Position numbers and translations under genes: made by a program
Shown: positions 1-64,000 of the stretch, piece after piece
Layout of the letters: every line of letters begins with the position of its first letter
How positions within the stretch are numbered: the stretch's first letter is position 1
Notes under the pieces: model-generated
Database searches by the model: none
The model's input: the letters and a program-made list of their open reading frames with translations, nothing else
Told to the model about the DNA's origin: nothing
From: Schmidtea polychroa
Taxonomy: Eukaryota
Reading direction: 5' to 3'
DNA length: 64,000 nucleotides
Assembly (NCBI GenBank): GCA_044892525.1
Contig: CM097885.1
Coordinates: 33,358,001 to 33,422,000 of the forward strand

Positions 1-39
1 TGGTGTAAATAATGTTATATTCTATTATAAACCTTTCAC

Positions 40-388
40 TTGCTTGCTTGCGTTGATCAGTTTGGATGCCGCCTTTATTTATAATATAGGTTTTCAGTAT
101 TTGACATTTTTTTAGATTAATTCTTAGTTTATCTTCTGCAATTTTCTGCAATATTCTTTCCAACAGTTGGTAGTGTTCTTCCATCGTGTTCGTAAAAATT
201 GATATATCGTCCAAATAAACCATTACCTGGTCTTTCCACAAATCCTTTAATATCTTCTCCATAAGCTCTGGAAACGTGCCTGGTGCTGCTGTGATGCCAA
301 CCGGCATTCGGTTGAAACAGAATTGTCCTTATTTCGTTGAAAAACTGTTTTCACCTGTGATTCTCTATTCAATCTTACCTGATAGTAT
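40..388 (-). pseudogene. Ty3/Gypsy reverse transcriptase fragment, interrupted at 388 by the LTR insertion
   Basis: Minus strand reads YYQVRLNRESQVKT..GQFCFNRMPVGITAAPGTFPELMEKILKDLWKDQVMVYLDDISIFTNTMEEHYQLLERILQKIAEDKLRINLKKCQ, with lesions. Contains YLDD and other Gypsy RT motifs. Confidence 0.9.
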
Positions 389-1448
389 TGTTGAGGTCCG
401 TAAATTAAAATAAATTTAAATGAAATTTAGGTTAATAATTTAAATAAAAAGTAAGTGAAGAAAAAAGACAAATAAAATCGTGATCATGTACAGAATTGAT
501 AGCAAAGGAAAGTACGATGGAAGCAGTATTAGAAAATGCCAAAAGCAATTACGAAAGGCAAGAATCCGGAAATCCGAGAAAAATCAATAAATTGTAAAAT
601 CATCGAAATCGAATTGGAAAAACGGGACAGGTATAGAGTAGCTAATGGTCAACAAGATGATGGTTTGGGATTTATCAGAAAATTGTTAGGACGGGTCGAA
701 AAGCATTCAAATGTGTAAAAACAGAAAACGTTAATTAATTAATTAATTGGCTAATAGAAAACCCGAGATAATGGGAAACCCGAGCCAATGGAGAACCCGA
801 GAGATAAAGGAAACCCGAGCTGGGTAAACAAGAAGAAAAGCAAACAGAAGGAAGATTTGGGCCCATTAGCTTGACACAATGATTAATGGGAAAAGAGCAA
901 GGAGAAGAAAGCGCGTAGGAAGACCGGAAGGGCCATTAATTATCTGGATTCGTTGAACCATTATGGGTGACAGCCGAAGCAAATACGTAGGAGCAAATGT
1001 CAAATGAAAGATTGGCTCGGCAATAACCATTTGTCATCCTGATTTCGAGGAGTATATAAGGAAAGGGAAAATCAGAGAAAATCGGCATTCTGCCTCAGCT
1101 AAGGTTGGAAGAAACAAAGCTTAGGAAAAGGCGAAAACGAATTAGGGAAAGTTGGGAAAAGAAGAAATAGAATTAGGAATACGGAAAGGTGAAAAAGGAA
1201 TCAAATCAAACAGAAACCGAGGAAAACGTGAGTCAAGAGAATCTAAAGGAATAAAAGGTGAATATTATCTATTTGCAAAGCATCAACGCCGAGCGGAGAA
1301 TCGTATAAAACTTTGATTAGTAATTGTAAAGTGGTGATAATAAATTGTGAACCTGTTGTTTCAATATACGTTGGGTCGTTCATTGTTTTGATTTAAAGAA
1401 CACTAGGAAGTCAGAGGGAACCGACTTGAAGTAATCCGAAACCCAACA
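389..1448 (+). repeat. 5' LTR (~1060 bp)
   Basis: Starts TGTTGAGG and ends ACCCAACA (short terminal inverted repeat). TATATAA at 1053 and AATAAA at 1339. PBS follows 7 bp later. The start coincides with the break in the older RT. Shares blocks with the LTR at ~11581-12572. Confidence 0.85.
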
Positions 1449-1455
1449 TATATTC

Positions 1456-1473
1456 TGGTGAGCCCGACGTGAT
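1456..1473 (+). promoter_or_regulatory. Primer-binding site, tRNA-Trp-like
   Basis: TGGTGAGCCCGACGTGAT differs at one position from the classic tRNA-Trp PBS TGGTGACCCCGACGTGAT and lies directly after the LTR. Confidence 0.85.
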
Positions 1474-1735
1474 TGCAAGTCGGCGGAAAATTATTGAAAG
1501 TTAGTGAAAAAAAATAATTATTGAAAAATAGTACCGACGTGATTAAAAGTCGGAGGAAAATTATTGAAAGCTAGTGAAAAAGAAATTATTAAAAAATTAG
1601 TACCGACGTGATTGAAAGTCGGCGGTGTATTAAAAGCTAGTTAATTATTGGAAAAGTACTACAGACGTGAGTGAAAGTCGGCTGAGAATCATTGAAAGTG
1701 GTGAAAATTTGTGAAAATAGTGCTAACGAGATTAT
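1463..1735 (+). repeat. Leader tandem repeat (~65-70 bp, ~4 copies), each with a CCGAC...GTCGG hairpin
   Basis: CCGACGTGATTG(C/A)AAGTCGG-like units at ~1464, 1534, 1603 and 1663, separated by A-rich spacers. Confidence 0.8.
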
Positions 1736-1793
1736 TAAAGGTTATTATTGGGAGATTTTAAATTATTGTTTAACATTTGAAGTTTAGCTCAAA

Positions 1794-2015
1794 GTGAACC
1801 GATACAACCTCAGAAGTCAAAAACAAGTCCAAATGGCAAATGACAATGCTGTTATGCCTCGCAACAGAGAGATGATTGATTTCGCAAGTTGTCAGAAATT
1901 ACCCGTCAATCAATATGGAGGAGACCCTGTTGAATTTGCAGATTTCATGGGAGATTATTATATGTATGCCTCAGCATACGGATGGCACTCACTAACCCAA
2001 AGTGAACTAAAGTGA
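1794..2015 (+). CDS. Gag N-terminal fragment of the LTR element
   Basis: LPVNQYGGDPVEFADFMGDYYMYASAYGW resembles the Ty3/Gypsy Gag N-terminal F/YxG...F...F...A....W pattern. First ORF after the PBS. Confidence 0.55.
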   Translation: MNRYNLRSQKQVQMANDNAVMPRNREMIDFASCQKLPVNQYGGDPVEFADFMGDYYMYASAYGWHSLTQSELK

Positions 2016-2075
2016 GCCATAAATTTATGTGCAAAGTTATTCAAAGGAAACAGAGACGATGAGATACTTAAACAA

Positions 2076-2519
2076 ATGCAAAAGTTTGGCAAGGCTTTAC
2101 GGTCAACAAGGGATTTAGCTGATATCATATTGGAAACGACGGGACTTGATAATGTGAAGTACCAATTCCGTGTAAATGCCTACGGGCAAATCATAGAGCT
2201 AAAGGAGCGAATACTGCGTCAATACAGTGGATGGCAAGTGCAATTAAAATTTGAGAATCGATGTCTGGAAGACGAGGAGTACTTGGTAGATTGCGGTTTG
2301 ATACCAGGCTGGAAAAATAAAGTAAATGTTGTTAATGCTGTTTATACTTTGAATTCAGACAGACAAAATTGGGAAAAGATTCTAGCAGATTTACAAGATA
2401 CCCTGTATGCAGGGAATAGGGATAAAATTAATGCGAGTATCGATTTCATAATGAGCATCGAAATGGATCGAGACATGAAAGAAGGGTTGTTTGAATGCAT
2501 CGTACCCTATACGAATTAA
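2076..2519 (+). CDS. Polyprotein segment with ubiquitin-like domain 1
   Basis: IIELKERILRQYSGWQVQLKFENRCLEDEEYLVDCGL parallels ubiquitin IENVKAKI...[22 protein letters not shown]. No di-Gly end. Confidence 0.65.
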   Translation: MQKFGKALRSTRDLADIILETTGLDNVKYQFRVNAYGQIIELKERILRQYSGWQVQLKFENRCLEDEEYLVDCGLIPGWKNKVNVVNAVYTLNSDRQNWEKILADLQDTLYAGNRDKINASIDFIMSIEMDRDMKEGLFECIVPYTN

Positions 2520-2603
2520 CCGACAAGTTATCAGACAAAGTTAAAAGAGGTAATCAGAAGACTAGGACATGATTATGAGGCGGCAGACGATAGTGCGAAG
2601 TCT

Positions 2604-4583
2604 TTGATAATAGCGTTTAATATTGCGGATCAAAGGATTGAATATTATCAGAAACATTGGAGTGTAAAAGCAAAGAAAATACGACAGAAAGCAGCGGAGA
2701 TATTAGGTAATGAAGGAATTATCGTGTTGACGTTCAAAGGACGAGAATTAGATGATGACGAATATTTGTTAAACTACGGATGTAACCCAAATTGTATTAA
2801 TAATGTGTACGCAACAAAACAAAGTGATGAAATGGAAAGAGATGCAGTAATAGTACCGTTTTGGCCTCCGTATGAGGAAACGGATAATGATAATGGTGAG
2901 ATTAAAACTGAAGTTGTAGATGACCCAGGAGAAATTGATCAAGAAATTAATGAATTGCAGAGATTAGAAACAATGGAAAATGAGGAAATGGGATCGGAAA
3001 ATGAAATTACAAGGGATATCGAGGAAATGAGCACCGATAATAGGGCACTACCGAGCATAGATGAGATGAAAAGTGAAGAGAACTTCGTTGAAACGAAAAA
3101 TAACATTGCGATATGTCGGAAAAAACAGAATGATGCGGAAACTGAATCTTTGAGTTTAGATGAATTAAGCGAGACTGAGCGAATATTAAAAAGTTTAGTT
3201 ACGGAATTGTACTTGTTAGATGAAACTGAAACAGAAGGAGATGATACTTCGGAGGGGGAGAAAAGAGTTGTAAAGAGATTGGCAACGGAATTAAAGAGGA
3301 GATTGCCGTCGATAATTAAAAGAAATTATGAAGAAAAGGAATTTTGTGAGGAAGCAGTAATTGAGGACCTAACACGAACCGAGTTGGATCGAGATGTAAT
3401 ATTGACAGTGCTAGCCTATATAATATTGGAGATTGGTATTTATGGTTGTCTGGAAGCTGACAATTCAAAATCATTGATAAAGAAAGCCACTGAAATGACA
3501 AATAAATATTTGATGAAGTGGATCGCAAACAATGGCGGATGGGAAAAGTTGATACAAAAGGCTGAGAGCCCAAAAACAGAGACAGTGAGGAAAAAGGGAA
3601 AACTCGCATTTCCATGGTTGATGATCTCTATTATTATGTTATTGGGAATAATAAACACGACGAATTCATTGGTGGCATACGACTGCTCCCAATTCAAAAT
3701 GGGGAGAGTATATTCGTTGGTAAACGTAGCAGAGTGTTCAGATGCATACCCAGTAAAATTTAAAGTGACAAATCCAGTAAAATATCTTGTATATCAAGAA
3801 TCGGGGTTTCGACGAGCAAAGGTGAGAGAGTGTACAGTGAAACGAACTACTTTTGTATTTTATTGTGGAAAATGGAGCCACTCATCGATGGTGAAAATGC
3901 AATCGATACCGAGACCGATAGAAATAATTCCAGAGAATTGTTTGGCAGCCTTTCAAACAGGACAGTTGAAAATCAATGCAGATATTAAACTACAAGCAAA
4001 GCTTAACCACAAAATCCGTGAGACTGTAACCGTGCGTGGGATAATAAAGTCGAATGGAGATTGCCAAGGAGAGCCATACAAAGTAGACGATGCTATAATT
4101 GACAAAGCCGTGGTTGTGGAAGAGTACATGTTAGAATTAAGAGAATTTGATGGATCATTTGATGATGATACTGGTAAACTACAAACACATCCATTCTGCA
4201 ACATGAAACAATCTAGCTGTCAGACAGGAGAATCAATCTTGGTGTATGATGTCGATACCAAAAGGTGCAATTTAGTGCAATTGAAGTCAATGAGTTTTAA
4301 AGAAATAACGGGAGAACAGATCAGGGAAAAGCCTGAGAAGATAAGAATGGATCCAGCAACGAGTACAACAACAAGAATCACACCTCTACGGATGAAAGAT
4401 ACTCCAACAGTGTTAATGTCAACCTCGACAGAAGATGGGATGCGATTCCTGAGAAAAGAAACTAAAACAAAGTGTGGACAAAATGTCTATGAGACAAATT
4501 ATAAAGGTATATATGTATCTCAGAAGGTGATTACAGAGGCCCAAACAAACATACATGCCGGAGATATTAAGTTGACAAATTAA
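2604..4583 (+). CDS. Polyprotein segment: UBL2, acidic linker, Bcl-2-like domain, TM/signal peptide, N-terminal half of class III-like envelope glycoprotein
   Basis: UBL motif LTFKGRELDDDEYLLNYG (2604-2820). BH2-like WIANNGGWEKL (3519-3551). Hydrophobic PWLMISIIMLLGII, then LVAYDC (3669) and a Cys-rich ectodomain of chuvirus/gB-like type. Confidence 0.8.
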   Translation: MIIAFNIADQRIEYYQKHWSVKAKKIRQKAAEILGNEGIIVLTFKGRELDDDEYLLNYGCNPNCINNVYATKQSDEMERDAVIVPFWPPYEETDNDNGEIKTEVVDDPGEIDQEINELQRLETMENEEMGSENEITRDIEEMSTDNRALPSIDEMKSEENFVETKNNIAICRKKQNDAETESLSLDELSETERILKSLVTELYLLDETETEGDDTSEGEKRVVKRLATELKRRLPSIIKRNYEEKEFCEEAVIEDLTRTELDRDVILTVLAYIILEIGIYGCLEADNSKSLIKKATEMTNKYLMKWIANNGGWEKLIQKAESPKTETVRKKGKLAFPWLMISIIMLLGIINTTNSLVAYDCSQFKMGRVYSLVNVAECSDAYPVKFKVTNPVKYLVYQESGFRRAKVRECTVKRTTFVFYCGKWSHSSMVKMQSIPRPIEIIPENCLAAFQTGQLKINADIKLQAKLNHKIRETVTVRGIIKSNGDCQGEPYKVDDAIIDKAVVVEEYMLELREFDGSFDDDTGKLQTHPFCNMKQSSCQTGESILVYDVDTKRCNLVQLKSMSFKEITGEQIREKPEKIRMDPATSTTTRITPLRMKDTPTVLMSTSTEDGMRFLRKETKTKCGQNVYETNYKGIYVSQKVITEAQTNIHAGDIKLTN

Positions 4584-4637
4584 TTTAATAACAAAATAGA
4601 TTATTTATTTCACTTTGGTCAAAATACCGTTGAAAAT

Positions 4638-6503
4638 GTGTACCGAGAAGTTATTATAAATGATTGCAATCTCAACAAAGAAATACTCCGAAATCGGATG
4701 GCAATGGCTATAACCAATCCTAATTTAGTAGCACCAATGTTAATTACAGAAAATGGGGTGTTTGCCAGAATTTTCGGTGAAGCACTATATAGCTATAAAT
4801 GTAAAGCGGTACCAGTCGAACTGACAAAGTACGACCAATGCACCAACGAGTTGCCAGTAAATTTAAATGGAAAGTTGCGATTTATGGAGCCTGTAACACG
4901 AATCTTACTGGAAGAGGACGTGAAACCGAAAGTATTACAGTGCAATAGATTGTTGGCACCACTATACAGACTAACACCAGAATCTTGGATTGCATTACCA
5001 GATCATCGAGAAGTAAAGACACCGGAAAATTTAGAATTGACAGAATTACAATATCTGGTAAATTTTACGTCGTTAGAAAAATTGTCGCAAAGTGGAATTT
5101 ATTCGAGCGAAGACATTAAGGAAGCTCGCAGAAACTTGTTATTTCCATCAAAGAAAGAAAGAGTAATAATGGAAATGGTAGATACAATTCTCCCAAGCGG
5201 AAGTGGGAAGGTAAATTACGAGTATTTATTAACTCCAGATCATTACAAAAAAGCGACGTATAATACAATGAAAAGGATCTGGGGAAACTTTATGTTCATT
5301 GGACAAGCGTGTGCCGGATTGATTAGAATTTATGTAATATGTGTTGTAATTAAAGTAATAATATCGCAGGTCCTATCAACACACAGGTTATACGCGATCA
5401 CAGGTTGGTCGTGGAAACTAGTAATTGGTTGCATACCATTATTGGCTAGATTCTTCATTACTCATCATCAATATCAGGAGTTGGAGATACTCAAGGCGCG
5501 AATATTAAAGAAGAAAAAGGTGAGCTACGCTAGTACAACCCCTTCAAGGGACGAGAATAATGACAATGACAACGAGGGTGATAGTGCACCGTTATATGTT
5601 GACAATCAAGAACTAAGTGGAATGAATAAAGAAGCGTTAAGAACCTATCAAATCTTAAAAGAGCCACTGTTGAATGCGAGTAGCGTAGACACGTTTACAA
5701 AATTGCGTATAACAAAATCGTTTATGCAATCAGCACCAGTTTATCCAGTTGATCGATTACGAGAAATGAAGCCAGTCGAAAATATCGCATTACAATGCGA
5801 AAGAATGGCAGGAGAGAGAGTCGAGAGAAAAAATATGCTAGGCTTACCATGCAATTACTCATTGATGACATTAACAAAAAGAGGAAAACAACCCCGAATA
5901 TTTATACAAATGAACAAACATAAAGTGGAAGCTTTGGTTGATTCGGGATCTAGTCACACAATAATATCGGAAAATGTATTAAACGCGAAGGAAAGAATGC
6001 GAATAAAGCCTACCGACGAAATAGTAAGGTCATTATCAAAAAACGAATTAAACATAATTGGACAACTTAACGTCGTATTTCATATTGGAGATCGAATAAT
6101 AGCGCACGATGCACTCATAATGAAGGGAAGTCCAGTACGATATCTGATCGGCATGGATATATTAGAGCAGCTGGACGGAATCTCACTTGATTTAAAGACA
6201 GGTAATTTGATAGCAGGAGAAACAGGAGAAATAATTCACAGGGCAGGTGAAGTGTTTGTGAATCAGACATTGACAATACCACCACAATCGGAGATGGTAT
6301 ATTGTGCAAATACCACGAGTGTGGATAATGGTGATTTTATATTCGAACCAAATCAAACACTAGTCGAAAAATATGATCTACCGATATGTGACGAAATTGT
6401 CAAAGTGGAATCAATATGGACTAAAGCCGGTTTGACAATAAAGCAAAACCAAGAGAAATATAAAGAAGCCTACGATAAAAATGCACATGCGCATGGCATA
6501 TAA
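4638..6503 (+). CDS. Polyprotein segment: envelope C-terminal half, TM helices, retropepsin protease, then post-integrase-like tail
   Basis: GEALYSYKCKAVPV..CTNELPV..FMEPVTRIL..SGIYS motifs typical of chuvirus-like glycoproteins. Hydrophobic segment ~5280-5460. ALVDSGSSHTII (DSG at 5940) and LIGMDIL mark an aspartic protease. Confidence 0.82.
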   Translation: MYREVIINDCNLNKEILRNRMAMAITNPNLVAPMLITENGVFARIFGEALYSYKCKAVPVELTKYDQCTNELPVNLNGKLRFMEPVTRILLEEDVKPKVLQCNRLLAPLYRLTPESWIALPDHREVKTPENLELTELQYLVNFTSLEKLSQSGIYSSEDIKEARRNLLFPSKKERVIMEMVDTILPSGSGKVNYEYLLTPDHYKKATYNTMKRIWGNFMFIGQACAGLIRIYVICVVIKVIISQVLSTHRLYAITGWSWKLVIGCIPLLARFFITHHQYQELEILKARILKKKKVSYASTTPSRDENNDNDNEGDSAPLYVDNQELSGMNKEALRTYQILKEPLLNASSVDTFTKLRITKSFMQSAPVYPVDRLREMKPVENIALQCERMAGERVERKNMLGLPCNYSLMTLTKRGKQPRIFIQMNKHKVEALVDSGSSHTIISENVLNAKERMRIKPTDEIVRSLSKNELNIIGQLNVVFHIGDRIIAHDALIMKGSPVRYLIGMDILEQLDGISLDLKTGNLIAGETGEIIHRAGEVFVNQTLTIPPQSEMVYCANTTSVDNGDFIFEPNQTLVEKYDLPICDEIVKVESIWTKAGLTIKQNQEKYKEAYDKNAHAHGI

Positions 6504-6519
6504 TAATAAATTTATGTCG

Positions 6520-7180
6520 GATTTGAAGAATTTTAAAACCAAGTTGGATTTAACTAATTAAATCATAATTTAAGTCTTGCTGCGAAGTATATATTTAATA
6601 AAATGAAAGAATTTTTAACTATAATAATTGCTGTTTATAATTCATATTTTCCTTTGTACATCGATTGGCTTTCTTATTGTTTTTCGTCTTTATGACATAT
6701 ACTTTCTGTGTGAAGTTTTTCTTTGCGAGACAATTTTTTTATAGAATCCATATGTTGGAGTATCTACTTCTATTTTAATTTTTAAGTCCAGTAGATTGAG
6801 GGATCCATCTTTTTCCGAAAATTCGATTTCAAACGTAATATCTCAGTGAGTAGCATTAAATATATGATATATTTATTCCGCTTCCTTTCTGATCTTGACC
6901 GTGATAAAATATCATCTACATATCTTGCGTAGAAACCGACGGATTGTATGGTTCTCGGTGTTTGTTGTTCGAGGTTGTTCGTTTGTTGTTCGGAATATTT
7001 TGTAACGAAGCTTTTAGGTAATCTGTTCTTGAAGCCCATTTCTATAAGCCTTTCCATACTTTGTTGATCTTCATTTCTTATGATATTTGGTGACAAGCGG
7101 CTAATTTTCTTGTATGTACCGATGTCGCTGAGGTGATCGTAAGCAACTTCACAGTATCGGTTTTTCTCTATTAAGCAAAA
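6520..7180 (-). mobile_element. Penelope-like element RT fragment (deleted), truncating the LTR element
   Basis: Minus strand: FCLIEKNRYCEVAYDHLSDIGTYKK, FYARYVDDILS, ITFEIEFSEKDGSLNLLDLKI. Confidence 0.75.
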
Positions 7181-7428
<248 letters not shown>

Positions 7429-8919
7429 GTTTTTAATTTAGTAAATGCATTTATACTTTTAAAATTTACTATTTCGTTATAATGTAAAAAATCGTACCGA
7501 AATCACAAATAATGTTATGTATAAATAAAAGAAAAATAAAATATCATAAAATTATCTTTTAGAAATGCATTTGGCGGATGGATAATGACTACAAAAAACT
7601 GTTTTCACCATTAAAATAATACAATGGTCATTAATTGGTTATTGTTGTTGCAGTTTATGAAATATTATAACTAATTAACTCTATATATATATTGCATACC
7701 CTTAGTGAAGAAATAATACTCCTTTCATTATAGTGGTGGGTTACAGATAACCGGACTATACCGCTCAGTGTTGTTTCCAGCGTAACCCAGAATGTTTCTT
7801 TACCAATCGATACCCGTTGAGTAATAACTTAATAACTCCGGCTCCTCATTTTTATTTTAGTGTATTCTTTTCCGTAGTTGATCCGTTAAGGACCTGAGAA
7901 CATACTTTTCCCGTCTAACATTAATATAACTAAAATCTTTATTTCCATCACCCAGCAAATTTTCTATTGAGCGCTATCCAATATAATTTGTCATCACTCC
8001 ACTTATCACCACACTACTATTTGATGCAACATTTCAACACTAATTCATTGTTTCCCTAACCCATCATTTCCTCTCCAACTATGCCTCATATTAATTCGTC
8101 AGTTCACCCAATCATACCTTATTACCTTTTCTCATCTAAACTCTATCTATCATTAACGGCCTAAATTGTTTGGTAAGTCACTTAGCTCCTTTCTATTACT
8201 AGAACTTGGCGGTCACATCTACGATTGTGTTTCGGTTGGTAATGTATATGAGATTATATTGATTAAATGTCTCTTGCTTGAGTCATTTCCGATAAGTTTA
8301 TCAGAAGATTTTGACCAAAAACGTTTAATTAAACATAGCGAGATAAAATGAAGCATATTTACTTATTCTTATTCTCCGAATCTTACACATCAAACTTGTT
8401 ATGCGTACGATAAGATGTTCTCAACTTTTCCTATCTCAGATCTGGTGGATGTACGATCGAAAGAAGTTAGATGAGAACCTTCACAAATCTTTTAACGATT
8501 ACTTTTTGAGCCCCCAATAGAAGAAAATTTGACGGAGATTCACAAATGTTTTATATATTACCCTCTTCAATTACATGATAAACTTCCAGGAATCCCTGTA
8601 TTACAGATTTTACAAATAGGTGAGTGATTAGGTGGAGATATGATTTTTTTCAGAAGAGAATTAAAATGTTTTTGTCTTTCAACGAATAGATATCATTATC
8701 ATAGTCATAATAGGGAATCATTCACCAAATCATTGATTGCTTGCCTTTAACTTGTTAGCCTTCCTATGATATTTCCCGTCACCTTACTCGACTCTTTGGT
8801 CGAAGTTATGAGATAATTTGGTAGAACACTGTATGATAGTGCTTGAAATAAAATAATTCTCCAAAGAAGGGTGGATTAATTATTACTAGTTCATTTTTCG
8901 ATAATGGGCATCGACTACT

Positions 8920-10315
8920 TCCAACCATGTCTACTCACGACGGCTTGTCTCATTTGAGCAACAATACTTTTGGGGATCTCTTGATTTTTCAAATCTTTAC
9001 GGGTCCATCCCTCTCACTGGAGAGAACAACGTTTTAACAGTTACAGCTTCTTTCTTCGAAACCTTCAAACCAGAAACTGTTTTTGCAGACTTATCTGAAC
9101 AAGATTTCATAGAAATTGTCAAACTAGCCATAAACTCAGATACTGTATTAATTAAAGGAAAACCGTTCAAACAAATTCATGGTCTAGCTATGGGTAACAA
9201 TCTTTCGCCGATTTTAGCCATTTTCTACATGCATCATGTAGAATCAAATATTAGATCATTTTTTGGTGATAAAATCCTGATGCGGAAAAGATACATTGAT
9301 GACATTTTCATAGTCTCCACGGTTCCTCTCAATATAATCTTGGCACATGCAAACTCCACTAACACTAATATACAATTCACTCTTGAACTACCTGATCCAG
9401 AAGGCAAGATTGCTTTTTAGATACCATAATAAGTACTTCTGATGGTCCAAACACGCTCACATTCAAGACAGATTTATTCACTAAAAAGTCTACACAGTGG
9501 GCACATTCTTCCTTGGGAAAGTCATGTTCCACTCCAACGAAAAATCGCTCTATTAGTAGGAGAGAGAAAAAGAGCAATACGGAACTATTCGGACAAAACG
9601 AGAAAACAAGAAACCCTGGAAAACTTTAAAACATGGCTTTTACAAAATGGATATTCAAAGGAGTTCGTAGAAAAATAATTCTTGAGTGAATATATCTCTA
9701 ATAGGCATAATACACAAAAGGAACATGTCAATAAGCCAGTAACATACCTACACTTCCCTTTTTTAAACAATAGGACATGTAATACAATCAGAGCTTACAT
9801 TCGCAATATGAAGTTGGCAGTTCATATTCGCCCAATTTTTATAACTGCTGCACCTTTGAAATCACAGCTTTGTAAGTCTCAAAAATCTCTAACATCAGAC
9901 CTATTTCATCGAGATTGTATATGCCAATCCTCCACCAAATGTTTCTGCTTCTCAAAGAACATCGTTTACCAAATTACTTGCACAAGATGTGACGAATCTT
10001 ACATAAGAGAAACACTTAGAACGTTCCTAACAAGACTCAACGAACACTTCAAGAGCAATACCAGCAATTATCACGAACACTGAGGAAAAAAGTGCACAAA
10101 TCAGAACCACTCTTACACGAAACAAAATGCAAAATGTTACAAGATGCGTTCAAAATTCATTGCAAAGATTAGCCGCGGAGACTCTTTATATCAAAAAATT
10201 TAAACCGTCCATCAACATTCAACTAAATTAATACTTAAATTAATATTTAATTAAATTTAAAATTTAAAATTAAAAAAATATTTAAAAAATATAAAAAACG
10301 TTTTTTTATAAAATG
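8920..10315 (+). mobile_element. Penelope-like retroelement, 5'-truncated RT + GIY-YIG endonuclease, frameshifted
   Basis: SLDFSNLYGSIPL, GLAMGNNLSPILA, KRYIDDIF, IQFTLELP, LLQNGYSKEFV, and GIY-YIG NIVYQITCTRCDESYIRETLRTFLTRLNEH. Confidence 0.9.
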
Positions 10316-11580
10316 AAATATTCTGGTGGGTCCCATATTTATTATTTCAACAAAAATGCTCAAATTAATAGTCATGAGTTTTTATCGGTAGCTCTTGGTG
10401 TGTTGTTCACCGGGAAGTTAAAGAGATGTTTGGTTTGCTTTGCGACGACTGAGCCTTCAAATTTACGGTGATCGGTGTGATTTTTAATTACAAGAATGTT
10501 GAAGTTAACTTATCTACGATAATATTTACAAATTCAACCCTAACACCAAATGTTTTGACAGTAGTCGTTCCATACTCGTGGTGAAGTTTATCCCGTTCGG
10601 CTGCGATGGTAACTAGCAAATTTCTAATGGAATTACGCTTCAGTTCCTGCGGAGTTCCTTCGTCAGATGTGATTTTATGCTTCAAAAACTTTTCTCCGCC
10701 TTGATTTTCCAGTCGAGATCAATATAGAATAATATAGTTTAAAATTTGAATTTAGGTTTGTCGACTGAGAGCTTTAAAGCTGATAACAATCTCTATTATG
10801 TATTAAAACCTTTAGAATCACAACCGAACTAAAAAGCTCGACGTGATTCCCAATTTTCTATTTAAATTAACCTTGCCGGTTGACGTTCCGAGGTTACTCG
10901 TTTTACTTATTACAAGCATTGGACGGACACGCGTAAGCTTTCCAATTGTAGACACTTGGGTGTTAGGGTATTCCTCGTTCACACTGGACATAAGAAGTTA
11001 TTGCTGAACGGTGCAGTAGAACTGCCTCGCGCTTCGTAAATCAATGCATATTTTCGTTTACAGAATACTTGCTACAAATCCAGCCTTTGTCATGCAATTG
11101 ACTTTCATCAAAATTTCAATTTATTTGCTAATAAACCTTTCAAATAAAAATTTATGCCATATTGTTTGAGGGACTTAAGTGGGTACCTGGTAAATATTAA
11201 ATTAAAATTATTGAAATTTGTAAGGAAATAATTATTAATGATTTAACATTATTGCAAAATCGTCATGTTGTTTTATTAATTGTGTCCTACATATATTTTA
11301 TATTATAATAAATTTATAATAATTCAATGAATTCAATGGAAAAAATAATCAGTGGTGAAATCGTCATATTCTTATCGGAGTATTTATAGTTAATTAAAAC
11401 AATATTACAAACAAAAAAAATCAAATTACCAAATGTAAAAACAATAATATTTTAACAATAAAACTGTAGAGATCTATCAAGCAACACAATAATTTCAAAA
11501 ACAGGAAAAGAAATATGAAATGAATAATGAATTACGAAAAAAAATTGAATTATTCAAAATAATGATTTGAATTAAAAACA

Positions 11581-12572
11581 TGTTTTGAGGTTGTTAAAGT
11601 AAATTATTAAATTATATCAAATTGAATAGTTCCGAATAAAAAGAAAACAAAAATTGAACGAAAAAGAATGGCGGTCAAGCAGAGAAGTAATGGCAAAGAA
11701 AGATATGATAAAAACAGAACTATAAAAGCGTACAATCAGGCACGAAATGGAAAAATGCGCAAACCTGAGGAAGTGGAATAAAGTGAAATCTTATCGAAAT
11801 TGAAGCTGGAAAATAGGAGAGGGGTAGATTAGGGAATGGTTAAGAAGACAGTGAGCAAGAAATTATTAGAAAAGGTTTGGAAAGGGTCGAAGAACAGGCA
11901 AATATGGTAAAACACAAACTATTAATTAATTAATTAATTGGCTAATGGAAAACCCGAGCTAATGGGAAATCCGAGCCAATGGAGAACCCGAGCGATGACG
12001 AAAACACGAGCGCAGCAATTTGGGAGAATAAACAAGCTGGAAATTTAGAGGGCAATTATCCAAACAGTCGGATAAACGAGGGTAAACAATAGAAGGGGAA
12101 TTACTAAAAGGGTCAACAGAAATAACTAATTAGAGAACGATAACTAAGGAAGTAAAAACCAATTAGGTCAAAAACAGAGCAATTAAAACGATTATTGGAG
12201 TATATAAGGAAACTCCAAATTCAGATAATCGGCTAGTTTCTCGGGTAGGGAAAAAGAAACTGACAATAGGAGTTTGAGGAACAAAGCTAAGAACTGAAAG
12301 GCAATTATAAGAGGAACTGAAGAGTTCGAAAAAGAAATATTAAAGGAGTTCGGATCATAGAGTGGAATCAAATAAAACGGTGAAACCTATTTCGAGATTG
12401 TCCAGGGCGAAGTTTGATCAGAAATTGTGGTTAACTAAAAGTTGTAATTATTAATTGAGAATTGTAAATTTGCTATAAAACAAATATACGTTGGGAGTTG
12501 TGTTTACCAATTTAGGGACACGTGGAATCAGAGTAACCAACAATCGACTTTTTATTATCATAAAACCCAACA
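11581..12572 (+). mobile_element. Solo LTR of a family related to the 389-1448 LTR (left boundary approximate)
   Basis: Shares the (TAAT)n-GGCTAAT..AACCCGAG..CCAATGGAGAACCCGAG block, GAGTATATAAGGAAA, AATATACGTTGGG and the ACCCAACA end. No PBS follows and no TSD was found. Confidence 0.7.
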
Positions 12573-13300
12573 CGCGTAAAAATGAATATATTTCAGAGGG
12601 AGAGTTTAATAGAAACAAATTTTAATATAAAACAAATATGTATTCAACCATGTAGTGGGGTCTTTAGGAGGCGTCAAAGTTCAAACTTAATATTTAAATA
12701 TGAACGACCTGATTGCATTGGAATTTCTTAAATTTAAGAATATTTTCTTGTAATTAAACATGTTTGAATATTTTGAATTTATCTAATTAATTAATTTCAA
12801 TTTCAATAGACACGATTTTTTATTGAAATAAAATATCAAACTAAATTTTTTCAATTTATTAAGTACCCGTCGAACGGTTAAATATTTTATAGTCACTCTT
12901 TTTGGTTTATTACTGGCGAAAATTTTGTTTATTAAAAATGGGGCATAGTTGATTAAAAATTAATTATTTATATTCCATCGGAACATATGATATTGAAGCC
13001 ATATTTTGATGAAATATTTTTATTTCAATTGGGTAATAAACAAATGTAATTAAAAGGTTTCTAAAAGTTACATTGTGAAAATATAAAATAATATTGACTA
13101 TTTATTAAATGAATAAAAAAATAGAATTAAATGTGCAGTGTAAATTTATTTCTCTGGTCTAATTAAAGACCTATAATAAAAACGTTATTGACCATAAAAT
13201 TATTTTCAACAGAAAGGTATATTCATGTGTTGTCTATAAATTTAAATTTGTAAATTTTTTGCTAATCTCAAAGTAACTGAGATTTAATAAAAATACTTAA

Positions 13301-13598
13301 CCCTATCGCGGACACGTCGGCATAAGCCGACACTACGAATTGCTTAAATTGGGACACGTCAGCATATGTCGACATAAAAAATATCGTACATAAGCACGTC
13401 GGACATTGCATTGGTTTTATATGTAGGAGCATATTTTGTGCCCTTACAGAATCAATCAGATTTGAGCTAGTGACCTAATTAGATTTTTTTGTACTCTTAT
13501 ATAGTCATAATCCGAATTTAAATATCTGCATTAAACCCCAAATAATTACTTGTGTCACTTTGCGAACATTTTCTAAATTTTATGTGTCCGCGAAAAGG
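13301..13598. mobile_element. piggyBac-type MITE
   Basis: TTAA|CCCTATCGCGGACAC ... GTGTCCGCGAAAAGG|TTAA. Confidence 0.85.
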
Positions 13599-13990
13599 TT
13601 AATATAATATTAAAAATATTGGAAAGAAAAATCATTAATTTTTTATTACTGAAACATGGACATCAATATCATTATGTTGCAATAACTAATATAAATAGCC
13701 AATGAACTGTCACGAAAACCAGTCTTGTAATAATAGGATTTAATCTTTATGGTGTGAACAATGTTTAAATGGATTTAAACATTTAAAGGAATTATAGTTA
13801 TAATAGAATCATGATAATTTGGTTATCATTTAACCAATTAGGACGCATATGTATGTTCTAATTTAGTGAGAAATTTATTATTATTGGGCGTTATATATCT
13901 TTGTGAGAAATACATAGTCATATAGGATAACATTTTAAAATAATATATGAATGTTTGAGTAACTTTTTCCAAATTCTTTAATAAGACATG

Positions 13991-14262
13991 TGTTTCGACC
14001 AGTCAGAGGGAGGAATGACTTCTCCCTCTGACTGACTGTATGTATTCAAGAAAGGTGTACGGTGAAGCAGATTATATCATAGAAAGATGGGTATGTGAGG
14101 GTTATATGAAATTGAAAAAGGAAACGAGTTATTGAGACCAATAACTAAGGTTTGCCCCATAGGGTTAAATTGGGTTGTTGGTCCGCTGGAAGAAATCAAG
14201 GAGAGGGGAATGTTTCGACCAGTTAGAGGGGGAAATAACTTCTCCCTCTGACTGGCTGTATG
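13991..14262. repeat. Pair of ~52-bp direct repeats, each a GC-rich hairpin
   Basis: TGTTTCGACCAGT(C/T)AGAGGG..AA..ACTTCTCCCTCTGACTG at 13991 and 14211. Confidence 0.8.
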
Positions 14263-15747
14263 AATTTGACCTCACGTTTGTGTGCGATTGTGATGGTTAT
14301 TGTGTCAAGCACACCGACGCGGACGGGATCATTTTTTGTCGTTTTTATCGCGTCTGTGTGCGCCGGTTATTAAAATTGTTTTTCAAATAGTAAAGCTTTA
14401 TGATAATTAATTTATAAAATAATTTATTTCTATATACAAATGATATTTTTCAATAATTACATCATAAATAATAAAACAAATTATTATATGCCCACAAGGT
14501 AGATACTTTGTTAATTGATCACGAAAGAAACTCTCTTTCATCCAATACAAGATTGAATTTTATCCACATTAGCCATGAAAGAATAAATAATATTTAACAA
14601 GTCTGAAATTCATGCATGAAGTAGTCAGCATTTTGTAGGATTAATATCATTTAGAATTATTAGAAAACTCAATAATTTTATCGCGATATATTTAATCCAA
14701 AATATGTCTTTTTATATATTGCAATTTTGTGTTTATATTTTGATATTTGTATTTAAATAATAAAAATTATAATTAATATCACAAATTTTTATTAACTTCT
14801 AACATTGTAAGAATGTCTCTCATATATCGAAAGTTTTATTTCTTTACATTCAAAATTAAAGATTTCAATACAATGAATTTACAACTTCCGGGTTATGTTT
14901 ATGATATAAATTGTTTCTAAATGTAAAAAGTTATTATTTGTGTGTTATACAAAAGGTCAAATTCGAGATTCTACAATTAATATTTATCAATAAACTTGAA
15001 CACTTATATAAAAATACTAGGAATTTTAGGAATCCTCAGCAGGGAGGATGGTTTGATTCAGCGGTGTTCAGTCCATCTACTGTCAATGCCTTTGACTTAC
15101 CAAGTCGTGATATTTGAAAATATTAATGAAATACATTTTATTTCTTATAACTTTTTGTTTTAATTTAAAGAAAAATAATTTAAACAATTTAATTAAAAAA
15201 CAATTATTTAAACTACCTTTTTGATAATTTCCATAGAAACGACTCGTTGACGGAAAACAGGTTTTCTCAGATTGAAAAGTTTTGGTTTTGTAATTACAAT
15301 TACGTTATACATATTGAAATTAAAAAAAAACGAATTTCAGAGTAAATTTGATATTTATTTTTCAAACCATTAAAGTTTTCTTTTGTTTTCGTCAAATCTA
15401 ATTGATATTGCAGGCAATTTAATTGACTATCTACTCTACAATTCTTTAAAAGGTGCCATATTTTACCATATTTCCAGTTGGAATTATGACAGAATAATCC
15501 CACGAAATGTTAATTTATTAAACATAAATTTATTCTTGAAATATATTTGTTTACCTTAGGCAATAACAAAAATATAAGTAATTATAGAATTTTAAAATAT
15601 TTTCAAAATAGATTTTAATAAATATAGTATTAAAAAGTAATAACTTTTAATTATTAATTATTAATTATTAGTTTTTTAGGATCTCTGGAAGTGAAAATGT
15701 AAAGACATTGACACATAATAAATTGACACAATAATAAAAGAATGTGC

Positions 15748-16147
15748 TAGGGGATAACCGAAATCCGATCCAGAATCCAGACCGCACCGGATAGTGATCT
15801 CAACTAACTATTCAAAATCGACTCCACCGCGGACTACCGATTCGAATACCAGAAAGTATCGTGTCAATTTGTACTATTAAATAGAGTTATAATTATTTAA
15901 AATTAAATATATAAATATATAAATTAAATATATAAATATATAAATTAAATATATAAATATTATAATTAAAAATATAAAGAGTTATATATTTATTATTAAT
16001 TATCTTCAAAGTGATTTTCAAAAAATTAGAAACATATAAGCAAGTAAAGTGTCTTGATTACCAACTATTTGGACCGTATCCGGAATCAGAAACATCAGAA
16101 TTTAGAAATACGGAATCAACAGAAAAATCAAATTTGGTTGTTCCATA
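15748..16147. mobile_element. Degenerate hAT-type MITE
   Basis: TAGGGGATAACCGAA / TTTGGTTGTTCCATA imperfect TIRs. Imperfect 8-bp TSD GAATGTGC/GAAAATGC. Subterminal ATCCG/CGGA motifs. Confidence 0.55.
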
Positions 16148-16746
16148 GAAAATGCTATAAATATTGGTGTAAATAGTTAGACATTGCAACTTTGGTAAAA
16201 GGATTAAAAGAGACACAAATCTTTAAGAAATCTTTAAGGAATCGAAATAAAATTATTAAAATCTTTAAAAATATTTCTACAATAGGTCTTTGTAAATAAA
16301 TAGTATTTTCTAGCTTTAATTTGTTGTTATTGCCATTTTGAGTGCATTGTTTACCGAAACTATTAATAAATACAAAATATGTCAATCAGAACAATCTAAA
16401 CAAAATATTGTAAATATTAAAAATCGGTTTACGTGTAGACACAAAATAATTAAAAATAATTTCATATTGTTCTGTCAATAAAAAATAAAAATAATATGGA
16501 AATTTAAGATTAAATAAAATATAAATATAATATTATAACTTTCATGAAATATTTAATTTTTATTAATAATGGTTCTTTTACAACCATTAATAATTTTTTC
16601 CAGTAATCTTTTAATACTACTTCCGGATTACATCATATTTTAAAACGGAGTGTCAAAGATCTATTTCTAATTGATGCTGGATAAATATGTTGAATATATA
16701 TGCAATAGAATTCAGTGAGGAACCCTTAATTTATCTTAATTCGATT

Positions 16747-17466
16747 CAGAGCCGTAGCTAGGGAAAATGGCGCCCGGGGCGAGATTGAAATTTTGCGCCC
16801 CTGGCGCCAAAAGAATCCACCACTCCCATTAATTATGTACTTACAGAAATGGAATTGGTTTTGAAGAATCAAATTAAGATGCAAAGCTATACAATGCTCA
16901 ACCAAACTTATATTATAACGAAAACCAATTAATTATAAATATTTATTATACATGTGTATATACATTAATATTGAAAATATATTTACTCCGTATTTATTAA
17001 ACCTAAGTTCAGAGTTTTGATTATTAAGTTCCTATTAAGGTTACTATTATAATAGATTTGAAAAGATCAAGTGATCAACTTTAACATTTAACATTGAATT
17101 CTAAATAAAAGACATTAAAGATAAATTAAATTAAAGATTATTATCAATTGTCCTTCCTTCTTTCAAACGATTTTCAAGATCTTTCCAGGCTATCTAGCAT
17201 TTTCTATGCTCAAAACTGTTTTCATGATCAGCCACCTTCGGATTTAGTCGTCCATTTGCAAAAACCTTTAGATAGACCAGCAAAACAGTTTTGTTTTAGT
17301 TTAACTTTTGAAAACAGTATACATGGAAAGCAGAATATAAAAATTTAATATGAAAAAAAGAAAGAAAAGCAAAAAAAATTTAAATGATCATTTCACAGTT
17401 TTGGCGCTCTTCGACTCGGCGCCCGGTGCTATCGCCCCATTTGCCACCCCCCTAGCTACGGCTCTG
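16747..17466. mobile_element. Non-autonomous hAT element
   Basis: TIRs CAGAGCCGTAGCTAGGG / CCCTAGCTACGGCTCTG. Perfect 8-bp TSD ATTCGATT. Confidence 0.92.
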
Positions 17467-19338
17467 ATTCGATTGTATTATTTGTCAATAATTGAATTTA
17501 AATGATTTAAATTTAGTTTATAATAACTTCATTACCGTAATAATGGACTTCCGTTTATCTAGAGGGGCATAAGATTCTTATAAATATATGTGGTAAAATC
17601 AATGCCATTTTTATTAAAATGTGATAAAAATATGTTTCTCCTTCAAACAAAACAAACATATTTTTCACCATATCTCCATGGAGATAAATATTAAAATTTT
17701 TGAATTCTGTTTACTTCTTATTATATTATAATGAGTTTATAATGTTTATATTTAAGTGCAAAATAGTGCTTAAGAGTGCAAACTATGCTTACATGTTGTA
17801 TTGTTGAAACTTAATGTCACCATAAAAAACATCAAAACAAATTTGGTTTTTTTGTTCACATTTTATTTTTTTATTTTAAATATTTCATTTATTTTTATAA
17901 TGGCAATAGATTATGACTTACGGAATAAAATTTTTAAACATTTTACATGGGAAAATAAATTTATAGTCATAATGAAAATAAACGAAATAAAATAATTAAT
18001 AAAATCAAACATACAATTAATGGAATTATAAAGAAATTCACAAAAAATTTTAATTCAAATTTCCTACGCAATTTGTTGTTTTAATAAGTCATTTATAATT
18101 GGATAGATCTTTTCTCGATGGTAATTGGCTGATTATTATAAAAATATATTCTTTTTACTTTGATCAATACTTAAAATAGTTTATCGGACTAAAAATAATT
18201 ATTTGTTTCTTGGATATATAATGGGAAATTAAAATGGAATTTAGTTTTAAAAATTCAAGTATTTTTATCTACTTTTTTTTATCTGTAATTAAAATTAAAA
18301 GATTAAATTTAAAATGAAAATTAATAAAAATTCAATTAAAATATAAACATTTAAATTTATCAATATCTAAATAATAACTTTTAAATTTAATTTTTATATT
18401 TAGATAAGATTCAATTCAATAAATCTATTCAATTGATAAATAAATTTGATTTTTAGATTTCTTTGGCCACATTTGTAAGTTCAAACATTTTTAATTATGA
18501 TTAAAATTTCATATTTAATAATTTTTAATCAAAAATATTTCTAATAATATCAAATTCAACAACGAACTAATATCAAATTTAATGAAATATTTTTTGGTGA
18601 ATAATTTATGTCTCTAACTTGAGTTTTTTTCATTTATTTTCCTACGAGAAAAGAAAATTTTATTGCTTTAAAAGGAATGTAAAATTTTCAATTAAATATT
18701 TTTTAAAAATATTTGCATAAAAGTAATAATGAAAAGCTTACAAAACTTGTACTTGATTGCAATGTCAAATAAACTCTATTTTTTAATGAAATACAAAAAT
18801 ACAGTAAGATCCCGCTTAACGTGGTAAATTATTTCTTGATTTGAATGTTTGAAAGAAGTATGGAAAAACGTTTGGCCGGAGATAAGCAAAGATTTTTACA
18901 TATTGCACAAATGATAAATTTTTATCTTTTTATTTTAGTTTAATATATCATAGTTTTATTTTGAGATTTAATACTTTGTTTATAATATTTTTGTCATTTG
19001 CTATAAGTTAATATCTAAAGGACTAAAAAAGATTTGGCACCAAATAGGTGAATTTAAGATTACTTATTTATTAATTAGACTTAGAATTATAATAATGTTT
19101 ATTGTTCATTTAATTTTTAAATTATTGATAATCTTATTTTTGATTTATTTTCATACATGACTTCCAATTTCTGATGTTTAATAAATTTATTTACGCACAA
19201 TTAAATTTTTTATTTTGTAAAATCTAATTCTTTCTTAATTTTTATATTATAGAGATTATAATTTCCAGTTTATTTACTTTATTTACTTTACAAAAATGAA
19301 ACAATGAATTAAATCCATAAATAAATATTTTAAAATTC

Positions 19339-19339
<1 letters not shown>

Positions 19340-19408
<69 letters not shown>

Positions 19409-19413
19409 TTAAT

Positions 19414-19475
<62 letters not shown>

Positions 19476-19481
19476 TAATAA
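19340..19481. repeat. (AAT)n microsatellite
   Basis: Seen directly. Confidence 0.95.
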
Positions 19482-22254
19482 TTCATTTTATAACATTTGT
19501 TTATTACAATACAAAATCTGGTCGTTATCATGTTTATTAAAACAACTTGAAGAAATTATCAATAATTAATTTTTATTTTAAGTAATAAATTTTCTCAATG
19601 CTTCGAATAGATTTAATTTAATACAACATATAAAACAATACATATAAAACAATATAAAAACATATAATAAATACAACATATAATAAGTTCGATATTTTAT
19701 AATTTTACTTTTTTCTTCTTCATTTTTAATGTTTTCATTCAGTGTTATATTTATATTCCTTTTCAAATTACAGAATAAATTAAACAAACATTAATCTGAA
19801 GGGAGTGAAAATAAACAAAACTTGTAATTGTTATGAATTTGAAAGTATATTTTTAAATCTTACTGTAACCAAATTAATTTCCTTTAAAATTTATTTATGA
19901 TAGATTTATATTTAAATGAAATAATTAACTACTTTTTACAATCTCAAAATAACCAAACTAATAATTTGATATTACATGGTATTACTATATAAAAAAACCT
20001 ACGTAAAAACTATGTAAAAATAATAATAATACGCTAAAATGTGAATCTAAAAAATATTAAAAAAAATATATTCATCATCTGTATTTATCGGTTCTGAAAA
20101 CTGAAAACAAAAGATAGATTCATTAACTAAATTATTAATTATTAATTATATTTCAGTTGAAAAGCCCGGGGGTTTTACACCACATAATTTTGGTTATGTT
20201 TAGTATTTTAAAATTATATGAAGTTTGAAACAATGAAATTCTTTGAAAAAATAAAAGGAACTAACGTTATAATCAATGTAAAATTATTTACAATTAAAAA
20301 TAGATATTTACATTTTGTTGATTATGTAAATTATTAAAATAAAATAATTATTAAAGTAAACATTGAGAAACAAGTTAAAAGTGTAAAAATATTATTATCG
20401 ATTATTAAGAAGTGGGCATGGTGAAATTTTCAAAAATAAGAGAAAATGACCATAAACTCAATAAAATTAATTAATTAATAAAAAAAGAAATTTACAAAAA
20501 GGTCAGTATTAAACAATCATTATAAACGTTAAATGAAAATAAAAACCAAATCTAAAATTAAAATATTATCAATACATATTTGGCAGCGATAAAATCAAGC
20601 TCTGTAAAACCACCAGAAATAAAACTAGCATAAATTGAAAATCGTGAGAAATACAGTTTATTGTGAAACATTACATAGAAATAATAATGAAAAAGTTTAA
20701 CTTTGTTACTGGCTATTTTTAATAATTATTTTAATAATTTTAACAACGGAAACAATCAGTCCTCGAAACAAAAATACGCGAATAAATGAAATATGTGCGT
20801 TAGTCATCATACAACACAGAAAAACAAAAATGTTAAAGAAGTTATATTAAATAGTGTTTTTATATAAAAAGAGTGCAAAGCTCAGAAAACTGGCAGTGGT
20901 TTTGGAAATGAATATAAATAAAAATAATAATTATTTAATTAAAAATGTATGTGCTGATTTGAAATATAAATCCAATTGGGTGAAAATTATTGATATTATT
21001 TGTAAAACTTTAGTTTCAAGATTATTATTAATTAATAATTGTTTTCTTAGTGAAACATTTTTAAATCAACATACAATGAGTAATTTATTTCTATTTAATC
21101 AATATCTTTTAGAAAAAACCTTTATCATGAAATCGACTATCGAAAACAGACTGAGGGATCGTTTGGGAGATTGTATTATATATTTAAATTGTTTTTACAC
21201 AAATATTGTGACAGAACTGTCATATAATATTATTGTTTCAAAATTTTCAAATGTGTTTACAAATAATATTAAGTGCAATTGCGTTATTCAATTACTAGCA
21301 GAATGATTATATTCCGCGTTCTAATTGCAAAGGCTTTGGCTACTTTTTACATGATACTGATAAAAGTCAAATAGGCTTTAAACTAGTTTGTCATTAGATA
21401 GTTTGGCATTAAATACCACATTAATAAAACAAAATTATTATTATTATTAATATTTGTTTTCATTGAATTATTTTTGTCTTTTAAATAAAATACTTTACAA
21501 ATTATTATTATACTAATATTTCAAAAAACAAATTTAACACTTCATGACATTTCAAGAATAATTAATTTTGGATTTGCAATGTTCTATATGAATCATAAAT
21601 AGAAACATTTTTCGTGACAAAAAACTATTTTCCTTATTATTATTATGTATTTTGATAATTATAATTATAATTATAAACAAATTGTGAATTTGATCAGATA
21701 AAATATTTATTTTAGATGTTTGACTTATCTTCATGAGTAAAATCGTCGTTCTCTTATCTTTAATATTGAAATGAAATAAAAAAGTTGAAATGATATTCAT
21801 CTTGCTATTTATTGTTACTAAAATATTGAAATAAATTATCTATCATATTTTAAATATTAATTTTAATTAGTAAAAAATAATAATCGGTCAATTACTGCTT
21901 CCTCTTGCTCTTTAATGAACAGTATAAATAACAAAATCACCAAATGTATATTGAAAAATGAAACAAATGTTTCCAAAAGCACTAAATTTTGTACAAAATA
22001 AATAAATCAATTTAATTTTCATCATAACCGAGATTTTTTATAATAATGTACTTTAAATATGATATAATAGTAACTTTTACCTTAAATGAATTGAAATATT
22101 GAAGTTAACCTTTTATTTATTGGCTTTCGTCTGAAACAATATCTATTATATATTCATTTATCTATTTAAACACTTCACTTATTTGACAATTTATTTTCAG
22201 CAAATCCGTCAGCTGTCATCTGGAAATAAATTTCTATCCTGATTTTATTCACTT

Positions 22255-22940
22255 AATATATATTAAACTACAATATATTTCAACAAACTTACATAACTAG
22301 TTTAAAGATTTATATAAACAGACTTACTGTCATCATCAGGTAGCATTTAAATTCTAATTATATCGAGTTAAATTGCGTTTTTTCAAACTAACTAATTTAT
22401 TAATTAATTTATTAGTTTATTAGTGGATTTCAAGTCGTACTTAGATTGTGTTCGGATTTTAGTTATGAATATTTATGTCAAAGATGCAATACCGCATACG
22501 TTGGAATGCCTACCCGTCATCTCCGTTCCCAAGGTCTCAATCAGAGTCCTGATCACTAAACCAGTACGGGGGTGCGAAGATAAGAAAAATAAAAAACTGG
22601 AATGGCTTAGTTTCGGCCGCTGGCTGAAGCTCGTCCCGTAAAAAGGACAAACCTGTCTCTTCGGAGCAGGTTTTTATTGAAATAAAATTTATTTAGATCG
22701 ACTGAATTGAATAATATTAGTAAACACAAAACATTATTAAGATATTATTAAATTTCAATTTTTGTAAATTTTAATTTAGAAAACAGAATTTATAGTCTTA
22801 TAGCAGAATATAATTTTAAAAGATTAATGAATTAGTTAGTTTGAAAAATAGCAATTTAAATCGAAATAGTTTGAATATCAATTCTATCTGATGATGACAG
22901 TAAGTCTCTCGAAATATATTGTAGTTTAATATTTATTAGA
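22255..22940. mobile_element. Inverted-repeat element with a degenerate hammerhead motif in each arm (probably Penelope pseudo-LTR derived)
   Basis: Arms ~22255-22410 and ~22820-22935 are reverse complements. Both contain CTGATGATGACAGTAAGTC...GAAATATATTGTAGTTTAATAT. Confidence 0.6.
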
Positions 22941-23705
22941 TTGGCGTTTTACTTATATTTAAATCAAGGCCAATATTTAGTGATTTTTATTAATTAATTA
23001 GCAGATTATATTTTAAGAAAATTTTACTTTATATATATTTCCATCAAGATCATATTTTTACCCCCAATCTCATCCATCACTGACCTATTTTCCAGATTCA
23101 AATTAAAAAAATTAAATATCCATTTATGAACATTTTGACGAATTTCACACTTAATTATGAACTTTTTCTTAATTCTACTTCATTTATCTTATATAATTTG
23201 ACAAATATTATTCAAAATATATATTTTTCCTGTTTCAATTTTGTTTAATTTTCATTTTATATATTTATTTAAATATCTTTCAGGGATTTTTATATGAAAA
23301 TCTTAAATTAATTTTCCTCAACATAAGAGTAGAAAATAAATATATTAAATTAATTCATAGTCATTCTAATAGAAAGAAAATTAGATTATTAATTTTTGAT
23401 TATAGTTGAAAATATATTATTGGAAAGATTAATTGTGAATTTTGTGACATAACATCTTCATGTCAATAACACAAGACCTTTAACATTTTTTAATTTAGAT
23501 TATTTTTGATATCTTTACTTTAAATTTTTTCTTTATTTATATGGTTTATTACAATTAACGCAATATATTATAATGTTGCACTTAATAATTCGAAAATTCT
23601 ATCGTTTAATAATTAAAATATTTATCATACAATAAATTAATAAATAATTAAAAATAATGGCTTTTACAATTTTAATGGTTAAATTGATAATTTTGATAAT
23701 TTAAA

Positions 23706-23762
<57 letters not shown>

Positions 23763-24086
23763 TTCAATGATGTTCTTTATATAATTAATATTATTTTCTT
23801 CAGCAATTGTCTATGTCAGACTAAAGAAAATTTAAAGTATTAATTGATTTCATAAAATAATTAGGATTACAATTGCATTTCTTAATAAATCTTTTTATTC
23901 ATTATCTCAAATTCTTTTAAATAAATTGTAAATTTGCAAATTTGAGTGAAAAATGTGTATTTTACGTTGTAGTTATAATATAATACAATTTATTTTTGCA
24001 ACTGCAGGTGTTTACCCATAACTTATATATTCATGTATTAAATGAAAATGCTGAAGTAAATGTTTCCTTTTAATTTTATTTCTTAA

Positions 24087-24290
24087 CCCTTTTAATACTG
24101 TAGGGACATATTGTCCCAGAGAATTTCTAATAATTACTAAAATAATTTAAATGCTTACAAATGGGATTTTAGTACTGTATAGTCATAGGCTTTTAAACAA
24201 GTCCAAACCTGTCTGCTTTGTTGCTGTTTGCTGTCTGCTTTTTTTCTTTTCTATAACATTTTGTCAGTCTAGATGTTGCTATTGAAAGGG
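24087..24290. mobile_element. piggyBac-type MITE
   Basis: TTAA|CCCTTTTAATA ... TATTGAAAGGG|TTAA. Confidence 0.75.
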
Positions 24291-24690
24291 TTAAATAAAA
24301 TTTCGAATAATTTTATGTGATAATTTTATTATTATAATTAAAAATACTATATCAATAACGACAAAATGATGAAATTTTATAGCTCTTTTTTAATTTTTGT
24401 CTCTGCTTTTAAATCCCAAAAATCAGCATGATTTGTTCAACGACACCGATTTATTAGAGCTATTAATTATCGATTCAAATTAACCAATCATCATTCAACA
24501 GTGATCCTTGAGCAGCTAATTTTTATTGGTCTGATTTCACAAATCCCTCAAAAGTAGTTCCCGATCTCTATAAAAATTTAATTATCTACTATTAAACCAC
24601 AAAAATTTAATTAAACCATTGCATCTGCTACATTCAGAATTATCAGCATTTTATTTGAATATTAGTTAATTAATTTTTATTTTTGTAATA

Positions 24691-27600
24691 CAGGGGCGCT
24701 CCAAGCGGGCGTGCAACGCGTGCGTGGCATGCAGGCGGCCATTTGAAAGGCGGCAAATTAAAAAAATGCATTTGCAAAAACAACAATTTCATTTTGTAAA
24801 ATTCATTTTTTCATTTTGTAAAATAAAAAAAAAGTTTCGACTATTTTGTTACTGAACGCACACAGTTTGTGTAGTATCATTGAACGCACTCCATTAATTT
24901 TTATATATCTTGGCTTGTCATTGACAAATACTATTACACTAAATAACTTTGACAAGTTGTCAAAGTCATTTAGTGTTTTAATTTTGGATTCAAAACAACA
25001 TTAATATTTCCAGTTTTTAAATTTATAAAAATCAATAAGATTTTTATTTAAAAAAAAATAGAGATATATAATATTAGATTAGAAAGCAGGATTGTATTAT
25101 AGAATTTGGTAAGTATAATTCAACTTTTTCTATATTTTTGTTAAACATAAGTATTATCATGTACGTTAGATATTTATTATTTGTATTATTTGCACCATTA
25201 GATATGACCGGAAGAAAAACAAAACGTTTATCTGGCGCACAATACAAAAAGCAGCGTTTAAATAAACTGAAATCAATGCAGAGTTTGAAGAATTCGCTTT
25301 CAAAATATTTTAAAATACACCAACAGCGTCGTCAAGCACACCTATAGAAATAGAAAATAATGTTACCATATCTGTTGACGATAATAAAAGTTCTAGTGAT
25401 AGCGATGAGAATGAATATGAAATTTTTACAGAAATTCGGTCTGAAAATTCATCTGTTGGAAATTCATCTGACGAAAATTGTGAAGCAAATATAATATTGG
25501 ACGATCCAGGTATGTGGGCAAATAATATATCAAGTATTACCGCACGTAACCTTGTCGAAAGAGGACCGATTCAAATAAAAATTTTCGAATTTCCATTGTC
25601 AAGTGGGCGTAAATTTTCAAAAAAGTATTATTTAAGACAATTGCCGAACGGAGAAGAAACACAACGCGAATGGCTTGTGTATTCAATTACTAAAAATTCT
25701 GTGTATTGTTTTTGCTGTAGGATATTTGATTTCAGTGATAAAAGCAGTCTATCCGATTCATCTGGTTTTTCTGATTGGCAACATTTATCGTTAACTTTGT
25801 CTCGACATGAAAAAAGTCAGTTTCATAATGAAAATATAAAAAAATGGATATTGTTAAATAAATCATTAAAAAATAATACTACAGTTGATAGTGCGAACCA
25901 AAGACTATTACAAGCCAAACGAAAGTATTGGTATGAAGTAATTCAACGAATAATATCTATTATTCAATATCTTTCTAGGCAATGCCTTGCCATAAGAGGA
26001 AAGTCAAATCAATTATATGCAAATAACAATGGAAACTTTTTGAAAGCAGTAGAAATGGTTGCCAGATTTGACCCTATTTTGCAAGAGCATGTACAACGGA
26101 TTGAAAAGTCTCGAAACAATTTGAAATATATGCCTCATTATTTGGGGGATAAAATACAAAACGAAATTATCAATATTATTAGCACAAGTATTAAAAACGC
26201 TATATTAGATTTAATTAGAAAAGCAAAATATTTTTCAATTATATTAGATTGCACACCAGATGTTAGTCATACTGAGCAATTAACTATTGTAATAAGAATT
26301 GTGAATTTGGAATCAAAAAAAATTGAAATACGTGAACATTTTTTGGGTTTCTATCAAATAACAAATACTACCGGCGAGGGGTTAACCGAATTTGTTTCAA
26401 AAGAACTTTCAAATCTAAATTTAAATATTCATAATATGCGTGGACAGGGATATGACAATGGTGCCAATATGCGAGGAAAGCATAATGGCTTACAAAAAAA
26501 GAATTTTAAATATCAACCCGCGAGCATTTTTTGTACCATGTTCTGCTCATAGCTTAAATTTAGTTGTTAATGATGCGGCACATATTTCACATGAAACAAT
26601 AACATTTTTTGATTTAGTACAAGAAATATATGTAGTTTTTTCGGCGTCAACTAAAAGATGGGCGATAATAGTAAAATATTCACCGAATTTAAAATTAAAA
26701 CCCCCGAGCGATACAAGGTGGTCAAGTAGAATTGATGCCATACAACCACTAAGGTATCATACTGAACAAATTTATAAATCTCTTCTTGAAATATCAAATG
26801 ATCAATTGATTGACTTTAAAACCAGACATGTGGCAAATTCTCTTTCACTAAAAATATCAAGTTATCGTTATTTATGTTCCATTGTTATTTGGCATGAAAT
26901 TTTGATGAAAATTAATGTTGTTAGTCAAATATTACAGAACCCAAACACCGATATCAATAGAAGCGTTACCGCGTTAGATGATTTAATAGAGTTTTTTTAA
27001 AAATTGTCGTAATGATAATGGATTTGAAAAAATGCTTACATCAGCTAGTGAATTAGCCGAAAAATTACACGTAGAACCTAAATTTCCAGAAGTTTCAAGT
27101 TTAAGAATAAGAAGAAAAACAACAAATTTTGATTATAAAGGCAAGGATGAACCAATATTAGATCCAAAAACAAATTTTAAAATTAACTTTTATTTCTGCA
27201 TTATCGACCAAGCATTAGTATCAATTACAACAAGATTCGAAGCGTTAAAATCGTATAATGATATATTTGGATTTATGTATAATATTAAAGATATAACAGA
27301 AGAAATACTTTTGAAAAGCTTCAAAGATTTACATTTGAAATTAACTGACGAACAAAGAAATGAGTCCGATATTAATGGAATTGATTTATTCGAAGAGATA
27401 AAAACTATAAAGGTATTTTTAAAAGAAAAAGATATTAAACCTCAATCTATATTATTATATATTTTACAAAATGATCTTCAGGCAACATTCCCAAATATAT
27501 TCATTGTGACCAGAATTCTATTAACATTACCAATCTCAGTTGCAACAGGTGAAAGATCGTTTTCAAAATTGAAGATAATTAAAAATTATTTACGATCAAC

Positions 27601-27996
27601 TATGCTCCAGGAACGTTTAAGTAATATATCAATAATTTCAATAGAACATGAAATCCTAGATAATTTAGATATGCATGACTTAATTTCACAATTTACTTTG
27701 AACAAGGCAAGAAAAGTCTCTTTTGTATGAGTAGTAAACTATTAATTTCATAAACTTTCTATTGTTTGTGTGTACTAAACTATAACTTTCCTAAACTTAT
27801 CTGTTTTGTGATAAATAAACTATAATTTTCATAAACTATTGCATGTGATATGTGTGTTCTACCGTAGTTAGTTTAATTTTTACTTTAATTAAATGTTATT
27901 TTTATTTTGGATTATAGAAACTTTTTTGCAGCAAGGATGAAGAGCGGCGGGAAATTATTTTGCACCCAAGGGGCCTAACAGCTCGGCGCGCCCCTG
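24691..27996 (+). mobile_element. Full-length hAT DNA transposon (ZMYM1-like transposase), inactivated by frameshifts
   Basis: TIRs CAGGGGCGCTCC / CGGCGCGCCCCTG. 8-bp TSD TTGTAATA/TTTTAATA. Transposase ORFs inside. Confidence 0.93.
25204..27730 (+). pseudogene. hAT transposase (TTF-type Zn finger, DUF4371-like core, hATC dimerisation domain) with frameshifts near 25315, 26500 and 26995
   Basis: MTGRKTKRLSGAQYKK, WLVYS..VYCFCC, IILDCTPDVSHTEQ, GQGYDNGANMRG, CSAHSLNL, TRWSSR, LPISVATGERSFSKLKIIKNYLRSTM. Confidence 0.92.
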
Positions 27997-28833
27997 TTTT
28001 AATACCTTTACGTAGGACCCCTTATCAATTTTTAATTATTACATTTGTCTTTAACGTTTTGCTTTGCATTTGAATTTTTTACTTCTAAATTTATTTGTGT
28101 ATTATTATGCAACCTGCAATATATTATATATCATTAGTTTCATCTTTGAGCATGACTGATATCTATGATTTGTTGTAAAATAAAAACAAATTTGTAATGA
28201 AATATATTGAATTAGTGAAATTTAATTGTTAATTTAACAATATTATTTTAACATATCAATGACTTCTAAAGTAATTACTATAATACTTACAATTAGAAAA
28301 CAAAACTTCTGTCTGAATATGCCTGTTTCAATTTCCTTATCAATTTATTGTGAAACTTCGTTTCTAAATCATCGAAAAAAAATGTAAAGAAATAACACTT
28401 AAGAAATGATAATTTTCATAATTACTCAATTAATAATATATTTCTATTGTTTGATAAGTTTTTGTCGAATAAACAAACATAATTCTCTATTTATTTAATT
28501 TTTCATTATCTTAATTTTACAATTATAGTAGTTAATTTATTGAATAAAAATCTTTCAGCAATTATTGAAATTAAATATTTATCACTTTTACATTATTATT
28601 ATAATCTTTTATCGATTTTGACTTTTCTTTAATTTCATTTTCAATTTCATTTATCCCTTGTTCCTTTTGACCAAAGATCGATGTTTTAACTCGAAAGAAA
28701 TGAAAATAAAGAAAATTGTAAACATCCTATATTGAATATCCTCGAAAGGGTATCAACAATGGCTTATTTTAACATTTTTAAAATGACTCAACTTACTATT
28801 ATTAACCTATTGAAACAAAAATTAGATATAATA

Positions 28834-28965
<132 letters not shown>

Positions 28966-29246
28966 TGATAATTTAAGCCTTTTGCTGCAAATAATGTATT
29001 TAATGAAAAATCTTTTGACTATAAGATAGTCCGTGCCAATCTCCTGGAATTTAGCAATCTTCTCCCCGAAAATACATTTCTATCTTTCTTTTTTTTCCTT
29101 TTCCTTAATTCTCATTGGTTATAAATATAATATATACTTTCTTTTTATGAATTTTTTTATATTACAAATTTTAAAAATTTTATTGAAAATAAAAATTAAA
29201 AATAAAATAAAATAAATACCATTTAAAATTCCAAAATGACACAAAC

Positions 29247-29281
<35 letters not shown>

Positions 29282-29699
29282 TAATAATAGGTATTATTTT
29301 GTATGTAAATCTAAATTTATTTGTATGTTTTTAATAAAAGATATTCTATTGAAATCTTTTAAGGAAACCTTGTCCAGTAAAATTTTACTTCAATGGTTAA
29401 CTTTCTCGACGTTTGATCACGTTACTTGATCCAATTGGTTAATTTTCTAATAATTTAGAATATTTTTAATTAAAAAATATATTTATTAAAAAGAGAGTTT
29501 GAAGACTATAAATCAGTAATATATCGATGTTTGTTGATACTGACGAATTTTCAGCACTGCCTTTTTCATGTGAATTTCATCATTTTTACATTTAATAATT
29601 ATTGTTGGGGAAAAATAAATTTATTTCTTTTAATTACCAAAATAATATTTCCTATTTTTAAAATTTTATAATTTAATTTAATTTTCAATTTTTTAATAT

Positions 29700-29974
29700 T
29701 TTATTTTATAAAAAAAACGTTTTCCATATTTTCTATATTTTTTTAATTTTAAATCTTAAATCTAATTAAATATTAATTTAGTTGAATGTTGATGGACAGT
29801 TTAAGTTTTTTGATATAAAGAGTCCGCGGCTAATCTTTGCAATGAATTTTTGAACGCATCTTGTAACATTTTGCAAACAAGATTCAACGAACACGTCAAG
29901 AGCAAAACCAACAATTATCACGAACACTCTGCAAAAAAGTGCCCAAATCAGCACCACTCTTACACAAAACAAAA
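29700..29974 (-). mobile_element. Short Penelope 3' copy with 5' inversion
   Basis: 29700-29875 matches the reverse complement of ~10128-10315. 29876-29974 matches 10029-10127 in direct orientation. Confidence 0.8.
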
Positions 29975-30296
29975 CTTTCTTTATAATAAATTTCAATGGA
30001 AAAAATAATCAGTGGAGAAATTGGAAGAAAAAAAAAGTTCCTATAAAAAATATACTATTTAAATTAATTTAAAATATTTTTAAATGTACAATGTCACACA
30101 AAACAAACTTTATAAAACTCTGACAACTTTACTATCACTCTACGTCAAATATCACAGAAGAACGTAGTGTTCTCAAATCGGTTTAAACAAAATTAATGTT
30201 TGTGATCGCATTTGACGGCGATGAAACAACATGGTTATCGAATTACTAACTTCAAAAAATGAAAATGTTAAAAATTTCAATAGAAATCAATATATA

Positions 30297-31511
30297 TTAA
30301 GTTGGCGGAAAAGTTCTGTCGTATTTTACTATCTGCATTTCATTTTAATAAGCAGGTTAAATATATTATTTATCGTGTCCACCACATGACATTCCATCAG
30401 AGGCCAGTTCATCAGATTACAATTTTATCACTAACAATCACTAAGTTTATAATCAAAATAAGAAATGAAGGATGGAGATAAACAGATAACGTTGAGCATT
30501 ATAAACGGGAAATATTTTTATTGAAATCCATTGGAACCAAACAATTTATCCTATTTGTGCCTGTATGAGTTTTTGTGATAAAATTGTAATGTGATGAATT
30601 GGCATGTCTTGTGAACTGATGAACTGATGCCCTGTGATGAGATGGGTGTGTTGAATTGTCACGAGGTGAACAGTCCTAAAACCCTTGTTGGAGAGTACTC
30701 CACATCTAACCTCTAGTGAAATTACTTAGGAAGTCTGCATTCACCATTTGACTGGAGAGAAACACATCAAATGATCTTGGATTTGTCTTAATGAAGAGTA
30801 TTTGGGTTCCGCACAATTTAACTGAAAGAAATTTATCAAATCGTGTGAGAGTCTGTTCATCTCACTTTATTATGAGCAATGTAGAGCCTATTTTTGGACA
30901 AGTTCATTAAGGGGAAATGAAAAGCGTATATTTTACGAAAGTATAAAGAGAAAAAAAGCTTACTGCAAACCTCAAATTTATGCCACAATTATAGCATAAC
31001 CAGATTTTCATCAACAGAAGATGATGCTCTGTTTGTGATGGGATAGCAGAGGTCCACTGTACTAAGATCGACTTAAAAAATGATAAACCATCAAAAGTGA
31101 ACACATATTGTAATCAGATTAGTAAATTGAATGCCACTCACTAGGAAAGGCGACCAGTATTAACGAACAGAGAAGGAATTCTGTTCCATTACGATAATGC
31201 CTAAACCACATACTGCAATGGTGACTCAAGGAAGTTATTCATCACCCACCATATTCATCTGACATAGCTTCATCGGATTACTATCTAGTTCGATCACTTC
31301 AGAATTATCTGACTGGAAAGAAGTTTCTGAATATTTTGGGCCCAATGACGAGAACTTCTGCACTAGGGGAATCCAGTAAGCTTCCTGAAAGATAACAGTG
31401 AGTGGTTGAAAATAATGGACATTATATTGTTTTTTAAAATGTAATTAAACGTTATTAAAACTGACCGAAATATTTTATTTAAAATACGACAGAACTTTCC
31501 CACCAATATAA
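30297..31511 (+). mobile_element. Degenerate mariner transposon
   Basis: TA-flanked TIRs TTAAGTTGGCGGAAAAGTTCTGTCGTATTTT / AAAATACGACAGAACTTTCCCACCAATATAA. Relic motifs WVPHNLTE, HYDNA, HPPYSSDIASSDYYL. Length ~1.2 kb. Confidence 0.9.
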
Positions 31512-31525
31512 TATTTTATCTAAAA

Positions 31526-32053
31526 CAGCGTTTCCCAAAATGGGTTCCGTAAATAAATAATATATAAAATAAAAGATTTAAAAATAAAGATTAATAAATT
31601 CTCGATTTTATTCGATCCAATTTAAAATTCTTTTTCAATTCTTTTTCAAAGGGAAACCACAGTTTTTTTAATTATATTGTTTTAAAATACGCTTTAAAAA
31701 TACGAATTTAAAATTAGTTTTAATAATATTTGATAAAAAGGTAAGTAATTTTTTCAATTTTTGAAAATAATCGTATGAGTATCTTTTATATTATCGATAA
31801 ATTTTGTGAACAGTTAACCCAAATTTTTGTGATGATGGAACGTTGGTTAAAACAAGGGACTTTAAAAAATAAGAACACTTCAATAAGTGCATCTACTGCT
31901 GACAACAATACTGCTGAAGGTATTTCTGAAGAACCGAAGCCCAGCACTTCTACAAAAAATGATCATTCTCAATTAAAAAGACCAACAAATGAGTCAATCT
32001 TGTGTATAAAAAGACGAAAATATGACATCAGTTATTTGTCGCATGGATTCTAA
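31526..32053 (+). mobile_element. 5' fragment of hAT (Buster/ZBED5-like) transposon
   Basis: TIR-like CAGCGTTTCCCAAA followed by MERWLKQG...KRRKYDISYLSHGF. Confidence 0.65.
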
Positions 32054-32840
32054 AAGATTAATGATATTGCAAATTTATTTGTCAAAAAATATCTAATTGT
32101 AATATTTTTAATAAGCTTCAATATTAAATTGAAAGAACTTTGTAAAATTTTAATAATAATAAGTTAAAAATTTAATGAATAAAAAGATGTAGTAGTTTTG
32201 TAAAACGGAAACGTTGCCGTCTATCCAACTAAAGTGTTTGTGCTTATGCTAATCACAATGATTAAGAAACAGTCTTAAAATCCTAATCAAACAAAGCTTT
32301 CACTTTATGTAAATTATTAATATCAATTTTTAATTTTTTAAGTACGAACTCAATTTTAATAAAAAGTTTTTGTAAAGAAATGCTTTTTTTTGCAATACTC
32401 GATTTATAAAAGAAACATTTATATTTTGTAATTTTACTTGAAATTATATTATTTTATTTGTATATCAATTTAGTCATTTGGGATTTTGTTTAAATAATAG
32501 TCATTTAAAACAAAATATCGATTTTAACTTTTTGTCTTGAATGAATTTATAATAAATAGAAAATATATAGTTAAAATTGAAATAAATTAATTCAAGTCAC
32601 TTTCTGTTGACTTACATGGACATATGATATTTCATATAATAATGGCCTGAAATCATATGCATATTTGGTTATTAATATGGACATACAAACGTAAAACGTC
32701 AAAAATTATACTGTAATGATTGTTTAATAATAAATTTAGTTAGTATGGTTAATAAAAATAGTCATTTACTAAAATTATTTTTTAACACGTCCAGTGCGAA
32801 GGGATTCGTTGAAGATTTTATAAACGACCCAAATATGTTA

Positions 32841-33368
32841 CAGGGTTTTCCTAAATGTTTAATCACTTTGTCAAAATGTTTAATCTTTTTGTCAACATGT
32901 TTAATCATTAAATTAAATAATTTTGTCATGAGATCAGAATTTTATAAGACCCATATTTGAGTCACAAAAGATTATAGCTATCGTAGTAAAAACATAATTT
33001 TTTAAAATTAAAAATATAAAATAATATTTTTTTAAAATGCAAAATTAAACTAAATACTGCTCGTTTTGAGCGTGTGATGAGTTGTGCTGTTACACTAAAT
33101 GGCATGAAATAAAGTTGAAAAGTTTATTTATAATACATTTATAATACATATTTATAATTATTTATAATTTCTACTTTTAGTTTAATTTTACATTTAAAAA
33201 ATATATTATTATATATTTTTCATTTTAAAAAATTGTTTTTTATTACGATAGCTATAATCTTTTGTGACCCAAATATTGGTCTTAAAAAATTCTGATCTCT
33301 TGACAAAATTATTTAATTTAATGATTAAACATTTTGATAAAGATTATGAAACATTTAGGAAAACCCTG
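32841..33368. mobile_element. Tc1/mariner-type MITE with long (~200 bp) inverted arms
   Basis: TA|CAGGGTTTTCCTAAATGTTT ... AAACATTTAGGAAAACCCTG|TA. The arms stay complementary far inward. Confidence 0.85.
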
Positions 33369-33924
33369 TATATGAATTTATTTTAGTATATCATAGCAAA
33401 CAATAAAATATTACGATGCAAAAGAATTTCAACTCTCTGAATTAATATCTAATTAATAATATTAATAAAGGAAAAGATGAAGATGCTTACTTATCTTGTG
33501 AAAAAAATTGAAGAAAATATAATTGCGAAGGAAATCAAATTAAACAGAAAAACTGTTGATGTATATAAAAACATTGAAAACGTTAGAAACGGATATATTT
33601 CAAAAATGATTTGATGACCAAATTTCAAATGCACTTAAGGTTACAACTTGTAACTCTCAAGTAATTAAAAGATATTCAAAAATTAAATACAGTAAAACAA
33701 GAAAATGTAAAATTTTAAAAATAAATACTTCGTTTTATTTTATTAAAAATTAGAAATAAATCAAATAAAAAAGATATATAAAATTATTTGAATAATTTAA
33801 TTTTACTACATAGGTTGATGGATGTTATTACTATAGTCAAACAATTTAGGTGAAATAAGTGACTAACGATAAATCTTTAAAATTTAATTTTGGCCATATA
33901 TAAAGAGTTTATTGTACATATTCA

Positions 33925-34398
33925 CAGACCAGACTCCTGGCATAGGCGATATATACAGCTGCCTAGGCTTCCAAATATTAGAAACAAAAATCGAAATTTT
34001 TTAAGGCAATAATTTTTTTATAATATAAGATTATTTTTTAAAAATCGTACAGTTAGCTTATCTAAACAGAGTTTCCTGTTCCACTCCTATTTAAAATCTC
34101 GACAACAATTATAAAATCTCCTAACACGTCAAACTAGTTTGAAATCACAGTTACAGTTACAAATGACTTTTTATTATAATTTAGACACTTTGTCTTACCT
34201 ATCTTATATCCATTGCAGCCTGCTATATTAAAACATGTATTATTAACTTAATGAAAAATTAAAAAAACAATTAATCAATTACGCTAACTGTTATGTATAA
34301 TGCCATTTAGCCCTATTTCTCACACTTTACTATTTGCGCAATGCGGGCGCCTTTATAGATGACTGCCTATGGTGCCATATTGCCTTAGGTTGGCCCTG
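33925..34398. mobile_element. hAT-type MITE
   Basis: CAG...CTG termini with degenerate TIRs. Perfect 8-bp TSD CATATTCA. Confidence 0.75.
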
Positions 34399-34809
34399 CA
34401 TATTCATTGTTTTTTGATAGCAGAATATTGAAAATAAATAATGAAATAATTATTAATAAGTAATTAGTACAAAGTAAATATTGTCTTCCGAATGAAGAAT
34501 AAGACCATGATCATAGATGTTGTAGAGTTCGTTGGTTTATATTTATTGCTTATATTTGAGTATTTAATGTATCATTGCGTATGTAAAAGAGATTTGAAGA
34601 GCCCAGCCGAGTCACCAGTAAATAAACTGTCTCGGGACAGCTGGGGTGAATGTGTGTAAGTTACAGAAAATTATGATAAACAAATGAATGGAAACGATAA
34701 TAATATAAAATTACAACTTTTATTTGAAAAACAATAAAATAATACGCACTTTATGTTGTTGGGGGGGAGAGATTGATGTTCTAAATGTTTTGAATCTTTT
34801 TGACTTTTT

Positions 34810-35100
34810 TATTTCTGTTTTCTTTTGTCTCTAAGTTTATTTGTTTGGCAATATTTTGAAGTACGTTGGTTTCTATATTCTCTTGTTACTAAGTTTATTC
34901 TTTGGACAATATCTTGGCAATATTTTAGATCACTTTGATTTCTGATTTCTTTTATTTTTAAATTTATTTGTTTGACAATATTTTGAATCACATTGGCTTC
35001 TGTTTTCTCTTGTCACTAAGTTTATTCTTTGGACAATATCTTGACAATAATTTGAGTCAATTTGATTTATAATTCCTCTTATTTCTACGTTTATTTCTCG
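34810..35100. repeat. Degenerate minisatellite (~57-69 bp units)
   Basis: Recurrent CTAAGTTTATT..TTGG(A)CAATAT(C/T)TTG blocks. Confidence 0.6.
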
Positions 35101-36419
35101 CGATTATCTTTTGCTTCGGCGTTATGGAGTTATAGATTTTTTAAGTTTTATCAATTTATTATTTTATTTGTAATTTAAAAATAAATATAACATAAAAAAT
35201 ACAACAATCTACATCAAGTGCCCATTTGAAGACAATATCACAATAGAAACCTCAAGTATGGAAAATCAAAACAAATACCGCAAACTTGCCTAAGACATTT
35301 AAGAAGAAACCAGGATACACACAACAATAGATAAAAAAACAAAAATGATCGAGTTAGTTATAAAAATAAATAGAAATATGAAAAAACCAAAACATAAGTC
35401 AATTTTTTAAAATTATTCAGCGAAAAAAGGTGCCGGAACGCCGTTCCGAAGCGTTCCGTCAGAACAAAAGCACTGGTTTAAATCCATTTATGTTCTATTA
35501 CTAAATAAAACCAAATATTTATGTCGAAACTGATAAAAGTTTCCATTTTTCATTTTTATATGAGTATAAGCTGAAAATAACATTCAAAATAAAATAAACT
35601 ACAATTGTTATTTTGTCAAAAGCGAATGTGTGCAAAATAAATATATCAGTCAAAAATATTATTCTGATTATTGTTAATGAATAAAAATGATTTTTTTTAT
35701 TTACATAAGTTTTTGATTTTACGCAAATATTTGTTTAAATCCTCTTCGAAATTTGATTTATCAAAATAAACTCGATTTCACAAATAATATCGACAATTCA
35801 TGAAAAAATTCTAAAAAAATTGAGAATGAAATAAATTTCCTCTTAAAAGATTTTTCTCGAAAATCTTCTTATTGACAAACCTCATGCCCCTTTTTGTACG
35901 AAATAAAATCATCTATAATATAAAATGCCCCTTTTTGTACGAAATAAAATCATCTATAATATAAAATAAAATCAATGAGCTTATATTATAAAAAAACAAA
36001 ATTACATGTTTGCTGACTTTTAATGATGCATGGAAAAAATTATTTATATAGAAATTGATAATTGAACTAATTGAAATGAATTGAAATAAATTGAACATTC
36101 AAACAAAATATAAAGTAAAACAAAATTTATAGTAAAAATGAATGTAAAATTTCAATATGTAGCAATATTGCATGGAATAAAAACATTTAAAATTTTTATT
36201 GTTTCAAAAACAATGACAAATAAAAATCTAGATTTTAATGCCGAAACCAATACTGAATTCAATCTTACAATAAATTTGATTGAAAAAGATCGATTAAATA
36301 AAGGTGAAAAACTAAGACAGAAATTACAAATTCTAATGTGATTTGTTGTATCGACTTTCCAAATCAGAGTGATGACATGCATTTATTTTGCAACTTCTTC
36401 GGAAGTTCAATTCAATTTG

Positions 36420-37415
36420 GGAGAGAATTACAGAGGAAGAGTATGAAAAAGCTTGACATATAGGAGATGAGTCAAATTGGTTAATTTTAAACTTGGATTT
36501 CTTTCAACTATTTTGTGAAAGATCTATTGCAAAAATCCGTCTTGAACCACTTAATTTCTTGGATTTTCCGAATGTACTGGTATTTGGCTAAGATGAATCT
36601 TTAATCTCCAACCTGTTTATTCCAAGACATGGAGATGTATAATTTCTTCCAAAAGGGATTCGGTGGGGTGAACATTTGTTAATATGCTAAAATGTAGTAT
36701 GTTCCGACAACACTCAGCTTTTATATATTGATATTAATAATTTATATGGGTAGGCAATTAGCCAAAAGCTTCCATAAATAGATTTTGTTTGGGTAACGGA
36801 TAAGGAAGAGTTAAATAAAAGAATTTTTTATTGCAAATCATCAGATACAAAAATTATTTCTTTTGGTTATACATCAGAAGTCGATCTTGAAATCCCAGCT
36901 GAAATTCATAATAAACTGGTCGATTTTTCAGTTGCTGCTGAAACAATGTGGTCACCCGATTCAAAGTTTGAGAAGTTGATGCTCACGCATTATCCAAAGG
37001 TGGATTATATTCTTATTGGAGACTTCTAAAGCTTTTTCTTTCATTTGGGGTAACATTAAAAAAGGTTCACGGGCCATTAAATTTGGACAGGGTAATATTT
37101 TTACAAATTATATTGATACCAATACGCCATTTAGAGCGGAATCAAATAATGCACTAGATAAAAATTACTATAAATTTTTAAATTATAGTTTCTACAGTAA
37201 AACCGTAAAAAATTGTAGGGTACTAACATAAAACATGTGTCGTACCTAGATTGATATTTAAATTATGGAACCCTTTTCGCTCCTCAATTTAGGATAATTA
37301 ATGATAAAATCACCAGCTTTATACATTTAAAAATAATTAAACGGCATTAACCAATGCAGACGAAAAACAGTTATGGGTGGAGCCCAATAAAAGTTTGGCA
37401 TATCGACATTATAAG
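36420..37415 (+). pseudogene. Family B DNA polymerase relic of Maverick/Polinton (adintovirus-like) type
   Basis: DMEMYNFFQKG, LLYIDINNLYG*AISQKLP, GYTSEVDLEIPAEIH, RAIKFGQ..YIDTNT..NYYKFLNYSFYSKT, HQLYTF..ALTNADEK..SLAYRHY, with stops and frameshifts. Confidence 0.8.
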
Positions 37416-37605
37416 GGACGTAACTTGGTTATGACGGCCTCGGTAAACATCAACCAAGTAATTTATTCGAAAAATATCGACCCACTTTTCAATTCAGAAT
37501 ATCATCATCATTTCCCAGATCATGGATATTAATTTTATATATGTTTTTAAATATATTATTTTATGTTAGTGGAGATTTGTTTTCCTTTGATTTTTATTGA
37601 GTTAA

Positions 37606-37818
<213 letters not shown>

Positions 37819-37967
37819 CATGTATTTTCTTCTCTAAATGATCATAACCCATCCTTGCCCATCACAGTTTCTTTTAAATCTAAGTTACCCAAAATTTTGA
37901 CCCCTATACTAACCCTTAACTGACCTTCCTTATCCATAAACATCTTTCAATCGAGTTTGTGTCGTTC

Positions 37968-39177
37968 ACTTCCTGAGAATGTTCAATTCTAATGACATCG
38001 GCTTTAAAAATATGCTCATAAATGAATTAATATGTTCCAGAGGAAATGGATCTTGCTTGGACACCGCGATCAAATGGATGAATGGAGAAACTACAGTGGT
38101 TGGTATGAAAGAATCGATTTTTCTCAAATTTAGAAAATCAGTTAAACGACTAAAAGAAAAATTCATCATTCTGATACGCTTAAAGATTATTGACAATGAA
38201 TTCGTCTTGGAAATAAAACATGAAGAAAGATTGCGAATTATGAATAAAGATAATATGGAGGAAACAGGCTCATAAATACATGACCTTATAAGCATGATAT
38301 ATGCGGAAAGATGGAAAATTATGGTCTGTCAAGGACATATTGCAAAACATATCGGTGAAAGCGACTACGCATCAATCTTCATACAATCTGACTGCCTAAC
38401 AGATCCACAATTTTACTTTTTAGTCAACGCCAGGAACAATATGCTTAACCTGAAATATGGCCCATTCAGATTAAAAGAAAATCTTGATACTATGTGTAGA
38501 CACTGCAAAATATTTCCAGAAACGCAGGCACACATATTTAATCATTATACTGAAAAAATAAATGTCAAAAGATCAAAGCATTCAAATGTCCTAAAAGTTG
38601 TTGGGGAACATTTAGTATCAATAGGTATAGATGTAGATATCGAGACATCTCCTATCGGAATTTAAACCACACTAAAGCCGGATATATTGATCAAACCACA
38701 AAGAAAAATTCTTTTTCATATTATTGATTTGAAAGTGCCTTATGAGGACAATGACAATTTTGAAAATGCAAGAAATAAAAATTATGAAAAGTATCAAGAT
38801 ATTGCAGCACAGATTGGAAAACTGAATGGATGTTTAACATTGGTATCTGTATTAGTAATAGGAACTCTTGGCTCATGGGATCGAAAAAATGACACACTAC
38901 TAGCAAAAATTGGATTATCAAAACAAGAAACCAAATATCTTGCGAAAATATCATCCAAAGCGGTAGTGATATCGAGTTATCACATTTTCCGAGATCATAC
39001 AAGCGATTGATTATATTATATATGTGTTTACGATTTTAAGCTTTGTAGCTTAAGGTGCTTATTAAAGATTTAAAAACTATAAAAGAAGAAAAATTGATCA
39101 TCAGCTCTTTTAAATTGTTTTAATTCCTACTGTAAAGGATTTTTTTGTATTAAAATAAACTTTAATTTTTTTTTAAA

Positions 39178-39222
<45 letters not shown>

Positions 39223-39232
39223 ATTATTATTA
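37968..39232 (+). mobile_element. 3' end of non-LTR retrotransposon with restriction-like endonuclease (NeSL/R2-group-like), degenerate
   Basis: CRHCKIFPETQAHIFNH (CCHC-like), KPDILI..IIDLKVPYE (PD..D.K nuclease), KYQ, IGTLGSW. 3' UTR has AATAAA and ends in T/(ATT)n. Confidence 0.85.
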
Positions 39233-42200
39233 TATTGTATATATACCTCATATTCAAAATATATAACTAATCAAGGGTACCTCCATGCGAGACAGGACTA
39301 ATGCGCATCTTTAAAGAAAACCTTGAGCATGCTGAATATCTTTAATTTTAGTAAGAAATACTATTTTAATTATTTTAATGATGCTCAAAATTGCAGATGA
39401 TTTACTAATTATTCGGGTAATGGCATCATTAATAATAATGAGAAATTTTGGAAAATTATTTCTATCGCTAAAGATTTCAAATAGAATTTTTAAAGATAAA
39501 AATAACTCTATTGGCCTTTTATATCTCTAAATTTTAGTGAACTTATCTAAGCAAATTGACATGACAGTGAATAAGAGCATTTTTAATCTGAATTTTGAGT
39601 CAATAAGTGATTTTTTATAATGAAATATTGTCGAAAGAAAACTAATATCATTATATTTTATGACTTGATAAATAAAATATCTGAAAATTTGTGTTTCATA
39701 GAAAATTAATTTTTGATTTTTAGTCACAATGGAAATAAATGTAATATCAAAAAAAGCAAACAGATAGAAGTCGACCAAAAAATTAAAATATTTTACCGAT
39801 TATATTTTATTTTTGAAATTAATTTTATTTTTACATGAAAGAAAATTATGCAATGATTAAATATTGAATATTAGATAATATGTAATTATTACATTGATGT
39901 AGTTTATAAAATTAATTTTAATAAAAATCTAAAATTAATAAATAAAAGTTTCTAAATCCATCATTAATACTGAGACAAGTAGTAACTATTTTAGCTATAT
40001 ACATAAATTACCTTTCTGACTATTTTACCACTAGTAAAATCTTTTAAAAATAAATCTAATATGTTTTCTAATATTTTTCTATAATTATAAAAATTGAAAA
40101 AATTGAAAACAAATAAAATTAAAAATGATTCAAATTAATTGATTTAAACAATATTAAAGTTGTAATACAGTTATTTACTTAAGTATTTATCAACTCTTCC
40201 ACTTTCAATTGTTACATTTTTGACTTGGACCGCGTAATTACTGGAAGTAGCCCGCAAATAAAAATTCATATCCCAAGAAAAAAAGTTACATTTAGGTATT
40301 TTTATTTTCTTGTTTGTTTTTAAATAAAATCGAAAGTTAAAGGAACTCCTTTAATATTTAAAATAATTTAAAATAATATATTTAAATTAATTAAATTCAC
40401 TGATTTGTTTTAGCGTAGTTATTTTTGTATATAAATTAAAGTTATCAATTTTGAAATTGATTTGTTTTAACTTTTAAATAGATAATTAAATAATTTATTG
40501 TTTCACGTGATTATTTGAAGGACAAATAAATTTTTTATTTATTGAAAATTTTTAACATGAAAATTAATTATTTTTTATATTTTATGTTTGGTCATTTTTA
40601 CGGAAATTTAATTCTATTTTATCTAATTTTTTTAATGATAAAACGTTATTTCTATTAAAATTTAATTATACAAGTTATCGTTTAATTCTACATGAGGTAA
40701 TAAATAATAATGAACAAATAATGCAACAAATAAGATAATTCATCACAATAATATACAAATGACTTAGTTTTGTAATATAATTAATCATTTCTGAACAAAT
40801 TGAACGTTGTGGAGTTAAAAAAAATATTTCAATAAAACCTAACTGTTGAAATTATCATAATATTTTATTTTTTCATAAAGATTTATAAAAGATTCATTAA
40901 AATATTATAATTAATTATAAAATGTTAAAATACAAAGCGGTAAAACAAAAGTTTACATACAAAAACTGTCTTTAAAAAATGCAGTTTCACATTATTTATT
41001 CAGGATTGACCAATATATATTTTTTGATATTCTTAAAATGCTCGTAATTTCGAATGAAAAAGTTTATTATATTTATTATCACACACAAAATGGGCCCGGA
41101 TATACTGAAATTCTTAAGTGAGTTTCACTGTACGTTGTCTGATAATGTGATGAATGAATCAATGGAAATCAGTTTCATTGAAAAAAATATATAAAGAAAA
41201 AAACGATATAAAAAGTCTTAAAATATTTTTATGTTAAATTTCTTAATAAAAATATTTTTAATCTTTAATTATAAAATTTAATTTCAAATTAAGTTAAATA
41301 GAAAGGTTTTTTACTCTTCCGTATTAATAAACTTAAAAAATAAAAATAAAAACTTTTTTAAAATAAAAAAAAATAAATTTCATTAGTATTAGAATGAAAG
41401 AAAATCAAATGAATAATGATTGAGATTAATGGAAAATTGAAATATAATTAGCAATCATTGGAAAGTTTCGTTTTTTAAATTAATATTATACATTTTAACA
41501 TAAAAATTTCAATTATTCATTTACTAATGAACTACCACGTGTACATTATCATTCTGGTATTTTCTATTTTCTTTTTTACAGAATATAATTTCTTTCTCAA
41601 ACAACATTAATTTTGAGAAAAATGAAAAAATCCCAGTTGATTTCAATTTTATTATTTCAGTAAAATCTGGCTGTTGTTTTTATATCATTATATCATTTAC
41701 ATTGAAATATTTAATACTATTGAATTAATTTCAATACACCAAAATTTAATGAAAAAGGATAAGATATATATGAGAAACATTTTTCAATTTTCATCACAGA
41801 AGTTTAAAAATATTAAAATTGACAGTAAAATAAAAGTAATTGGAAAAATATTATGAAACAACAACACATGTTAGTGAAATTTGTGCAAAAATAGTAACAG
41901 TTGAACTTTCAACATAAAATATTATTTTTGACGAAATAATAAATAAATATTGCCCATAATATTCATTAAGAGAAATTTCTTTTGAAAATGCATTTGATAC
42001 TGTAAATAGAGATGAATGCATGTGATGGGCTTAGAGAACAGATAGCAGAAAAAGTCAAAAACAAATTTTATTGACATTTAACGTTTTTTTGACTTATTAC
42101 AATTAGATGTAATCCAATGAATTTCAACAACATAGAACCTTTATACATTTTTCATTAAAATCTCTTAAATTACACGAGGATTATAATATAAATAACATTT

Positions 42201-42308
42201 AAAGAAAGAATATAATATGGTCATTTCAATTTTAAAAACTCACAGCTTACAGGTCTATATTTTATAAGACTTAATGCTTATTTTTGACATCTTACAATAT
42301 AAATAATG

Positions 42309-42391
<83 letters not shown>

Positions 42392-42713
42392 CAATTCGAA
42401 ATTACATATGAAATTATTTATTCCGAGTTTATTCCATTGGGAAATAATTGGCCAATTTTACAACTGAATATTTCGCAAGTATCAAAGGACCGTATAAATA
42501 ATAAATAACATACGATATCATCATACTAAAAATTAATTGTAATTAAGCATGGATTATTTTTTAAAGCAACAAAACTGAGTTAAATTTATGTTATTAGTCA
42601 ACTATAAATATGGAAAACAAAAAGTTTAAAATTTTAAAAATAACTTCTCCCTATTATTTTTGCATAAGTAATTCAGTCATAATGATCATAATAATAATAA
42701 CAATAACAATAAT

Positions 42714-42775
<62 letters not shown>

Positions 42776-43906
42776 TAATAATAATACATAGTTAGAGATT
42801 TTTTTCATTGAACTTCAAACGACTTCGACTAATTAATTTTATTTACCAAATTTTATATGTTTGTTAAACTAATTTTGCTAGGCCTTTTTAATTTGCAGAA
42901 ATAAATTTATACATCTATTCAAAAACCTTTGTTTGTTTTACTGAAACTAATTTTCTATAATTCTAGACAATATTTACACAGCTGATCTTATTTAAATATA
43001 CGATTAAAATTTTATTCAAATATTATTTAGTGAAATATATTTTCCAAATATTCATTAAAATATTGAAATATTATTCGTTTTAAAAATTTAATATTATAGA
43101 AAACTCGATTGTTCTATTATAAATAAAAAATAATTTTTCAATATAATAAATTAATTAATTGTCAATAAAATCTTTTATCGTTTTTTTCATCTCACTACCT
43201 TAAAGATAACTTAACTATTCTTATTATAAAAGTAAATTTGTCCAAATGTTTTTTTATCTCGAGTACAATCTAATTGCACTGACTTAATGAATTTTATGCA
43301 TAGTTAACGTAAATTATATTATTTTGAGAAAAATGAAATTATTTTTGCCAAGTCTAAAAGTGCTTGTCTATGAGACTTTTCTGTATAAAATGAAAACAAT
43401 TTTCATTGCTCAAATTAATGTTAGACTTGAAAATTTTAACATGAAAAAATTGTTTCTTAAAATCCCTTGAATGAAATTACTAATGACGCAATGAAATATG
43501 ATTAAAAAATCTATCAGAAAAATATTAAACTAGATATATTTTAACTACATAAAAATAGCAAAAGATTTAGTGAAAATGTCAAGTTTTCCTTTGCCCAACA
43601 ACTAAAACATAATAAAGAATTGACATTGGATATCCACCCATGGTTTCCACTGTCACTCAAATAAATACAACTTTAATACAAATTATTACAGCATATTTCA
43701 ACAACTGTACAAAACCCCATAATATGTACTTGGTATTTCACATTTATATCATTAATATCTTTATGATTTCCTATAATTGTTTTTGCCGCGAAATCTAATA
43801 AATACAATTACTTTTAATTATCAAAAGAAAACTTCATATCAGTAATATGACTAACTTTTATTGTTGAAATTATTCGTTGAAACATAATTATTGTCATCGT
43901 TATGGT

Positions 43907-44245
<339 letters not shown>

Positions 44246-45159
44246 TACTTATTCTTGAAATCGTTTGATTTTTGAGATCAAATAAAATGTCTACATTTCA
44301 ATAATATCTTTAGTATTAATTTCAATTATTAATGACAAAATTTGAAATAAAAATAAAATTTCTTTCAAATAAATCTGAACAGAATTCCAATTAAGAAAGT
44401 ATTCATGCATAATTTTGACATTTAGACAATTATCATATTTTTTTGCGAAAATTATTTTAGCATAATTTTCATTTGTTACCATTTTTTTGCAAGAACTGAT
44501 AACTTTTGAACAAAATTTACAATTTCTATAATTTATTGAATAAGAAAATGCGACTACAGATTGTTATTGGTTTAAATTGGTTTGCATTCGTGCGTTATTT
44601 GTAATAATTTTCTTTGATAAATAATTTAAGCATAAGAATTTGGTAATATTTTTATATTAAAAATTTTTTTGTTCTGTATAATTCTTTTTTCAATCAAAAT
44701 TAGTATGAGAAAGAACAGCATAACTACAAAGCCCTTTCTGTTTTTGTTATTTATAAATTCCATAAAAATAAAATCTTTTATCCTTTTATCAATGATCTAT
44801 TTTTATATTCAATTTCTTTTATTTTTACTTTTTTGGTTTTTTATATTCATTTTAAATAACTATTTCCATTTACTTAACATAGAATTTTCAGTATCCTTTT
44901 TATTAGCTATTTTGACTCAGACAATAGAAAGTGCATATTAAATTGATAAACGCATATAATAATACATTAGCTTATAAAAATAAAAAAATTTTATTAATAA
45001 AATGTGCTCGGTGTACATCAGTTATGTACACAGTGCGACCTTTTCAACAATCGTTTAAACCTTTTTACTAAATATTTTGTGAGAAATGTAATATATCTCA
45101 GTGAAAACTGAAGAGCTTGTATATACATTTTTTAGATATTAGCGTGCTATTGATATGAT

Positions 45160-45240
45160 ATTATTTTATTACAATGGAACGTGAAACATTTCTCCAATTT
45201 TATTATAGAAATGTTTCATGTTCCATTGTAATAAAATAAT
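45160..45240. repeat. Near-perfect 34-bp inverted repeat with 13-nt loop
   Basis: ATTATTTTATTACAATGGAACGTGAAACATTTCT / AGAAATGTTTCATGTTCCATTGTAATAAAATAAT. Confidence 0.9.
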
Positions 45241-45559
45241 GGTTAAGTATTATGTGATAACCTACTATTTCAAAATTTATTATTTATGTCCCGTATGCCT
45301 AACCCTTAATATTACAACATTTAAATTATTCAATGATTGTATACATTGTATTGATTAAAAAGCTTGACTTCACTTCAAGTGAATTTTGGAAAAAATTCAG
45401 TGCCGAAAATTAGTGAATATTAAAAACATCGATATATTTAGTGATGTATAATCAAGCATTTTAATAAATACAATGTCAATGGAAATGAAATCAATGGTGA
45501 AATTTGAAGAAATAGTTCTTATAATATATATATCCAGATCAGGTAAGAAATTATTAAAC

Positions 45560-45868
45560 ATGCTATCAAATATAAATTATAGAGGAAAGACTGATGTGAA
45601 CAATATTACATTCCTTCCCGGAAAGCCTCAGCAAATTGTTGAAAAAAGTGAAAAATATCCAATCATATTTTTCAAATTGAGGAAAGTTAGAATAATTGGA
45701 TGTAAGAAACCATTAATTCTGAATGAGTTACAATATAAAATGACATATATTTAAATACAATAGATTTCAGTAACAATGAATTTTGGAAAATGCAATAATC
45801 TATCTAAATGGTCTCATAAAACATAATGCATGTTCAAACGCGAATTATTTCCTGCTCTCACATTTTGT
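45560..45868 (+). pseudogene. Divergent intronless TATA-binding-protein-like relic
   Basis: One frame: MLSNINYRG..PIIFFKLRKVRIIGCK..IQ*ISVTMNFGKCNNL..MFKRELFPAL. Compare TBP LIFSSGKMVCTGAK, IQNMVGSCD, YEPELFPGL. Confidence 0.55.
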
Positions 45869-46368
45869 TATATCTCTACTACGACTTACACACATGACTC
45901 ATACAAAATGGCTACCGACTCATGACGCTTCGAACGAGTCATCACTCGGGTGAGTCATGCTTTTATTCAGCCAATCAGAAGCAACTGTGCTAGATGATAA
46001 CGTACATAATTATAAGATAGTGAATTTGAAAATAAATGTTCAAAAAGAAAAACTTTTTGAACCATGTTACTTCAAATTCGTGTAATAAATCTGTGTAAAA
46101 AGTATCGAATGTTCATATTATATTCCATTAACTAATAACAAAAAAATAAAAGACATTAAAAATATCAAATTTAATATGTCAGATTAACACCGTTGTCACC
46201 TTTAATAATCATTTCTAAAACACTTCTAATTAATTTTTAAAATTTTATTTTAATTATTTGATAACACAATTATATATCAAATAAACAAAATAATCGTTTA
46301 ACACTAGATTTACGGAACCCGTCAATTTGACGGACTGAGACAATTTGACTCATTTAAAATTCTATTTC

Positions 46369-46370
<2 letters not shown>

Positions 46371-46437
<67 letters not shown>
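46371..46437. repeat. (AT)n microsatellite
   Basis: Seen directly. Confidence 0.95.
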
Positions 46438-46439
<2 letters not shown>

Positions 46440-48374
46440 CTGAATAATTATTTTTTGAATTCATATGTTGGTTTTCAGATACATCATGAAATATAGGAAA
46501 ATATTAATTACTCTAATCTACCGAATCCCTCATTTCATATATCGAATTAGGTATACCTATTTTTTATACCTATTTTAACAAATATTTGTAATATGCTTTT
46601 CCAACTTGATTGTCTGTGTTGTAAATTATAATATTGCCAATCCATGATTTTATTCAAATTGACAGAAATTTAGAAAAAATGTGATTTTTAAGCAAAATAA
46701 AGATATATTTCAATTAATAATTTTAATATAATAATTGAAATAATGAATTTTAGTATAGTAAATAAACACTTAATTTCAATTTTTTGATGTTTTTGATCTT
46801 ATATGACTGTATTGTTTCAATATTACTAGGATAGGACAATTAGTATTTCAGTTCTTTTGAAATGTTGGTATTTGAACTGTCTTTCATATTCAACATTACA
46901 TATTTTCTTGTTTCATAAATTAAAGAAATATAATCATTGATGGTGGCGCCATATTAAATAGAGGTCATTGAAATTTTAAGAATAAAAAACAATATTGAAA
47001 CAATCTTTTTATATTTTAATGAAATATATGCATATATTTTAGACATACACTTTAGTCAACAAACAGTAAAAAATATTTTTTGTACCGAAAATAAATCAGT
47101 AAAACTTCTTTTAATTTTAATTACTATCTAATTAAATTTTATGTTTTCATAAAATATTTTAATTGAGCGGAAATATATGATATATAATAAGAAAATATTC
47201 CATCAACCTCAACATTTATGAAAATAATTTTTATTAGTTAGCAAACTTTGAGTTTAAAATTTCCATATGCCCTCACCTCAATTATTTATTGTTGAAAAAT
47301 GCGATAATTTGTAATAAATATCTCTTTTATTGGACATCATTAAATGGAACTTTTCATTAATTTTTCCTTAGTAATTCTCCATTAAATATTGATCATAGAG
47401 AGAACAAAATGCATTTAAGTCAATATATTTTTAATATTTTTAGAATATTAAATGGGAATTAATGAGAAAATATTTAATACTTTTAGAAATAGTTTAGATA
47501 AGTAATTTTAAAAAATCGAAAGACATTTAAAAGTTTTTTTAAACATCAAAAATAAATTTATTCGTAATTGAGATTTTGATTTATTAATAGATGTCTCATT
47601 ATAACATTGCATTTTGATTAAAATAAATAATTAAAATATTTATTTATGAATATTTATTATTCACTGTTTCACTTCTTAACACTATTTTATTCGGAATCTT
47701 GAGACAAGGATGTCATAAATATTTAGTAATTATATCCAAAAGGTTGGTCTTCTTTCGAAAAATAGAACATAACATAAAATGTTACCAAAAATATATTAAT
47801 GCTAAATTTTAATAGTTCATTACTATAGAAAATTTATTTTTGTAATAATTTTAGAAAACTGTCCCCCTAGTAGACAAACATTAATCACTGAAGAAGCAAT
47901 ATCTCACAGCAAAGAGGCCATTGCATAAACAGTTATCTTGAGGTAAGACCAAGAATCACTTGTATTTTAATTTTTCAAAATTTAAAACAAAATAAATAAA
48001 TAAATCTGAAAATAATCTGAATAGTTTAATTTATAACAAAAATATATATAAAATATATATCATTATCAAAATTGATAGTATAAGTCATTTTGTTTAAATG
48101 AGTTAAATAAAAACATTTTTTTAATATTTTCTACATTGCTCATTTTTGTTTTGTTCTTAATTTAATGAGTATTCTAATAAATGAAATTTATTTAAAATTA
48201 TTGATCAAATATATAGTTGCATTTTGCTTTGGCTATATTTAATGAGTGCGTTTGGATGTACATTGAAAATTATGCACTTGCGCGTTGCTATATAATAGGC
48301 ACGAATGAATTTATGTTAAATGTTGCAACCTTTTCTAGCTTGCATGTCATTAGGATTTTTTATATAAAATAATA

Positions 48375-49378
48375 AGACGCGTGCCGAGAAAATAAAATAA
48401 AACCAATACATAAGATAATATGTTTTCTGTAAATAAATTTCAGAACTATACATAATAAACAAATATTTTTGTGTTATGTTAATATATTAATATCTTTATT
48501 AAAAAAAGTATAAAATGAAAATATAGTTGAAATGAAATAAAAAAATCCATATTTTTATTTATTTAGTTATATAAATAAATAAAGAATAATTAAAGAATGA
48601 AATTATTTTTGCAAAACAAACTTAAATTAATGACATTTCTGTTATTGTACAGTGGATGATAAATATTTTATATCTGGCTCATAATTCGTAGCTTTTAATA
48701 AGATACAAGAAGTACTACTATCGTCTGTTAGTTTATTTCTCATGTCTGATTTAATAAAATTCATTGAAGGAAACGTTTCACAAGAATAAGTAGATGAAAA
48801 AATTGTTAAAATAGGCATTGTTATTTTTTTAAGGCATGAAAAATTATCGTGAATAGATTTCCAAGTTGTAAGAATTTCATTTTCACCATTTCTCTGGACT
48901 GCTCCAAATAATCTATCTCGTTCAATTTCTTCCAAAATGATTCTTAAATCAATGAATTTTTGTTTCCATATCGAACTAGATTGAAAATCCACCAATTGCA
49001 TCTCGAAATCTTCTAAATTCATAAATTCGAATATCATTAAATTTAACTGTTCGTATGTATAAATATCTGGACGGGTAATAAATTTTGAAGTTTATTCAAA
49101 TTATCGAAATTGTATATATCTTGCCGAAAATTGTTCAATTCTAGCTTCTAAAATATTGTTGATTTATTTTATTATTTTTGTTACTTCGGGGTTTTCATGA
49201 ATTTCTAAGTTCATCATATATTTTTTGAAATTTGGGAAATACTTAAAATTTCTGCTCATTACGTTTTGTAAAAAAGTAAAGCTTTTTTTACAAAAATAAT
49301 TCAAAATTTTTATTTTAAACTTATAAAAACTTCGGGTGTCATCAAATTCTCTCACGTACCATAAGTTGGCCATCACTG
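48375..49378 (-). mobile_element. Internally deleted hAT (GTF2IRD2/SPIN-like) transposon
   Basis: TIR CAGTGATGGCCAACTTATGG on the minus strand at 49378. ORF 48642-49037 has the hATC motif IFSSTYSCE..MNFIKSDMRNKLTD. Confidence 0.8.
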
Positions 49379-51695
49379 AACTATACGTTCTAAATGTGTT
49401 GGTATTGCTGTGAGTAGTATCCTTTTAGATGCGCAAGTTAAGGCAGCACGCATGTAGTATAAAAGTGGCACAAATCCATCACTGTTACACACTTAACTCC
49501 TTGTCATTTTACATTTCTTTACATTCATTAAAAAGCAAATATTCATAAACACTACCAAAAGTTCTTTAAAATTAAAAAATGAAAAGCAAAATGCTGAGAA
49601 AATAATAAATTTCAATTTTTTATTATGTATTTGGTGCACACATGGAATATATCCTACAGATTGTAAAATGTAAAATAATACTTAATATATAAATAATAAT
49701 GATATTTTCTCTTTCATTGTGTAAAATATTATTTTGAATAACTCAGTTGTTTTAATAAATAGATTCATTTTGTAGTCCATATTTCTTAATTTTTGATATT
49801 AAGGGAAACATGGTTCATGAAATAAAATATCCCCATACAAGTTAAATGTTATGGATGAATGAGCCGTCAAACAATACGGAAAGAAATTCTTCATAAAAAT
49901 TGTATCAAATATTTGTGATTAAATTTGACTAAATTTGTTAATCTATTGTCATCTAATAATGAAAAGAAAAGAAACATAAATATTTCATTTACAATCTCAT
50001 TTAGATTTGTCATTGTTAAGAGGTTTAAAACTTGTTTTGAAAAAAATTTATTTTTGAAAGATTTTGTGAAGATTTTGTGGAGATTTTTTTGGAAAACTTT
50101 CAAAATCTTCGTATGTGATTCGATGATATTCTTTACCAAGTAGTCACCAATGTCTTTTTAAACTGTTTGAACCAAGCAAATATTAACAAATTTTATTCTG
50201 ACCATGTGCCAATACTGCATCAACGAACACTCTTACCACCACAACATATAAAGACTAATTGTCAATGAGCAATCACAGTCATTATCTCTCCAACTTATAT
50301 GATAAAAACTTCTATCATAGACCAAATAGATCCACACTTCGTCCATGACAATCTATTGTCTCAAGAAATCATTTGCAACATATTTCAGTAAAGTTTCGTT
50401 AAAATTCTTTCACGATTGTCTCCTGTTTCATCAGTTATGGAATCCATAGATTGAACACATGACATTTCCCCATCAGTTGCAATGCCGCAGAATTATTCTG
50501 TGACTCACACTAAGTTCCCATTAATAAACCTTGAATAAATGTGTCCAAATCCACGTCTTGATCATTCATATTAAAATTGCTGTGTTACAAATATTAAATG
50601 GCTAAATTAGTGTGAAAAGATAACGAACTTCACCAGTTGTGTACTTTAGAGTTGCTTTTATGGGAAAAAGAGTAAAACGCAAAATTATATTTTCTAATTC
50701 ATAGAAAAGTAAGATTTCAATAACCTCAGCATAATAAATTATTTAGAATATATTGCCAAAAAATAAATGACTTGAAAAATGGAATATTAACTAAAAATGA
50801 TAAAATGTAGTTACGCCTTTTCCACAGCCTGAATAATATTCTAAACCATTTCTTTTTTTTGTTTCATATGCGTTATTGTTAAAAGATTATTTTTTGTAAT
50901 GTCACGGTAAAACTTAAATATTCAGCTAAAACCAATTTTTAAAATGTTTAATCCTTTGAATTTTGAGAGAATCTATACTAACTCTTCTAATGTCGCAAAT
51001 ATGCAACATCGAACGAAATTAATTAAGCACACAGAAACAAGATTTCAAATAAAACTAATCAGGTTATTGAATGACATAAATAACTGTGAAACAATAGATT
51101 AACAACAATATGGTAATATTAAATAAAATACAAATTATTATATTAAATAAGCAATTTTTGCAAACAGAAACGAAAATAGCCAAAAATGAATTAATTAAAA
51201 CTGATCAACCAAATATTACCTGATTAGAAAAATGAATTATTATTTTGGATAGAAATTAAAGCCTGCTCACAACAGTGATTTTATAATTATATGTTATTAA
51301 TCTTTGAAGGATATTTTAATTTCTATCAGGATTTCTGGATGAAATAAAATGGTTAGTTATTCCAGAATGTTGTCTTTTATTTTTCAATTATGCATATCAA
51401 TAGTTAAGTAAACATAAGATAAGCAAAAGTATCATATATAAATATTTTTAAGTTGATATTGAAGCGGAATAGTTACATTAAATAGAAAAATATAATTTAA
51501 ATAGAATAAACACTTTTCTTAGTTTAGTCAATCTCGAATATCAAATAGGAATATATCCGTCAAATGTTTGAATTATTATTTGTAATAATCGTTTGGAGCA
51601 TTCTGTGATAATTTCTCATTATATGACTTGCTAATAGTTGAATCAGCAATATTGTATACTAACCTGGCGCGAAGAGAAATTTTCGCGTCTCCTGC

Positions 51696-51737
51696 ATAGT
51701 ACTGATGAGAGCTAAAAGCTCGAAACTAGTCTACTAT
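51696..51737 (+). ncRNA. Minimal type I hammerhead ribozyme (Penelope-associated type)
   Basis: ATAGTA-CTGATGA-GAGCT-AAA-AGCTC-GAAA-CTAG-TC-TACTAT. Perfect stems I and II, intact core, palindromic stem III (ACTAGT), GUC cleavage triplet. Confidence 0.88.
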
Positions 51738-51968
51738 TGGGATTTGCATTGTGTATCACAAAGCTTGTAATGTTTATATTATTTTAATGTTAGACACCCG
51801 TAAAAAAATTTACACCATTTAATTAAGTGGTTATTATTTCTATTTTTTTAATAATGCGATTATTATATTTTTTTACTATTACTTTTATTTTACTTAGTAT
51901 TATTATTATTTTTACCATTATTATTGTTTAAAAAAATCGAAGTATAGAATTTTCTAATATTTATTTTA

Positions 51969-52440
51969 TGACATAACAGTTCAAGTATTTGTCTCCTTAT
52001 GATCGAATACTATTATGTAATAATGAAGATGAAATATGAAACATGTTTCAGACATACAATGACATACACACAAGCATCAAATCATTGACGATAATTATTA
52101 ATTAGGTGATTTAATTATTAGATTACTTACATCTCCTTCCTTTAAAAGGTTTTAACCATTCAATATTCTGAATGATCGTAGAACTTAAAATATCTAACAT
52201 TTCATAACTGTTTTCATGTATTTGCCTTGTTATTTCCATGGGACTTCTGTATCGATTGTCGTCTTTATTTCGTAAATCTATTTTAACTGATACTTTATCT
52301 CCAATGTTGAAAATTCTATGAATTTTTTATGATTGTTGTAACGGTTGGTGTATTACTTGTATTACTTGTTGCTGAACTATCTCACTGTTCCTATTACTGT
52401 TCCTATTGATATTTTCGATATAGTCCGGTATGTTTTTATT
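51969..52440 (-). mobile_element. Gypsy 3' end: integrase C-terminus, PPT and short 3' LTR
   Basis: Minus strand FNIGDKVSVK..RYRSPMEITRQIHENSYEM..NIEWLKPF, then PPT AAAGGAAGGAGA directly before TGTAAG (52131). Distal LTR end approximate. Confidence 0.7.
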
Positions 52441-54982
52441 TCCTGTTATATCTTGTCATTCTAAACGTTATCTAAAGTGGACCACAAAAATCAATGAAAT
52501 CACTTTCAAACACGAAAATCTCTAAACTATCTCACGCGTTTTAGATGTAAATATTTTGTACGAAACGTATTTAAAATAATAATAATAATATAAAGATAAT
52601 AATATTAATAAAAAAATACTTATTTGCAATTTATACATCTTGTTCAATCAATTCATCCTAATTTACTTAAATTCAATTGATAACTCATATTTTCCAACTC
52701 TTACATCACAACTACAGCCAACTGTCCGCTTGGATTTCCTAACTCTCACAGTCCCTATCAACTTTCACTCAACCACTGATATTTCTAGATTGTCACATCA
52801 CAGCTTTTCGAGAAAATTCCCCGAGTTTCGTATCACAGATTGAGTAAATAACCGCTCGCACTACATAAACCCAATAATTACAGAATGATATATGTTACAT
52901 AAATATATTATAGTATATTTGATTACATCATCATTACTCGTCCAATGATTATATAATACATATAGTATGTCCTCTTGGTTCAGTAAGCTCATAGTATCCT
53001 ACTATACATCCTTTAAAAGAATAAGTTCTTGGAAAAAAGTAAATAGGATAGATCGAGTTTATTTAAAGTTTGAGCGATATGAAAAATCATTGTAAAGTAT
53101 TGCTGTTAATTAAAGTCTGATTTTTGTCTTTTACATAACAGTTAAAATAGTATTCAAAATAAATAAATTTATTATTAGAAAGTTTAAAAATTTTCGAAAA
53201 TAATATTTCAATTTTTTCAATGGGTTGAAATTGAAAATATATATATTCTATGAAATAATGAAACTGAAATTCAAAACTTCAATTGAAAACAATTCAAATA
53301 ATTTCTGGATTTACTTTTACGTTGAATCTTTTATTATATATAGTATATAATAAGCAGGGTGCCTTATAGGATATTTATCTAGAAAATTCGGGGATATTTT
53401 TTTATGTTTTGAAATGATTTTTTTAATTTATTTATTGTTTTAACGGAGTGATTTTTTTAAAAATTTATTTAAACTTATTTTAATATTTTATTTTATTTTA
53501 AATTATTTATAGTTTTTTTACGAATTGTTTGATCGACTTGTTATGTCATTGTAAAAATCACACTAAAATAAGGGGATTTTTGGACAGAATTTTAAGTCGA
53601 AAATTTAAAGTCTTAAAATTTTCTAAGCTAAAAATACCTAAAAATAATTCTTAAATGAAAATATAAATATTTTTTTTAAATTTAAACTTTTCCAGTATTT
53701 ATAAATTAAACACGATGAATGTCCAAATTACATTTAAACATTAAAGAAGTAATGAGCTTTGATCTAATAATAATTGATCAATTTATAAATAATAATTACT
53801 GTGAAGGGTCACTGTAAACCGAAATTGACCGGAAAACTTCAGCAAATATTCTTTCAAAAATTTATAATTTTATAATTTTTATATTTTCTTGATCTATTAT
53901 TTGCAACTTCATTTATCCTTCTTATTTCAGATTCTGGATCAATGAACGAAAAAAACGAGAATAAAATAAATCAAAATTAATAAATGTAAAATATTTCAAT
54001 ATAGGATTTTTAATATTTTAATATATTTTTTTATTAATTTTTATAATTTATATTTAAGTTGTTGAACTTTTCCAATATTTTTCAGCTATTTATTGTTGTA
54101 TTTTTGAGAGAATAACATTATTAACAAAAAAGATTTCTTAATAATATAAACAACAAGTTGAATAAATAAATAGAGATTAATTTTCATTATTTCAGAAATG
54201 CAGTAAATAGCAATTGTTCTAATAATATTTTACTTGTTTTATTAGATCGAATTTCATTTTCTCACATGTAAACAAAATTCCGACAAATAAAAATTTTAAA
54301 AAAATTATTTGGAAAATCTCTGGGTAAACATTCCCTGAATTCGTGTAAAATTAAATTTTTATACACATTTTTATACACTTAATTCGAAAGCTTTGTGTAT
54401 ATTATAAAAATATATATTATTAAAAAGTATTATATTGCTACTCTAAATTTGATTAAAATTTTATATTAACTTTTCCTGATAAATAAGACTTACGAAATAA
54501 TAAAAAGTTATTTAGGTATAAAGTTACCAGTAATATTTATTTACTAATTAAATATTAATTAACCTATCGCATAAAATAGTTTAACGTATTATCAAGTCAT
54601 TTAATAAAATATATTCTTTTCATTTTAAATTTACGCTTTCCTTTATTTCTTTTTAAACTATAGATTAATATTTATTATAAAAATTGTGAAACAGCAATTC
54701 GAATCTTTGGAAAAAAGGTTGTTACAAAAATAAATAAATATTATTTTAATTTATAATTAAATTATAATTATTTACGACAAATTAAGGACATTTAAGGATA
54801 AAAAAACGATTTTTAAAATATTTATTTCATTCGAGAAAATCTTTAATTTATTTGATTTTTAAATTTATTTAATTTAATTTACTATTTTATGAATTGACAT
54901 AGAAAATTTCAAAATATGATAAATATTTACCAAACAAAATTAAATCGAAATTTCAATTTTACAAGAATTAATGTTTTATTCA

Positions 54983-55887
54983 TCATACAATCCCGAGTAT
55001 AAGCTGCAGCTAATACGTACATTAAGGCAACATTTCTGAATTGCAGCTAATATGATGTGCAGCTTATACAACTAAAAAACAATTCAAATCGAAGATAAGA
55101 TTATTTATTTCAATTTTCAACATCACACTCCTCAAAACCATCACACTTTTCATTGTCAATAAAAGTGAAACTTGGCACCTTTAGTCTCAATTGTGTACCC
55201 TAAAGGCATGTCACATTGAATGGACACTTCATCAAAATTACCGATTTGATTATCGGGCAAATCCTTCTTTAAATATGCGATGGTGCTTCTAAACTTGGCC
55301 ATCTGAATTTTCCCAATCTTTCGGTAATTGTTGCTTCGTGGTAGGCCGTCGAACACAAATATTCTTACAACCGACACTTGAAGTTCTCGTTCACGTTGAA
55401 TTAGGATCCATTCGTGTAATTTCGTTTCCAATTCCGGATATCTAGCGTTACCACCACGAAAACATCTTCGATTTGGATTCATTGCTTTGATAACAGACTC
55501 TTGGGCGATCCATCGTCGAATAGCAGTTTCATTAATATCATATCGTCTTGCAACCTCCCGTATGTTTCCTAACTGACGAGCTAATTCAATAACTTCTTTT
55601 TTCTTTTCTGAACTAAAATATCTTCGTTGTTTCTTTTGTTTTTGTTCAGAATCGTTATCCATTTTAATCAAGGATTCAAAACAGTGCAATAAACAATGTA
55701 AACAATGTAAACGATTAAAACGGTGAAATTTGTTTTTTAATGATAGGTTGCTGATATTAAAATCATGTGTTTTCAACGCAAATGGTGCAGCTAATACGTG
55801 CTGCGGTTTATACGACTAAAAATACATTTTTATAAAAATGTCATCTGCAGCTAATACGCGCTGCCGCTTATACTCGGGATTTTACAG
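54983..55887 (-). mobile_element. Internally deleted pogo-family transposon
   Basis: TIRs AATCCCGAGTATAAGC at both ends. ORF 55156-55776 has an HTH (KKKEVIELA..VARRYDINETAIRRW), a CENP-B-like HTH (YPELETKLHEWI) and the DDE start IGNFDE. Confidence 0.85.
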
Positions 55888-56058
55888 TAGTAAAATTATG
55901 AAAAATAAAAAGACAAATTATAATCAGCAATGTAGTTTTAAAATAATTTGAATAATAATTGGAGAAATATATTCTTTTGAAAAATTTAATTATTATTATA
56001 TTCATTTTAATTTTCATATTTTTTGTAATTATTTATTTAAAATTAATTAATATTTAGA

Positions 56059-56209
56059 ATGGAAACCAATACATTTTTGAAAATTGGAAAACATTTTCAC
56101 ACAGCCTATGGAGGAAATGATATTGACTTTGTAGATCAGTTAAACTATCAGTATAGTACTGGATTATTATTTATTTTTATCAGCATTATTGGATTCAGAC
56201 AATATGTCG
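56059..56209 (+). CDS. Innexin, first coding exon (remaining exons not found in window)
   Basis: METNTFLKIGKHFHTAYGGNDIDFVDQLNYQYSTGLLFIFISIIGFRQYV/G matches the innexin D.VD.LNY..T..LL...QYVG pattern. Acceptor TTTAG at 56057 and donor GTTAGT at 56210 (phase 1). Confidence 0.88.
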
Positions 56210-57301
56210 GTTAGTTTTATCTTTTATTTCATTTCTATTTATTTGTTTAAAAAAATAATTCACTTTTAATATTATTTCTTAATGATATTTTGCATATTTT
56301 TCTAGTGTCAACATATAATGATATGTAAATTTTATTTCAAAATTGAAATTTTTAATAATTTATTTAAGCTTATTTTATCCTTCTGTAAATTTGACATTTA
56401 TCAAATACTTTGTAAGATATTGTCTTAGGACCGTGTTTTTGTTCTTTTCACTAATATATTTATAAAATAAAATAGATTAAAAGAAAAATATATTTGTTTA
56501 TTTTTATAATGAAAATTTGTTATTTATTTATAAAAATACATTATAGAAAATAATTACTTTTTTCTCATTCATTTTTTAATATTTTGTTTCTTTTAAGATA
56601 ATATATTCATAATTAGTAACGACTGTTAGCTTATCAATATGTTATAATGTTTCTAGTATTGAAAAGGACTCCAGCAAAAGAAATTGTTTAGCCATTGAAA
56701 ACTCATATGCAATTGAAAGTACAATTAATTAAAAAGAGTAATAGTTAGGTTGCTTTTTACCAAATAAAAATTGAGAAAATTAAGCATTATATATATCAAA
56801 CAACTCAGAAACTTACAACCTACAAGAATATATATATATATATATATATAACATAAACCAATATTTAAGGAAAAAAATCTTTATTTCATTTAGAAAAACA
56901 AATAGAATTTTTTAAAAACGTGTCATTAACTCAATAATGACATTATTAGCAGATTACAGAAAAATTTAATTTCTAAAATAATATATGTTGACTGCACAGG
57001 CAGAGACTTTAATTAAAATAATAAATATATCTTTTTTTTTAAAGTGAAACTTAAATTAATGAATATTTAAATTTTAATTTTGAAATAAAATAATTTTTAA
57101 TAAAATTGCAATTCAAGTATGAATGTGGTAATTTGACGGTATGTTGATATTTCGTTGAGATTAAAATTTATAAAAAAAATGTCCCAAGAATATTTGTTTA
57201 TATAAGCAGATTTAATGAAATATAATTTTGGATCTATTTATTTATTCAATTCTTAGTAATTTATTTGATGACATAAGAATTGAATGTTATAACATCTAAC
57301 A

Positions 57302-57346
<45 letters not shown>

Positions 57347-58049
57347 AGTTCATTATTTTCATAAAAACTGTTATAGTAGAAATAATGGTTTCTTGGCAAA
57401 CGTTTAATAATTAAATGTCAAGAGAAGCATTAACTAAAGATTTTATTAGGATAGAAATTTTGTTTTTGAAATAATTCTTTTCATTATCGTAGGAAAGGAT
57501 CGTAAAAGATTATTTCATAATTATAAATCTTTTATAATAAAACTTGCTCAAAAGCTTATCATGTCAATTATTTGTGTAAAATATAAATATTATAAATATA
57601 ATTCACTTGAAAAAGGCAATGCCGAAAATTCGTGAATATCAATAACATCGAGATATTTACTTATTTATAGTTTTCAAACTCTTTTTAATAAATTCTATAA
57701 ATATAATAATAGTTAATAGTATTATAATTATTATATAACATAAATTACTATAATTATTAATACTTAAATATTATTTAATACATTTTAATTCTAATAATAA
57801 TTTTGCAAATTCTTTAATTGCATTCTGAAATGAAATTGAACATTTTCTATGATGTTTTTTCAATTTAAAAATGGATTTGTGATTAATAGAAAAAATTGTA
57901 TTTGATGTTTTACTATGAAAAAAGAGATTAAGCAGTTTTGGCTTAAACAAAATGTCATTTATTCTTTACTTAATGATTAATTATAATTAACTCATTTTAT
58001 TTCTATAATTTGGTGGATTTTGTGAAAGACTTAAGGATAATTGTTTAAT

Positions 58050-58600
58050 TGACAAAAAATTAATTTTGTTTAATTGTTTATGAGTAAAAGATGTGTTTTT
58101 CAGGAAAAACAAAGACTTAATTAAACAATATATTGTTTGATTTGCTTGATTACCCTTGCAAATCTTTCAAACAGGCTTCGTGATTCAGCTGTACTCTTAT
58201 GAATTAATGGTTTGGTTTTTAGGAAGCTATTCTAATTATATAACATTTTTGAATCCCACTAGATAACATAATCTTTCTTTGGTTACTATCTGCTTTTCAA
58301 AAACTTTTGGAAATTCCATCAAGCTTTTCTTTCAATGTCGAGTTGTTAAACGCTGACTAAATACAGTCAATGTCTTTATTTTAAATTCATAATCTTTGAT
58401 TGTTTTTCTTTAACTTGACTCAATCTAGATATTATCCTCAACATTAAACCGAAAATTAAGCAAACAAATTCTCACACTCCCATAGTTTTAAGGCATCTTT
58501 ACATCATACATAATATAACTTTTTTGAGATTGTAAAGAAATTTTCCTTTTGGAAAGTAATACAGTAAAATAATGCGAAAATGTTCCTTTTCATTTTTATT
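58050..58600 (-). mobile_element. Highly decayed mariner transposase relic
   Basis: Minus strand KEHFRIILLYYFPKGK (mariner N-terminal HTH) and LPKNQTINS. Confidence 0.6.
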
Positions 58601-60789
58601 CTAAAATCAGCAACAAATATACATTTCTTAACGAAATCTTACACTTTCTATTTATGAAGCTATGTTAGTCTGACAGCTGTTAAGTTACATGTTACATTTC
58701 AGGACATTTTTATTTACACTTAAATCAAGAATATACAAATTTCTATAATCTTAAAAAATAATCGATAAAATTATACTATATCAACACACAAACTTACCTG
58801 TGTGCAAAAATTTAATGTTCCGAATGTTAAAAGTTTTATTATAGGAATTGAGAAAGTGACAGAAAAATAATTTTACATACAAACACAATACACATAATAT
58901 AAAATACACGCAAATTTAATATAGCTTTTTTTATTCCGAAAGTAGAAAGTAATTAACATATTGTTAACATATCATTATTTTTAAAATTCATGGCAGAAAA
59001 AATTTTGGATTTTCAATCGGACAACTCTACTTTGAGTTTTCGATAAAAGGACGACAAGACATCGTAAAACCTATTTATAAAATATGTTTGAAGTTATTTT
59101 TTCTTTAGATTTTTAGATATTTCTCTGGAAAAAAATTCGAAAAAAATAATAATTTCATAGAATTACATAAAATGACAAAATTTACCATATAAATGAGCTG
59201 GAGAAAGAACAATACAAAAACTTAAAAAACTACTCCGCTTCTTTCTTAAATGTCTTAAAAAATAAATGTTTTTGATGATTTCTTTATTTATTCATAGTTA
59301 AAAATATTAATCTAACTTACATTTTTTCGAAATAATTCATAGTTATAAAAATCCTAAAAAAACCTGAAAATTAATTAAAAATAATTTATAATCAAAATAT
59401 TGACTACAAGTAACATTTAAAAGCTTCAATAGTGATCTCATAATTTTATAAAATCAAAATTCAAACCTTAAAAGTTACTTAAATTAAAAAAACTTACTTG
59501 TAAAATTGAATAAATGAAATGAAGTAAATAACTTCACATTCTCATAAATGGTGAGTCATCAACTGATGAACACACCAACATGTATTATAGAGACTTTTAA
59601 AATCTGGAATTAAGTGTATTTATTATACAAAATTCGCAATAACCTTTTGTCAAATCTACTATTATTGTAGAATATTAGTTATTATTTCTCTTATATCAAG
59701 GTTTATTTCTTTTAGATATTTAAAACCCCTATAAAATAATTTCTTTACTGATTTAATTACTGATTTTATTAATAATTATTTCATGAATATTGGTTATAAA
59801 TATTTAAAATTTAGTCAAAGCATTCAACTGTAAATTATTCCAATATTCATAATTTTCAAATAAGTTTCTGCCAACATTTATCAAAAGTTTCATGTTTCAA
59901 TTAATCAAAGACCACATTTTCTCATTGGAAAATATAAAGAAACATTTTAAGCTTGCACAAAAATTAATCAAATAGTAATTAATTGAATTAGAATAAACTT
60001 TATAAATTTTCAAAGAGAAAGTGGTGCATGTATGTTAGTTGAAAGGATAAGTAAATGACAAAAGGTTTTCACCCAATGGGATTCCTTAGGATGTTAATTA
60101 ATAAATTTATTAAAAAGTTAATTAAGATAATTTGATAAACTAAATTTGTTTTGAGAACTATAATAAATTAATAATTACATTTTAATTTATTCCGTTTGGA
60201 AATATCGATGACATTAAGCAAAGAAGATATTGTAAAAATTAAAAAAGAGAAAATAATAAAGTTAAAAAAGTCTCATTTTTACAAGAAAACAAATAACACG
60301 CACTCTGGAAAGAATTGCACGAGATGTAGATCCTAGAATGAAAAAGTTAGATATCAATTTGTTATAAAAAACTTGTGTCCAATTGTCCAGTCCAAAAATA
60401 AAAGTTTCAATTTTTAAATGTTATCATTATAATAATGAACAAAAGGAGCAAGATATTGAAATATTTTTAATGAAGAAATTATAAACCTAACAAATTGAAT
60501 AAATAAAACGCCTAGGATCTTTTGAAATTTATATCAATTTTAATTAAAATAGTCATTCAGACACATTTGTATAAATCACTTTAAGTATGTATAAAAAATT
60601 TAAAACTTATAATTTTTTGTTAGATTATATATATATTATATAAGTGATATTCGTTCTTTTTAGACCTTTAGAACTCTTTTAAAAACACATTGACAGCCAG
60701 CATATTTTTATTCATTTTTATTCGCCAGATGTTACTATTAGATGTAGGCTATTATATTATACGTCAGTAAAATGATTACAAACAAGCCA

Positions 60790-61670
60790 GGGTTGTTGAT
60801 TCTAAAAGATGGTTAATTCTGACTACTTGGGTCTGTGTGCACACACATATTCTTGTCTGATTGCAGACGCAAGTAGTCGAGTTGAATTGTGTGGTTTTGT
60901 GTGACTTTGGTTTTTATTAGATTTTTTCAATTTGTCTAGAATTATTTGAAAATAAATTTCTTTTCATGATTTTTGGCCTTATTTTGAATTTTATGATTAT
61001 GATTAGCATGAGTCAACCATATAGTTATGTTGGTGATGGGATTACAGAGATGGTGGAGCACATTCTTTGTCAATTTATTAAGTTTATGCATGTGGTCGTG
61101 TAATTTGCACAATGAATTTGAACGGGAGAGATTTGATGGATTATTTGCTGAAATACTAACAGAGCGAGGTTTCAGTTACAACTACAGCCAAATGAAGAAT
61201 ATTAAAGAATATTCGAGATATTAAAGAAAGACTGTTGCATTGCTCTTGATTTTGAACAAAAACTGCATCGGTACTTGAAAAGAGTTATGAATTATTAATT
61301 GGTCTAGTTAATACCATTGAAAACGAAAAATTCAGATGTCCAGCTATCATTCTTTCGAATGAAAATTACTACTATTTATGAGGTCTTATAGCAGCATGAT
61401 GTGAATATTTGTAAAAGTTTATATAACAAGATATTGTCTTATCAACTGGTTCGACAATATATTTTGGTATGTCATATTAGAAGTTCATATAAGAAGGAGC
61501 TGAGGTACGAGTTATTTCGTACTTGACAGTGACTATGTTAACCAAAGAAATTACTCACAACTTTAGTTATTTGAGATTCTTAATACAACAAGTTCGAAAA
61601 TTGTGTTTCCAACTGAAATGTGCATACAGTTCACCTTTACTTATTGAAAATAAAAGAATGGGGTCCATCA
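60790..61670 (+). pseudogene. Actin pseudogene (decayed, partial)
   Basis: VVDS.DG, VNHIV, GRDLMDYLL.ILTERGFSY, IRDIKERL, IALDFEQ, LEKSYEL, TIENEKFRCP, IVLSTGST, KEIT, with many frameshifts. Confidence 0.85.
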
Positions 61671-61828
61671 AGTCATTTTTGCAAAATATCATGTTAATCT
61701 AACTAATGACCAATTTTAGCAGTAGGTAGATAGTGGCCCACTGCAACAATTACCCCCCTCCCCTCTAGAAAAAAAATTGTTGCAACTCGCATTTTTTGTT
61801 GCAACTTTTTTATTACGCAATTGTTCCA

Positions 61829-62230
61829 CACTATAGTGAGAGGGTCTCGATGGTCCTGGGATTTTCAATACAAAAAAATTTTTTTCAATACAAAAACGAT
61901 GGTCCTGGGATTTTCAATACAAAAATCTGACTACCACTAAAAAAGCCAAGGATTTATCAGACTATAGTGAGGTGGGTCTCGATGGTCCTGGTATTTTCAA
62001 TACAAATAAAATTTTTTCAATACAAAAATCCGACTACCACTAAAAAAGCATGGAATTTTCACACTATAGCGAGGGGGTCTCGATGGTCCTGGGATTTTCA
62101 ATACAAATAAAATTTTTTCAATACAAAAATCCGACTACCACTAAAAAAGCCAAGGATTTATCAGACTATAGTGAGGGGGTCTCGATGGTCCTGAGAACTT
62201 CAATACAAAAAGGTGGTCTACACTAAAAAA
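61829..62230. repeat. Tandem repeat, ~100-bp unit, about 4 copies
   Basis: ACTATAGTGAG..GGTCTCGATGGTCCTGG.ATTTTCAATACAAA..GACTACCACTAAAAAAGC recurring. Confidence 0.9.
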
Positions 62231-62239
62231 ACGTGGTAA

Positions 62240-63180
62240 ATTTTTTCAATTAAAGTAAATAATGGTTCTAAAAAATTAAATTACAGTAAATAATGGTCCA
62301 AATTTTTCAATTAAAGTAAATAATGGTTCTAAAAAATTAAATAACAGTAAATTATGGTCAAAATTTTTCAATTACAGTAAATTATGGTCCTAAAAATTGA
62401 ATTACAGTAAATTATGGTTCTATAAATCGAATTAAAGTAAATTATGGGTCTAAAAATTGAATTAAAGTAAATTATAGTCTAAAATTTAAAATTAAAGTAA
62501 ATTATGGTCTAAAATTTCAATTAAGTAAATTAAGGTCTAAAATTTTCAATTAAATTAAATTAAGTCTAAAATTTTCAATTAAGTAAATTATGGTATATAT
62601 TTTTAAACTTAAGTAAATTAAAGATAAATAAGCAAATTAAGGTCTAAAATTTCGATTAAGTAAATTAAGGTCTAAAATTTTCAATTAAAGTAAATTAAGG
62701 TCCAAATTTTGAATTAAAGTTAATTAAGGGTCAAAATTTAAAATTAAAGTAAATTAAGGTTCTAAAAAATTAAATTAAAGTTAATTAAGGTCCAAATTTT
62801 TAAATTACGTAATCAATGGTCAAATATTTTAAATAAGTAAATTAAATTAATAATTTTTAAATAAGTAATGTAATAAGCAAATTAAAGTAAGATTTTAAAT
62901 TTATTAACAAAATAATAGAAGGTGTTTGAGAATTGAAATTTTTAAATGAAAATTTTTATGAAATAATTTTTCAATGAAAATTTTAAATGAAAACTTTTAT
63001 GAAATATTTTTCAATGACAATTTTAGAAAAAAAAATTTTTGAAATAATTTTAGATGGAAATTATGTAAATTAAGGGATACAATTTTAAATTAAAGTAATC
63101 AATGGTCTATATTTTAAACTTCTATATTCGGTAAACAAGGACTAAATTAAGTAAATAAAGGGTTAAATTAAAGAAAATTA
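62240..63180. repeat. Degenerate ~30-bp tandem repeat
   Basis: AATTAAAGTAAATTATGGTCTAAAATTT-like units. Confidence 0.85.
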
Positions 63181-64000
63181 TGATTATAATTATAATTAGA
63201 TTTAAAGAATAATTACCTTTTCATTTAACACTACAGTGTTAATTCTTACCATTTTAGAATAATATTTTTTATCAAAGTTCTTATCTTGATTTATTTAATT
63301 TTAATTCAATTAATTTGAAAGATTATTTAGATACATTTTGGTGTTTAAGGTATTCATTAGTAATTATTTTTTAGAGTTGATGGATTTTGTGAATTTTTAT
63401 CATTTTCGTGAATTTCATGTGGATTGAATGAATATTAAAAAATTTTAAGTTAGTTCTAAGATAAATTTAATTAATTTCTTGATAATTGGATGCATTTTAA
63501 TTGATTAGTTTTTTAATTTTAAATAAAAATAATTTTTAATGACAGTCAGGTTAATAATCACGTGATAGGATATGACTTTGTAATAATATTTTTTTTCATA
63601 TATTTTCTAAGAATTTCATGTTGACTGATTAAAAGTTTTAATGGTGATAAATTTAATTGATAAATTTAATTAATTTCTTGATAATTTGTTAAATTTTAAA
63701 TAAAAATTAATTTTTTTTTAATGACTGTTAGGTTAATAATTAAGTAATTGGTTTAATTTTAGATGACTTTGTAATGCATTTGACTAAATAATTTTTTCAA
63801 AAATTTTCTAAGAATATTTACACATTGATGAACTTTTTTAAAAAAAAAACATCAGCTAAGAAATCAGTTAACCTTATCAAGAACTTTAAATTTACTTGAT
63901 AATTTACAGAAATAATATACAAAATTTAATTTACAGAAATAATTTACAAAATAATATACAGAAATTTATGATTAAGTTTGCTTTTATGAACAATCAATAT

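What the first reader, a model, noticed from the sequence alone, without database searches (positions are those of the whole stretch)
1833..6503. Endogenous retrovirus-like element whose single polyprotein places UBL-UBL-Bcl-2-Envelope between Gag and protease
Seen: four ORFs share one frame and are separated only by lone stop codons, with open sequence between them. This gives a ~1,560-aa polyprotein downstream of an LTR and PBS. Domain order read from motifs: Gag stub, 2 ubiquitin-like domains, acidic linker, Bcl-2-like domain, hydrophobic segment, Cys-rich glycoprotein, TM, DSG protease. Established: in retroviruses and errantiviruses env is a separate ORF 3' of pol. Inference: a distinct virus-like retroelement architecture that co-expresses fusogen, apoptosis modulator and UBLs from one precursor. 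I recall large planarian Gypsy elements (Burro) being reported with a BCL2-like factor, so novelty must be checked against them.
Basis: partly seen in the sequence, partly recalled or inferred. Interest (0 to 1): 0.95.

Follow-up and report, generated by a model that had tools for sequence, protein, structure and literature searches.

The report
Broken copy of known planarian retroelement
This is a damaged copy of an abundant, already catalogued retrovirus-like jumping element of planarian flatworms, whose odd gene order is real but published, although fuller copies also end in a second membrane protein that may not have been described.

Summary
The frame has only 3 internal stops. Every sibling copy covering those positions is open there, so the stops are decay.

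The 'Gag stub' and the end after the protease come from two in-frame deletions seen only in this copy. Siblings read Gag–UBL–UBL–Bcl-2-like–gB-type (class III) Env–PR–RT–RH–IN in one frame.

Arkhipova & Yushenova 2019 described UBL, BCL2 and in-frame env between gag and pol for planarian Burro elements. Chary & Hayashi 2026 list this family as Smed_errantivirus_2: its env piece differs from the window at 5 of 251 residues, by eye.

Not found in my searches: (1) a second signal–ectodomain–TM–PPxY module after integrase, under purifying selection and paralleled in 3 distant relatives; (2) an RT-less subfamily (5 of 20 copies) that keeps this module in frame; (3) a tRNA-Trp primer site.

The scan earlier noted a giant Burro element in this genome, but not this family.

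The parts
389..1448 (+). 5' LTR, 1,060 bp, TG...CA ends
   Evidence: 3,449 first-look candidates in the genome; 4-bp target duplication in 3 of 3 solo LTRs
1456..1473 (+). Primer-binding site complementary to the 3' end of a tRNA with a CCA (Trp) anticodon
   Evidence: a pattern joining anticodon, T-loop and the PBS complement occurs 819 times; the 100 listed lie in a 284-bp tandem array
1464..1712 (+). Four short PBS-like repeats in the leader
   Evidence: families D16, D17
1833..1985 (+). N-terminal 51 codons of Gag; siblings continue into a full Gag with Retrotrans_gag and three CCHC knuckles
1985..1990 (+). Junction of a copy-specific in-frame deletion (1,254 nt of Gag missing)
2013..2015 (+). 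Stop 1 (decay)
   Evidence: open in 23 of 23 distinct sibling copies covering it
2118..2354 (+). Ubiquitin-like domain 1 (weak; no C-terminal di-Gly)
   Evidence: PF00240 E 0.006; E 0.0009-0.002 in siblings; all 9 PDB hits ubiquitin-like, best E 0.67
2355..2591 (+). Helical spacer containing stop 2 at 2517-2519 (decay)
   Evidence: open in 24 of 24 distinct copies; shared changes 6 synonymous, 0 non-synonymous
2592..2825 (+). Ubiquitin-like domain 2 (weak; no di-Gly)
   Evidence: 19 of 22 PDB hits ubiquitin-like, best E 0.037; similar to UBL1, E 1e-5; no Pfam hit
2826..3149 (+). Acidic linker
   Evidence: sequence
3150..3590 (+). Bcl-2-like domain (BH2-type W..NGGW kept, BH1 NWGR not kept)
   Evidence: 5 of 5 family members match PF00452, best E 2.5e-5, window 0.014; profile finds Bcl-xL at E 7.7e-5, and all 60 shown of 129 hits are Bcl-2 family
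3603..3659 (+). Hydrophobic internal signal/anchor in front of the glycoprotein
   Evidence: aa 591-609; signal role is inferred
3663..5300 (+). gB-type / chuvirus-like (class III) fusogen ectodomain, with stop 3 at 4581-4583 (decay)
   Evidence: PF24664 E 1.3e-90; 33 of 34 PDB hits are herpesvirus gB, best E 0.019; open in 25 of 25 distinct copies
5307..5363 (+). Transmembrane anchor of the fusogen
   Evidence: aa 1159-1177
5886..6176 (+). Aspartic protease (DSG)
   Evidence: four protease families over or near their cut-offs, best E 2.5e-7
6177..6410 (+). Post-protease domain (dUTPase-like in Burro according to PMC6431247; no Pfam hit here), cut by a copy-specific in-frame deletion of 2,574 nt (RT, RH, IN core)
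6411..6500 (+). Remnant of the integrase C-terminal region; the element breaks off here

Best explanation
The window holds a dead, twice-deleted and 3'-truncated copy of a high-copy planarian Ty3/gypsy 'GAG-ENV-POL' element. It is the family catalogued as Smed_errantivirus_2, a compact relative of Burro. SHOWN: fuller copies encode one frame of about 3,300 aa, ordered Gag(3xCCHC)-UBL-UBL-Bcl-2-like-signal-gB-type Env-TM-PR-RT-RH-IN-GPY/F-signal-second ectodomain-TM-PPxY tail. All parts are under purifying selection in the transposing lineage, and priming uses a tRNA-Trp site. INFERRED: the precursor is threaded through the ER membrane like an alphavirus or flavivirus polyprotein. Gag, the UBLs and the Bcl-2-like domain stay cytosolic and are anchored by the hydrophobic segment, which doubles as the Env signal. 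Host signal peptidase frees the Env ectodomain. PR-RT-IN sit on Env's cytoplasmic tail and are released by the element's protease. A second signal after IN makes a second type-I membrane protein, whose PPxY tail may recruit Nedd4-type ligases for budding. This would give equimolar Gag, Env and Pol without splicing or frameshifting, with Pol packaged through Env rather than as Gag-Pol. The Bcl-2-like and UBL domains most likely protect the producing cell or the precursor (cell-death and protein-turnover pathways); this step is the weakest.
For: Family identity: the env piece differs at 5 of 251 residues, by eye, from Smed_errantivirus_2. Copy number: 941 env and 3,449 LTR candidates. Single frame. 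Selection: variants shared by two or more of 20 copies are 224 synonymous to 80 others, against 270 to 434 for singletons (Fisher p 3e-25). Shared-variant omega is 0.11 UBL1, 0.05 UBL2, 0.26 Bcl-2, 0.06 Env ectodomain and 0.16 post-IN ectodomain; plain pairwise omega is 0.11-0.37. Hydrophobic segments. The same order occurs in distant env homologues: Bcl-2-like before env in 4 of them, UBL-like in up to 4, and env fused to PR/Pol in 10 of 14 long hits scanned. Contigs of probable-RNA runs bridge Gag to Env (4,172 nt) and Bcl-2 to the post-IN domain (6,683 nt), with no GT..AG joint among the 6 listed.
Against: No protein, processing or particle data. Both structure models failed (mean pLDDT 30 and 35) and Foldseek found nothing, so the UBL folds rest on weak sequence hits; UBL2 has no Pfam hit. 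The direct PDB search with the window's Env found no fusogen, and the profile hits to gB are marginal. The Env ectodomain of the window copy has only one N-glycosylation sequon. Topology rests on a simple hydropathy scan. The runs are only guessed to be RNA. The 20 copies were the + strand rows among the 40 best env hits, so they are a biased sample. The match to the published family was made by eye on one 251-residue piece.
Confidence: 0.88

Rival explanations
1. A categorically new retroelement architecture.
For: The architecture is real and family-wide. The eLife main text has no mention of Bcl, ubiquitin or polyprotein, so the cargo of this particular family may be unannotated.
Against: [quoted passage not shown] The family and the GAG-ENV-POL class are catalogued.
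Confidence: 0.03
2. The window copy is a functional or domesticated sub-genomic form (Gag stub plus cargo, Env and protease), kept in frame by selection or made by splicing or stop read-through.
For: Both deletions are in frame, a 1-in-9 chance. A different in-frame RT-less form did amplify (5 of 20 copies).
Against: Three stops are private to this copy. Both junctions are unique among the hits scored. The junction ends are not GT..AG. The 3' end and 3' LTR are lost.
Confidence: 0.04
3. The element no longer makes enveloped particles. Env and the second membrane protein serve mainly to anchor assembly at the ER, or to load extracellular vesicles, while transposition stays inside the cell.
For: No particle evidence. 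The UBL and Bcl-2 motifs are degenerate.
Against: The Env ectodomain is as constrained as Pol (shared omega 0.06) and keeps the family's cysteines, which a plain anchor would not need.
Confidence: 0.2

Closest known systems
Smed_errantivirus_2 (Chary & Hayashi, eLife 2026, PMC13524379; I saw the abstract, part 1 of 2 of section 5, keyword passages, and rows of supplement files 2, 3, 5, 6, 7)
   Same: Env piece 246 of 251 residues identical by eye; gB-type env; GAG-ENV-POL order; high copy (215 listed).
   Different: No difference shown. The supplement row gives no LTR and tRNA 'none'. The main text has no hit for Bcl, ubiquitin, polyprotein, fibronectin, 'single ORF' or 'in-frame'. The authors' GitHub ORF files and the figures were not seen.
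Burro / GYPSM1 giant gypsy-like elements of planarians (Arkhipova & Yushenova 2019, PMC6431247, section 7 read in full; Grohme 2018 not held)
   Same: Single polyprotein with Gag and CCHC knuckles, a Ubi/SUMO-like domain, a BCL2-like domain, in-frame env, PR, then Pol.
   Different: About 3,300 aa rather than 4,873-5,140 aa. No BIR, ankyrin or MATH hit in the frames scanned. Roughly 16-18 kb (inferred) rather than over 30 kb. Two UBLs. That paper tied env to gypsy/F-type Env while also noting mononegavirus hits; here it is PF24664/gB-like. No post-integrase membrane protein is mentioned there.
Chuvirus-like (Monjiviricetes, PF24664) glycoproteins and gB-type env of mosquito BEL/Pao elements (as cited in PMC13524379)
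   Same: Class III-type fusogen family; about 20-25% identity to stand-alone ~650-aa glycoproteins, those named being from insects.
   Different: Here it is embedded in a polyprotein between a Bcl-2-like domain and the protease.
Alphavirus/flavivirus membrane-threaded polyproteins (recalled, no call)
   Same: Works like: internal signals and stop-transfer anchors alternate cytosolic and luminal products from one frame.
   Different: Unrelated RNA viruses; an analogy only.

Membership tests
Ty3/gypsy LTR retroelement (Metaviridae) | LTR with TG...CA ends, short target duplication and tRNA PBS | tested here: met
   (4-bp duplication in 3 of 3 solo LTRs)
Ty3/gypsy LTR retroelement (Metaviridae) | Pol order PR-RT-RH-IN with GPY/F module | tested here: met
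   met in siblings; RT, RH and the IN core are deleted in the window copy
Ty3/gypsy LTR retroelement (Metaviridae) | RT phylogeny within Ty3/gypsy | not tested
   No reference set in hand; one search gives only 46-56% RT identity to five unnamed relatives. The paper places all six Smed elements in one RT clade.
Platyhelminth GAG-ENV-POL errantivirus, family Smed_errantivirus_2 | gB-type (class III) env placed between gag and pol | tested here: met
Platyhelminth GAG-ENV-POL errantivirus, family Smed_errantivirus_2 | Near-identity to the published family sequence | tested here: met
   5 differences in 251 env residues, by eye; other regions not compared
Burro (Burro1/GYPSM1 type) | UBL, BCL2-like and env in frame between Gag and PR | tested here: met
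Burro (Burro1/GYPSM1 type) | Giant size (over 30 kb; ORF about 4,900-5,100 aa) | tested here: not met
   ORF about 3,300 aa; LTR 1.06 kb; total length only inferred
Burro (Burro1/GYPSM1 type) | BIR, ankyrin and MATH_TRAF domains | tested here: not met
   no such Pfam hits in Gag-side or Pol-side sibling frames; an accessory ORF in the unread 3' region is not excluded
Burro-2, -3, -4 | Sequence identity to those families | not testable with these tools
   Grohme 2018 and Repbase not held
Bcl-2 family | Sequence profile match over BH1-BH2 | tested here: met
   the window member is below the Pfam cut-off
Bcl-2 family | Intact BH1 NWGR groove motif / anti-apoptotic activity | tested here: not met
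   motif not kept (by eye); activity untested
Ubiquitin-like (beta-grasp) domains | Fold | tested here: inconclusive
   weak but consistent sequence hits; model pLDDT 35, no Foldseek hit
Fibronectin type III ectodomain (post-IN protein) | FN3 fold | tested here: inconclusive
   Atlas look-alikes FN3-type at 0.84-0.87, a lead only; L.P.T.Y motif after IN in 2 of 3 relatives, not in this family; no Pfam or PDB hit; model pLDDT 30

The most novel reading that the evidence does not exclude
These planarian elements are two-glycoprotein retroviruses built from one membrane-threaded polyprotein. Pol sits between the tail of a class III fusogen and the signal of a second, FN3-like type-I membrane protein with a PPxY tail. 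The second protein would act as attachment factor, receptor decoy or budding adaptor, a layout I found described for no retroelement. It matters enough to be kept in frame by an RT-less parasite subfamily and to recur, with unrelated sequence, in distant families.
Probability: 0.45. Interest if true: 0.6.

Novelty: already known. Interest (0 to 1): 0.33.

Why it matters
What the copies add is useful to retroelement specialists. There is population-level evidence that the UBL, Bcl-2-like and Env cargo are kept by selection as protein. A primer tRNA and LTR are now assigned where the paper's table has none. There is a candidate second membrane protein after integrase. If that protein and the threaded topology are confirmed, they would show a way to build an enveloped retroelement without Gag-Pol fusion, splicing or frameshifting, in a tractable model animal.

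Tried and rejected
Structure prediction of the UBL region (single sequence) and of the post-IN ectodomain (9 rows, 7 of them near-identical copies) gave pLDDT 35 and 30; Foldseek on both gave no hit at E<=0.001. These results are uninformative.

Word-index homologue searches found 4 env hits, none for the UBL2-Bcl-2 stretch among longer proteins and none for the post-IN protein. A direct PDB search with the window Env gave only weak centrin hits. The post-IN segments of this family and of P0009, P0012 and P0020 show no ectodomain similarity above shuffled controls, so only their topology is shared.

Splice origin of the two window deletions was rejected. Amplification of the window's own deleted form was not seen. 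No RNA holder is listed on record for the stretch.

A multi-family UBL alignment was not built. The stretch from about 3.7 kb past the ORF to the 3' LTR was not read, so full length and any 3' accessory ORF stay open; no shared ORF of 150 or more codons was seen in the part read. No RT tree against named references was built.

Literature searches for the post-IN protein: 0 papers; 0; 2; one checked, the other seen as listing only. PMC8532177 and PMC13238120 were seen as keyword passages only and did not bear on the architecture.

Full report
1. Observation. Read with X at the stops, window 1833-6503 gives 1,556 codons with three internal stops. The other frames have 158 and 121 stops and shuffles at least 95, so the frame is real. 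Upstream lie a 1,060-bp LTR (389-1448) and an 18-nt PBS (1456-1473). Pfam finds the Monjiviricetes fusion glycoprotein (E 1.3e-90), an aspartic protease and a weak ubiquitin hit.

2. The copy against its family. The genome holds many relatives: 941 first-look candidates for the env part, the best 40 at 97-100% (self included), and 3,449 for the LTR. I fetched 20 of those 40, the + strand rows, which is a sample biased toward the window. They match the window only over 1989-6410. Four other copies show that 1,254 nt of Gag are missing at 1985/1990, and eleven show that 2,574 nt are missing at 6410/6411; one copy in each set gives another length. The window copy ends at 6500 with no 3' LTR. Both losses are in frame, have no splice-type ends, and are spanned only by the window among the 40 hits scored for each. 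The three stops are private. Of 33 loci tested (29 distinct copies; four were fetched twice), all that cover the positions are open: 23, 24 and 25 distinct copies.

3. Natural architecture. Siblings have a full Gag (Retrotrans_gag, three CCHC knuckles), then UBLs, a Bcl-2-like domain, Env, PR, RT, RH and IN in one frame. One of the 20 is open over the whole 9 kb of frame fetched; the rest carry scattered private breaks. The ORF is about 3,300 aa. The full element is probably 16-18 kb, inferred from the shared 3' sequence and one copy's coordinates. The PBS matches a tandemly arrayed tRNA with a CCA anticodon.

4. Domains. Env: PF24664; 1,460 homologues at E<=0.001; a 66-sequence profile hits herpesvirus gB in 33 of 34 PDB rows, though only at E 0.019 or weaker, and the single sequence does not. 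Bcl-2-like: 5 of 5 family members match PF00452, and the profile finds Bcl-xL at E 7.7e-5; NWGR is not kept. UBLs: the best PDB hits are ubiquitin-like for both (E 0.67 and 0.037), they resemble each other (E 1e-5), and neither ends in di-Gly. Folding failed, so the UBLs are probable, not proven.

5. Selection. Variants shared by at least two of the 20 copies are mostly synonymous (224 to 80), while singletons are not (270 to 434; p 3e-25). Shared-variant omega is 0.26 or less for both UBLs, the Bcl-2-like domain, Env and the post-IN ectodomain; the two short signal segments give 0.39 and 0.59 on very few changes. Pairwise counts agree (0.11-0.37). The cargo is therefore maintained as protein in the lineage that transposes. 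Shared variants are not independent events, so the p-value is only indicative.

6. Beyond the finding. After IN and its GPY/F module the frame continues into a hydrophobic signal, a ~315-aa ectodomain, a TM and a PPxY tail. It is present in 15 of 20 copies, partial in one, and absent from four that end earlier. It is open from IN to the end in 7 of the 10 that have both parts. All three distant relatives that extend that far show a similar hydrophobic pair after IN, without sequence similarity in the ectodomain. FN3 is a lead only (negative). Five copies share an in-frame loss of RT-RH-IN that rejoins at this signal. Contigs from four runs guessed to be RNA cover the region, two bridging 4.2 and 6.7 kb; this does not prove a single transcript.

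7. Mechanism. Shown: one frame, the domain order, selection and the primer site. Inferred from hydropathy and general knowledge of membrane polyproteins: alternating cytosolic and luminal products, host signal peptidase plus element protease processing, Pol tethered to the Env tail, and a second type-I protein with a late-domain-like tail. Roles for the Bcl-2-like and UBL domains in cell survival and protein turnover are plausible but untested.

8. Prior knowledge. PMC6431247 (section 7 read in full) reports for Burro a Ubi/SUMO-like domain, BCL2 and env between BCL2 and PR as the first in-frame env between gag and pol. PMC13524379 (abstract, part of section 5, passages and supplement rows) reports GAG-ENV-POL elements with gB-type env in nematodes, bryozoans and flatworms. 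It lists Smed_errantivirus_2 (215 copies), whose env piece differs from the window at 5 of 251 residues by eye. The host is therefore a planarian, very probably Schmidtea. The element works like Burro but fails Burro's size and BIR/ankyrin/MATH features. Grohme 2018, Repbase, figures and the GitHub files were not seen and could already hold the post-IN protein; my searches for it found nothing. The scan had noted a Burro element and a Polinton Bcl-2 gene in this genome (unchecked), but nothing like the post-IN protein.

9. Verdict. A real feature and a known system, in a dead copy. Interest 0.33, carried mainly by the apparently undescribed second membrane protein and the RT-less subfamily.

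Noticed in passing
L013, L015, L022, L026, L027 (sibling copies): 5 of 20 copies share one in-frame 2,904-nt loss of RT-RH-IN that rejoins at the start of the second signal sequence. A contig of run X2 shows the same joint. Upstream they are no closer to each other than to full copies (97.3% within, 97.5% between), which suggests the deletion spreads by recombination with helper genomes.
   Followed up: partly
sibling copies, after integrase (P0006 aa 126-502): Second signal, about 315-aa ectodomain with four N-glycosylation sequons, TM and PPxY tail; present in 15 of 20 copies. A similar hydrophobic pair after IN occurs in all 3 relatives that extend that far (P0009, P0012, P0020).
   Followed up: partly
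window 2-328 (- strand): Fragment of another reverse transcriptase (PF00078, E 9e-17), just upstream of the LTR; the element probably inserted into an older retroelement.
   Followed up: partly
window 8905-10083 (+) and 6782-7192 (-): Decayed RT (E 1e-6) and GIY-YIG (E 0.007) pieces suggest a Penelope-like element. The 6782-7192 frame looks similar by eye but had no Pfam hit.
   Followed up: partly
window 11581-12572: A second, diverged LTR-like stretch, 71% identical to the first over about 420 nt, with no PBS or target duplication seen; probably a solo LTR of a sister family.
   Followed up: partly
G000:C4 from about 55.02 Mb: A large tandem array (284-bp unit) of the tRNA-Trp that matches the PBS; 819 pattern matches genome-wide. 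Other tRNA arrays lie on C4 and small contigs.
   Followed up: no
window 1464-1712: The leader carries four PBS-like repeats with short self-complementary ends; they could be spare primer sites or packaging hairpins.
   Followed up: no
P0012 (HBK71150.1): A relative of this polyprotein is filed as a hypothetical protein of a Flavobacteriaceae MAG; probably animal DNA mis-binned.
   Followed up: no
P0007, P0009, P0010, P0011, P0019: Several relatives carry two to four aspartic-protease-like repeats between Env and RT.
   Followed up: no

Follow-up and report, generated by a model that had tools for sequence, protein, structure and literature searches.

An LTR element with a gB-like env has already been published from a flatworm, and the family described here has been catalogued (PMC13524379). 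The closest entry is Smed_errantivirus_2 (in full, Platyhelminthes_Rhabditophora_Smed_errantivirus_2; Chary & Hayashi, eLife 2026), which presents an HSV/gB-type env and is listed with 215 intact copies; the same 2026 survey calls the entry mechanism of gB-type errantiviruses unknown (PMC13524379). For the planarian Burro elements, a 2019 report had already placed env between gag and pol within the same frame (PMC6431247).

We analyzed a 64-kb stretch of Schmidtea polychroa DNA (the window) that contains a copy of such an element. The Env of this copy is identical to that of Smed_errantivirus_2 at 246 of 251 residues, as compared by eye and over env domain I-II only, and both present the GAG-ENV-POL order, an HSV/gB-type env and many near-identical copies. 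The supplement of the survey gives Smed_errantivirus_2 no LTR and the tRNA type 'none', whereas in the window family the LTR measures 1.06 kb and the primer site is that of tRNA-Trp; the main text (PMC13524379) makes no mention of Bcl, ubiquitin, fibronectin, polyprotein, accessory or in-frame. By sequence identity, the window family is the Smed_errantivirus_2 family; nothing distinguishes the two, and the window copy is a dead derivative. What we add is the length of intact copies, their LTRs and target duplications, the tRNA-Trp site, the full order of the ORF, the selection on env and a second membrane protein.

A dead copy and its intact relatives

The sequence-only reading had placed the glycoprotein in an LTR element, and the surrounding DNA bears this out. 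A 5' LTR of ~1.06 kb with TG...CA ends lies at 389..1448 (forward strand, as for all features below) and shares 91% identity with each LTR of an intact copy. The primer-binding site (1456..1474) is complementary to the 3' end of the host tRNA-Trp(CCA) plus CCA and matches a tRNA-Trp gene in L090. No 3' LTR is present within the 64-kb window. The start of gag (1833..1989) is followed by an in-frame deletion of ~418 codons that removed most of the capsid and all zinc knuckles. Two weak ubiquitin-like domains occupy the region 2136..2816 (~2136-2306 and 2595-2816, the bounds of the second being set by eye), and a Bcl-2-like domain with a BH2-type W..GGW motif is found at 3174..3569. A predicted internal signal peptide (3600..3668), a hydrophobic segment present in families A, B and C and presumably cleaved, precedes the Env ectodomain (3669..5279), which is followed by a membrane anchor and a further hydrophobic segment (5289..5460), as indicated by hydrophobicity and the structure model. 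An aspartic protease (5904..6170; Pfam gag-asp_proteas, E = 4.4e-8) is in frame downstream of Env. A second in-frame deletion (~858 codons) took RT, RNase H and most of IN, and the element ends with a remnant of the integrase C-terminus (6411..6500).

Besides these two large internal deletions, the window copy has no 3' half and contains stops upstream of env at 2013-2015 and 2517-2519. The stop that had been noticed within env from the letters is a TAA at 4581-4583 (env codon 305), which splits the gene in frame; it is private to this copy (1 of 46 aligned copies), as are 11 non-synonymous and 8 synonymous changes in env. The window element is thus defunct and truncated, and belongs to a planarian Ty3/gypsy family that is young and present in many copies; any partial mobilisation or expression of it could only have occurred with help from intact copies.

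The two accessory domain types gave weak matches. Pfam ubiquitin reached E = 0.071 in the window copy and 0.002-0.03 in an intact copy, all below the cut-off, as was Pfam Bcl-2 on the window copy (E = 0.074). A profile of six Bcl-2-like sequences, all six of which present the GGW, matched Bcl-xL (E = 3.4e-4), with the match largely confined to the BH2 region. The BH1 motif is of the NWGR type, and none was seen by eye in the Bcl-2-like domain.

Relatives of the element are abundant and young: all 130 genomic matches scored, from 2,454 candidates, are 95-100% identical to it. Nine copies were fetched for their long frame and each contains one ORF of 3,334-3,361 codons. Intact copies encode Gag, ubiquitin-like, Bcl-2-like, Env, Pol and a post-integrase membrane protein in a single 3,319-aa ORF, and env, rather than forming a gene of its own, lies in frame between Gag and the protease (Pfam order in an intact copy: Gag-CCHC-Env-PR-RT-RH-IN, with an H2C2 integrase). 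These copies measure 16.4-17.8 kb. Both LTRs were found within 20 kb in 7 of the 9 copies; they are 1,027-1,058 nt long in 7/7, the two LTRs of a copy being 99.5-99.9% identical in six cases and 96.4% in one, and 4-bp target duplications flank 6/7. Intact copies present the hallmarks of Ty3/gypsy LTR elements, namely TG...CA LTRs, a tRNA-Trp primer site, a polypurine tract and a target duplication; the Ty3/gypsy (Metaviridae) placement itself follows PMC13524379. Their 3' region (5.4 kb) contains no frame longer than 114 codons.

Related RNA data show transcription of the family across env. In two raw RNA runs 30/30 bins were covered, the strand bias was strong and no joints were listed; these runs carry a different organism label and represent copies other than this one (90-99% alike for the most part), and splicing shows up poorly in single-cell libraries. 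No RNA records containing the window stretch were listed. Contig joints in RNA run X3 were rejected as splicing, having neither GT..AG ends nor raw-read support. Loose poly-A ends within the LTR may correspond to internal priming and were not used for placing transcript ends.

Env as a chuvirus-type glycoprotein with a predicted gB-like fold

The sequence-only reading had described a Cys-rich ectodomain of ~540 aa with a chuvirus-type motif series. The series (LVAYDC, FYCGKWSH, CLAAFQTG, GDCQG, GEALYSYKC, CTNELPV, FMEPVTRIL and SGIYS) does lie in one frame from 3669. The ectodomain spans ~537 aa with 14 Cys and a single N-glycosylation sequon, and lacks any furin-type site. The segment behind it is strongly hydrophobic (in an intact copy, Kyte-Doolittle 2.64). 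The Env of the window (3669-5460) is a Monjiviricetes-type fusion glycoprotein (PF24664, E = 2.8e-87), matching profile positions 22-588 over both halves with 293.6 bits for a Pfam cut-off of 27. Since this score far exceeds the cut-off, and since either half is also recognised on its own (E = 3e-25 and 5e-57), the resemblance is not due to chance. The best matches of a viral-fold search were glycoproteins of chu-like viruses (E = 5.6e-45), confirming the homology first proposed. The only PDB matches found with the env sequence were centrin-like (E of 0.018 or worse) and were discarded as noise.

We then modeled the Env of the intact sister copy L011. AlphaFold gave a pLDDT of 89.1 with an alignment of 119 sequences (33 from a single sequence) and predicted a long central helix (302-349). 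All PDB matches listed by Foldseek are herpes gB, the best being HSV-1 gB (E = 1.6e-14). The comparison with gB yielded Z 11.2 with an rmsd of 7.0 over 400 residues (VIA), and TM-scores of only about 0.4. It had been asked whether the best structural matches would instead be non-viral secreted proteins, or the class III fold be missing; the matches listed are viral and the model is of class III. The model confirms a gB-like class III fold for Env, a putative fusogen.

Selection on env and its likely function

Selection was evaluated on 46 copies, taken from the top of the search and, for nine of them, for long frames; variants were considered shared when present in three or more copies and were counted per site, not per branch. 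Shared variants of the env ectodomain comprise 49 synonymous and 10 non-synonymous sites (omega 0.08, equal to integrase), against 66 and 104, respectively, for private variants (P = 3e-9; Fisher test). The omega of private variants is ~0.6 and not 1, indicating that well-preserved copies are over-represented in the sample. The half of env that was not used for picking copies presented an omega of 0.06-0.10, and 47 synonymous and 8 non-synonymous shared variants remained without CpG sites. Purifying selection on env is as strong as that on integrase among replicating lineages, although, with env and pol sharing a frame, some of it could be exerted in cis. Selection at the level of integrase constitutes population evidence that env is needed for the spread of the family.

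The best explanation, which we consider probable, is that intact copies use their gB-like Env to form particles with an envelope, capable of entering further cells. Cell-to-cell infection by the family, as first proposed from the letters, is likely, and is indirectly supported since env is under purifying selection. The topology and cleavage of the polyprotein are deduced solely from hydrophobicity. The full-length RNA would be translated into one polyprotein threaded through the ER membrane, as in flaviviruses and pestiviruses, leaving Gag and the ubiquitin-like and Bcl-2-like parts in the cytosol. The internal signal peptide would direct the Env ectodomain to the lumen for release by signal peptidase, and the Env anchor would bring the chain back to the cytosol, where PR-RT-RH-IN would be released by the element's own protease. 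A second signal peptide would export an FN3-like ectodomain held by the last anchor. Env trimers on budding particles would then fuse these with the cell that receives them; stem or germ cells would be reached in this way, and integration there would generate the 4-bp duplications.

Alternatively, Env might act only as a spacer in cis, folding and crossing the ER so that the attached Pol is released while replication stays intracellular. Stops or misfolding in Env, which is in frame before Pol, would indeed cost Pol directly, and infection data for gB-type elements do not exist according to section 11 of PMC13524379. A clean deletion, however, would end this cost, and yet the full gB-like architecture is kept at the omega of 0.08: 14/14 Env Cys are retained in sister families B and C, with an env identity of 69-70% versus 53-58% for the protease and 27-30% for the acidic linker. 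Env within a polyprotein also persists in distant relatives at 29-44% identity, and we judge a mere spacer unlikely.

Env could also be a working fusogen of the cell surface or internal membranes, involved in cell-cell fusion or in interference with related elements, instead of acting on free particles. The single ORF yields Gag, Env and Pol in equal amounts, unlike in retroviruses; the Bcl-2-like and FN3-like parts suggest host manipulation, and the related Burro1 is reported, as cited in PMC13465017, to benefit stem cells. Selection nevertheless acted on branches leading to new insertions, which points to a benefit for the element's own replication, and Gag is constrained as well (omega 0.09), making this role quite improbable. 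Finally, a host-domesticated or recently captured chuvirus gene is highly improbable: although the best viral-fold matches are chu-like virus glycoproteins and solo glycoproteins of this type are described in mosquitoes in PMC7642597, this reading is refuted for the window copy because its frame is broken by a private stop and because it is part of an LTR element, of which many almost identical copies exist. Its env also carries 11 private non-synonymous versus 8 synonymous changes, and polyprotein-type envs form their own branch apart from free-standing glycoproteins (FastTree, SH 100; midpoint-rooted, so that no donor is claimed).

These young, transcribed, high-copy families reside in a laboratory animal with RNAi and grafting, which makes the need for env and the second membrane protein testable.

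A predicted second membrane protein and comparison with known systems

Fusogens of the gB type usually need an attachment or trigger partner, and the conserved second membrane protein of intact copies is a specific candidate for the attachment partner that has been missing. Downstream of integrase, hydrophobicity and language-model features predict another signal peptide, followed by an ectodomain resembling FN3 and an anchor in the membrane, and this protein is present in three sister families. Among the language-model features, fn3 clusters reached 0.94 with 176 shared features in family C and 0.83-0.87 in family A. Searches of Pfam and PDB with sequences and profiles returned no fn3 match, a set of 5.8 billion proteins yielded no relatives at near or longer lengths, and phmmer found no match among the fetched relatives of the element. 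An L.P...Y resemblance in P0009 and P0014, noticed by eye, was discarded given a poor alignment (16-17%). A joint model of Env and the post-integrase ectodomain, made without alignments, scored 0.00 and was uninformative. The C-terminus is E-T-x-(L/V) in all three sister families, a putative PDZ-binding-type motif. A post-integrase or FN3 protein in such elements was not found described in the papers covered.

We tentatively suggest that these planarian elements may be two-glycoprotein retroelements, with a gB-like fusogen before Pol and an FN3-type surface protein as its attachment or trigger partner. If true, this possibility would explain, in an animal whose stem cells are tractable, by what means errantiviruses with gB alone select their cells and gain entry.

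Burro1/GYPSM1 (Arkhipova & Yushenova 2019, PMC6431247) shares with the window family one polyprotein with Gag (3 CCHC), ubiquitin-like, BCL2, in-frame Env and PR-RT-RH-IN, the ubiquitin and Bcl-2 assignments being weak here. A giant Burro1-type element of the same genome is 33% identical to the window family over Bcl-2/Env and 43% over Pol; the primer sites differ, as do the post-integrase ectodomains (no significant blastp match). Burro1 measures ~34 kb with 4.3-kb LTRs, against 16-18 kb and ~1.06-kb LTRs in the window family, and the MATH, BIR and ankyrin cargo of the giant has no such Pfam match in the window family's ORF. The Burro env was linked to gypsy Env in PMC6431247, whereas the env fold of the window family is of class III, as in PMC13524379. 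Troyka was dropped as a match given its CG termini and 3-bp duplications. The mosquito element Anakin, as described in PMC7642597, is also an LTR element with a chuvirus-type glycoprotein, but it belongs to BEL/Pao, whereas the Pol of the window family matches Ty3/gypsy-type Pfam families only and no Pao-type. With herpesvirus gB and the G of Jingchuvirales/Mononegavirales, the window-family Env has in common the class III fold and family membership, at identities of 10-12% to gB and up to ~23% to viral G; unlike these, it would arise from the polyprotein of a retroelement by way of an internal signal peptide.

The env frame of the window copy and its surroundings

All the motifs quoted by the sequence-only reading were found in a single frame beginning at window position 3669, and one stop (TAA at 4581-4583) splits this frame. 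With the stop read as X, the frame matched the Pfam profile PF24664 (Monjiviricetes fusion glycoprotein; E = 2.8e-87; bit score 293.6, cut-off 27), which confirms the chuvirus-type glycoprotein that this reading had claimed; each half of env also matched PF24664 separately. The Pfam search of the window further revealed an aspartic protease downstream in the env frame (E = 4.4e-8) and, upstream, a hydrophobic signal-like segment and then weak Bcl-2 and ubiquitin matches. The LTR (TG...CA) spans 389-1448 and is followed at 1456 by a primer site complementary to the 3' end of a host tRNA-Trp(CCA) gene plus CCA. The tRNA-Trp pattern gave 821 genomic matches, and 99 of the 100 matches listed fall in one array, where tRNA-Trp(CCA) genes repeat in tandem every 284 bp (L090, from G000:C4:55020937 onward). 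By complementarity, the tRNA-Trp(CCA) of this array is the predicted primer tRNA of the element.

The window copy is dead. Relative to an intact copy, ~418 gag codons and ~858 pol codons are missing in frame; two further stops lie upstream of env, and the element breaks off near 6500 without a 3' LTR. The copy is ~96% identical to each of 45 other aligned copies, and its env carries 11 non-synonymous and 8 synonymous private changes (found in one aligned copy only) plus the private stop.

Immediately upstream lies a piece of a different RT-bearing element (2-328, minus strand; RVT_1, E = 9e-17). Penelope-like fragments are found at 6785-7192 (minus strand) and 8905-10083 (plus strand), with RT (E = 1e-6) and GIY-YIG (E = 0.007) matches in the plus-strand pieces; one such fragment may have caused the truncation near 6500. 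The window also contains a short diverged stretch of the same LTR family (11777-12011; 79%), decayed DNA-transposase-like frames, hAT-like by eye (25314-27727, plus strand; 48645-49091 and 55159-55815, minus strand), and repeat arrays with units of ~100 bp and 29-31 bp (61840-63120).

Intact copies and constraint on env

The N-terminal half of env was searched against the 781-Mb genome: all 130 scored matches were 95-100% identical, among 2,454 candidates. Nine copies were picked for their long frames and 20 kb was fetched for each. Every one contains a single ORF of 3,334-3,361 codons, and seven present two LTRs within the fetched sequence. These seven copies are 16.4-17.8 kb long, with LTR-LTR identities of 99.5-99.9% in six and 96.4% in one, and 4-bp target duplications in six. 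The 3,319-aa protein comprises, in order, Gag, three CCHC knuckles, ubiquitin-like and Bcl-2-like parts (both weak), Env, protease, RT, RNase H and integrase, and the ~400 residues after integrase gave no Pfam match. Hydrophobic segments lie before and after Env, after integrase, near the C-terminus and within the Bcl-2-like domain. The two sister families of the same genome (B and C) share the layout of the window copy's family (A), with frames of 3,419 and 3,437 codons. In a second sample, three of 36 copies (L046, L053 and L054) present a near-identical internal deletion (reference 5933 to 8821-8823) that takes out RT, RNase H and the greater part of integrase, whereas Gag, Env and the final membrane protein are retained; these copies possibly form a non-autonomous subfamily.

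We then analyzed 46 aligned copies, taking variants shared by at least three copies as changes inherited through replication and excluding codons with differences at two or more positions and columns represented by fewer than 20 copies. Shared variants of the env ectodomain were 49 synonymous and 10 non-synonymous (omega = 0.08; shared sites are not independent branches), against 66 and 104, including five stops, for private variants (P = 3e-9). Because private omega is ~0.6, the sample is biased toward good copies. The constraint on env persists in the half unused for picking copies and without CpG sites. Shared-variant omega was 0.08 in integrase, 0 in RT, 0.5 in the acidic linker, 0.28 in the Bcl-2-like part and 0.26 in the post-integrase ectodomain. 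Env is free of stops and frameshifting deletions in 42 of the 46 copies (insertions lie outside this count). Between families, env is 69-70% identical and retains 14 of 14 cysteines; identity is lower for protease (53-58%) and far lower for the linker (27-30%). The in-frame env is partly shielded in cis, and next to these patterns of constraint it appears rather unlikely that it serves as a spacer in cis.

Under a related organism label, transcription of the family extends across env, a statement that does not apply to the window copy: two sets of raw single-cell RNA reads (~12.9 million each) yielded 5,383 and 4,665 reads on the family. The reads cover 30 of 30 bins with a strong one-strand bias in most, and no joints were listed in these two runs.

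Env fold, wider lineage and proposed mechanism

We modeled the Env of an intact copy from a 119-sequence alignment (~113 of the 150 listed matches plus local copies, excluding most long polyproteins and short fragments) and obtained a pLDDT of 89.1 and a pTM of 0.69. Herpesvirus gB, a class III fusion glycoprotein, was found in every PDB row listed by Foldseek (best E = 1.6e-14; TM ~0.4). VIA-align gave Z = 11.2, with 400 residues aligned at an rmsd of 7.0; a thogotovirus glycoprotein ranked 50th. The best matches in the viral library were chu-like virus glycoproteins (E = 5.6e-45). Judged on the predicted model, the class III assignment is solid, and the gB-like fold proposed from the motifs stands.

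HMMER over 1.84 billion representatives returned 1,485 matches. Among 14 long top matches scanned, 11 present a protease match behind Env and five an RT match as well. In a FastTree tree of 126 rows, the 17 polyprotein-labelled rows (13 with a linked protease, two with an upstream Bcl-2-like part and two fragments labelled by similarity) are separated from all other rows by a branch with a support of 100; the root is arbitrary and the tree is therefore silent on the direction of virus-element transfer. Five distant relatives (P0009, P0010, P0012, P0013 and P0020) contain at least two aspartic-protease domains or motifs behind Env. Another protein, P0014 (HBK71150.1), is a Gag-Env-Pol polyprotein of the same lineage deposited as a Flavobacteriaceae MAG protein, whose source is likely a mis-binned animal contig.

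The anatomy of the element and general knowledge of polyprotein viruses suggest that the polyprotein is probably threaded through the ER, with Env placed on budding particles for entry into recipient cells. A single RNA would give a single polyprotein with four ER-membrane crossings. Cleavage by signal peptidase would release the two ectodomains, cleavage by the element's own protease would release Pol, and budding particles would carry Env trimers that fuse them with the recipient cell. Alternatively, Env could drive fusion without free particles, which we consider unlikely. Domestication of the glycoprotein is very improbable.

The post-integrase membrane protein and known systems

All three local families encode, in frame with Pol, a predicted signal peptide, an ectodomain and an anchor past integrase, 35-37% identical among families (L012:213-1343 in an intact copy, and loci L094 and L097; absent from the window). 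This protein is under moderate constraint (P = 0.01; 46 copies). Its C-termini are ETRL, ETWV and ETFV in families A, B and C, respectively, which we take to be class I PDZ-binding-type motifs, and the family A tail contains PPSY. Language-model features point toward FN3 (0.94 with 176 shared features in family C; 0.83-0.87 in family A), and profile searches were blank. Three distant relatives present a signal-like segment and extra sequence past integrase, with undetectable similarity to this protein. We tentatively suggest that it could act as an attachment partner of Env. The protein may be new: it is mentioned neither in section 7 of PMC6431247 nor in the main text of PMC13524379, and literature searches yielded nothing about it; Grohme 2018, Lee 2026 or Repbase may already cover accessory parts.

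The family of the window copy itself is already known. Flatworm elements with an HSV/gB-type env and GAG-ENV-POL order have been described, six families being catalogued in Schmidtea, with the entry mechanism stated as unknown (Chary & Hayashi 2026, PMC13524379). Compared by eye, the published env domain I-II of Smed_errantivirus_2 and that of the window disagree at 5 of 251 residues. Another of the catalogued families, Smed_errantivirus_1, is similar to family B. Burro elements, proposed as proviruses, likewise carry ubiquitin-like, BCL2 and env parts in frame between gag and pol, and their env matches mononegavirus glycoproteins (Arkhipova & Yushenova 2019, PMC6431247). The same genome harbors a Burro1-like giant (L083-L088) of ~34 kb. 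Its 4.3-kb LTRs are 99.98% identical to one another, one frame spans 4,672 codons, a BIR ORF of 392 aa stands apart from it, and another ORF, of 341 aa, is predicted to encode a membrane anchor. This giant is a relative, 33% (Bcl-2/Env) and 43% (Pol) identical to the window family, but size and cargo rule out that family as a giant of this type. Finally, Anakin (PMC7642597) represents a BEL/Pao parallel to the window element.

Follow-up and report, generated by a model that had tools for sequence, protein, structure and literature searches.

The hydrophobic segment that separates a Bcl-2-like domain from the Env glycoprotein in the LTR retroelement of this window (the whole 64,000-nucleotide stretch analysed) is, on comparison with related proteins, well supported as the signal peptide of Env itself, placed internally in a long polyprotein. 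We consider it probable that this is the glycoprotein's own signal, which became internal once an env of the gB/chuvirus type lay in frame between gag and pol, and that any anchoring of the Bcl-2-like domain is a by-product of this arrangement.

The retroelement and its published relatives

The window is AT-rich eukaryotic DNA in which an LTR retroelement spans 389–6500, and a reading frame at 1833–6503 contains, in this order, a Gag-like fragment, two ubiquitin-like (UBL) domains, the Bcl-2-like domain, the hydrophobic segment, Env and a protease. The features are as follows.

389..1448, + strand: 5' LTR (TG...CA), its ends identified by sequence; resembles a solo LTR-like stretch at 11581–12572
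1456..1473, + strand: primer-binding-site-like motif; three further units resembling it extend to about 1712 (families D2 and D4)
1833..1985, + strand: Gag-like N-terminal fragment, weakly matching the N-terminal end of P0004 (E 0.009)
2154..2360, + strand: ubiquitin-like domain 1, weak (Pfam ubiquitin E 0.071); resembles domain 2 (E 1e-5)
2592..2822, + strand: ubiquitin-like domain 2, weak; resembles domain 1, in a region matched by P0056, P0086, P0116 and P0003
3153..3560, + strand: Bcl-2-like domain (Pfam Bcl-2 E 0.19) with a BH2-type WIANNGGW at 3519–3542
3588..3602, + strand: basic n-region RKKGK (frame +3 translation)
3603..3653, + strand: h-region LAFPWLMISIIMLLGII, 17 residues, beginning 21 residues past the BH2 tryptophan
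3654..3668, + strand: polar c-region NTTNS (T and S at positions -3 and -1), lacking basic residues
3669..5276, + strand: Env ectodomain of gB/chuvirus type (class III), first residues LVAYDC (PF24664 E 2.2e-27 and 1.3e-46)
5277..5363, + strand: Env membrane-proximal region and transmembrane (TM) helix (KD19 2.43)
5391..5462, + strand: second, weakly hydrophobic, Cys-containing helix (helix 2; KD19 1.38), read as a membrane-surface helix
5895..6182, + strand: retroviral-type aspartic protease with DSG at 5940 (Pfam gag-asp_proteas E 5.4e-8)
6411..6500, + strand: short piece corresponding to sequence that lies past the integrase core in relatives (blastp: P0008 2164–2204, E 9e-5; P0014 2092–2118)

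The 5' LTR and the solo LTR-like stretch share 73% identity over 933 columns, with a score of 439 compared with at most 15 in 20 shuffles. We liken the primer-binding-site-like motif, presumptively, to the 3' end of tRNA-Trp; the 64-kb window contains no tRNA gene. In-frame stops are present at 2013, 2517 and 4581, the last of which falls inside Env. Relatives, represented by contigs of four public runs, have about 1.26 kb extra in the Gag region at 1985/1989, and in the contig of run X5 this length separates the parts matching 1660–1985 and 1989–6410. Between 6410 and 6411 this copy lacks RT, RNase H and the integrase core, with the X5 contig diverging past 6410; it has no intact ORF between two LTRs, and the window contains no matching 3' LTR. 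Because of the three stops, the Gag deletion of about 1.26 kb and the loss of RT, RNase H and integrase core, this copy cannot make the polyprotein, and any mechanism therefore concerns the family and not this copy.

The window element belongs, as a defective copy, to a planarian GAG-ENV-POL family of Ty3/gypsy elements that has already been published. Its Env stretch differs from that of Smed_errantivirus_2 at 5 of 251 residues, counted by eye (PMC13524379, supplement file 3), and supplement file 2 of that report lists Smed_errantivirus_2 as spanning about 14.8 kb, with 215 copies. Smed_errantivirus_2 is described there as a GAG-ENV-POL, HSV/gB-type Ty3/gypsy errantivirus, and the GAG-ENV-POL order is reported in nematodes, bryozoans and flatworms (PMC13524379). 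Gene order and Env type are common to this element and the window copy, although internal deletions and three stops set the latter apart. The Burro elements published in 2019 have UBL, BCL2, Env and protease in frame in that order, and Burro and GYPSM1 resemble the present family in holding Gag, ubiquitin-like, BCL2-like, mononegavirus-like Env and protease regions in one frame and in the same order, with the Burro BCL2 standing last before Env among many cargo domains (PMC6431247). Burro differs in being >30 kb, with an ORF of about 4,900 aa and BIR, MATH and ankyrin cargo (PMC6431247), whereas the matching family spans about 14.8 kb; Pfam gave no BIR, MATH or ankyrin matches in the window copy, which itself lacks the about 1.26 kb Gag stretch. 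Two other groups carry the same Env family: the Anakin Pao elements, which belong to BEL/Pao and not to Ty3/gypsy (bioRxiv 10.1101/2020.02.15.950899), and stand-alone chuvirus-like glycoproteins (PF24664), which share the signal-to-YDC register but have their signal at the N-terminus.

The element, the in-frame gag-env-pol order and the BCL2–Env adjacency are already known (PMC6431247, PMC13524379). The account of Burro in PMC6431247 does not discuss signals or topology, and the terms 'Bcl', 'polyprotein', 'signal peptidase', 'lumen' and 'endoplasmic' do not occur in the main text of PMC13524379, figures lying outside this count. Internal cleavage, an HCV- or flavivirus-like topology and an anchor role were not found in the literature searched, an absence that carries little weight as related reports, figures and supplements lay outside it.

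A probable internal signal peptide for Env

The original prediction described a basic RKKGK, a hydrophobic h-region and NTTNS|LVAYDC with small residues at -3 and -1, and we note that all of these are present at 3588–3686, inside a stop-free segment (2520–4580, frame +3) and with LVAYDC at 3669–3686. The best 19-residue Kyte-Doolittle mean of the segment is 2.01, and the Pfam Monjiviricetes_fusion match (E 2.2e-27) starts within the h-region, profile position 5 corresponding to window position 3621.

Relatives were collected with a protein search of 1.84 billion representatives that returned 352 matches, of which 150 were listed and 100 of these 150 were placed on the YDC motif. Counts are drawn from the matches listed and refer to 19 polyproteins plus the window (n=20) and to 25 stand-alone proteins of 550–760 aa. 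Fragments beginning inside the signal, three chimeric calls (P0006, P0010 and P0026) and four unclassified proteins (P0054, P0075, P0096 and P0124) were left out, and P0094 was used solely in the tree and hydropathy tables. A separate scan for metagenome loci gave 52 pattern matches, none of which was confirmed.

In the stand-alone glycoproteins the hydrophobic run that follows the initial Met stops three residues short of YDC, and this is the register of NTTNS|LVAYDC. Sites were scored with a home-made signal profile, a position matrix covering -14 to -1 that was derived from 25 stand-alone glycoprotein signals and includes no Env residues. NTTNS|LV ranks 1 of 1542 frame positions (score 9.7, with the next at 5.5); across 13 frames the matching site is first in six and among the top three in 11, and the top site lies no more than 10 residues from the register in 12. 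P0002 (with Met at -1, rank 17), P0041 (rank 91) and P0051 are poor fits to the exact register. Small residues at both -3 and -1 are found in 18 of the 20 polyproteins (8/10 of those in which Bcl-2 precedes the signal and 10/10 of those lacking Bcl-2) and in 17 of the 25 stand-alone proteins, compared with a background of 11.5% of positions, and in the polyproteins the -2 position varies while the pattern is kept; the sequences are related, so that a binomial value overstates this conservation and is not taken as a probability. The Cys density of Env is 2.6–2.7% in 10/10 polyproteins, compared with 0–3% in the flanks. Because of the register, the profile ranks, the -3/-1 pairs and the Cys density, we regard the segment as standing in register with Env's own signal and its cleavage pattern as having been kept; we infer that cleavage occurs at NS|LV or within a few residues of it, and the proposal that Env is translocated from an internal signal is supported accordingly by register, rank and pattern alike.

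The Bcl-2-like domain

There is moderate evidence, from profile and model comparisons, that the domain upstream of the segment is Bcl-2-like, in agreement with its original assignment. Single-sequence E-values are 0.06–0.19, and an alignment profile matches Bcl-xL with E 3.5e-4. With leave-one-out profiles, seven element domains recognise one another (E 6e-6 to 5e-16), the window domain doing so with E 2e-12. Foldseek comparison of a model with pLDDT 51 places Bcl-2 family members at all of ranks 1–50 (best E 7e-3, probability 1.00), and VIA gives Z of 5.5–6.9 for many Bcl-2-family chains, amid unrelated helical rows; Atlas matches to the domain (0.79) are a lead only. A single-sequence fold (pLDDT 49.5) had no usable structural match, and an NWGR-type motif, which we take to be the BH1 motif, is missing from the BH1 region of the seven aligned domains. 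Calcium-channel matches in the alignment-profile search derive from the chimeric gene call P0120 and were rejected. Word-index protein searches returned no matches, either at E<=1e-3 with 687 aa or at E<=10 with Bcl-2 plus signal, and therefore no cellular donor of the domain was found with which its original tail could be compared.

Proposed membrane topology of Env and protease

A luminal Env with one TM helix and a cytosolic protease is supported by hydropathy and by motifs in the Env tails, with the weaker helix 2 as a caveat. Nine of 10 polyproteins have a single peak with KD19 of at least 1.6 in the interval from the cleavage site to the first protease motif, and P0041 has two. Helix 2 follows the TM in all of the family members compared, the stand-alone proteins included, and usually contains Cys together with Pro or charged residues. 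Its median KD19 values are 1.34 and 1.22, compared with 2.15 and 2.05 for the TM, and it reaches at least 1.6 in one of 12 polyproteins and two of 15 stand-alone proteins (3/27). Approximate insertion energies, which include a positional damping of our own, were used qualitatively only. LYPxL-, P[TS]AP- or PPxY-type motifs are present past helix 2 in the tails of nine of 15 stand-alone Envs and five of 12 Envs from polyproteins; shuffles average about 0.6, with 0/500 as high, and the motif set was chosen post hoc, after the tails were inspected. We assume that such motifs are cytosolic budding signals; the 120-residue tail of the window Env itself has no LYPxL/PTAP/PPxY-type motif.

A second signal-like segment is present after the integrase in P0008, P0014 and P0022 (matrix ranks 6, 18 and 5 of 2,600–3,200 positions), and in two of the three it is followed by 215–261 residues and a TM with 3–4 basic residues behind it; a signal in this position fits a cytosolic Pol. 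The core helix of the window Bcl-2-like domain is TM-like (2.25, compared with 0.65–1.27 in seven relatives), and a topology predictor could therefore miscount the window copy. The one strong helix in nine of 10 polyproteins and the tail motifs favour the proposal that the Env TM would return protease and Pol to the cytosol, and the comparison likewise supports a likeness to the polyproteins of HCV and the flaviviruses, the original prediction having named flaviviruses or alphaviruses.

Three other arrangements were weighed. Helix 2 could also span the membrane, in which case the protease would be luminal in threaded chains and Pol would come from untranslocated chains or from another RNA form. 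This helix is conserved, is about 20 residues long with one hydrophobic face, and passes a KD19 of 1.6 in P0041, P0059 and P0102, but its medians fall well below those of the TM, it often contains K/R/H/D and Pro, the tails beyond it are enriched in cytosol-acting motifs, and the signal-like segments past the integrase suit a cytosolic Pol; a second membrane span here seems quite improbable. The segment could instead act as an uncleaved signal-anchor; Env would then either remain attached to Bcl-2/Gag, the product spanning the membrane twice, or be released by a cut of the viral protease on the cytosolic face. DeepTMHMM placed gB-type ectodomains between a signal and a TM or, in some elements that are not specified, between two TMs (PMC13524379), and the h-regions of the polyproteins are somewhat more hydrophobic than the stand-alone ones (p 0.04 and 0.01). 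Retention of the -3/-1 pattern against its background, with -2 varying, argues otherwise, although the sequences are related, and we regard an uncleaved anchor as very improbable.

Production of Env from a spliced or internally started RNA, which would make the segment an ordinary N-terminal signal and leave the long frame unthreaded, is disfavoured by the sequences, and the likelihood that we assign to it is slight in the extreme. The env of gypsy is usually made by splicing, and 13 of the 20 polyproteins have a Met 15–40 residues ahead of the site; seven of the 20, however, have no such Met, and a pyrimidine-rich acceptor is absent from 3351–3640. Contigs of runs X1 (3518–4271) and X5 (1989–6410) are colinear across the junction, although contigs drop rare forms, and no end near the junction is found among the 15 joints listed of 67. 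Single ORFs moreover hold Gag-UBL-Bcl-2-Env (P0004), Bcl-2-Env-protease (P0002) and Env-Pol (P0008, P0014, P0022 and P0023).

Tail anchor or by-product

The original prediction also held that a Bcl-2 tail anchor doubles as the Env signal. Its position does suit a tail anchor, lying 21 residues past BH2, but reuse of a tail anchor as the signal, or its maintenance for both jobs, was not borne out: the Env register, 10 Bcl-2-less polyproteins and the order of branching in the Env tree speak against an origin as a Bcl-2 tail anchor. The segment resembles the tail anchors of Bcl-2 and Bcl-xL in being a hydrophobic helix at this distance from BH2 with basic residues ahead (PMC2172731); it differs in not being C-terminal in the precursor, in its polar, cleavable c-region, in the absence of a downstream basic pair and in being shorter in most relatives.

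True dual use would mean that Bcl-2 is kept directly before Env because the cleaved signal provides a stable tail anchor for an ER-resident anti-apoptotic protein. Consistent with this, the h-region starts 21–57 residues past the BH2 tryptophan in nine of nine measurable cases, and a gapless alignment to full-length Bcl-xL covers BH2 and extends as far as the first part of the h-region (query 9–51, chain 181–223; E 0.4, not significant). The window h-region of 17 residues, with four basic residues ahead, is at the lower edge of the 17–23 reported for tail anchors (PMC2172731), and the placement of BCL2 in Burro is the same. Against it, the segment is also present in 10 polyproteins without adjacent Bcl-2, and the h-regions of the Bcl-2 group have a median length of 13.5 (range 8–18, n=10), below that of typical tail anchors (PMC2172731). 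Mitochondrial tail anchors have two basic residues on both sides of the TM (PMC2172731), a consensus from which the window departs in having no basic residues in its c-region, so that only an ER anchor would be possible; at least two basic residues are found in the c-region of one of 10 Bcl-2-bearing sequences.

We found no sign of selection for Bcl-2 anchoring when the h-regions of 10 polyproteins with and 10 without Bcl-2 were compared: median lengths, by a crude maximal-segment measure, are 13.5 and 13.5 (p 0.70), and hydrophobicity does not differ (p 0.35 and 0.43), although groups of 10 related sequences have little power and equal h-regions are compatible with selection. P0089 was assigned to the Bcl-2 group by a GGW motif alone, without a profile match, and the Bcl-2-less P0008, P0009, P0019 and P0020 hold <240 upstream residues, such that Bcl-2 could lie farther upstream. 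Bcl-2 directly precedes the signal in 10/10 Bcl-2-bearing cases, a placement that the by-product model does not require; in the Bcl-2-less P0014 and P0020 a ubiquitin-like stretch leads to the segment (by eye and blastp).

The Env tree, a quick search with 31 rows, separates the 15 stand-alone proteins at 100%. Five Bcl-2-less polyproteins branch outside a group holding five Bcl-2-bearing ones (support 91–93 at the nodes around this group), and P0001, which has Bcl-2, clusters with three Bcl-2-less rows at 97%. The Bcl-2 label needs three changes on this tree while the signal is constant. The simplest history that the tree suggests is that the internal signal came first, with Bcl-2 inserted before it later and then lost in some lines. 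Most likely, on these comparisons, the segment exists for Env translocation and the anchoring of Bcl-2 is a by-product of its insertion site; dual use as a selected trait is plausible but unsupported, and we consider it unlikely. The two readings have the signal and topology part of the original interpretation in common, and with both taken together that part is very likely.

A proposed membrane-threaded polyprotein

In an intact family member, Gag-UBL-UBL-Bcl-2 would be made in the cytosol, SRP would bind the segment on its emergence, and the segment would insert with its N-terminus in the cytosol and its C-terminus in the lumen, signal peptidase being predicted from sequence to cut at or near NTTNS|LV. 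The Cys-rich Env ectodomain would fold in the ER lumen and a single TM would stop transfer, with helix 2 on the cytosolic membrane face and the protease and Pol in the cytosol, as hydropathy and the tail motifs indicate. The cut signal would stay on the upstream product, such that Gag, and Bcl-2 where present, would be ER-tethered at least initially, as is HCV core, and Bcl-2 would gain an ER anchor through its insertion position. This anchor may later be trimmed by signal peptide peptidase or by the viral protease, and the anchoring of Bcl-2, which would follow from the topology once cleavage occurs, could be transient.

In flavivirus C-prM and in alphavirus structural polyproteins, the signal of a glycoprotein forms the end of the protein that precedes it, which lies in the cytosol. 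In HCV the E1 signal forms the end of core, which stays anchored once signal peptidase has cut and is then released by signal peptide peptidase (PMC5402940). The proposed likeness to HCV core-E1 lies in an upstream cytosolic protein that carries the next glycoprotein's signal and would be ER-anchored after the cut, and in the return of the enzymes to the cytosol. The proteins are nevertheless unrelated, since here a reverse-transcribing element carries a fusogen of class III, and the second cut, by signal peptide peptidase, is a feature of HCV (PMC5402940) but in the planarian element a possibility only.

A broader proposal, which we put forward tentatively and regard as doubtful, is that flatworm GAG-ENV-POL elements are membrane-threaded as a group, with Gag and its cargo (Bcl-2 as a decoy) held at the ER by the signal and Pol held by the Env TM. 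Gag, Env and Pol would then be made 1:1:1, budding would take place at the ER as in HCV and flaviviruses, and the Bcl-2-like protein would be displayed at the ER or within the membrane of the particle. Some relatives would have four membrane crossings and, past the integrase, another luminal protein. Env has a message of its own in retroviruses and classic errantiviruses, and we found no account, in the literature searched, of a single-chain route to a luminal Env and a cytosolic Pol in gag-env-pol elements. Such a route, convergent with that of HCV and the flaviviruses, could be provided by an internal signal that is conserved, the cut site predicted for it and one stop-transfer helix. On this view the captured Bcl-2-like domain should be bound to the ER and not mitochondrial, which bears on the reported role of Burro1, by way of its IAP region, in protecting planarian stem cells from apoptosis (cited in PMC13465017).

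Post-integrase module in related polyproteins

Some of the related polyproteins recovered by protein search with the window's sequence contain a second signal-like segment C-terminal to the integrase:

P0008, 2486-2743, second signal-like segment and downstream module
P0014, 2257-2563, second signal-like segment and downstream module
P0022, 2780-2799 onward, second signal-like segment

In P0008 and P0014 this segment is followed by a Cys-containing ectodomain and then by a TM segment with a basic tail, and the two ectodomains have in common a short CNxLxPDTxY motif, which we take to be fibronectin type III-like. Judged from sequence, the module in these two polyproteins could constitute a second luminal protein, giving a total of four membrane crossings. 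The database assigns P0014, under the label hypothetical protein, to a Flavobacteriaceae MAG, although its sequence is that of a eukaryotic gypsy polyprotein, and its presence there is likely to be contamination. We also note that P0002, P0003, P0008, P0009 and P0041 have at least two aspartic-protease-like domains in tandem, C-terminal to Env.

The predicted proteins P0006, P0010, P0026 and P0120, from the same search, join Env pieces to host-like genes, the partners in P0006, P0010 and P0120 being MRP-L47, FAD oxidase and calcium channel. These fusions are probably gene-calling chimeras, but may instead reflect exonisation of Env pieces.

Other repeats and mobile-element remains

The window also contains the following features:

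2-328, minus strand, RT fragment, separate from the Penelope-like pieces
1456-1712, four units of ~60-70 nt, each with a primer-site-like core, in the element's 5' untranslated region
7170-7410, microsatellite, a long run of (TTA)n with one short patch inverted
8905-10083, plus strand, broken RT and GIY-YIG pieces, Penelope-like
11581-12572, solo LTR-like stretch
25314-27730, plus strand, three overlapping ORFs with hAT transposase
55156-55815, minus strand, HTH transposase-like ORF

Because the solo LTR-like stretch has 73% identity to the element's LTR, we assign it to a related family.
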